Shown: positions 1-32,000 of the stretch, one piece after another
How positions within the stretch are numbered: the stretch's first letter is position 1
Layout: each line of letters starts with the position of its first letter
Origin: Idiomarina loihiensis L2TR
Lineage (GTDB): Bacteria; Pseudomonadota; Gammaproteobacteria; Enterobacterales; Alteromonadaceae
DNA: 32,000 bases
Direction of reading: 5' to 3'
NCBI RefSeq assembly: GCF_000008465.1
Contig: NC_006512.1
Coordinates: 1,620,001-1,652,000, forward strand
The notes under the pieces: generated by a model
The model's database searches: none
Told to the model about the DNA's origin: nothing
What the model saw: the letters and a program-made list of their open reading frames with translations, nothing else
Made by a program: the position numbers and the translations under genes

Positions 1-231
1 TCGATGAGTGCCGGCCCGGGGAAAGTAGAAGTTCAGGGTGTTACTGAAATTGCTGGTGAGAAAGTCTTTGCCTTACGCTTTATCCAGGGGCGCAATCCGG
101 ACTGGGTACAACGTCCCTTCTTCGCTAAATATGATCCGGATGCCACCTGGCTGCATCACTTAAAACCAGCTTTTGGTGAGGAAAAATTCTTTTTCGAAGA
201 TGAGTATTCAAAAATGTCGGCGATGGATTAA
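1..231 (+). CDS. 3' end of a CDS of unknown function, open to the left window edge
   Basis: The frame is open from base 1 to TAA at 229-231. I recognise no motif in the 75 C-terminal residues. Its stop overlaps the kdsB stop on the other strand. Confidence 0.5.
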
Positions 232-989
232 CCATCGCCTGCCAGTTTTCGTGCCCGCTGCAGGTCCTCTTCAGTATCAATGCCTGTAGCCGGTGCGAGA
301 ATGGCTTCAGCGACATGAATACGTTCTCCGTGCCAAAGCACCCGCAATTGTTCTAACGACTCAAGCTGTTCAATAGGGCTTGGCTCCCATTCAATATAAC
401 GTCTGACAAAACCCGCCCGATAAGCATAAATACCAATGTGACGATGATAATGCTCAGTAACGACATTTGTCGCCCGGTCGGCAGAAAAGTGCTCTCTGTC
501 CCAGGGAATTGCGGCACGGCTAAAGTACAGCGCATAACCCGCAGCATCGGTAACCACTTTTACTGTATTCGGGTTAAAAATATCTTCAGCGTCAGTAATG
601 GGCACGGCCAGCGTCGCCATAGGTGCCTGCCGTTGATTCGCTAAGTTATCGGCAACCTGTCGAATAATTTCAGGCGGAATAAAGGGCTCATCACCCTGAA
701 CATTAACCACCACCTCGTTTTCTGCCAGAGCTAATTGTTCGATAACTTCAGCCAAACGTTCCGTACCCGAGGAGTGCTCACTTGAGGTCATCATTACGCG
801 ACCACCAAACTTATCAACGCCCTCTTTAATCCGCATATCATCGGTAGCAACTATGACTTCGGCAGCGCCACTAGCCTCAGCTCGCTCAACCACATGCTGA
901 ATCATCGGCTTTCCGGCAATATCGGCTAAAGGTTTGCCCGGCAAGCGGCTGGAACCGTAGCGAGCTGGAATGACAACGGTAAAACTCAT
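228..989 (-). CDS. kdsB: 3-deoxy-manno-octulosonate cytidylyltransferase (CMP-KDO synthetase)
   Basis: 253 aa. The N-terminus [29 protein letters not shown] and the internal VNVQGDEP are typical of KdsB. It sits downstream of lpxK-ycaR as in E. coli. An ATGA overlap joins it to the upstream gene. Confidence 0.95.
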
Positions 990-1183
990 GAAGGAACCTT
1001 TTCTAACTCTTCTGATGATAACTCGCGAGCCTTATCCGCTATAAGCACGGGAATATTCTCGTCTATTGGATATGCGAGGCGTTCTCCGCGGCATACTAAC
1101 TCGTCTTTATCGGCGTAATAGGTCAGTTTCCCTTTACACTTTGGACACGCCAATATTGCTAATGTCGTTTTATCGATGGCCAT
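986..1183 (-). CDS. ycaR: Trm112/YcaR-family small zinc-ribbon-like protein (UPF0434)
   Basis: 65 aa with CPKCKG...L.C and the C-terminal IPVLL-like segment. It holds the conserved position between lpxK and kdsB. Confidence 0.85.
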
Positions 1184-2159
1184 TTTTCTTCCTTTCCAGC
1201 TCTGCCAATAAGTTAGTTTTCATCACTTCGGGCAGCTTCGCTTCAATTGTTTGGTAATACCAGTCAGCTTGCGCAAAAGACTGGCATTTACCAGCATCTT
1301 TTTCTGTCATTAATATAGGGTTACTAGCCAGGTTAGAAAAGTCCTGTTGACTAAAAGCGTGATGATCCGCAAAGCTCTGACTGTTCTCCAGTTCAATACC
1401 CTGCTCAATTAGCGAGTTAAAAAATCGCTGCGGATAACCAATACCAGCCACGGCATTAAATTTGCTCTCGGTTTTTAACGCAACTTGCTCGTTATTATCA
1501 ACCCGGTACCAGTTGCCAGGCTCGACATCCACAACATGTCGGGCGAATGCATGACGACCATAGTTAGAAATAACCCAGTCCGCACCTTTGAGACGCCATG
1601 GGCCTTCCCGTAATGGGCCCGCAGGCAAAAGCCATCCATTTCCGGTGCCTCGCTCAGCGTCTATCATAATTAATTCAATATCGCGTTTGAGTGCATAATG
1701 CTGTAACCCGTCATCACAGATAATAACGTCTACTTTGGGGTGTTGTTCCGCCATAAGCTTTGCAGCCTGAGCTCGTTTGGGCGCAATAACAACCGGGCAG
1801 CCAGTGCGACGACGCATGAGCAAAGGTTCATCACCGGCTTTTTCCGGAGAGTCGCTCTCTAAAACCTCGTAGGGAAAAGGCCCTTTTGCACCGTAACCAC
1901 GACTGATAATGCCCGGATTCCAGCCCTCATCTTTGAGCCATTGACTTAAGGCCACAACCATAGGTGTTTTGCCAGTGCCGCCCACGCTAATGTTTCCCAC
2001 TACTATGACCGGAACATCAGCTTTATAGCGTGGCATTAACCCCAAAGCATAAAAACTGCGACGCAAATTTGTTACCAGCCAAAACACCAGCGACAGTGGT
2101 GTCAGCAAAAACAGTAAAGGGTGCAGCCTGGCTTTATACCACTGCTTTTGAAGCCACAT
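1170..2159 (-). CDS. lpxK: tetraacyldisaccharide 4'-kinase
   Basis: 329 aa with an N-terminal TM segment and the P-loop VGNISVGGTGKTP. It lies immediately downstream of msbA at a TAATG junction. Confidence 0.93.
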   Translation of the reverse strand: MWLQKQWYKARLHPLLFLLTPLSLVFWLVTNLRRSFYALGLMPRYKADVPVIVVGNISVGGTGKTPMVVALSQWLKDEGWNPGIISRGYGAKGPFPYEVLESDSPEKAGDEPLLMRRRTGCPVVIAPKRAQAAKLMAEQHPKVDVIICDDGLQHYALKRDIELIMIDAERGTGNGWLLPAGPLREGPWRLKGADWVISNYGRHAFARHVVDVEPGNWYRVDNNEQVALKTESKFNAVAGIGYPQRFFNSLIEQGIELENSQSFADHHAFSQQDFSNLASNPILMTEKDAGKCQSFAQADWYYQTIEAKLPEVMKTNLLAELERKKNGHR

Positions 2160-3907
2160 TAGGCGCTCCCGCTAAACTGCAAGTTATGCAGCTGAAAATA
2201 TGCGCCTTCCTGATCAAGCAATTGCTGGTGTGTACCGCGCTCAATAATCTCACCGTTGTCCATAACTAAAATTTCATCAGCATTTTCAATGGTTGATAAA
2301 CGGTGTGCAATGACAATAGCTGTACGGTTTTTACGTAAGGTTCCCAGGGCATCCTGAATATGACGCTCGGACTCAGTATCCAACGCCGATGTCGCTTCAT
2401 CCAGTATCAGAATAGGCGCGTCTTGTAATAGCGCACGGGCTATGGCTATACGCTGACGCTGACCACCGGATAACATCACCCCATTCTCGCCCACCATAGT
2501 ATCCAGGCCTTTCGGCATGCTGTCGGTGAATTCAGTAACGTATGCTTGTTCAGCGGCTTTAATAATATTTTCACGTGATACATCTTTTGAAGCGCCGTAA
2601 GCAATGTTGTTTGCTATGGTGTCGTTAAACAAGGTTACATGCTGAGACACCAGCGCAAACTGACGCCTTAGGCATTTCAGTTTATAATCGTTAATATTGT
2701 GGCCATCAAGCAAAATGCTGCCCTGCTCTACATCGTAGAACCGCGTAAGCAAGTTCGATATTGTCGACTTACCACTACCTGAACGGCCCACCAGCGCCAC
2801 AGTTTTGCCCTGATCAACTTTAAAATTAATGTGCTCTAACGCAGGTTCATCATCTTTTTGATAAGAAAAGGTCACATCATCAAAAACAATATCACCTGCT
2901 GCACGATCAACCACTCGCGAACCTTTATCAACTTCAATCGGCTCGTCCAGAATTGCAAACACGCTGGTTGCCGCCGCAATACCGCGCTGGAAATCACTGT
3001 TTACGTTAGTCAGCTGCTTTAACGGGCGCAGCAACATGATCATAGCGGTAAGTAACGTAGTAAAAGCACCGGCCGAAAGCTCACCCAGCATTTCTGGAAA
3101 ACTGGCAATAACCAGAACCATAGAAAGGCTTAACGAAGCTATAAACTGAATAACTGAAGTGCTAATAGCCCGGGTATTCACCAGCTTCATATTCTGGTTA
3201 CGAGTAATATTATTTATTTCCGAAAAACGTGTCGACTCACCTTTTTGCCCCTGATGCATGATCACAACCTTATGGCCGTTGATCATCTGCTCTGCAGTTG
3301 TGGTTACATTACCCATAGCGGTCTGAATACGACTACTTACTTTGCGGAAACGACGTGAAACAACCCCGACAACTTTTGCAACCAAGGGGCCTATCACCAA
3401 AAATACCAATGATAATTGCCAGCTTTGATAAAACATCAAACCCAATAAACCGGCGACGAACGCGCCTTCTTTCACCAAGACCAAAACGGCCCGGCTACTC
3501 GCTTCCGCCACCTGCTGAGTGTCATAAGTTATTTTTGAAATCAAGTCACCGGTTGAATGCTGGTCATGGAAACCCACCGGCAGTTTCATCATATGGTCAA
3601 AAAGCTGCTGCCGCATTTTAGTAACGACTTTAAAACCCACCCAATGCAGGAAATAGCTGGAAGCAACATTCAAAGAACCACGAAGGATGAAAATAAAAGG
3701 AACAAAGAGGGCACCGTAAAGCAATATATTAGAGTCTTGCTCTGTTAACCCATCATCTATTAACGTTTCAATTTGGGATAAGAACAATGTATCAATGGCA
3801 GAGTAACCAATCATACACAGGATAGCAGCGATAAAAGCTGCCTTATAAGGTTTGATATAACCTAATAAGCGTTTAAAGGTCGTCTTCTTTTTAAGCTGAG
3901 AATCCAT
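2159..3907 (-). CDS. msbA: lipid A export ABC transporter permease/ATPase
   Basis: 582 aa. A six-TM N-terminal half is followed by Walker A GRSGSGKST, signature LSGGQRQRIAIARA and Walker B ILILDEATSALD. It shows msbA-lpxK synteny. Confidence 0.93.
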   Translation of the reverse strand: MDSQLKKKTTFKRLLGYIKPYKAAFIAAILCMIGYSAIDTLFLSQIETLIDDGLTEQDSNILLYGALFVPFIFILRGSLNVASSYFLHWVGFKVVTKMRQQLFDHMMKLPVGFHDQHSTGDLISKITYDTQQVAEASSRAVLVLVKEGAFVAGLLGLMFYQSWQLSLVFLVIGPLVAKVVGVVSRRFRKVSSRIQTAMGNVTTTAEQMINGHKVVIMHQGQKGESTRFSEINNITRNQNMKLVNTRAISTSVIQFIASLSLSMVLVIASFPEMLGELSAGAFTTLLTAMIMLLRPLKQLTNVNSDFQRGIAAATSVFAILDEPIEVDKGSRVVDRAAGDIVFDDVTFSYQKDDEPALEHINFKVDQGKTVALVGRSGSGKSTISNLLTRFYDVEQGSILLDGHNINDYKLKCLRRQFALVSQHVTLFNDTIANNIAYGASKDVSRENIIKAAEQAYVTEFTDSMPKGLDTMVGENGVMLSGGQRQRIAIARALLQDAPILILDEATSALDTESERHIQDALGTLRKNRTAIVIAHRLSTIENADEILVMDNGEIIERGTHQQLLDQEGAYFQLHNLQFSGSA

Positions 3908-3942
3908 GTAGTCTCAAATAAGTCATTAACACTTTTGCTATT

Positions 3943-6240
3943 CTACCTGTTTTCAAAGGGTAACTCCAAACTCCATGTGTTGCCGTCACTAACAATAGTC
4001 AGTTGCCCGCTGTCCCTAGTTCCAAACCAAGGATTTTGAGTACGGGAGAGCCTTTCCAGTGTATAGCGGTGAGGAAAGTCATAGCCACTATGCTTACCGT
4101 AGCTGATAAGATAGACGTCAGCATTAACCGCCTGTAACAGAGGCCAGCTGGTCGATGTTTTGCTGCCATGGTGTGGAATTAACAGAACATTAGAGTTAGC
4201 TTCTGACTGTTTATGTAAAGACTTCAACAATAATTGCTCTGCCGTCATTTCAATGTCACCGGGCAAAAACATACTGAAGTTTTTATAACTGATGCGTAGT
4301 ACACATGAACGATTATTTTTACTTAACCGATTTGTATTCTGATACGCAGGCGTTGGCCACAAAACCTTCCATTGCATGCTATTCCATTCACCTGTATCAC
4401 CGGCGCGACAAGGTTTATCACTGGCATCCCCGCGCCACTCTAGCTGAGGATACCTTTGCTTAAGAAAATCTCTGCCGCCGTTATGATCTCTGTCGCCATG
4501 GCTGATAAAAACCAGCTCAGGGCGCAAACCATGGTAATTAAGAAAAGGTTCAATAACAGATTCTGCAACACTGAAACCGGAGTTAAACTCAATACCGGTA
4601 TCAATTAGCATGGCTTTACCGTCTTTCTCTAGCACCACAGCCTGACTTTGGCCCACGTCCAGAACATGAAGACGCAGTTTCCCGTCCCGTTGATTAAAAA
4701 ATAAAAAAGCAGCAACAGGCAAACACAGTAATAGACCTAACCGATGCCAGCCGCGGCTTACCGGCAACAACAAAGCCGCAGCAAGTGCGAACAAAGCAGC
4801 AAACCGCGCTGCACGGGTTATTGGCCATTGGTTCAGTTCCAGCCAATTAGCCGGGTGCCCCGCTACAGCTTCCAATAGTGGGTTCAAATAGCTAACGGGA
4901 AATTCAGCCAATTGCCAAAAAAGGACAGCGAAACCAGAATCAAACAACACCAAAACCGTTCCTATTAAAGCCAGCGGCAATAACCAAAAACTGATAACAG
5001 GTAACACCAACAAATTGACGACGGGAGCAAAAAGCGAAAAACCACCAAATAATAAAAATGATAAAGGAGACATCACCACCAACAGCAGCCACTGAATTGA
5101 CCAGAGGCTTTTTACCGCGGAGAAACGACCACGACTTTTGCTCCATCGCCAACTGGCAAGAAAAAGTGCGGCAACGGCAGTAATAGATAACCAAAAACCG
5201 GGATCCTGCCAGGCAAAAACATCAACCACTAATACTGCTGCCACCACTCGCAACAATAAACTTAGCGGATTTAATTTGAGATTTAACACAATATGCAGAA
5301 GAACCACCAGAAACATGGTTAACGCTCTGACAGTCGATATTGAGAAATCTGCCAGGCCGGCATAACCAGTTACCGCCATTGCCGCGAAGGCTAGCGACCA
5401 CAGTCGGATGTTTAGCCGCTCTCTGGTTTGTAAGCTGATGGGAAAACAGTAAAAACAAAAACGAAAGAACAAGACAGCGGCTCCGGCGACCATCCCCAAA
5501 TGTAAACCGGAAATGGCCAGGCTATGAGCTAACCCCGTTTTTTGCCAAATTTCACGAGTGGCGGAGGTCAACAAGCTGCGTTCGCCAATCGTTAATGCAG
5601 CCAATATACCCGGTTCAGATAAGTCAGCTTGTTCTATGCCATTGAAAATTTTTTGTCTAAAACTTATTGAACGGGTCAATTTTTCGCCGCCTTTAACTGT
5701 TCCTAAGGCATAAATATTATTGCGCAGTAAGTATTGCCGGTATCGAAAACTCCCCTGGTTGCGATAGTCAGTTGCCTGTTTCAACTTCACTTCCAGTTGC
5801 CAACGCTCACCAGCTTTCGGCACCTGTTTATGCTGGCTGTTATACCAGTTCAGTTGAACCCGGGGTTGCTGCCAGAATGGTAAAATTTTACCAGACAGAA
5901 CTTCTACCCGGCCTGTCATACGTATATGAAAAGGGTAACGACGCGATATTTCATCTACAACAAGCGTTAGCTGAGTTTCCCGGTCAATCAACCGGTCAGG
6001 TACAGCGCGTAAATTTTGCCAATAAAGGTTGGCATTAGCCCATAAAATACCGCAAAATAACACCATCATTAGTAGTACGATGGTTCGCTGTTTTACTTCC
6101 CTCTGTCTAAAATACAAAAAAGCATAAGCTATCGCCAAAAGTAGTAGAGCGATAGTTGAAACAATTAGCCAAAATTTAATGTCAGAGTGTAACGAGGCGG
6201 ACAATATTCCGCCGATAAAGACCAGTAACCAACGATCCAT
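3943..6240 (-). CDS. comEC: DNA internalization-related competence protein ComEC/Rec2
   Basis: 765 aa. A polytopic membrane core is followed by a C-terminal metallo-beta-lactamase-like domain (VLDVGQSQAV..., SHGDRDHNGG, PHHGS). It sits upstream of msbA, as ycaI does in E. coli. Confidence 0.9.
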   Translation of the reverse strand: MDRWLLVFIGGILSASLHSDIKFWLIVSTIALLLLAIAYAFLYFRQREVKQRTIVLLMMVLFCGILWANANLYWQNLRAVPDRLIDRETQLTLVVDEISRRYPFHIRMTGRVEVLSGKILPFWQQPRVQLNWYNSQHKQVPKAGERWQLEVKLKQATDYRNQGSFRYRQYLLRNNIYALGTVKGGEKLTRSISFRQKIFNGIEQADLSEPGILAALTIGERSLLTSATREIWQKTGLAHSLAISGLHLGMVAGAAVLFFRFCFYCFPISLQTRERLNIRLWSLAFAAMAVTGYAGLADFSISTVRALTMFLVVLLHIVLNLKLNPLSLLLRVVAAVLVVDVFAWQDPGFWLSITAVAALFLASWRWSKSRGRFSAVKSLWSIQWLLLVVMSPLSFLLFGGFSLFAPVVNLLVLPVISFWLLPLALIGTVLVLFDSGFAVLFWQLAEFPVSYLNPLLEAVAGHPANWLELNQWPITRAARFAALFALAAALLLPVSRGWHRLGLLLCLPVAAFLFFNQRDGKLRLHVLDVGQSQAVVLEKDGKAMLIDTGIEFNSGFSVAESVIEPFLNYHGLRPELVFISHGDRDHNGGRDFLKQRYPQLEWRGDASDKPCRAGDTGEWNSMQWKVLWPTPAYQNTNRLSKNNRSCVLRISYKNFSMFLPGDIEMTAEQLLLKSLHKQSEANSNVLLIPHHGSKTSTSWPLLQAVNADVYLISYGKHSGYDFPHRYTLERLSRTQNPWFGTRDSGQLTIVSDGNTWSLELPFENR

Positions 6241-6290
6241 CGTTGCTCCTTCCCTGGGGCAGTAACCGGATAGGTAATAAACGTCATATT

Positions 6291-6806
6291 ATGGCCAGAC
6301 GCTTCATTAAACGCTTAATGCCTGATCATCAAAAAGTGCGCGAATCCAAAGCGATTCGCTTATTCGGCAGCCTTCTGCACGACGCAAACTTATGGCACTT
6401 AAACCGACGGTCAGCTTCAGGCGCATTTGCAGTCGGTCTATTCTGCGCTTTTATACCGGTTCCTTTTCAAATGTTATTAGCGGCAGCGTCGGCAATTCCT
6501 TTTCGCGTTAACCTGCCACTTTCGGTTGGGCTTGTCTGGGTTTCAAACCCTATTACTATGCCGCCAATGTTCTATCTGTGCTATTTAGTCGGCAATGCCC
6601 TGCTGGCAGAGCCACCACAACCCTTTGCTTTTGAACTTAGCTGGGAGTGGTTAATGCACAGCATTTCGACCATCGGTCCAGCATTACTGCTTGGATGTTT
6701 GATTCTTGGCACGTTATCCAGCTTTATTGGTTATATCGGTATTCGCTTACTTTGGCGCCAGTCTGTGGTCAAAGCCTGGCGCCGTCGCAACCCTGAAGGC
6801 AATTAA
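6291..6806 (+). CDS. DUF2062-type small membrane protein
   Basis: About 171 aa counted from ATG 6291; the track ORF begins at TTG 6243. A basic N-terminus is followed by 3-4 hydrophobic segments. It is divergent from comEC. The start choice is uncertain because there is no clear SD. Confidence 0.65.
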   Translation: MARRFIKRLMPDHQKVRESKAIRLFGSLLHDANLWHLNRRSASGAFAVGLFCAFIPVPFQMLLAAASAIPFRVNLPLSVGLVWVSNPITMPPMFYLCYLVGNALLAEPPQPFAFELSWEWLMHSISTIGPALLLGCLILGTLSSFIGYIGIRLLWRQSVVKAWRRRNPEGN

Positions 6807-8038
6807 GTACTTTCGTGCAAGGCTCTGGCGGGTTCCACTTTGACCGCCCGCCAGGCTGGATAAATAGTGGCGAGCAAACTCATTAGCAATGCCACACTGG
6901 CCACTAGAATAACGTCACCCCAAGCCCATTCGGAAGGCACCTCACCAACAAAGTAGATATCGTTGGAAAGCACTTTAAAGTGAAACCAGGATTCAAGTGT
7001 CAGCATAATATCGGGTAAAAACTGAGCCAGAAGTATTCCACAGGCACAACCAATAACCACCCCATAAAGACCATTCATTAACCCCTGTAACACAAAGGAT
7101 TGCAGTAAGGACTTGTCTTTCATACCCAGGGTTTTCAACATGGCAATTTGGCTGCGCTTTTTCGCTACCGTCATAATGAGTGTTGAAACAATATTAAAAC
7201 AGGCTACAGCCATAACCAGAATCAAAACCAGATACACTACCCAGCGCACCAACTCAATATCGCGATATAAATGACCGTGACTTCGGGTCCAGTCATCCAG
7301 ATAGACCAATTCTGGCAACTGGTTACCTATTTCCCGGGCAACCGCAGGAGCCGAAAAAACATCCTTTAACCGCAAGCGTACCGAGCTGACATCACTGGCA
7401 AAACTCAACTCATTCTTAGCCGTTTGCAGAGAGACGTAGGCATTTTGATAGTCAATTTGTCCGCCAAATTTAAACAACCCAGTGACTTCCAGTCGCACCC
7501 GTTCCGGCGAGCGGAAACCTCGCTCAGACTTTTCCGGGGTAAGTAAGGAAACAGAATCGCCAACAGCTAAATTCAGCTTATCGGCTAGCCCCGCCCCTAA
7601 CAGCAAACCACCTTCCTGCTGCCAGCGTTGCCAGTCTTCGCTGCTTACATAATCAGATAAGGCCGATACGTTTTGTTCCTGCTCTGCAGATACTCCCCGA
7701 ACCTGAATACCATGAAAAGTTGACTGGGTTTGCACCATGACGGTGGAATTAATTCCCGGAGCCGCCGCTATAACTTCCGGATGCTGCCGGGCAATTTCCG
7801 CAACCTCCTGCCAGTCTTCCAGTGCGCCCTCGACGGCACTGTACTCGACCTGCGGAACAACCGCCAGTAACCGCTCCTGCAGCACCTGATTAAACCCGTT
7901 CATCATCGACAAAGCCGCAATTAAAACCGCGCAACCAAGCGCTATACCAATAGTGGATGAGGCCGATATAAACGACAAAAAGCCCTGTTTCGCAGTACCT
8001 TTACGAAAGCGTCGGGCTATTAACCAGGCAAGCTGCAT
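6803..8038 (-). CDS. lolE: lipoprotein-releasing ABC transporter permease LolE
   Basis: 411 aa with FtsX/MacB-type topology: a TM segment, a large periplasmic domain, then 3 TM segments. It is the third gene of the lolC-lolD-lolE order. Confidence 0.9.
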   Translation of the reverse strand: MQLAWLIARRFRKGTAKQGFLSFISASSTIGIALGCAVLIAALSMMNGFNQVLQERLLAVVPQVEYSAVEGALEDWQEVAEIARQHPEVIAAAPGINSTVMVQTQSTFHGIQVRGVSAEQEQNVSALSDYVSSEDWQRWQQEGGLLLGAGLADKLNLAVGDSVSLLTPEKSERGFRSPERVRLEVTGLFKFGGQIDYQNAYVSLQTAKNELSFASDVSSVRLRLKDVFSAPAVAREIGNQLPELVYLDDWTRSHGHLYRDIELVRWVVYLVLILVMAVACFNIVSTLIMTVAKKRSQIAMLKTLGMKDKSLLQSFVLQGLMNGLYGVVIGCACGILLAQFLPDIMLTLESWFHFKVLSNDIYFVGEVPSEWAWGDVILVASVALLMSLLATIYPAWRAVKVEPARALHEST

Positions 8039-8724
8039 TAGCCTTGCTCCTTATGCAAAATTCCATTTTTTAAAACTTCTACGCGCTGCAGTTGCTCAGC
8101 CAGCTGTAAGTCATGAGTGACCACAATAAAAGCCGTGCCCATTTCCTGGTTCAGCTCCAGCATTAACTGATAAATACTCTCAGCCGCTTCACCATCGAGG
8201 TTACCGGTTGGCTCATCAGCCAGCACAACCTGTGGTTTATTCACAAAAGCCCTGGCTATTGCAACCCGTTGACGTTCACCGCCGGAGAGCTGTGCCGGAC
8301 GATGCGACAACCGATGCTCTAATCCCACGCGTACTAAAAGCTGCTCAGCCTGCTGTTTAGCTTCCGTCGGACTTTTACCAGCTATCATTTGCGGCATTGC
8401 AACGTTTTCCAACGCTGAAAATTCCGGCAATAAATGATGAAACTGATACACAAAGCCAAGGTTCTGGTTACGCCACTGCGCCAACTTGTCGGCTTTCCAG
8501 GGCGTCATTTCCTGATCTTTATAAAATAATTGACCCGATGAGGGTTTATCCAGTCCACCCAACAAATGCAGCAAAGTGCTTTTACCCGAGCCTGACGCTC
8601 CGACTACGGCAACCATTTCTCCGGCTTGCAGCGCAAAATCAATGTCTTTTAAAACGGTAACCTGGTCGCCCCCGTCCTGATAGGATTTACTCAATTCTTT
8701 GCAACGCAACAGCGCGTCAGTCAT
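8038..8724 (-). CDS. lolD: lipoprotein-releasing ABC transporter ATP-binding protein LolD
   Basis: Walker A GASGSGKST, signature LSGGERQRVAIARA, Walker B VVLADEPTGNLD. The start is taken at ATG 8724-8722 (MTDALLRCKEL), which overlaps the lolC stop as ATGACTGA. Confidence 0.93.
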   Translation of the reverse strand: MTDALLRCKELSKSYQDGGDQVTVLKDIDFALQAGEMVAVVGASGSGKSTLLHLLGGLDKPSSGQLFYKDQEMTPWKADKLAQWRNQNLGFVYQFHHLLPEFSALENVAMPQMIAGKSPTEAKQQAEQLLVRVGLEHRLSHRPAQLSGGERQRVAIARAFVNKPQVVLADEPTGNLDGEAAESIYQLMLELNQEMGTAFIVVTHDLQLAEQLQRVEVLKNGILHKEQG

Positions 8725-9946
8725 AGCGTAATGCCTCCGAGGGTTGAACATGTGCGGCTTGTGATGCGGGATATAGCGTTGCCACCAAAGTTAAGGTAAT
8801 TGCGGCAACCACGGTAATAATAACCTGAGACACGTTAATAATAATTGGCAAACCTTCATCTGATCCGGCAAAGATCTGTGCACCGAATAAAGCCAGAATA
8901 TCATTCAGATACCAGCTCAATATCAGCCCCAGAATAACGCCAATTAATGATCCCAGAACGCCGTTATAAAGCCCCTGCAATAAAAATACCGTGCGTATAC
9001 GCCCGTTAGATAAACCCAACGTTTGTAATATGGCGATATCGTGGCGTTTGTCGTTTATCACCATAATAAGAGCCGATAAAGTATTAAACGCAGCAACAGC
9101 AATGATTAGCGCCAGCATTAACCACATCATGCGTTTTTCCATGCCAACTGCTTCAAATAACTGGCCATAATTTTGTCGCCAGTCGCTGGTCGTTAATTGC
9201 GTTTTATTGCGCAGACTTTCTGCCACTTGGGGGGCTTTAAAAGCGTCATCTAAAAACAACTGCAGCCCACTCACTTTTCCTTCAGGTAAGCGAATTAAAC
9301 GAGCTAAGTCACTACCGTGGGCAAAAACAACCGATTCATCCACCTCTGAGCCCATAGAAAAGAACCCGGTAACGACAAAGCGGCGCTGCGACGGCACTAG
9401 TCCAAAAGGTGTATAAACACCGCCCTGCGCGGCAATAATTCGAATGTTATCGCCAACGGTTATTCCTTGTTTTTGCGCCAGTCGCTGACCTATTATCAAG
9501 TGATAACTGCCCGGGGTTAGACTGAGCCAGTCACCAACCACCATTTTATCTTCGAGTGAAAGAGGTACCTCGCCCGCATCCGGGTAAATGCCCTGTATAT
9601 TGGCTACCGACATCTTTTCTGAAAACTGCAATATGCCCTGCGTTTGCACATACGGCATTGACCCTTTAATAGCCTCTAGTTCGGGCAGTTGCTCCTGGGT
9701 TTTACGCCAGTTTGTCAGTTCCGTAGTGCTGTCAGCGTCGGTTAGGGTTACCTGAGGGACTGCGCCCAAAATCCGTTCTTTCAATTGGCCTTCAAAACCG
9801 TTCATAACCGACATGACAACCACCAGAGCCATAACCCCAAGGGCAATACCGGCAAAGGCAAAGCGGTTGATAAAGGCGGTAAACGCAGACCCCTGCCTTG
9901 CCCGACTATAGCGCAGGCCAATAAACAGCACGACCGGCTGAAACAT
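8717..9946 (-). CDS. lolC: lipoprotein-releasing ABC transporter permease LolC
   Basis: 409 aa and paralogous to the lolE product. It is the first gene of the lolCDE order. GAGGG lies upstream of the ATG. Confidence 0.9.
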   Translation of the reverse strand: MFQPVVLFIGLRYSRARQGSAFTAFINRFAFAGIALGVMALVVVMSVMNGFEGQLKERILGAVPQVTLTDADSTTELTNWRKTQEQLPELEAIKGSMPYVQTQGILQFSEKMSVANIQGIYPDAGEVPLSLEDKMVVGDWLSLTPGSYHLIIGQRLAQKQGITVGDNIRIIAAQGGVYTPFGLVPSQRRFVVTGFFSMGSEVDESVVFAHGSDLARLIRLPEGKVSGLQLFLDDAFKAPQVAESLRNKTQLTTSDWRQNYGQLFEAVGMEKRMMWLMLALIIAVAAFNTLSALIMVINDKRHDIAILQTLGLSNGRIRTVFLLQGLYNGVLGSLIGVILGLILSWYLNDILALFGAQIFAGSDEGLPIIINVSQVIITVVAAITLTLVATLYPASQAAHVQPSEALRYD

Positions 9947-9967
9947 ATACCCTCAATTATTTGATGG

Positions 9968-9995
9968 TTGCTAATTCATAACGAGCAAGGATAAT
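9968..9995 (+). promoter_or_regulatory. candidate sigma70 promoter for the PilZ-like gene
   Basis: TTGCTA (9968-9973), a 16-nt spacer, then GATAAT (9990-9995), about 36 nt upstream of ATG 10032. This is a pattern match only. Confidence 0.3.
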
Positions 9996-10031
9996 GAGTT
10001 GTATTGAGCCTGACAACTAAAAGCCGACACA

Positions 10032-10661
10032 ATGACGCAATCGCAGACATCAATGACATCACCAATCGGAGATTTCTTCACCGTAAGAGATCGTTTCCCG
10101 GTCAATTTAATTGCGCTGGATTCGGCTGACAGTATCCCTGACGAAGACGCGTTTATTGCTGAAATCCCGGAACTGTTCACTATTGCGTCCAGCATGGCTG
10201 AAAGTGACCAGCAGCAACTGCAAAGTATTAAAGTTGAACAGTCATCAGGCAGCGCTCTGGTCGCCTTTCTAGAACAGCAACACAAACGCATGAACATATT
10301 GTTGGGCTACATGCTCCGCAACGAGGATGATCCGGCTCACCGCTTTGAAGGCGTTGAATACGGCGGCGGTGGTATTCGCATAATAAATGAGTCGCCACTA
10401 ACCGAAGGTCAGACATTTCAGGCAAAACTATTTTTTAAAGAAGAAGCTCTGGCAATTTACTGTTATCTGACAGCTGAAAACTCAGAACCAGAAGACGAGG
10501 GTGAGACTTATCGTTGCACTCTCAGCTTTGCTCAAATTCGCGAGGAAGATCAGGAGCTATTGATTCGGGCCAGTCTTCATGCCCAGAGTCGCCAGCTTAA
10601 AGAGCGTTCCAAACAACGCCGCGAAGAAAAACAAAACGACAACCTGTCATCCAAATCCTGA
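10032..10661 (+). CDS. PilZ-domain-like protein with degenerate c-di-GMP motifs
   Basis: 209 aa. The acidic N-terminal half precedes a beta-rich segment around EYGGGGIRI that resembles the PilZ (D/N)xSxxG element, then a basic C-tail. It sits between lolC and mfd, where I recall Vibrio cholerae PlzB sitting. Confidence 0.5.
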   Translation: MTQSQTSMTSPIGDFFTVRDRFPVNLIALDSADSIPDEDAFIAEIPELFTIASSMAESDQQQLQSIKVEQSSGSALVAFLEQQHKRMNILLGYMLRNEDDPAHRFEGVEYGGGGIRIINESPLTEGQTFQAKLFFKEEALAIYCYLTAENSEPEDEGETYRCTLSFAQIREEDQELLIRASLHAQSRQLKERSKQRREEKQNDNLSSKS

Positions 10662-10671
10662 TTGATTTCGG

Positions 10672-10677
10672 TATAAT
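10672..10677 (+). promoter_or_regulatory. candidate -10 box (TATAAT) upstream of mfd
   Basis: A perfect TATAAT lies inside the palindrome TCGGTATAATACCGA, 31 nt upstream of the mfd ATG. No good -35 element is present. Confidence 0.3.
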
Positions 10678-10708
10678 ACCGACGTTTTTCCAAACCAGTT
10701 GAGTAGTC

Positions 10709-13700
10709 ATGACTAAGGCATCTGTATTAAGACCCCCTTTTCCTCCGGCAGCAAACAAAGACCTTACCTGGCAGGAGTTGCATGGCAGCTCGCCGGCAAT
10801 GGCGATAGCGAGGCTAATTGACGCCACGCCAGGGCGGGTTTTAATTGTCACCGCAGATGCTAACCAGGCACACCGGTTAGAACAGGAAGTGAAATACTTT
10901 GCCGGTGAGCACACCGAATACCATGACGACATTACGCTTTTTCCCGACTGGGAAACTTTGCCTTACGACAGCTTTTCGCCGCATCAGGACATTATTTCTG
11001 ACCGACTCAGTGTGCTGGCACGCCTTCCTGATGCAAAGCGCGGCGCACTGATTGTCAGCATTAATACCCTGCTGCACCGAATTGCTCCAACCTCTTTTGT
11101 GCAGGGGCAAGCGTTACAAATTGAAAAAGGCCAGCAACTCGATAGCCTGAAGCTGCGCCAGCAACTTGAGAATGCCGGTTACCGTCATGTTAATCAAGTA
11201 ATGGAGCATGGCGAGTTCAGTGCCCGCGGCTCTATCTTAGACTTATACCCTATGGGCAGCCAGACACCTTACCGACTCGACTTTTTTGACGACGAAGTCG
11301 ATACCATTCGGCCGTTTGACCCTGAGACTCAGCTATCAAAAGATCCAATAGACGGCATTAACTTGCTGCCCGCACACGAGTTTCCACTGACAAAAACGGC
11401 AATTGAACGCTTTCGCGCAAATTACCGTGAGCACTTTGAGGCGAGCACTGAGCGTGAATCGGTGTATCAACAAGTCAGTAAAGGCCAGTTACCTGGTGGT
11501 ATAGAGTACTATCTGCCGTTATTTTTTGAAGAAACTGCCAGCTTGTTTGATTACCTTCCCGAAGACACGGTATTGGTTACTTTCGGCAACATTCAGGCGA
11601 GCCTGGAACGACTGTGGCAGGATATTAACCACCGCTACGATCAGCGTCAGTTTGACCCTTTACGGCCGTTACTGCACCCCAATGAGCTGTTTCTTCCGGT
11701 CGATAATATTCACGCCGGTTTCAAACAATATCGTCGGGTACGGGCCAATGTACCGGCAGAAATGGCCCAACCCGGTCCGACGCCATTTTTGACACAGGCT
11801 GTAACGGAAATTGCAGCTGACCATCAGCAAAAGCAACCCTTTGCCAAGTTAAAGACCAAACTGGAACAGGCTTTGACAACGGGTGACAAAGTTCTGCTGT
11901 CAGCCGAGAGCGCAGGCCGCCGCGAAGCCTTACGGGAAATTGTCAGCAAGCTTGGTTTTCAGGTAAGACTTTGCTCGGGGCTGGATGAATGCCCAACCCA
12001 ACAAATTGGGTTAATCATTAGCCCCATTATTAATTCATTTTATTTACCAGACGCCAAACTTTGGTTTATTACCGAAACCGAATTATTTGGTAATCGAGTG
12101 GTGCAAAGCCGTCGACGTCAGCAAAAAGCCACTGTCAGTGCCGATACACTGATTCGCAATTTAGCAGAACTGCAAGCCGGTCAGCCCGTTGTTCACCTGG
12201 ACCACGGTGTTGGTCGTTATCAAGGGCTGACAACTTTAGATGCCGGAAATGTCACCACCGAATTTGTTACCATTGAGTACGCAGGTGGCGCAAAACTTTA
12301 TGTTCCGGTAGCAAACCTGAACGTTTTAAGCCGCTACAGTGGCGGTGAAGAAAGCCATGCGCCGTTAAACAAACTGGGGAACGACAGCTGGGACAAGGCC
12401 AAAAAACGTGCTGCGGAAAAAGTCCGTGATGTTGCGGCTGAACTGCTCGACATTTACGCTCGCCGTGAAGCGAAACCCGGCTATGCATTTAACATTAACG
12501 AAGAAGATTACCAACGTTTTGCCGCCGGCTTTCCGTTTGAAGAAACCATTGACCAACAGACTGCAATTGATGCGGTTAAGCAGGACATGCAACAGCCCCG
12601 CGCTATGGACAGACTGGTTTGCGGCGACGTGGGCTTTGGTAAAACTGAAGTGGCCATGCGCGCGGCCTTTATTGCAGTTAATGAAGGTAAACAAGTAATG
12701 GTGCTGGTTCCTACCACCCTACTTGCCCAGCAACACTACGAAAACTTCAGTGACCGTTTTGCTGATCAGGCCATTCGGGTTGAAGTGCTGTCGCGCTTTA
12801 AAACCGCCAAGCAGTCAAAAGGCATTCTTGAAGACTTATCCAACGGCAAAGTCGACATTGTTATTGGTACCCACAAGTTACTGCAAGACAATGTTAAGTG
12901 TCATGACTTAGGTCTGCTTATTGTCGACGAAGAACACCGCTTTGGTGTAAGACAAAAAGATACAATTAAACGCCTGCGCGCTGACGTAGATATTCTGACG
13001 CTAACCGCAACACCGATTCCGCGTACCCTGAATATGGCCATGAACAACATTCGTGACCTTTCAATTATAGCCACGCCACCAGCTAAGCGACTGGCAGTAA
13101 AAACCTTTGTCCGCGAATACGACGAGCCAACGGTTCGTGAGGCAATATTGCGTGAGATTCTGCGCGGTGGTCAGGTTTATTTCTTACACAACAATGTCGA
13201 CACCATTGAAAAAACTGCGGCCGATATTGAAGCTCTGGTTCCGGAAGCGCGGGTTGTGGTTGCTCACGGACAGATGCGTGAACGTGACCTTGAGCGCATT
13301 ATGTCGGACTTCTACCATCAGCGGTTTAACGTGCTGGTCTGTACCACCATTATTGAAACCGGTATCGACATACCCAGCGCCAACACCATTATTATGGATC
13401 GCGCCGATCACCTGGGTCTGGCGCAGATGCACCAGCTGCGGGGCCGGGTCGGACGTTCGCATCATCAGGCTTACGCCTATTTATTGACGCCACACCCCAA
13501 ACGCATGACCAAAGACGCACACAAGCGCCTCGAAGCGATTTCTCAGCTGGAAGACCTGGGTGCCGGCTTTATGCTTGCAACTCACGACCTGGAAATTCGT
13601 GGTGCCGGCGAGCTGCTGGGCGATGATCAGAGTGGTCAGATTGAAAGCATTGGCTTTACTTTATACATGGACATGCTGGAGCAAGCGGTTAAAGCTTTAA

Positions 13701-14191
13701 AAGAAGGCAAAGAACCCGCGCTTGCGCAACTGCTACACGAACGTGCTGAAATTGACCTGAAACTGCCGGCACTTTTACCTGAAGCTTACATACCAGACGT
13801 CAATAATCGTTTAAGTTTGTATAAGCGAATAGCCAACTGCGAAACAAGCAAAGAGCTTGATGATCTGCAAGTAGAATTGATTGATCGTTTTGGCCTGTTA
13901 CCGGACGCCGCAAAAAACCTGATTCGGCAGACACAACTTCGCAATAATGCGGAACAGTTAGGTATACGCAAAATTGATATTGGTAATCAGGGCGGTATTA
14001 TTGAGTTTGCCGACGACACGAAAATTAACCCCGAGATAATTATTGGGTTAATTCAAAAAGCGCCCAGCTATTATAAGCTGGACGGGCCGAATCGTTTACG
14101 TTTGAGTCAACCACTGGAAGATACTCAAAGCCGCTTAAAACTGGTAGAGTCTCTGCTAGACGAGTTTGCAGAGCAATCTCAGGCGGCGTAA
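10709..14191 (+). CDS. mfd: transcription-repair coupling factor
   Basis: 1160 aa. A UvrB-homology N-terminus is followed by an RNAP-interaction region and superfamily-2 helicase motifs GDVGFGKTEVA, DEEHRFG, TATPIPRT and QLRGRVGR. Confidence 0.97.
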   Translation: MTKASVLRPPFPPAANKDLTWQELHGSSPAMAIARLIDATPGRVLIVTADANQAHRLEQEVKYFAGEHTEYHDDITLFPDWETLPYDSFSPHQDIISDRLSVLARLPDAKRGALIVSINTLLHRIAPTSFVQGQALQIEKGQQLDSLKLRQQLENAGYRHVNQVMEHGEFSARGSILDLYPMGSQTPYRLDFFDDEVDTIRPFDPETQLSKDPIDGINLLPAHEFPLTKTAIERFRANYREHFEASTERESVYQQVSKGQLPGGIEYYLPLFFEETASLFDYLPEDTVLVTFGNIQASLERLWQDINHRYDQRQFDPLRPLLHPNELFLPVDNIHAGFKQYRRVRANVPAEMAQPGPTPFLTQAVTEIAADHQQKQPFAKLKTKLEQALTTGDKVLLSAESAGRREALREIVSKLGFQVRLCSGLDECPTQQIGLIISPIINSFYLPDAKLWFITETELFGNRVVQSRRRQQKATVSADTLIRNLAELQAGQPVVHLDHGVGRYQGLTTLDAGNVTTEFVTIEYAGGAKLYVPVANLNVLSRYSGGEESHAPLNKLGNDSWDKAKKRAAEKVRDVAAELLDIYARREAKPGYAFNINEEDYQRFAAGFPFEETIDQQTAIDAVKQDMQQPRAMDRLVCGDVGFGKTEVAMRAAFIAVNEGKQVMVLVPTTLLAQQHYENFSDRFADQAIRVEVLSRFKTAKQSKGILEDLSNGKVDIVIGTHKLLQDNVKCHDLGLLIVDEEHRFGVRQKDTIKRLRADVDILTLTATPIPRTLNMAMNNIRDLSIIATPPAKRLAVKTFVREYDEPTVREAILREILRGGQVYFLHNNVDTIEKTAADIEALVPEARVVVAHGQMRERDLERIMSDFYHQRFNVLVCTTIIETGIDIPSANTIIMDRADHLGLAQMHQLRGRVGRSHHQAYAYLLTPHPKRMTKDAHKRLEAISQLEDLGAGFMLATHDLEIRGAGELLGDDQSGQIESIGFTLYMDMLEQAVKALKEGKEPALAQLLHERAEIDLKLPALLPEAYIPDVNNRLSLYKRIANCETSKELDDLQVELIDRFGLLPDAAKNLIRQTQLRNNAEQLGIRKIDIGNQGGIIEFADDTKINPEIIIGLIQKAPSYYKLDGPNRLRLSQPLEDTQSRLKLVESLLDEFAEQSQAA

Positions 14192-14206
14192 CACAGGAGT
14201 GAATAA

Positions 14207-15304
14207 ATGGCGCTGGTACATCGGGGTGTAAAATCGGTACTGGGTTTAGCAACAGCATTAACGGCTTTAGTGTCTGTAAATGCAGCGGCCCAAACAGATA
14301 AAGATTATTGGCGCTGGTTTGAAGTTGAAGTTCTGGTCTTCAAACAAACCGCTACCGATCAGTCCGGTGAAAACTTTTCTTTAACCATGCAGCCTATTGC
14401 GGTTAATAAAAGCCGGGATTTATTAACGCCTCACTACAGCCAACAAAACCGCTCTCTTCGCAGCGCTCTGCCTGTTTGCGAAGCATTCTCTGAACAAAAC
14501 TGGCAAATTGATATTGCCTGTCGGTATGACAATGAAGAACAATGGATACCCATTGCCGGTAACCCATTCGCACCGGAACACAGGTTATCTGAAATGACCT
14601 CTACTGAGGTTGTTATTGATGGCCCCGGTGGCGATATAACGAAGGCTTCGCAACCTTTCCTGATGCCTGCAGATGCGCTCGAACTCTCTCCTATCAGAAC
14701 CGAACTCGAGCGCAAAGGTCAGGCTAAACCTCTGTTGCACCTTGCCTGGAGGCAACCGGTATTTACCCGGGGTGTCGGTCGTAAAATGCGCTTATTTGGC
14801 GGTAAAAATTATGGCAACGACTTTTTCTACAATGGTTTTCCCAAAGAGCAGGAGCAACTCGATACACCGCTGGCCAGTGCTGGCCAGGAGCAGCGCATGG
14901 ATAATATCCAACGCCTGTTCAGCGTTATTAAATCAGGGACCGAGCCCTTTATCAGCTCAGACGATAACATACCGGTTCGCCCACCTCTGACCGCAGCAGG
15001 AAACCCTCAGCTTGCCTGGGAGTTTGACGGCTTAATGCATATTTTCCTGGTCGGTAACTATCTGCATATTGACGGTGAATTCAACTTACGCGAACAAGAT
15101 AAAATTAAGCGTATAGCCAACGACTTAGAAACTCAGGCGGCGTATGCCCTTAATGGTGCGAGTAAACAAGCACCCTATTTACGTAGCTATTATTTTTCTC
15201 AGTTACGGCGAGTTATCAGTCACGAAACACATTACTTTGATCACCCTAAACTCGGGGTCGTCGTTCAAATTCGCCGTACTGACTTATCGGCTCCAAGGTA
15301 CTAA
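14207..15304 (+). CDS. csiV: CsiV-family periplasmic peptidoglycan-associated protein
   Basis: 365 aa with a signal peptide (...VSVNAAAQ). AGGAG lies 8 nt upstream. It sits immediately downstream of mfd, as I recall for V. cholerae CsiV. The family call rests on synteny and general resemblance. Confidence 0.65.
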   Translation: MALVHRGVKSVLGLATALTALVSVNAAAQTDKDYWRWFEVEVLVFKQTATDQSGENFSLTMQPIAVNKSRDLLTPHYSQQNRSLRSALPVCEAFSEQNWQIDIACRYDNEEQWIPIAGNPFAPEHRLSEMTSTEVVIDGPGGDITKASQPFLMPADALELSPIRTELERKGQAKPLLHLAWRQPVFTRGVGRKMRLFGGKNYGNDFFYNGFPKEQEQLDTPLASAGQEQRMDNIQRLFSVIKSGTEPFISSDDNIPVRPPLTAAGNPQLAWEFDGLMHIFLVGNYLHIDGEFNLREQDKIKRIANDLETQAAYALNGASKQAPYLRSYYFSQLRRVISHETHYFDHPKLGVVVQIRRTDLSAPRY

Positions 15305-15321
15305 TAAGTTACGAGGCAATT

Positions 15322-15801
15322 ATGGAAAAGTACGAAGAACTGCTACTGGCCTTAAGAAAAGTGATTCGCGCCATCGACTTATACTCTAAGCAGCTAAATA
15401 AGTATTCCGGATTAACCGCGCCTCAGTTATTAATTTTGCGTGAAATAAATGCGGCGAACGGCATAACCGCCAGTAAAGTGGCACAAAATATCAATCTAAG
15501 CCCGGCAACCGTATCTAATGTCATCGAACGCCTTGAACATCGGCAGTTAATCCACAGACACCGTAGTGAACAAGACAAACGTAGGGTTTCTCTGTACCTC
15601 ACTGAGCAGGGCCTGACTCTACTGGAAAAAGCGCCACAGCCGTTGCAGGAAGATTTCATCGAAAAGTTTCAGGCACTGGATGAATGGGAGCAGTCGTTGC
15701 TGCTCTCGTCAATGCAAAGAATTGCCAATATGATGGATGCGGAACGTCTCGACGCCGCGCCCGTACTTGAAGTTGGAAGCTACCATAAACTGGACCACTA
15801 A
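15322..15801 (+). CDS. MarR-family transcriptional regulator
   Basis: 159 aa with a winged-helix region LTAPQLLILREI...ITASKVAQNINLSPATVSNVIERLEHRQLIHRHRSEQDKRRV. Confidence 0.85.
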   Translation: MEKYEELLLALRKVIRAIDLYSKQLNKYSGLTAPQLLILREINAANGITASKVAQNINLSPATVSNVIERLEHRQLIHRHRSEQDKRRVSLYLTEQGLTLLEKAPQPLQEDFIEKFQALDEWEQSLLLSSMQRIANMMDAERLDAAPVLEVGSYHKLDH

Positions 15802-15802
15802 C

Positions 15803-17572
15803 ATGCACAAACGACTACTTAGCTTATTACCCGCTCTGCTTTTATCGGGAGCTGCAATTGCAGAAACCTGTGGAAGTGACAAAGGGATTATTCCTATTTC
15901 ACAGGTGCAGGGAGACAGTGAACAGTCTCCAAAGGTTGGTAAGCAAGTAACCGTGCGCGGTATTGTTACCGCAGGCTGGCAGCCATCTGAACAGCTTGGC
16001 GGCTTTTTTCTTCACAGTTTGCCCGAAGACATGGATGGGAACCCTGCCACTTCAGAGGGGTTATTTATAGCAACCAATAAGCAGCATTCACAAATTAATA
16101 ACGGTGAATGGGTAAGAGTTACAGGACAAGTTGAAGAGCGTTCGGAATTAACCTCGTTAATAGAGGTATCCAATATAACAACCTGTGGTGAAGCAAAAAC
16201 ACTTCCTGTGACAACTGAGCTGGAGCTTCCGGTTGAATCACTTGACGCGCTTGAAGCCTTAGAAGGTATGCCTGTCATTTTATCCGCTACTAAAGGCGAG
16301 AGCCTGACGGTTTCCGGCAATTACAATTACCCTCGCTACGGTTTTTTCGATATTTCCGCAGGGCGCTTATGGACGCCAACTCAAGTCGTTATGCCGGGAA
16401 AAGACGCGAAACTTCAGGCACAGGAAAACGAATTGAACCGGTTGCAGGTTGATGACAACAGCAATGTTATCGAGCCACGTCCACTGCCATTTTCAGAGCT
16501 TCAACATGGTGAACAAGGTAGTCTACGTTCGGGTGCAACCCTGAAAAGCTTCTCCGGTATTATCAGCCAGTTCAATAACCGTTACCGAATTCAGCCAACC
16601 GACGACTTAGAACTAGAAACACCGTCGGTGCAACCGCAACTGGCAGAGAAGTCAGATAAGGCCTTGCGCATCGCCAGTTTTAATGTGCTGAACTTCTTTA
16701 ATGGAAACGGCGTCGGACAAGGTTTCCCGACTCCCAGAGGAGCTGACACGCCTGAGCAAATGCAACGACAACAGAAAAAAATTGTTGCCGCACTAACAGC
16801 TATTGATGCTGATGTTATTGGTTTAATGGAAATTGAGAATGACGGATTTGGTGAGCGCAGCGCAATAATGCAACTGGTCAAGGCACTGGAGAAAGCATCA
16901 GGGAAAGATTATGCAATAGCTGAGCCGCGTGCAGAAAAAATCGGAACAGACCAAATTACTGTCGGTATTATTTATCAGCCGCAGCGCGTAAAACCAAATT
17001 CTCACGCGATATTTACACGTCAGGGGCCTTTCTCCTGGGGAAGCCGGCCTCCTCTTGCACAAAGCTTTATCGACGCAAACACAGGTAAAGAATTCAGTGT
17101 TGTGGTAAACCACTTCAAGTCGAAAGGCAGTTGTCCGGAAGACTCCGAAAGCCCAAATAGTAATCAAAATGATGGGCAGGCGTGCTGGAACGACTTAAGA
17201 CTTCAGTCCTCGCGAGAGTTAATTCAATGGATTCAGAGCGAGTCTTTAGCAAACTCGGTATTACTAGGTGATTTTAACGCTTACTACCAAGAAGACCCGG
17301 TGCGTTATTTTGCTGACAATGGTTTTTATAACCCTTCAGGCGCAAAAGACTATTCTTACGTTTATGACAGTCAGGCCGGGGCTTTGGATCACGTTTTTGT
17401 TACAGACTCACTTAAAGACGCGATTCAGGAGGTGTATCACCTACCCTTTAATGCTGACGAACCCCAGCTATATGATTACCGCGATGAGGCGTACTTTGCA
17501 GAAGGCCCATTTCGCTCTTCTGACCATGATCCATTAGTACTGGACTTAGTTTTTTCTGGCTCTGGCATGTAG
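15803..17572 (+). CDS. exported ExeM/NucH-type extracellular nuclease (endonuclease/exonuclease/phosphatase superfamily)
   Basis: The start is taken at ATG 15803 (MHKRLLSLLPALLLSGAAIA signal peptide), 1 nt after the MarR stop. The C-terminal EEP domain carries RIASFNVLNFF, IGLMEIENDG, NHFKSKG, GDFN and SSDHDP. Confidence 0.85.
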   Translation: MHKRLLSLLPALLLSGAAIAETCGSDKGIIPISQVQGDSEQSPKVGKQVTVRGIVTAGWQPSEQLGGFFLHSLPEDMDGNPATSEGLFIATNKQHSQINNGEWVRVTGQVEERSELTSLIEVSNITTCGEAKTLPVTTELELPVESLDALEALEGMPVILSATKGESLTVSGNYNYPRYGFFDISAGRLWTPTQVVMPGKDAKLQAQENELNRLQVDDNSNVIEPRPLPFSELQHGEQGSLRSGATLKSFSGIISQFNNRYRIQPTDDLELETPSVQPQLAEKSDKALRIASFNVLNFFNGNGVGQGFPTPRGADTPEQMQRQQKKIVAALTAIDADVIGLMEIENDGFGERSAIMQLVKALEKASGKDYAIAEPRAEKIGTDQITVGIIYQPQRVKPNSHAIFTRQGPFSWGSRPPLAQSFIDANTGKEFSVVVNHFKSKGSCPEDSESPNSNQNDGQACWNDLRLQSSRELIQWIQSESLANSVLLGDFNAYYQEDPVRYFADNGFYNPSGAKDYSYVYDSQAGALDHVFVTDSLKDAIQEVYHLPFNADEPQLYDYRDEAYFAEGPFRSSDHDPLVLDLVFSGSGM

Positions 17573-18525
17573 GCATTATCGGTTCCGAAGTGAACCTCGA
17601 ACTCAACACCAAGCAACCACTGACCGTTACGCTGTTCTGTCATAAGATTGCGAGGCCAGTGGTACCCAACCCAGGTTTCCACAAAAAACCAGTCCCGTAA
17701 GTATCGTTGACGATTAAGAAAGCGCAATCCATAGTCCTGAACAGGCACTTCATGGTCAGTATTGCCCTCTATCCAGGTTTCTGTCGCCCAGGCTTTTTCC
17801 TGCCCATACAAATGATATAAACGCGCAGTACTGTTCCAGCGAATACCGTCTGTTTCTTCTGCAAAGGTGCCTTTAGAAGCCCACCTTAATAGCCATGTAT
17901 CAGTTAATGTGGCTTCATAATCCACTCTCTGTGCAACACCAAAGCCGTCACTGTCGCGCCAGAAAGCTGAAGACTGCATACGAACTTGCTGATTGCCTGA
18001 AAAAACAAAACCTGTCATGTAGCGGGCTCTGGCATAGGTATCAAACCGTAAACCACCACGGATACCTATACTGTAGGACACTCGATACGCTTCGTTAATT
18101 TCGGGATCAAAACCTAAACCCACTAGCCACTCTTCGTCTGACTGAGGAGAACGAATAACTGAAGGGCGACCGGTAGAATCATCATCCAGAAACTCATTTT
18201 CATCAACCCGGCCAATGAAAGCTGAAACGTTTTCTTTTAGCTTAGGTAAGGTTACCCGGGCTCTAAAACGCGACTTAACTTCAAAGCCATCGTACTGATC
18301 CCATTGCGGCGCAACCGAAAGCCGCCCATATGAACGTTCATATTGATTAATGCTTTCATTTCCGAACAAGCCGTCAAACCAACGCGCGGTTACATCTACC
18401 GAGGTTCCAAGCCCGCTGCGGAAACTGTCCAGCCACATACCATCTTCTTCATCAGCTTGTTGAGCTTCTGTAGCTGACTGGCAACCAAGACTAAAAATAA
18501 AAGCTAACCAAGTAATCTTTTTCAT
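17476..18525 (-). CDS. putative outer-membrane beta-barrel protein or lipoprotein, family not recognised
   Basis: The start is taken at ATG 18525 ([17 protein letters not shown] signal). The body has alternating aromatic/polar strand-like segments. A VEFEVHF beta-signal-like motif sits 36 codons before the stop. Confidence 0.55.
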
Positions 18526-18570
18526 ATTGAACGGTCTATAACTAAACACCACCTTTGGTTGGAGAACACT

Positions 18571-19683
18571 ATGTCGTTTCGCCTTATAATTGTTATTGTC
18601 GGTTTGTTAGTATCTTGTTTCAGCATGGCACAGAATAGCGAGCCAACAAAGCAAAAAAATGAAAAAGTCGCGACTTTTGCCGGCGGCTGTTTCTGGTGTG
18701 TTGAAGAAGCCTTTGAACAAATGCCCGGAGTCCGGGAAGTCATTTCTGGCTTCAGCGGAGGTGACGAAGTCAACCCGACATACGAAGAGGTTTCAGCAGG
18801 TAAGACCGGGCATACGGAAGCAGCTCAGATATACTACAACCCCGATGTCGTAAGCTACGCGGCATTACTTCAGAAGTTATGGCGTATCAGTGACCCGACA
18901 GACAACGACGGACAGTTTGTTGACCGCGGTAAACAGTATCGCCCCGCTGTTTTTTATCATAATGATGAACAAAAGCGCATAGCTATGGAGTCGCGCGAAT
19001 GGCTGGATAAAAATGGCCCCTTCCCTGACCCGGTGGTTATTGAAATAACACCCTTTAAGAGCTTCTACAAAGCTGAAGAATACCACCAGGACTATTACGA
19101 CAAGAACCCCGTTCGCTACCGCATTTATACCTACAACTCGGGGCGTTATGACTTCGTTGAAAAGCATTGGGGCGATACCTCGGACGTTGACTATCAGCAA
19201 TTTACGAATGACAACCCGACAGGTAAAGCTGAGCAGCAAAGTTTCGTTAAACCTAGTGACAGCGAACTGAAAAAACGCCTAACGGATATTCAGTATGCAG
19301 TGACTCAGGAAGACCAAACGGAACCCGCCTTCGATAACCGCTACTGGGACAATGAGCGCAAGGGTATTTATGTAGATGTAGTAAGTGGTGAGCCACTTTT
19401 CTCTTCAGCAGATAAATACGAATCGGGTACCGGTTGGCCAAGTTTTACTAAGCCCATAAGCCCAGACGCGGTAGTAGAAAAAGATGACAGCAGCTGGTTC
19501 TATACCCGGACTGAAATTCGCAGCCGCAAAGCAGACTCTCATGTAGGCCACGTTTTTAATGATGGTCCACCGCCTACTGGTTTAAGATACTGCATGAATT
19601 CAGCGGCACTGCGCTTTATTCCTTTAGAAAAAATGGAGGAAGAAGGGTACGGTGACTACATTCCTGCAGTCACCGATGATTAG
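18571..19683 (+). CDS. msrAB: exported bifunctional methionine sulfoxide reductase MsrA-MsrB fusion
   Basis: The start is taken at ATG 18571, with GGAG 6 nt upstream. The signal peptide is [20 protein letters not shown]. The MsrA motif is GGCFWCVEE; the MsrB motifs are GWPSF, HVGHVF and [11 protein letters not shown]. Confidence 0.92.
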
Positions 19684-19697
19684 TTAAGCGGTAATAA

Positions 19698-21713
19698 TTA
19701 GGCTGTCCAGCCCAGCTCAGTAGCACGCTGCTGAGCCTGCGCGGGCACATCAGTAGCTACAAAATGATGGTGCAGCACCTGAACACCAAGCATATGGTTG
19801 ATGACGGCATCAAGCTGCACACGCTCTTCATTCGGAACATTCTCATCCTGATGCCGTTCAAAGGTCCGCACCACTTCGTCGTAGTCAAGTAAACCGGCTG
19901 ACTTAACTGCCTCAGCATTCAGGAATTGCTCCGCCAGCTTCTCAACAGCTTTCCACTTCTCCGGGTCGGTGTGCGCCGGCGGTGCCATAAAAGCGAACTT
20001 CTCACGTTTATACAGCGTTTCCGGCAACAAGCCTTTCATGGCTTCACGCAACACATATTTTTCTTTATTGCCTTTAATGCGTAGGTGCGGCGGCACAGTG
20101 AAAGCGTATTCCGCCAAGTGATGATCTAAAAATGCCGGGCGCGCCTCCATTGAATTAGCCATATCCACCCGGTCGCCGCCCCAGGTCAGAATTTGCCCCT
20201 CAAGCATGGTTTTAATCCAGACATACTGAGCTCTGTCCAGCGGATGCCGACCATCCAGCATGTCTTTATCAAGCGTGTTGGCAATAGCCAGGCTGGGGTC
20301 ATAGCCTTCAACCTGTTTTCGCTTGTTCTCCGACATAAGCGGCAGCGCAACCGATGAGCAGGAAAGCCACGGCTGCACACAACTTGGAGTAAAACCCATT
20401 TTCTGGTTAAAAGCTTCGCTGACAAACTCTTCGCGAGCCAACATCGCGCCTTTAAAGAGTTTATTGTTTTTCTCCAACAGCTCCTGCCACTCAACCCGCT
20501 CTACTTCCGGTAAATGGTCGAGTCCATGCAGGAACATGTCCTTTCTAAAAGCCGGGTAACCGGCAAAGAGTTCATCAGAACCCTCTCCGGTCATCACGAC
20601 TTTATAGCCGGCTTCATGCACCTCTTTACTCATCAGGTACTTGGCTACGCCCAGCGTGTTATATATGGTTCGTTCTGTATGCCACAAAGTTTTTACGAAA
20701 TGGTCGTAAAGGTCATCGGCTTTAAGCCGCATAATGTGGTGATCAGCCTTAGTAGCTGCAGCCATTTCTTCTGCAATAGGTGTTTCATCATAGTCAGCAG
20801 AATCGAAACCTATGGTAAAAGCTTTTACCGAGGTTTGGGTTGAGGCGGACGCAAGTCCCAGAATGGCACATGAATCAATGCCACCGGACAAATAGCAACC
20901 TACAGGTACGTCAGCTGTCATTCGGTGCTGAACGGCTTCCAGTAGCTTAGCGCGGACCCCTTCAATATAAGATTCCTCGTCAACATCCGCTCCCGGATAG
21001 CTCTCTTCCGGCGGAAAATCGACATCCCAGTATTTATGTTCCGTTGCAACCACTTTGCCATTTTTACGCTGCAACTTAACCACATAACCCGGCTGAACCT
21101 GATTAATCCCTTCAAAAGCCGTAGAGCCCGGCACCATCACTTGAATCAGTTGGTGGTATAAGCCCTCTGCCGAAAACTCCCGCTTAACGTCCGGGTGAGC
21201 AAACAACACTTTCAGCTCAGAGCCAAACACCACGCCATGCTCCGTTTCCGTCCAGTATAAAGGCTTAATTCCAAATCTGTCGCGCACCAGGTACAGGCTT
21301 TCATCTTTTGCATCGAATAAGCCGAAAGCGAACTCTCCACGAAGCTCCTTTAGGGTGTCCTCCAGTCCGTAACGCTCAAACAGGTGAAGAACAATTTCAG
21401 AGTCGCTTTTACTGTTAAAGCGTGCGCCACGAGCGGTTAAATCCGCACGTATGCGTTTGAAATCGTAAAACTCGCCGTTATGAGTCAGCATCAGTCGTTT
21501 ATCGGCTGATATAAAAGGTTGCCGACCTCGCTTTTCATCTAGGTCGATAATGGATAAACGGGCGTGACTAAATCCTACGCCGTAGTCTTGTTGTACTTCA
21601 TAACCAAACCCGTCGGGACCACGATGATGCATTATCGCAGCCATATTAACTAAGGTTTGGGGTTCAATCGCTCTTTCCGTTTGATGATGAAAAACGCCAG
21701 CAATTCCGCACAT
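19698..21713 (-). CDS. AsnB-family glutamine-hydrolysing amidotransferase, long 671-aa paralog
   Basis: N-terminal nucleophile MCGIAGVF, then HRGPD, NGEFY and SDSE in the Ntn glutaminase domain. The PP-loop is YLSGGIDSCAILGLA. It carries about 100 extra C-terminal residues relative to E. coli AsnB. GAGGAAAA lies upstream. Confidence 0.9.
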   Translation of the reverse strand: MCGIAGVFHHQTERAIEPQTLVNMAAIMHHRGPDGFGYEVQQDYGVGFSHARLSIIDLDEKRGRQPFISADKRLMLTHNGEFYDFKRIRADLTARGARFNSKSDSEIVLHLFERYGLEDTLKELRGEFAFGLFDAKDESLYLVRDRFGIKPLYWTETEHGVVFGSELKVLFAHPDVKREFSAEGLYHQLIQVMVPGSTAFEGINQVQPGYVVKLQRKNGKVVATEHKYWDVDFPPEESYPGADVDEESYIEGVRAKLLEAVQHRMTADVPVGCYLSGGIDSCAILGLASASTQTSVKAFTIGFDSADYDETPIAEEMAAATKADHHIMRLKADDLYDHFVKTLWHTERTIYNTLGVAKYLMSKEVHEAGYKVVMTGEGSDELFAGYPAFRKDMFLHGLDHLPEVERVEWQELLEKNNKLFKGAMLAREEFVSEAFNQKMGFTPSCVQPWLSCSSVALPLMSENKRKQVEGYDPSLAIANTLDKDMLDGRHPLDRAQYVWIKTMLEGQILTWGGDRVDMANSMEARPAFLDHHLAEYAFTVPPHLRIKGNKEKYVLREAMKGLLPETLYKREKFAFMAPPAHTDPEKWKAVEKLAEQFLNAEAVKSAGLLDYDEVVRTFERHQDENVPNEERVQLDAVINHMLGVQVLHHHFVATDVPAQAQQRATELGWTA

Positions 21714-21731
21714 TCTTTGCTTTTCCTCGTA

Positions 21732-22799
21732 TCAGACGACATCAATGACGCGTTCAGCTCGCTGTACCATACAGGTCAGCAGCGCCATACGTAAAAACAC
21801 CGCACCCCTTGCCTGGCTGAAATACCAGTTATGAGGCGTATGGTCGAGATCGGCGGATAATTCTTCACCGCGCGCTAAAGGGTGTAAAATAATCGCGCTG
21901 TCTTTTAGCGGAGACTGCGCCGTTAAGTGAAACTCACTGCCATAAGTACTAAAGGTATCACCTTCCCACGAAATCGCGTTGATATAAACCACGTCGAGCT
22001 CTGGTAGTACCTGCTCTAAATCCCGGGTCGTACGAATCTTTATTCCGGCTTGCTCAATCTGTTCTCGTTGCTCACTTCCAAACAGCTGAGTCGACGATTC
22101 CTCGTCATGAATAATGACAATTTCATCAATTGCTTTTGGAAACTTCACTAAACATTTAATAAAGCTGCGCACGGTACGCATTTTATTTGGCACACCAATA
22201 ATGCCAATTTTTATCGGCGCTTTATCGGCTTCGTCCGTCACTAAATCGGGACGCCATTTAAACAGTGCGTACATATCCGTAAGCGCCTGAGTCGGGTGTT
22301 CATCTGAACCATTACCCGCATTAATAATAGGAATGCGCAGCGAATCGATCATCTCTTCCAGTGAGGTTTCATTATTGTCCCTCAACACCACGCAGTCACC
22401 ATAGTTATTAAACATTTCAGCCACATCGGCTAAACGTTCACCTTTGGCTATGCCGGTAGTAGAACGGTCAGTAATTGACATAATATCGCCGCCCAGACGG
22501 TGCCAGGCGCTTTCAAATGACAGACGAGTACGAGTACTTGGCTCGTAAAACGCGCTGATTAAAATTTTGCCCTGTAATGAGGTACTAAAACGACGAGGGT
22601 TAGCCTCGTACTTTGCAGCAAGCCGGAACAGTTGCAGCATCCCCAGCTGCGAAAACTGATCAGCAGACACAACATGCTGATTCGACAAGTTCAGCAAGTA
22701 ATCACCATCTTCCTGAATTGCTTTTAATAACGCCTTTGGATGAGCATCGCCGCAAACATCGGGGCGCTCTCGTTCAAAGGAGACATCCTTTATAGTCAT
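21732..22799 (-). CDS. aspartate/ornithine carbamoyltransferase-family enzyme with a non-canonical second-substrate pocket
   Basis: 355 aa. The carbamoyl-phosphate motifs EPSTRTRLSFE, KGE, VVLRD, NAGNGSDEHPTQ, RTV and HPLAR are present. The ATCase segment TRVQKER is replaced by NAISWEG. It has an N-terminal extension of about 45 aa, and no pyrI is adjacent. Confidence 0.85.
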   Translation of the reverse strand: MTIKDVSFERERPDVCGDAHPKALLKAIQEDGDYLLNLSNQHVVSADQFSQLGMLQLFRLAAKYEANPRRFSTSLQGKILISAFYEPSTRTRLSFESAWHRLGGDIMSITDRSTTGIAKGERLADVAEMFNNYGDCVVLRDNNETSLEEMIDSLRIPIINAGNGSDEHPTQALTDMYALFKWRPDLVTDEADKAPIKIGIIGVPNKMRTVRSFIKCLVKFPKAIDEIVIIHDEESSTQLFGSEQREQIEQAGIKIRTTRDLEQVLPELDVVYINAISWEGDTFSTYGSEFHLTAQSPLKDSAIILHPLARGEELSADLDHTPHNWYFSQARGAVFLRMALLTCMVQRAERVIDVV

Positions 22800-22912
22800 A
22801 CAATTACCATATGGTTTTAGAAATAAAATCTTTAATAAAAAGCCCGAGTAACAAAACCGGAGCTAAGCAAGTCATTATTAGCGCCAGAGAAATTAACCAC
22901 TCAAAAGCCAGT

Positions 22913-24349
22913 TCACTGATTAGCATTTGACTGCTCCTTCTCATTTAGTGTGTCCCAGTCAAACTTGTCGCTACTGCGAAAAATGCCTACTAGACATATT
23001 AGACCGGAAACTGCACATGACACTAAAGCGGCGACATAGAAGCCGACAACAAAATAACTCAGCATACCAAATGCCGTACCGAACCCCATAGCGCACGCCG
23101 CGTATGTTCCCGTCAGCCGACGATGATACAGCCCCAGTACAATTGGCCAGATGGTGCTGGCAACAAAAGCTCCGGCAAAATTCAATAGAGCACCTAAGGT
23201 TGCAACGCGCGGCAGGCACAATAACCAGGTAACGACTCCTAAGCCTAGAATACAACTGCGATTAAAGCGCATTAATGTTTTGTCGCTGGCTTTAGGTTTC
23301 AGTTTTTTATGGAAAATATCCTGCGTGACTAAATCTGAAGTAGCTGCGAGTAACGAGTCCAGGCTGGACGCCAACGCAGAAAAAATAACAATAAAAACAA
23401 TAATGGCCCCGGCTTTACCGAGTACAGCCGCGGCAACGGTAGGACCAATCATATCGGGGCTTGGTGGGAAAATTCCCAGCTGAGGCGCTGCTAACGCAAT
23501 AAACCCGGTAACAATAGGAATGGGCAGCCATAATAAGCCACCAGTTAAGTAAGCCTTGTAAGCCACATTCTTTTTAAAAGACAGCGCCCGTGACCACCAG
23601 ACATTGGAATGAAAGATTTCCCCAAGGCCGAAGAAGATATTGTTAAACAGAAACATGACGGCAGCCGGAAACAGCATGTCCAAAAGCTGCGGATGCTCAC
23701 TTGTCAGGTTGCTGTGGATGCTCTCCAGGCCAACATTATCAATTATCCAGTACGCGATAAAACTGACACCGACAATGATGATTAAAGCCTGAATAAAGTC
23801 GGTAGCAATAACCGCCCGCATTCCGCCAAAAAGTGTATAGCCGACACAAATTACCAGTATGGTGGTCATGCCAATGTGATAATCGAGCCCACTGAGTGAC
23901 TCAAGCAAAATACCACCAGCCATACCCAGACTAATTAACCAGCCAAAAGCATAAACCACAGAAATGATGATAAAGACGAGCCAGGCCAGATTGCCATAAC
24001 GCAAACGCACAAAGTCGCCCGATGTATAACCGTTAGGAAGCAGTTCCTTAATGCGTTTAGCCATAGGTGCAAACAGCACTAAGCCCAGAGCAGCAAAGGA
24101 ATACCCTACCATGCCCCAAATGCCGAATTGATAGGTTAACTGGGGAGCAACCAGCGTGGTGTTACTGGTAACCCAGGTGGCCATAGCCGTTGCCGCTGCA
24201 AACGCAAAACCAACATTCCGCCCTGCCAGAGCAAAGTCCTCGTGGCTGCGGTTCTTCCGCCCCAGCCAATAACCAAAGGCTACCCAGAACACCCCAAACA
24301 GGACGATAATCGTGATGCCGGTACTCGTATCCAGTGCGAATTCAGTCAT
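22913..24349 (-). CDS. sodium:solute symporter (SSS) family transporter
   Basis: 478 aa with about 13 hydrophobic segments. The N-terminal region ...DFALAGRNVGFAFAAATAMATWVTSNT is typical of the SSS family. Substrate is unknown. Confidence 0.88.
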   Translation of the reverse strand: MTEFALDTSTGITIIVLFGVFWVAFGYWLGRKNRSHEDFALAGRNVGFAFAAATAMATWVTSNTTLVAPQLTYQFGIWGMVGYSFAALGLVLFAPMAKRIKELLPNGYTSGDFVRLRYGNLAWLVFIIISVVYAFGWLISLGMAGGILLESLSGLDYHIGMTTILVICVGYTLFGGMRAVIATDFIQALIIIVGVSFIAYWIIDNVGLESIHSNLTSEHPQLLDMLFPAAVMFLFNNIFFGLGEIFHSNVWWSRALSFKKNVAYKAYLTGGLLWLPIPIVTGFIALAAPQLGIFPPSPDMIGPTVAAAVLGKAGAIIVFIVIFSALASSLDSLLAATSDLVTQDIFHKKLKPKASDKTLMRFNRSCILGLGVVTWLLCLPRVATLGALLNFAGAFVASTIWPIVLGLYHRRLTGTYAACAMGFGTAFGMLSYFVVGFYVAALVSCAVSGLICLVGIFRSSDKFDWDTLNEKEQSNANQ

Positions 24350-24830
24350 GGCGCTCTTGTCTGGAGTGGATCCATTGCCGATGAAGCAATAATAAGGTTG
24401 CTACCAAAGTAATGAAAATAACCAGGCCGACGAAGAATAAAGTCAGAGATTGCCAGAGCGGATAGTGCTCCACCGTTATCTCAATAGTATTGCTGGTATA
24501 AATTTGGTTATCAGGACCTTCGGCTCTAGCACGCAAATAATAAGTTCCATTGCTAAAACCGGTAAGTGAAATATCCTGGAAGTCACCTAGTGTAGGAAAC
24601 TGACGAGTACTCTTGGCAAACTCTGAATTGCTGGCAACTTCAATAGTAACTCTGTTAAGCTCGTCAAAATTCAGAGCGCTAACAGAAACAGTGAAGTAAC
24701 CTTCTTTTACAACGGAGTCCGGCCCGCTCAGTTTTAACGAGCTCGCATGCGCAGTTGTTGGCAACATTACCAACAAACATAAAGCAAACAAAATATAGCA
24801 ATAGTTAAAGCCGTTTTTCTGCGTTGTCAT
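24342..24830 (-). CDS. single-pass membrane protein with an exported beta-sandwich (Ig/FN3-like) domain, coupled to the symporter
   Basis: 162 aa. A signal peptide (...LPTTAHASS) precedes about 100 aa of strand-like sequence (YFTVSVSA, VTIEVAS, GTYYLRARA, IEITVE), a C-terminal TM helix and a basic tail. An 8-nt ATGACTGA overlap joins it to the symporter start. Confidence 0.7.
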   Translation of the reverse strand: MTTQKNGFNYCYILFALCLLVMLPTTAHASSLKLSGPDSVVKEGYFTVSVSALNFDELNRVTIEVASNSEFAKSTRQFPTLGDFQDISLTGFSNGTYYLRARAEGPDNQIYTSNTIEITVEHYPLWQSLTLFFVGLVIFITLVATLLLLHRQWIHSRQERHD

Positions 24831-24853
24831 TAAAACTTCTGCTCATTAGCATT

Positions 24854-24896
24854 AGTTGAAATCTCAGGCTAGCAGCAGAATTTTTTAATTTCAACT
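24854..24896. promoter_or_regulatory. 9-bp perfect inverted repeat in the divergent control region
   Basis: AGTTGAAAT (24854-24862) and ATTTCAACT (24888-24896) are separated by 25 nt. They lie in the 145-bp region between the two divergent operons. Confidence 0.3.
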
Positions 24897-24975
24897 GTTT
24901 AAAATAGTCATCTGTTTACTGTTATTGCTCGTAATCAGTTCAACATATTATTTACGTTTAGTGGTCAGTCATTCA

Positions 24976-25347
24976 ATGCAAAAGTATTTATGCAGTCTCG
25001 GTTCAAACCTTGAGCCTGAAACACATTTTCCTCAGGCACAAGTGGCCCTTAAAGCTTTATCCGACGATATACGCTTTTCACGAAACATACCGACTTCACC
25101 AGTCGACATGGATACGAATAACGATTTTTTGAACGCCTTATTTATTATTCGCACGCCTATGTCTGCGAATGAATTAAAGCAAAAGTTTAATGCTATCGAA
25201 GAGGCTATGGGCCGCGACCGCTCAGACCCACAAAGAAGCTTTAAAGATCGCACCATAGATATTGATATCCTGGGACGGCTTGAAGAGAAACCTCCGGTAC
25301 CGGAATATTTAACCTCTTTATTACCAGATTTAGGACTCACCTCATGA
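24976..25347 (+). CDS. short HPPK (FolK)-like protein
   Basis: 123 aa counted from ATG 24976. It aligns by eye to E. coli HPPK: GSNL, ALKAL, FLNA, GRDR and DRTIDIDIL (equivalent to PRTLDLDIM). It ends about 25-30 residues short, and VPHY is replaced by VPEY. Confidence 0.65.
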   Translation: MQKYLCSLGSNLEPETHFPQAQVALKALSDDIRFSRNIPTSPVDMDTNNDFLNALFIIRTPMSANELKQKFNAIEEAMGRDRSDPQRSFKDRTIDIDILGRLEEKPPVPEYLTSLLPDLGLTS

Positions 25348-26051
25348 GAAAAACAGCAGTTATTACAGGCGCCGGACGACGTTTTGGTTTTGAACTGGCC
25401 AAAGCCTTGCTGACTGAAGGCTACCAGTTATTTGCTCACTACAATAGCTCGCGTGACGGTATTGACGAGCTGGAAGCACTTGGCGCTCAGGGCGTACAAG
25501 CAGATTTCACCAACATAGACAGTATTCAGGCCATGGTGCGTACTATTAGCAGCGCTACGGACTCTGTCGATCTATTGGTTAACAACGCTTCCTGTTTTTT
25601 CGACAACGAAACCGTTGATAACGACAACAACGCGTTAGCTGCGGTATTCCAGGTACACGGAATGGCACCCTATCTGCTTATAAGCGGCTTGCAACGGCAA
25701 TTAAGCCATTCCGGGAATGGACTGGTTATTAATATTACGGACATCTACGCTGACCGCCCGTCTACAGACTATATTGCTTATTGCGCAGCGAAAGCCGGGC
25801 TCGCCAACATGACCCAGGCCTTTGCTAAAAGTTTAGCGCCATCAGTAAGAGTCAACGCCATTCAGCCAGGCCCTATTCTATTTTTACCAGAGCACGATAA
25901 AGAACATCGTATGCAGGTTCTGGATGAGACACCATTGCGGGTTGAAGGGGGTTTAGAGCCAATGATAGAAACCGTTCGCTTTTTACGCGACAACCCGTTT
26001 ATTACGGGCGAGTCCATTAAAGTCGACGGCGGTCGCGGCTTAATGATATAA
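25344..26051 (+). CDS. folM: FolM/PTR1-type short-chain pteridine (dihydromonapterin/dihydrofolate) reductase
   Basis: 235 aa SDR. The cofactor motif is ITGAGRRFG, which is TGxxxRxG rather than TGxxxGxG. It also has NNAS and the catalytic YCAAK. An ATGA overlap joins it to the HPPK-like gene. Confidence 0.8.
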   Translation: MRKTAVITGAGRRFGFELAKALLTEGYQLFAHYNSSRDGIDELEALGAQGVQADFTNIDSIQAMVRTISSATDSVDLLVNNASCFFDNETVDNDNNALAAVFQVHGMAPYLLISGLQRQLSHSGNGLVINITDIYADRPSTDYIAYCAAKAGLANMTQAFAKSLAPSVRVNAIQPGPILFLPEHDKEHRMQVLDETPLRVEGGLEPMIETVRFLRDNPFITGESIKVDGGRGLMI

Positions 26052-26071
26052 AAAAACCCGGCACGGTGGCC
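26050..26071. terminator. left remnant of a bidirectional intrinsic terminator split by the IS insertion
   Basis: A7-CCCGGC-ACGGTG-GCC is interrupted here, and the matching GGG-TTTC follows the IS at 27524-27530. The reconstructed empty site is AAAAAAACCCGGCACGGTGGCCGGGTTTC. Confidence 0.55.
26060..26071. repeat. target-site duplication, left copy (GGCACGGTGGCC)
   Basis: An identical 12-mer directly abuts the other IS end at 27512-27523. Confidence 0.8.
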
Positions 26072-26089
26072 TAATGCCGATCAGTTAAG
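26072..26089. repeat. IS left terminal inverted repeat
   Basis: TAATGCCGATCAGTTAAG compared with the reverse complement of the right end, TAATGCTTGTCAGTTAAG. Confidence 0.85.
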
Positions 26090-26130
26090 AAAAATTTTAG
26101 CGATCGGTTGACCGATCCGGCAGAGACTTC

Positions 26131-26167
26131 AAAATCCGTAGTTAGGTTTTCTAACTACGGATTTTTT
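26131..26167 (+). terminator. perfect 15-bp stem-loop plus T-run immediately upstream of the transposase ATG
   Basis: AAAATCCGTAGTTAG, loop GTTTT, CTAACTACGGATTTT, then TT and the ATG at 26168. Confidence 0.55.
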
Positions 26168-27493
26168 ATGTTTCTGAGTCAAGCACTGGACCAACTGCAG
26201 GAGTTTACGCCGGATGATTTTAGTAAACTACCGGATCTGCTGGAGCCTGAGTTAATCGAACAATGCCTTGAAGACGCGGGCGTTACAACGGTACGCAAAC
26301 GCCGTTTGCCAATGGACTTTATGGTCTGGGCGGTCGTAGGAATGGCATTATTTCGGGAAATGCCGATGCGTCAGCTCGTTTCACACCTTGATTTAATGTT
26401 GCCCGGCAAAAGACCTTACGTTGCGCCGAGTGCCGTAGTTCAGGCTCGTCAGCGTTTGGGGGCTAATGTTATGAAGCGTATGTTTGAGCTCACTAATGAG
26501 CTGTGGTTCGATAAACTACCGCTTTCTCACTGGAATAATCTATCGGTTCTGGCTGTCGACGGCACCGTCTGGCGTACACCGGACACACCGGAGAATGATG
26601 CTTCCTATGGGCGAACGGCTAACCAGCGGGCTGAATCCGACTATCCTCAAATTCGGATGGTGAATCAAATGGAAGTAAGCAGCCATTTAGTCACCTCGAC
26701 GGAGTTCGGCAGTATTGCAGAGGTTAGTGAAGTAGACCTGGCAGCCCGGCTGATTGAACAGACGCCGGACCACTCACTGACGCTGTTCGATAAAGGGTTT
26801 TATGCGCTGGGTTTACTGGATCAATGGCATCGTGCCGGTGAGGAGCGCCATTGGCTTATTCCCCTCAGAAAAGGCGCACAATACTCTGTCAAGAAGTCTT
26901 TTAGCGACACGGACAAATTGGTAGAAATTAGGCTCTCACCACAAGCTAAGAAGAAGTGGGATAATGCACCGGACACTGTTCAGGCGCGTTTAGTGTGTAA
27001 GAAAATAGCTAAAAAAGAGGTTGCGATATTAACCTCAATGACAGACACGATGCGTTATCCTGAAGCCGATATCGTTGACTTATATGCTCATCGCTGGGAA
27101 ATCGAGCAGGCTTACCGTGAAATGAAACAATATATGCTGAAGAGTGAGCTGACCCTGCGCAGCAAACGGCCTGACCTGGTTGAGCAGGAGTTGTGGGGCA
27201 TGCTGGTCGCTTATAACTTATTGCGGTATATGATGGCGCAAATGGCCTATAGCCTGAAGCATATTGAGCCGAATCAAATAAGTTTCAAACAAGCCTCTCA
27301 TTATCTGGTGGGGCAGTTACATATACTGGTACACATCTCACCCGGAAAAATACCCAAAGTCATGGAGCAAATGATGGAAATGGCCAGCGCATTCGTGCTG
27401 CCCGAAAGACGAGAGCGATATTACCCTCGTTCAATAAAAAGGCGGCCGCAACGTTATCCGATGCGACCGCCTTCTAAACCGACAGCCAGTTAG
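26168..27493 (+). CDS. IS4-family DDE transposase (InsG-like)
   Basis: 441 aa counted from ATG 26168 (MFLSQALD...). The DDE context is [18 protein letters not shown] and [15 protein letters not shown], which gives the Y(2)R(3)E(6)K signature. It closely resembles my recollection of E. coli IS4 InsG. Confidence 0.93.
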
Positions 27494-27511
27494 CTTAACT
27501 GACAAGCATTA
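27494..27511. repeat. IS right terminal inverted repeat
   Basis: CTTAACTGACAAGCATTA begins 1 nt after the transposase stop. Confidence 0.85.
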
Positions 27512-27523
27512 GGCACGGTGGCC
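27512..27523. repeat. target-site duplication, right copy (GGCACGGTGGCC)
   Basis: It matches 26060-26071 exactly. Confidence 0.8.
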
Positions 27524-27548
27524 GGGTTTCAGTTCACTATAGCGACTC

Positions 27549-30218
<2,670 letters not shown>

Positions 30219-30476
30219 AGATTCTCTCCCATTCGCTTCCAAAGCGTCGTTGTGAACTAAACGGTCTCTTAAATATAGACAAACAGAACCGTTTCAGCCA
30301 TCAAATGTGTGCTTTGATGAAAACATAAATCAAAAGTTTGTGCCAATTAACTGCTGGTTAAGTACTCAGTTAAGCAACTATTTTTATTATAAATTGTGTT
30401 TATATTACATAGTCGGTAAAAAGTGTTTAAGATCAATTAGACATCAGTCTTAGTGAATAAAATAAGGATATAATGG

Positions 30477-31337
30477 ATGAGTCAGGTACTCGATGATTTA
30501 CTCGACCTGCTAACCCTGGAGAGCATTGAGGACGGTCTTTACCGTGGACAAAGTCAGGATCTAGGCTTTGGCGCAGTTTTTGGTGGTCAGGTTATTGGAC
30601 AGGCGCTGTCGGCGGCTAAAGAAACTTTACCTCAGGAGCGAGTGTGCCATTCGTTTCACAGTTACTTTTTACGCCCGGGTGACGCCAAAAAACCTATTGT
30701 TTATGACGTTGAAACCATACGCGACGGTAAAAGTTTTTCAGCACGCAGAGTCAAAGCCATACAGTATGGTAAACCCATTTTCTACATGACTGCGTCTTTC
30801 CAGCAACAGGAAGAAGGCTTTGAGCATCAGGACACCATGCCTGAAGTGCCCGGTCCAGAAGGCTTAGTTTCAGACTTGGATATTTATCGTGAACACGAAG
30901 AGCTGATACCGGCACCACTGCGCAAGAAATTCATTTGCGACAAGCCCATAGAAATGCGCTTTGTTACCCCATATAACCCATTTAAACCTGAAAAAGACGA
31001 GCCTCGCCGTTATGTCTGGTTCAGAGCTAACGGCAACATGCCGGACGATCAGCGTGTGCACAAATACTTGCTGGCTTATGCGTCAGACTTTAACTTTTTA
31101 CCGACAGCACTGCAGCCTCATGGCGTGAGCTTTGCTCAACCCCATATGCAGGTTGCAACCGTTGATCATGCCATGTGGTTCCATCGCGACTTCCGTATGG
31201 ATGACTGGCTGCTCTACGCAATAGATAGCCCTTCTGCCAGTGGTCAGCGCGGTTTAGTGCGCGGGCAAATATTCACGCGTGATGGTGTGCTAGTAGCATC
31301 GACAATTCAGGAAGGTGTTATACGGGACCGCGGTTAA
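30477..31337 (+). CDS. tesB: acyl-CoA thioesterase II
   Basis: 286 aa, collinear with E. coli TesB as I remember it (LLxLLxLExIEEGLxRGQS, [24 protein letters not shown], VASTxQEGV). AAGGA lies 8 nt upstream. Confidence 0.95.
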
Positions 31338-31375
31338 ACGCGATCCCGATATTAGGGCGTATTGACGTTTACTGA

Positions 31376-32000
31376 TTAGGTCAGAGAAACAAAGAAACCG
31401 GCAATTGCAGCACTCATCATGTTTGCCAAAGTCGCTGCTAATAAAGCCCGCATACCTAAACGAGCAATGTCATGGCGTCGGCTGGGCGCCATACCGCCTA
31501 ACCCGCCCAGCAAAATAGCAATAGACGAAAAGTTCGCAAACCCGCAAAGCACAAAGGTAATGATAACCTGCGAGTTTTCACTTAACTGATCTTTGTAATT
31601 GACAAAATCGAGGTAGGCGACAAATTCATTAATAACCAGCTTCTGACCAATAAAGCTTCCCGCCAGGTTAGCTTCATCCCAACTGACCCCTAATACATAG
31701 GCAACAGGCTGAAATACATAACCAAAAATTTGCTGTAAGGTCAGTTCAGAATACCCAAACCAACCGCCAACCCAGCCAAAAATGCCGTTAACCAGTGCAA
31801 TAAGCGCAACGAAGGCTAACAACATAGCACCAACATTCATTGCTAACTGCAGGCCACTGGATGCCCCTTGAGCTGCTGCGTCAATGACATTTGCGGAATT
31901 ATCTTCCACTTCAATTTCGTTGAGATCGTTACGCGGCTTCTCTGATTCGGGAATCATCATTTTAGCCATTAAGAATCCGCCAGGCGCAGCCATAAAGCTC
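31376..32000 (-). CDS. NupC/CNT-family nucleoside transporter, C-terminal part (5' end outside the window)
   Basis: The C-terminal domain is typical of concentrative nucleoside transporters ([34 protein letters not shown]). The ORF is open to the right window edge. Confidence 0.85.

Follow-up and report, generated by a model that had tools for sequence, protein, structure and literature searches.

A widespread transcarbamylase, amidotransferase and symporter cassette in Idiomarina loihiensis L2TR, most likely serving a small neutral ureido compound

Organization of the locus

Within the window analysed here (a 32,000-nucleotide stretch of the Idiomarina loihiensis L2TR genome), five co-directional minus-strand genes form a module extending from position 24830 down to 19698. 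The first (24342..24830) codes for a 162-aa accessory membrane protein and overlaps by 8 nt the gene for a 478-aa SSS-family symporter resembling DUR3 (22913..24349; Pfam SSF). These are followed by a gene for a 40-aa single-helix membrane peptide (22804..22926), a 355-aa transcarbamylase gene (21732..22799; Pfam OTCace_N and OTCace) and, after an 18-nt gap and with a GAGGA that precedes the ATG by 10 nt, the gene for a 671-aa glutamine-hydrolysing AsnB-type amidotransferase (19698..21713; Pfam GATase_7 and Asn_synthase). A previous sequence-only reading had described four co-directional minus-strand genes here, with the same overlap, gap and a good SD sequence, and all of these are present, but the 113 nt left as a gap between the symporter and transcarbamylase genes are filled by the fifth gene, at 22926-22804. 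This gene has an SD sequence (GGAG, 7 nt upstream of the ATG), shares 14 nt with the 3' end of the symporter gene and ends 4 nt short of the ATG of the ATCase-like gene. It is seemingly unannotated in L2TR, as the genes on either side of it have consecutive accessions.

The module is flanked by msrAB (18559-19683), acnA (27549-30242) and an IS4 transposase gene (26108-27493), as had been reported. The insertion sequence had been offered as part of the context of the operon, but relatives that are 99% identical have the order acnA-SDR-folK-like-module without it; it is a strain-specific insertion unconnected with the module. Upstream of the first gene is a promoter-like phylogenetic footprint, TTGAAA-N17-TAGCCT (24866..24894, minus strand), which carries a TGn before the -10 element; about 22 Idiomarina loci share it, at 35-65 nt ahead of the start codon of the first gene. 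A consensus promoter scanner gave no call at the footprint and the region matches no Rfam family; we infer its function.

The symporter and its putative small membrane partners

The best PDB match of the symporter is the DUR3 urea-H+ symporter at 123 bits, with the next family at 38 bits. It shares the LeuT fold family with Arabidopsis DUR3 (9j7c/9j7d), and DUR3 residues W93, T98, Y117, W338, P342 and P474 are conserved. In a single pairwise HMMER alignment, from which all DUR3 positions were mapped, the symporter keeps the equivalents of four of the nine urea contacts (W59, T64, Y83 and W274), whereas DUR3 W95, Q124, N305, Y315 and Y461 correspond to T61, G89, G241, W251 and L389. Of these five changes, all but W251 bring in a smaller side chain (W to T, Q to G, N to G and Y to L), and Q, S and L stand in place of the proposed proton residues H222, D312 and E402. 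All of these urea-site and proton positions are invariant in 86 orthologues. The pocket is apparently enlarged relative to that of DUR3, and the retained contacts, smaller replacements and invariance would fit a larger ureido ligand. Because five urea contacts and the proton residues are replaced, and because the protein is about 230 residues shorter than DUR3 and, unlike it, always has genes for two small membrane proteins alongside its own, the symporter is probably not a urea-H+ transporter.

From gene order, both the 162-aa and the 40-aa proteins appear to be partners of the symporter, rather than the single small partner of the two-component transporter proposed earlier. The 162-aa protein has a signal peptide, a beta-rich periplasmic domain and a C-terminal transmembrane helix; it matches nothing in Pfam or NCBIfam, and in related loci its gene always lies directly before the symporter gene. 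It has conserved EGYF and LSGxxNGxYxxR motifs, followed by a histidine and the transmembrane helix. A single-sequence AF2 model is consistent with this topology at low confidence (pLDDT 65), and FN3/Ig sandwiches head the list of its Foldseek matches, which leans towards an earlier description as 'Ig-like', but no match is significant.

The 40-aa peptide (MLISELAFEWLISLALIMTCLAPVLLLGLFIKDFISKTIW) matches no Pfam or NCBIfam family but is encoded in all 83 related loci at a length of 38-40 aa, with an invariant proline in mid-helix, an aspartate after the helix and a C-terminal (L/I)W. A gene of 39-40 aa is annotated at this place in Thiothrix, Pseudoalteromonas, Rhodomicrobium, Kordiimonas and a Spirochaetia MAG, and in Thiorhodospira it stays with the enzyme gene and not with the transporter. 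Other SSS transporters adjoin or need a single-helix partner, including SGLT2 with MAP17, the bacterial ActP with YjcH, and the VC_2705 family with DUF4212; a match to TIGR03648 (NCBIfam) is weak. The module differs from these in having two partners, one of them with a periplasmic beta-domain and neither in a known family.

The enzymes and their genomic distribution

The transcarbamylase scores 195.8 against a cutoff of 236.95 and falls below every NCBIfam cutoff for ATCase or OTCase. Relative to E. coli ATCase it retains STRTR, R105, HPTQ, R167 and K84, but R229 and Q231 are replaced by A and S (RxQ to AIS) and HPLP has become HPLA; no pyrI was found adjoining the module, so that the absence of pyrI and the altered aspartate pocket noted previously both stand. 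Throughout the family the carbamoyl-phosphate residues and the alpha-carboxylate binders R167 and K84 are kept, whereas, of the two residues that bind the beta-carboxylate, R229 has given way to A and Q231 to A or S. Family members are 55-69% identical across Gammaproteobacteria, Alphaproteobacteria, a Spirochaetia MAG and a genome that is probably of Bacteroidota, forming one 50% cluster, and the window enzyme is about 35-38% identical to canonical PyrB representatives.

Since Barba et al. 2013 (BMC Syst Biol 7:99; PMC4016543) give the AIS and HPLA motifs in their Table 1, for one of the pseudo-ATCase rows, the enzyme is, on its motifs, a member of their marine 'pseudo-ATCase' subgroup, for which the same diagnostic motifs (STRT, HPTQ, HPLA and AIA/AIS/SIA) were given. 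Those authors described the subgroup and its synteny, with Rhodopirellula baltica RB13301 and Kangiella koreensis among the examples, and left the function open. The synteny was likewise a Na+ symporter on one side and an Asn-family enzyme on the other, usually with a HyuC-like N-carbamoyl-amino-acid amidohydrolase adjoining, although the Asn-family partner was named an 'asparaginase' and is here an AsnB-type amidotransferase. That description did not include the affinity of the symporter to DUR3, the genes for the two small membrane proteins, the MarR regulator, the isochorismatase-type amidase, the transporter-less Ectothiorhodospira form or a link to carbamoyl-glutamine amide (CGA).

Ureidoglycine carbamoyltransferase (UGTCase; Rubrobacter xylanophilus Rxyl_2847) forms a sister branch where the ATCase II tree is rooted, and in it the carbamoyl-phosphate site is also intact and the RxQ motif also lost; by this likeness, the substrate of the module enzyme would be a neutral, ureido- or amide-like analogue of aspartate. 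UGTCase differs in its H[ST]LP motif, in a purine-catabolism context with allantoinase and carbamate kinase and no AsnB-type partner, and in having been shown to act phosphorolytically on allantoate.

The amidotransferase passes TIGR01536 (452 against a cutoff of 267) but falls below the NCBIfam cutoffs for AsnB proper, the AsnO of NAGGN (N-acetylglutaminylglutamine amide) synthesis and the PEP-CTERM amidotransferase; assignment as AsnO was rejected at a TIGR03104 score of 305 against 570. With the catalytic cysteine (N-terminal MCGIAG) and the SGGIDS PP-loop both kept, it is predicted to be a true glutamine-dependent amidating enzyme. Its best PDB match is the TsnB9 hydroxyamidotransferase (7ylz), and a glycine stands opposite the arginine of E. 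coli AsnB that has been implicated in binding aspartate.

The transcarbamylase is carried by at least 394 species genomes, mostly of marine bacteria, and gene order is identical in all 88 transporter-bearing loci examined; the families thus recur together, as the proposed co-occurrence search found, and the operon is no orphan. With or without a transporter, 92 of 93 loci have the amidotransferase gene directly after the transcarbamylase gene. The module is repeatedly accompanied by genes for an M20 carbamoylase and a MarR regulator, and in some lineages by one for an isochorismatase-type amidase that is nearest to BiuH and RutB. The M20 partner passes NF006771, the NCBIfam 'allantoate amidohydrolase' subfamily (516-534 against 399), with ErtE, an N-carbamoyl-L-glutamate amidohydrolase, as next-best match (348-394 bits). 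The window contains a MarR-family candidate regulator (15322..15801, plus strand; Pfam MarR) that is 69% identical to the one near the Pseudoalteromonas module; at 3.9 kb its link to the module is weak, but orthologues lie about 0-5.5 kb from the module in 32 of 83 loci from many genera and in Kordiimonas, and a more divergent MarR gene is first in the Ectothiorhodospira, Thioalkalivibrio and L093 arrays.

The transcarbamylase-amidotransferase pair also occurs without any transporter, in Ectothiorhodospira and Thioalkalivibrio. The pair is present in E. mobilis, E. lacustris, E. magna and E. shaposhnikovii, where the two proteins are 60% and 66% identical to those in the window and have all family motifs. 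The search of these genomes suggested earlier thus finds the pair in four species, one of which, E. mobilis, has the CGA producer E. marismortui as a synonym (NCBI taxonomy). The E. mobilis array consists of MarR, M20, amidase, transcarbamylase and amidotransferase genes flanked by sucrose synthase and fructokinase, and these Ectothiorhodospira genomes combine the pair with two hydrolases and adjoining sucrose synthase, fructokinase, MscS or BCCT genes. PfkB is nearby in the four type-B loci; sucrose synthase is divergently upstream in four loci, MscS is directly downstream in two, and BCCT is nearby in one. In the literature searched, no biosynthetic genes for CGA and no producer other than E. 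marismortui are named. Because E. mobilis, the species to which the CGA producer is assigned, carries it, the pair is the first testable candidate for the synthesis genes of this salt-protective compound.

A possible ureido-amide pathway and its alternatives

We read the locus as the copy, in Idiomarina, of a widely distributed cassette that deals with a single small neutral ureido compound, most likely an N-carbamoyl amino-acid amide. A plausible, if tentative, scenario is that the module synthesises, re-imports and degrades this compound, and from the features above we infer its product, direction and salt response together with its substrates, ion coupling and physiology. The ATCase-like enzyme would use carbamoyl phosphate to carbamoylate the alpha-amino group of an amino acid with a free alpha-carboxylate and a non-acidic side chain, for which glutamine is suggested, and the AsnB-type enzyme would adenylate the remaining carboxylate and amidate it with glutamine-derived ammonia, giving an uncharged product. 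The DUR3-derived symporter, with its 162-aa and 40-aa partners and probably coupled to Na+ rather than H+, would take the ureido compound back up by recapture or scavenging; where present, the M20 carbamoylase and the isochorismatase-type amidase would undo the two steps, and the MarR protein would regulate the gene set. Such a compound would serve in osmoprotection and possibly also as a store of nitrogen.

Support for this scenario comes from the near-constant adjacency and order of the two enzyme genes, from the retention of alpha-carboxylate binders with loss of beta-carboxylate binders, and from the osmotic neighbourhoods (sucrose synthase, PfkB, MscS and BCCT). Both hydrolase families attack ureido or amide bonds, the exact reverse chemistry, which supports making and breaking, and the transporter-less pair in Ectothiorhodospira and Thioalkalivibrio argues for endogenous substrates and hence biosynthesis. 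The chemical logic put forward previously, in which an amine is carbamoylated and a carboxylate amidated to give an N-carbamoyl amino-acid amide such as CGA, survives and gains support from the Ectothiorhodospira pair. A precedent for such logic is the NAGGN system, with AsnO, Ngg and a co-encoded hydrolase: there too an AsnB-family enzyme neutralises an N-blocked glutamine derivative by glutamine-dependent terminal amidation, with a hydrolase encoded alongside and a role in osmoprotection. It differs in that the N-block is an acetyl group added by a GNAT/ATP-grasp enzyme, where here it would be a carbamoyl group added by a transcarbamylase, and in that the module operon includes a dedicated transporter.

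Several observations run against this scenario. The literature read names E. marismortui alone as a producer of CGA, whereas at least 394 species carry the module, and carriers such as Thiothrix nivea and a Rhodomicrobium MAG are not obvious halophiles. No M20 gene was found within 7 kb of the module in Idiomarinaceae. In loci L093 and L092 the hydrolase, transporter and synthase genes are co-directional with overlapping stops and starts, so that making and breaking would be co-expressed. Transporter and enzymes are strictly linked in 88 loci, a pattern that better typifies pathways of uptake and conversion.

That linkage, with the retained ureido-binding residues, is consistent with the uptake and catabolism of an external ureido compound such as allantoate for nitrogen or energy, which we consider unlikely but the most serious rival. 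Import by the DUR3-like transporter would be followed by phosphorolysis to carbamoyl phosphate by the ATCase-like enzyme, the M20 enzyme stripping a second ureido group; UGTCase, which converts allantoate and phosphate to ureidoglycine and carbamoyl phosphate, is a characterised sister subgroup, and the M20 partner passes the allantoate amidohydrolase cutoff. P-II-like genes adjoin the transporter in two phyla, and in marine Synechococcus the expression of a gene with a DUR3 annotation is higher where waters are low in nitrogen (PMC13505874). Should that gene encode the transporter described here, the primary role may be nitrogen scavenging and not osmoprotection, and the P-II-like genes point in the same direction. 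However, catabolism leaves no role for the ATP- and glutamine-consuming amidotransferase, which is the most constant partner, the motif is HPLA and not the H[ST]LP of UGTCase, allantoinase and carbamate kinase were not found nearby, and M20 is not local in Idiomarinaceae. This direction had been entertained earlier, and the transporter-less enzymes of Ectothiorhodospira and Thioalkalivibrio weaken it.

A further step down in probability is a single linear pathway in which the carbamoyl group is transient, as is acetyl in arginine synthesis: N-carbamoylation, AsnB-type amidation and decarbamoylation by M20 would yield a free amino-acid amide or a related product. The M20 enzymes ArgE and DapE have such a deprotecting role in other pathways, the futile-cycle problem is avoided, and hydrolase and synthase genes are co-directional and overlapping or tightly spaced in Aliikangiella, L054, L076 and L083 as well as in L093 and L092. 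But neither in Thiothrix nivea nor in any of the Idiomarinaceae does an M20 gene lie near the module, and in Kangiella, Ketobacter and Kordiimonas it is divergent or convergent, hence separately transcribed; a transporter pocket that retains ureido contacts is also unexplained if the end product has no ureido group.

By analogy with argininosuccinate synthetase, which like the AsnB synthetase domain is a PP-loop ATP pyrophosphatase, the AsnB-type enzyme might instead adenylate the ureido oxygen and add ammonia, converting ureido to guanidino and giving an N-amidino (guanidino) amino acid. This chemical analogy and the non-conserved substrate-binding arginine of AsnB are what favour it; to our knowledge, all characterised AsnB-family members adenylate carboxylates, and the associated hydrolases are of carbamoylase and amidase types and not guanidino hydrolases, making this a very improbable route. 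Least credible is the chance placement of an ordinary pyrB and asnB beside a proline- or urea-type symporter, as public annotation (aspartate carbamoyltransferase, asparagine synthase and Na+/proline symporter) and the TIGR01536 score would have it, given the loss of RxQ and change of HPLP in every member, scores under all ATCase equivalog cutoffs, the distance of this single cluster from canonical PyrB, the unmatched AsnB arginine, a five-gene order invariant across phyla, and the presence of authentic ATCases alongside pseudo-ATCases in the genomes that Barba et al. examined (PMC4016543).

A five-gene operon and its distribution

The module is an operon of five tightly packed genes transcribed leftwards, encoding in order a 162-aa protein (24342-24830), an SSF symporter (22913-24349), a 40-aa peptide, a 355-aa ATCase-like transcarbamylase (ATC; 21732-22799) and a 671-aa AsnB-type amidotransferase (ASN; 19698-21713). 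The four larger proteins match AAV82364-AAV82367 exactly, and ORF calling confirms the four minus-strand genes recognized in the sequence-only reading, together with the domain content it gave (no known domain; SSF; OTCace_N plus OTCace; GATase plus Asn_synthase), the 8-nt overlap of the first two genes and the 18-nt gap ahead of ASN. That reading described a four-gene operon, and while its four genes stand, the 113-nt 'gap' between symporter and transcarbamylase holds a fifth (22926-22804, minus strand), making the operon one of five genes. The added gene encodes a hydrophobic peptide, has its own GGAG, overlaps the last 14 nt of the symporter gene and stops 4 nt before the ATG of the transcarbamylase gene. 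It is found with constant length in 83 of 83 related loci, always with a mid-helix proline that is invariant, an aspartate following the helix and (L/I)W at the C-terminus, and gene callers also report a 39-40-aa gene in Thiothrix, Pseudoalteromonas, Rhodomicrobium, Kordiimonas and a Spirochaetia MAG. The operon thus gains a conserved membrane-protein gene that is seemingly unannotated in L2TR. A role for the peptide as a RiPP precursor, a small ORF acted on by an AsnB-like enzyme as in lasso-peptide cyclases, was rejected because it is a single hydrophobic helix with an invariant proline and because the amidotransferase retains its glutaminase cysteine. In Thiorhodospira sibirica (L087:7885-9080) the mini gene and an ATC-like gene are kept together and overlap, with no symporter, Ig-like (162-aa) gene or amidotransferase within 8 kb, so the peptide might be a partner of the enzyme and not of the transporter.

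Consensus scans for internal terminators or promoters that might split the operon gave nothing above shuffled expectation. Upstream of it, a promoter-like footprint (24866-24894, minus strand; TTGAAA-N17-TAGCCT, with a TGn before the -10) is conserved in about 22 Idiomarina loci; on either side of it, loci of the I. loihiensis group have a perfect 9-nt inverted repeat, AGTTGAAAT...ATTTCAACT, a possible operator. A riboswitch or leader was considered and discarded, there being no credible Rfam match (one at E 0.48, to an unrelated Listeria sRNA), and the conserved block reads better as a putative -35/-10 promoter; no sigma-54 motif was seen by eye in the upstream region. At the other end, only 14 nt (19684-19697) separate the convergent stops of msrAB and the amidotransferase gene, and as no terminator-like hairpin was detected between them the two transcripts may run into each other.

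A scan of one genome per species with two family-specific peptides, LSFESAWH and GGDIMSIT, finds both in at least 394 species genomes from several phyla, and the order of the five genes is identical in 83 of the 83 loci first examined (Idiomarinaceae, Kangiella, Pleionea, Aliikangiella, Pseudoalteromonas, Ketobacter, Pseudomaricurvus, Thiothrix and MAGs); the earlier description of the operon as an orphan is not borne out. The five-gene set is also present in Alphaproteobacteria (a Rhodomicrobium MAG and Kordiimonas), a Spirochaetia MAG and a genome that is probably Bacteroidota. The three largest proteins are 60-82% identical between orders, and the two small ones evolve much faster. Full-length family members fall within one 50%-identity cluster (among 1.8 billion representatives), with the next relatives 42-45% identical.

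The IS4-family transposase gene near the module (26108-27493, plus strand) lies between acnA and an SDR gene as an insertion specific to this strain. Two 99%-identical relatives (L080 and L081) lack the IS and have acnA followed directly by the SDR gene with a 52-nt gap, and the transposase has no match in any other locus examined. Horizontal transfer via this element was rejected, as it is absent from these relatives, the base composition and GC of the locus are unremarkable, and the flanks are syntenic across the Idiomarinaceae. We note also a short HPPK (folK)-like gene (24925-25347, plus strand; 140 aa, TTG start) that scores just above the TIGR01498 cutoff and overlaps the start of the SDR gene (25344-26051, plus strand; FolM/pteridine-reductase-like); in about 40 loci from Idiomarina and Pseudidiomarina this pair is conserved beside the module, in divergent orientation.

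The enzymes, the transporter and the 162-aa protein

Aligned with E. coli ATCase, ATC has an intact carbamoyl-phosphate site (EPSTRTR, VLRD with R105, and EHPTQA) and keeps both aspartate alpha-carboxylate binders, R167 and K84. The pocket beyond them is altered, as had been noted previously: the beta-carboxylate ligands R229 and Q231 are replaced by Ala and Ser, and HPLP by HPLA. The invariant W278, N274 and R211 are candidates for taking over the role of R229 and Q231. These two residues bind the aspartate beta-carboxylate within the RxQxER motif of the 240s loop, as defined in PMC4581275, and this motif is lost, reading NAISWEG in the window ATC and N(A/S)I(A/S)W in all members. The changes are invariant throughout the family, the most distant members included. 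ATC falls below the ATCase equivalog cutoffs (TIGR00670, 195.8 against 236.95; NF002032, 194.3 against 263) and below every curated ATCase, OTCase, PTCase and YgeW cutoff, and no pyrI or pyrC neighbour is present in the operon or in any of 93 loci, which upholds the view that this is not a pyrimidine locus.

The family is not new, as its transcarbamylase clade had been published in 2013 together with the basic synteny. Barba et al. (2013) defined groups of pseudo-ATCases, one of them with HPLA and AIA, AIS or SIA, and described a marine subgroup encoded between a Na+ symporter gene and an Asn-family gene, usually beside a HyuC-like carbamoylase; its function was left open. Judged by its motifs (HPLA and AIS, with STRT and HPTQ intact), the window ATC carries exactly the pattern of one of these groups, and the syntenic block of Na+ symporter and Asn-family enzyme is present in the window, whereas the Idiomarinaceae loci are without the carbamoylase. 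The searched literature holds no follow-up on 'pseudo-ATCase' and no mention of RB13301 beyond the 2013 paper, and the marine subgroup is not mentioned in the searched passages of a 2015 transcarbamylase review. UGTCase is a characterized sister enzyme with an H[ST]LP motif and a purine-catabolic context (allantoinase and carbamate kinase neighbours), from which the window ATC differs in having HPLA and different neighbours. A further set of ATCase-like proteins (P0190, P0192-P0206 and P0214; about 355-361 aa) is 35-42% identical to the window ATC and has a comparable N-terminal extension; their STRTR, HPTQ and HPLP motifs are degenerate, and they are probably catalytically dead pseudoenzymes.

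ASN has the catalytic Cys and class II GATase motifs (MCGIAG, RLSIID and HNGEFY) and the PP-loop LSGGIDS, so that glutamine hydrolysis and the amidation of an adenylated carboxylate are expected of it. It passes TIGR01536 (452, cutoff 267) and falls below the AsnB equivalog cutoff (NF006949, 282 against 499), consistent with the earlier judgement that it is not a housekeeping asnB. N-acetylglutaminylglutamine amide (NAGGN) synthesis is the closest mechanistic precedent, but ASN is not a member of the NAGGN family, being below the AsnO cutoff (TIGR03104, 305 against 570), and no GNAT/ATP-grasp partner of the Ngg type is found in any locus examined. It is also below the cutoff for the PEP-CTERM enzyme. 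Its best solved relative is the hydroxyamidotransferase TsnB9. The aspartate-site residues T322, T323 and R325 of E. coli AsnB (literature numbering) align to N, T and G in a gapped region, and the aspartate-binding Arg is thus tentatively read as replaced by Gly.

The closest solved relative of the symporter is the plant urea-proton symporter DUR3 (123 bits, versus 38 for the next family). Published DUR3 urea-site residues (PMC11840088) were mapped on one pairwise HMMER alignment, which is a mapping and not a structural result, and four of the nine are kept (W93, T98, Y117 and W338), along with P342 and P474, and five are replaced (W95 by T, Q124 by G, N305 by G, Y315 by W and Y461 by L). The proposed proton-relay residues H222, D312 and E402 correspond to Q187, S248 and L333. 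Each of the fifteen positions checked, among them D331 (opposite DUR3 S400 in the alignment), is invariant or almost so among 86 distinct orthologues. We infer that a ureido-recognizing core sits in an enlarged pocket and that the proton path of DUR3 is missing; the altered pocket and the missing proton residues point to a transporter of a substituted urea that is probably Na+-coupled.

A signal peptide, a beta-rich domain in which EGYF and LSGxxNGxYxxR are conserved, and a membrane helix at the C-terminus make up the 162-aa protein. It had been called Ig-like, and an Ig/FN3-like fold is plausible but not established, the single-sequence model having a pLDDT of 65 and Foldseek returning no significant match.

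Partner genes and the Ectothiorhodospira arrays

Clustering of flanking ORFs identifies two recurrent partners. One, an M20 amidase from the hydantoinase/carbamoylase family, passes the NF006771 cutoff and has as its next-best match ErtE, an N-carbamoyl-L-glutamate amidohydrolase. In 30 of 83 loci, which are nearly all of the complete loci outside the Idiomarinaceae, it directly adjoins the module, in every possible orientation; a homologue is lacking from the 32-kb window (best tblastn E 0.46) and from every Idiomarinaceae locus. The other partner, a MarR-family regulator, is encoded within a few kb of the module in 32 of 83 loci and at 15322-15801 (plus strand) in the window. Neighbouring CheW, MgtE, PcnB, GGDEF, Hsp20 and DUF454 genes were dismissed as lineage-specific. 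Divergent P-II-like proteins, which at 58-65 bits fall far short of the GlnB/GlnK cutoffs, have their genes at L090:5543-5875 and L092:5681-5992, immediately upstream of the Ig-like and symporter genes and in two different phyla, and this adjacency suggests nitrogen-status control of the transporter.

The sequence-only reading had named carbamoyl-glutamine amide (CGA), a solute of Ectothiorhodospira marismortui, as a possible product and proposed a search of Ectothiorhodospira genomes. Starting that search from a divergent relative gave a sample of the family that is taxonomically broad and takes in Ectothiorhodospira. Members occur in E. lacustris, E. magna, several Thioalkalivibrio, Thiohalobacter and Thiorhodospira sibirica, and the same 90% clusters include E. 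mobilis, E. shaposhnikovii and Ectothiorhodospira sp. PHS-1. ATC is carried by E. mobilis assemblies (P0495, P0496 and P0498); E. marismortui is a synonym of E. mobilis (NCBI taxonomy), and the review of Roberts (2005) gives CGA as accumulated by E. marismortui, also known as E. mobilis. Candidate ATC-ASN genes are therefore present in the CGA-producing species, a match at the species level in which the original CGA strain is not confirmed among the assemblies.

In E. mobilis (L091), E. lacustris, E. magna and Thioalkalivibrio nitratireducens the array consists of MarR, the M20 carbamoylase, an isochorismatase-family amidase nearest to BiuH and RutB, ATC and ASN, with no transporter, 162-aa gene or mini gene. 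The neighbourhoods in the Ectothiorhodospiraceae are osmotic: the array is flanked by a divergent sucrose synthase gene on one side and a fructokinase gene on the other, in E. lacustris MscS follows it directly, and Thioalkalivibrio has a BCCT transporter gene close by. Both forms are united on a metagenomic contig of 995 kb (L093), with sucrose synthase followed by MarR, Ig-like, M20, amidase, SSF, mini gene, ATC, ASN and MscS, and the order in the Spirochaetia MAG is M20, amidase, P-II-like, Ig-like, SSF, mini gene, ATC and ASN. Since arrays with and without the transporter both keep the ATC-ASN pair, this pair is the invariant core. Between the window and Ectothiorhodospira ATC is 60% and ASN about 66% identical, and every family motif is common to both.

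Proposed function and alternatives

We rate the module as a putative compatible-solute cassette built on a re-specified transcarbamylase and an AsnB-type amidotransferase. The reading we prefer, held with a confidence a little short of even, is that it would make, import and break a neutral N-carbamoyl amino-acid amide. ATC would take as substrate an alpha-amino acid whose alpha-carboxylate is free and whose side chain is non-acidic, ASN would neutralize the carboxylate by amidation, the transporter with its ureido-binding core would import the compound, and M20 and the amidase would run the reverse reactions, decarbamoylation and deamidation. Where the enzyme pair occurs without the transporter, as in one lineage, the substrates must be endogenous, which favours biosynthesis. 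CGA is the obvious candidate product, because its producer carries the genes and the M20 amidase is nearest an N-carbamoyl-glutamate hydrolase, and yet the specific assignment to CGA is less likely than not. Caution is advised by the single CGA-producing species in the searched literature, versus hundreds with the module and some of these not obviously halophilic. The literature searched assigns no genes to CGA; neither a paper on how carbamoyl-glutamine or carbamoyl-asparagine is made nor a solute analysis of Idiomarina was found there.

Among the alternatives, catabolism of an imported ureide, which the sequence-only reading had also raised, is unlikely but survives best. Strict linkage of transporter and enzymes in 88 loci fits an uptake-and-convert logic, and a nitrogen-scavenging role is hinted at by the P-II-like genes adjoining the transporter in two phyla and, if it corresponds to the module transporter, by a 'DUR3' gene of marine Synechococcus reported as higher-expressed in low-nitrogen waters (PMC13505874); the enzyme pair without a transporter in one lineage argues against it. 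Less probable still is a route in which the carbamoyl group is a protecting group, added before amidation and then removed. It draws on L093 and L092, in which makers and breakers look co-transcribed, an arrangement that would require either post-translational switching or such a linear 'protect, amidate, deprotect' pathway. An ordinary pyrB/asnB pair is scarcely credible given the lost RxQ motif and the ATC scores below the ATCase equivalog cutoffs.

An extension of the biosynthesis reading, which we consider unlikely as a whole, is a widespread and so far unrecognized ureido-amide economy (in CGA or a close analogue) among marine and soda-lake bacteria. ATC and ASN would make the compound, a three-subunit Na+-coupled derivative of DUR3 would import it and M20 and the amidase would degrade it under MarR or P-II control, the compound serving at once as osmolyte and as nitrogen reserve; 'DUR3 urea transporter' labels in some bacteria, and the marine metatranscriptome signals built on them, would then report this compound and not urea.

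The structure of CGA has been known since 1991, and if biosynthesis is the true function there is now a specific two-gene candidate for its synthesis in a producing species. The 2013 'pseudo-ATCase' clade, in at least 394 species of several phyla, would likewise gain a substrate class and a physiological role. The module transporter appears to be the nearest bacterial relative of DUR3, and because its site is altered and the proton residues are absent, automatic 'urea transporter' and 'Na+/proline symporter' labels may be wrong for this family, as may ecological conclusions based on them. New here are the fifth gene, the relation of the transporter to DUR3 together with its altered site, a wider set of partners (MarR, amidase and occasional P-II and KamA-like genes), and the transporter-less Ectothiorhodospira architecture in its osmotic neighbourhood, with a directly testable CGA-type assignment.

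Other neighbours deserve mention. The final ~70 codons of a divergent, aminomutase-like gene of the KamA radical-SAM family occupy window positions 1-210 (plus strand), and KamA homologues that are 54% identical to each other adjoin the module in Pleionea (L004:10191-11534) and in the probable Bacteroidota genome (L090:4159-5556); these may reflect a beta-amino-acid link or coincidence. A 611-aa secreted Exo_endo_phos nuclease-like ORF (15737-17572, plus strand), the first start of which overlaps the end of the MarR gene as ORF coordinates (15737 versus 15801), converges with a gene for a 358-aa signal-peptide protein that has no Pfam match (17476-18552, minus strand), with an ORF overlap of 97 nt. 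An Exo_endo_phos gene is also found near the Ectothiorhodospira and Thioalkalivibrio clusters (L086, L088 and L091).

Follow-up and report, generated by a model that had tools for sequence, protein, structure and literature searches.

Which amine would be carbamoylated by an enzyme that is named an aspartate carbamoyltransferase although it is devoid of the residues defining aspartate transcarbamylase (ATCase)? The question is raised by a gene for an ATCase-like carbamoyltransferase, hereafter called ATC-like, in the stretch of 32,000 nucleotides of Idiomarina loihiensis L2TR analysed here (the window), and it extends to thousands of family entries that bear the same name. As detailed below, the gene represents a large, uncharacterised and mis-annotated transcarbamylase family that resides in a conserved transporter–enzyme cassette. 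Its recognition as a distinct transcarbamylase would correct the annotation of the pyrimidine pathway in many marine genomes.

Fold and active-site residues

The ATC-like protein has the two-domain architecture of the transcarbamylase superfamily, with Pfam matches to OTCace_N (PF02729, 6e-39) and OTCace (PF00185, 6e-13). Its top sequence matches in the PDB are the catalytic chains of Escherichia coli ATCase (E ~1e-44, residues 39–347 against 5–306), and it is 34% identical to E. coli PyrB. The AlphaFold model is of moderate confidence (mean pLDDT 70, with values <50 around residues 77–119); used as a Foldseek query, it retrieved only ATCase chains among the top 50 matches, with target-normalised TM-scores of ~0.75–0.79 (about 0.77). 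Residues were mapped onto E. coli PyrB by pairwise alignment with HMMER and by two MAFFT alignments, one with 20 family members and the other with ~100 representatives (50% identity), and the correspondences agree in all three.

The carbamoyl phosphate (CP) site is kept. It comprises STRTR (88–92), R140 (R105 in PyrB) and HPTQ (168–171, with H134 and Q137 of PyrB), and S88-T-R-T91, H168-P-T-Q171 and R140 are invariant across the ATC-like family. Equally invariant are the ligands of the α-carboxylate, namely K119 in KGE (K84 in PyrB) and R208 in MRTVRS (R167 in PyrB).

The picture is different on the side of the acceptor side chain. In ATCase, R229 and Q231 bind the β-carboxylate of aspartate. 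The PyrB motif YMTRVQKER that contains them reads YINAISWEG (272–280) in the ATC-like protein, with R229 replaced by A, Q231 by S and R234 by G. The replacement is family-wide, since RxQxER gives way to N-A-I-S/A-W-x-G with A, S/A and G at the three positions in every member, while all canonical ATCases in the same alignment table have TRxQxER and PLPR. In the family alignments, the 240s segment (274–298) has no conserved Arg or Gln able to replace R229 and Q231. A second change concerns HPLPR, which reads HPLAR (306–310), so that the cis-Pro of the HxLP motif is A309; instead of an HxLP with a cis Leu-Pro, the protein has H306-P-L-A309, with an Ala that never varies within the main family or the more distant relatives called Group I (see below). 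In addition, H106 of PyrB corresponds to D141, S80 to a Gly, and GDLKYGR reads GVPNKMR. These substitutions are invariant or nearly so among family members of 67–90% identity, and N228 and PLAR are kept down to 35–45%. Residues of the presumed side-chain pocket differ between subfamilies, with the exception of N274. The top PDB sequence match, 1EZZ, is the P268A mutant of E. coli ATCase, a mutation that reduces the activity of the E. coli enzyme.

The protein also carries an N-terminal extension, which is genuine coding sequence, F8, R10, D14, G17, A19, H20, P21 and K22 being invariant in the family. A preliminary description of the gene had put its length at ~45 residues; the extension is real and conserved, but it measures ~34 residues when aligned with E. 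coli PyrB and 40 when counted from the start of the Pfam domain. The same description had listed STRTR, K84, R105, HPTQ and R167 as conserved, and HPLAR, YINAISWEG (A, S and G for R229, Q231 and R234), GVPNKMR and RD as altered, and every one of these readings is reproduced in the pairwise and the two multiple alignments. It had also allowed for equivalents of R229 and Q231 elsewhere in the sequence; none appears in the three alignments. The S80 to G change and the membership in a conserved five-gene cassette are additions to that description.

Family, hosts and phylogeny

When each species was represented by a single genome, 394 of the genomes scanned had a relative, and the family counts >1500 clusters at 90% identity (E <= 1e-60); in many source databases its members are labelled 'aspartate carbamoyltransferase'. 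Homologues of 67–90% identity occur in Idiomarinaceae, Kangiella, Pseudoalteromonas, Alteromonas, Bowmanella, Ketobacter, Pleionea, Sedimenticola, Thiothrix nivea, Nitrosomonas halophila and Nitrosomonas strain ANs5. The copy in MAG ET05-11 is 100% identical to that of the window at the protein level and ~95% at the DNA level. Group I (35–45% identity) comprises sequences from Planctomycetota, Myxococcota and Actinomycetota that have N228, PLAR and G80 in common. Nearly all named hosts come from marine or saline habitats or from soda lakes; T. nivea, a cassette host, is a non-halophile.

The ATC-like protein scores below the cut-off of every NCBIfam transcarbamylase model. For ATCase equivalogs, the scores are 195.8 against a cut-off of 236.95 (TIGR00670), 194.3 against 263 (NF002032) and 165.6 against 512 (NF006046). 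They fall to 95–107 bits for the OTC models (cut-offs 281–306), 62.6 for PTC (500), 39.6 for AOTC (288) and 30 for YgeW (500), and the marks of ornithine, putrescine, N-acetylornithine and YgeW transcarbamylases (DxxxSMG, HCLP, scores above cut-off) are absent from the protein. In a neighbour-joining tree of 64 sequences, distance-based and built without an OTC outgroup, the main family with Groups I and II splits from the canonical ATCases with a bootstrap of 99/100. The preliminary description had considered that the protein might fall inside a clade of known specificity; the scores place it outside ATC, OTC, AOTC, PTC and YgeW, and the 99/100 split places it outside the canonical ATCases. 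Membership in the system was also considered for the Group II relatives and rejected, their CP site being degenerate and an AsnB-like neighbour missing.

The cassette in the window

Five genes are tightly packed on the minus strand, the ATC-like gene being the fourth (Table 1), and this five-gene cassette is translationally coupled.

Table 1. Genes of the cassette in the window and the associated regulator
Feature	Position in window	Strand	Size	Remarks
MarR-family regulator	15322..15801	plus		Inherited together with cassette; 3 unrelated genes between regulator and operon
AsnB-like glutamine-dependent amidotransferase	19698..21713	minus	671 aa	18 nt downstream of ATC-like gene
ATCase-like carbamoyltransferase (ATC-like)	21732..22799	minus	355 aa	ATG start; assigned by Pfam and alignments
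Single-TM peptide	22804..22926	minus	~40 aa	14-nt overlap with 3′ end of SSS gene
Sodium:solute symporter family (SSS) transporter	22913..24349	minus	478 aa	
Small exported accessory protein	24342..24830	minus	162 aa	First operon gene; 8-nt overlap with SSS start

The AsnB-like enzyme has both the Cys2 nucleophile (in MCGIAG) and the SGGIDS PP-loop. It scores 452 bits on TIGR01536 and 305 bits on TIGR03104, the amidotransferase of N-acetylglutaminylglutamine amide (NAGGN) synthesis, below the cut-off of 570. The gene of the TM peptide ends 4 nt ahead of the ATC-like start, and homologues of this peptide in other phyla have the C-terminus (K/R)x(I/L)W. The SSS transporter is 60–97% identical among all proteobacterial cassettes and 51–52% identical to its planctomycete and myxobacterial counterparts. 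In the accessory protein, a signal peptide is followed by a domain of ~95 aa and by a TM anchor at the C-terminus, and the protein matches no Pfam or NCBIfam family. As for the MarR-type regulator, which is frequently found with the cassette, it is 71% identical to the MarR adjacent to the Pseudoalteromonas cassette and 41–43% identical to the Planctomycetota and Myxococcota copies.

Searches with Rfam found no riboswitch or other RNA indicative of a ligand in the whole window at the gathering threshold, nor in the operon at E <= 1, and counts from a promoter and terminator scan were not above those in shuffled sequence. A part in the pathway was also considered for the HPPK-like and SDR genes, which diverge from the operon, and was rejected because their synteny is confined to Idiomarina/Pseudidiomarina.

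Genomic contexts of the enzyme pair

One gene order (peri, SSS, (mini), ATC-like, AsnB-like) was found in 83/83 proteobacterial loci examined, from Idiomarinaceae, Kangiella, Pseudoalteromonas, Bowmanella, Thiothrix and halophilic Nitrosomonas; the hosts include the chemolithoautotrophs N. halophila and T. nivea. The enzyme pair, invariantly coupled to a three-component SSS transporter, may form with it a transport–metabolism complex. Across the loci examined, the ATC-like gene always lies beside the AsnB-like gene and usually has the SSS symporter in its company. At 42–45% identity, the pair occurs in Planctomycetota, Myxococcota and Actinomycetota, and the same cassette is found on the metagenomic contig L084, in Stieleria maiorica (L090) and in a Myxococcota MAG (L092). 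Neither pyrI nor any other pyr gene was found in the window or in 95 loci, and no locus examined contains a carbamate kinase gene.

Several contexts are informative as to metabolism. A metagenomic operon (L088) reads carA–carB–ATC-like–AsnB-like, with gaps of 6 and 17 nt, and has a GT20/sugar-phosphate phosphatase gene nearby. In two phyla, glycine-betaine or trehalose genes are neighbours. In S. maiorica, the cassette comes immediately after osmolyte genes of the same strand, namely those of a glycine/sarcosine N-methyltransferase (491 bits, cut-off 350), a sarcosine/dimethylglycine methyltransferase-like protein and a BCCT transporter, and it is followed by genes of an M20 amidase and an isochorismatase-family hydrolase. 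In the Myxococcota MAG, OtsA-like, OtsB and trehalase genes precede the cassette. The pair stands at the head of nucleoside-type operons in two actinobacterial loci (L087 and L091); these operons, like that of L088, are without transporter.

Outside Idiomarinaceae, 20 of the 27 proteobacterial loci have, next to the cassette, a gene for a hydantoinase/carbamoylase-family M20 amidase in varying orientation, including convergent and divergent, and in L084 and L090 this gene belongs to the cassette operon. The amidase reaches 516 bits on NF006771 (cut-off 399), the next named match being N-carbamyl-L-glutamate amidohydrolase ErtE. None of the ~55 Idiomarinaceae loci has an adjacent M20 gene, and the same holds for L088 and L092.

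Proposed function and alternatives

The residues kept and lost give a first indication of the substrate. Retention of K84, R167 and R105 points to an acceptor with a free α-carboxylate, and the loss of R229, Q231 and R234 to one with a neutral side chain; that the CP and α-carboxylate ligands are invariant while these three residues are replaced suggests that purifying selection maintains an active enzyme whose acceptor is new but still has an α-carboxylate. Gene context speaks to the direction of the reaction. The carAB genes of the L088 operon would amount to a dedicated CP supply, which argues for consumption of CP, an anabolic direction and a high flux. Likewise, the occurrence of the cassette in chemolithoautotrophs, along with a partner that consumes ATP and glutamine, argues against nutrient catabolism and for biosynthesis, and the ureido-hydrolysing M20 neighbour suggests that the metabolite is a ureido compound. 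The preliminary description had proposed a different, possibly uncharged amine acceptor on the basis of the residues; this idea is well supported, albeit not proven, by the residue pattern together with the AsnB-like partner, the carAB operon, the M20 neighbour and the adjacent osmolyte genes.

We therefore favour, with a confidence that falls slightly short of an even chance, a functional CP-dependent N-carbamoyltransferase that acts with the AsnB-like amidotransferase in making an uncharged carbamoylated amino acid amide used as an osmolyte. The ATCase-derived enzyme would carbamoylate the α-amine of an α-amino acid with a neutral side chain, glutamine being the leading candidate, and the AsnB-like enzyme would then adenylate the remaining α-carboxylate of the N-carbamoyl amino acid and amidate it with glutamine-derived ammonia. 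In the resulting product both charges would be masked, as would suit an osmolyte of salt-adapted bacteria. The SSS symporter and its two small membrane partners would import or reclaim this solute or its precursor, the MarR-type regulator would control the cassette, and the solute would be recycled by the adjacent M20 carbamoylase in many genomes and by the isochorismatase-family amidase in Stieleria.

Some observations count against the osmolyte reading. The cis-Pro is replaced by Ala, which recalls the activity-lowering P268A mutation; pocket residues vary between subfamilies, and T. nivea does not count among the halophiles. If the locus served biosynthesis only, a universally coupled importer and a hydrolase within the operon would be unusual, and the actinobacterial pair lies in a nucleoside-type cluster and not in an osmolyte locus.

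We give a small chance to an alternative in which the carbamoyl moiety is a transient protecting group and the final product a free amino acid amide or another modified amine. Here, the SSS transporter would import an amino acid, the ATC-like enzyme would block its amine, the AsnB-like enzyme would amidate its carboxylate and the M20 enzyme would remove the carbamoyl group. In arginine and lysine biosynthesis, N-acetyl and N-succinyl protecting groups are used, and ArgE and DapE are M20 enzymes; the scheme would parallel this logic. It would account for a transporter conserved to the same extent as the enzymes and for an M20 ureido-hydrolase whose gene is part of the operon in L084 and L090 and its neighbour in 20 more loci. 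However, the M20 gene is not adjacent in the ~55 Idiomarinaceae loci, in L088 and in L092, and its orientation varies, as would suit an accessory or recycling enzyme better than an obligatory one; nor is there a transporter in L088 and the actinobacterial operons.

A less probable alternative, which we hold to be quite unlikely, is guanidino synthesis, where the ATC-like enzyme would make a ureido compound and the AsnB-like enzyme would adenylate the ureido oxygen and replace it by glutamine-derived ammonia, a chemistry analogous to that of argininosuccinate synthetase and GMP synthetase. The synthetase domain of AsnB does belong to the right superfamily, that of the PP-loop ATP-pyrophosphatases, its glutaminase domain is intact and the pair is strictly coupled. 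But we know of no AsnB-family member that converts a ureido into a guanidino group, nothing specific in the sequence hints at it, and a charged product would be ill-suited to the osmolyte genes, the neighbouring carbamoylase and the isochorismatase-type amidase.

No more credence is given to a catabolic transcarbamylase, with an SSS transporter importing a ureido compound that would be cleaved by phosphorolysis into CP and an amine as sources of energy or nitrogen. Precedents exist in the catabolic OTCase, PTCase and UGTCase (PMC4581275), and an importer is indeed co-transcribed. Against such a role stand the lack of carbamate kinase in every locus examined, a partner that consumes ATP and glutamine, a carAB operon that implies CP consumption, and hosts that include obligate chemolithoautotrophs.

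Finally, an ordinary or redundant ATCase (a PyrB paralogue) or an inactive pseudoenzyme, as might be surmised from the best similarity being to ATCase, from database names and from a P268A-type change that lowers E. coli activity, is very improbable, given on the one hand the absence of RxQxER, scores below all equivalog cut-offs, a separate clade (99%) and no pyrI or pyr neighbour, and on the other hand CP-site residues that are invariant at 67–90% pairwise identity, unlike the decayed CP site of Group II.

The favoured osmolyte reading can be extended to a broader and more doubtful proposal, which we consider possible but rather unlikely: that compatible solutes of the N-carbamoylglutamine amide (CGA) type occur widely among Gammaproteobacteria of marine and saline habitats, halophilic nitrifiers, Planctomycetota and Myxococcota, and are made by an unrecognised ATCase-derived amino-acid N-carbamoyltransferase with an AsnB-type amidotransferase. 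If this were true, the CGA-type solute would no longer be peculiar to one purple sulfur bacterium. Should the function proposed above for the two enzymes be correct, genes would be assigned to an orphan osmolyte pathway chemically known since 1991. A nitrogen-rich ureido-amide would then be a further solute for possible accumulation and release by marine heterotrophs, nitrifiers and planctomycetes, and a fresh acceptor specificity would become available for transcarbamylase engineering.

Comparison with known systems

With PyrB (EC 2.1.3.2), the ATC-like family shares the two-domain fold, the CP ligands (STRTR, R105, H134/Q137) and the α-carboxylate ligands (K84, R167). It differs by the absence of RxQxER, by HPLA in place of HPLP, by Gly at S80 and Asp at H106, by its conserved N-terminal extension of 35–40 aa, by forming its own clade with scores below the equivalog cut-offs, and by a gene that is never beside pyrI and always beside the AsnB-like gene. 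A 2015 review of transcarbamylases uses RxQxER to define ATCase and takes the 240s loop to determine specificity; it contains no description of the ATC-like group and states of the HxLP motif that 'some variations exist' (PMC4581275).

Ureidoglycine carbamoyltransferase (UGTCase), the other enzyme of the ATCase branch known to have an acceptor with a neutral side chain, keeps the equivalent of R167, has residues other than Arg or Gln at R229/Q231 and accepts a neutral (ureido) side chain (PMC4581275). The ATC-like family resembles it in its branch, in the R167 equivalent and in the non-Arg/Gln residues at R229/Q231. However, the description of UGTCase, with H(T/S)LP and S258/K261, sets it apart from a family with HPLA and A/S-W, and its context is purine catabolism, whereas that of the ATC-like gene consists of an amidotransferase, a symporter and osmolyte genes. 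Neither the H(T/S)LP motif nor the purine-catabolism context was found for the ATC-like protein.

The 'trio' of Ngg, the AsnO amidotransferase and an M42 peptidase is associated with the osmoprotectant NAGGN, and the NAGGN amidotransferase amidates the α-carboxylate of an N-acylated glutamine. The likeness is an analogy of mechanism only: in both systems, the glutamine amine would be masked by N-acylation and the carboxylate by AsnB-family amidation, giving an uncharged solute, and a hydrolase is co-encoded. In contrast to NAGGN, the proposed N-cap would be a carbamoyl group delivered from CP by a transcarbamylase and not an acetyl-peptide made by Ngg, the hydrolase is an M20 carbamoylase instead of an M42 enzyme, and the SSS transporter is integral to the cassette. 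In keeping with these differences, no Ngg or M42 gene was found in any locus examined, and the AsnB-like enzyme, at 305 bits, remains below the TIGR03104 cut-off of 570.

The last comparison is with CGA, of which Ectothiorhodospira marismortui DSM 4180 is the producer. Ectothiorhodospira is absent among the best 120 matches of each of three protein searches; these matches are saturated by ~70%-identical members and hence uninformative in this respect. In the full-text literature searched, no report of CGA biosynthetic genes was found, nor was any paper on the ATC-like/AsnB-like gene pair. CGA is unreported from Idiomarina or other cassette hosts, and its possible tie with the cassette lies in the structure of the predicted product. 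CGA is a neutral amino acid derivative in which the α-amine is carbamoylated and the α-carboxylate amidated (PMC1224877). This is the structure expected of a product formed by a transcarbamylase and then by an AsnB-type amidotransferase.

Conserved and lineage-restricted neighbours of the cassette

Between the genes for the SSS symporter and the ATC-like enzyme, a putative ATCase-derived carbamoyltransferase, lies a single-TM ORF whose length is below what default ORF lists include (see table). It has no family match; its conservation spans Gammaproteobacteria to Planctomycetota, and a C-terminal (K/R)x(I/L)W is present in all five aligned copies. The HPPK-like and SDR genes probably adjoin the cassette through lineage synteny and not as members of the system, since they are kept beside it only in Idiomarina and Pseudidiomarina. 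On the side of the MarR regulator gene, the ExeM/NucH-family nuclease, a 358-aa ORF without Pfam or NCBIfam match and MsrAB separate the regulator from the cassette in Idiomarina; the nuclease gene and the 358-aa ORF overlap by ~100 nt (region 15737-18552).

Features of the window and of homologous loci
Feature	Location	Strand	Remarks
ExeM/NucH-family extracellular nuclease	window 15737-17572	+
358-aa ORF	window 17476-18552	-
Single-TM ORF, ~40 aa	window 22804-22926	-	translationally coupled, SSS on one side, ATC-like gene on the other
HPPK-like gene (short, 140 aa) and overlapping SDR gene (235 aa)	window 24925-26051	+	divergent from cassette
IS4-family element	window 26072-27511		transposase ORF 26108-27493
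74-aa ORF	L090 6441-6665		extra in Stieleria maiorica, precedes cassette
Isochorismatase-family hydrolase	L090 13353-14135		extra in Stieleria maiorica, after M20 amidase
Operon headed by ATC-like/AsnB-like pair	L087 8001-17080; L091 9001-19059		Actinophytocola, Actinosynnema
Sister group, ~355 aa	L086, L093-L095		proteins P0131-P0147 and P0155

The IS4-family element, located between the SDR and aconitase genes, is bounded by terminal inverted repeats (TAATGCCGATCAGTTAAG / CTTAACTGACAAGCATTA) and flanked on both sides by the 12-bp direct repeat GGCACGGTGGCC. L004, L005 and L007, the Idiomarina genomes closest to this one, lack the element, and its insertion appears to have split a terminator-like hairpin.

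Variants of the locus and related proteins

The additional hydrolase of the planctomycete locus, whose best matches are biuret amidohydrolase and RutB (both weak), may serve as the amidase that acts on the carboxamide group of the putative solute, an uncharged N-carbamoyl amino acid amide.

The sister group shares the N-terminal extension of the ATC-like family. Its STRTR, HPTQ and HPLAR motifs are decayed (e.g. SETR, NPTH, PELP), and no AsnB-like neighbour was seen at its loci. These proteins seem to be pseudo-transcarbamylases or else to catalyse a different chemistry. A spermine-synthase-like gene adjoins one member.

In the actinobacterial operons, the pair is followed by genes for a JmjC/cupin hydroxylase, TenA and two APH-type kinases, together with dCMP-deaminase-like, nucleoside 2-deoxyribosyltransferase-like and thymidylate-synthase-like genes, and in L087 additionally by a ThiD-like kinase. 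This layout is similar to that of bacimethrin or 5-hydroxymethylpyrimidine-type clusters.
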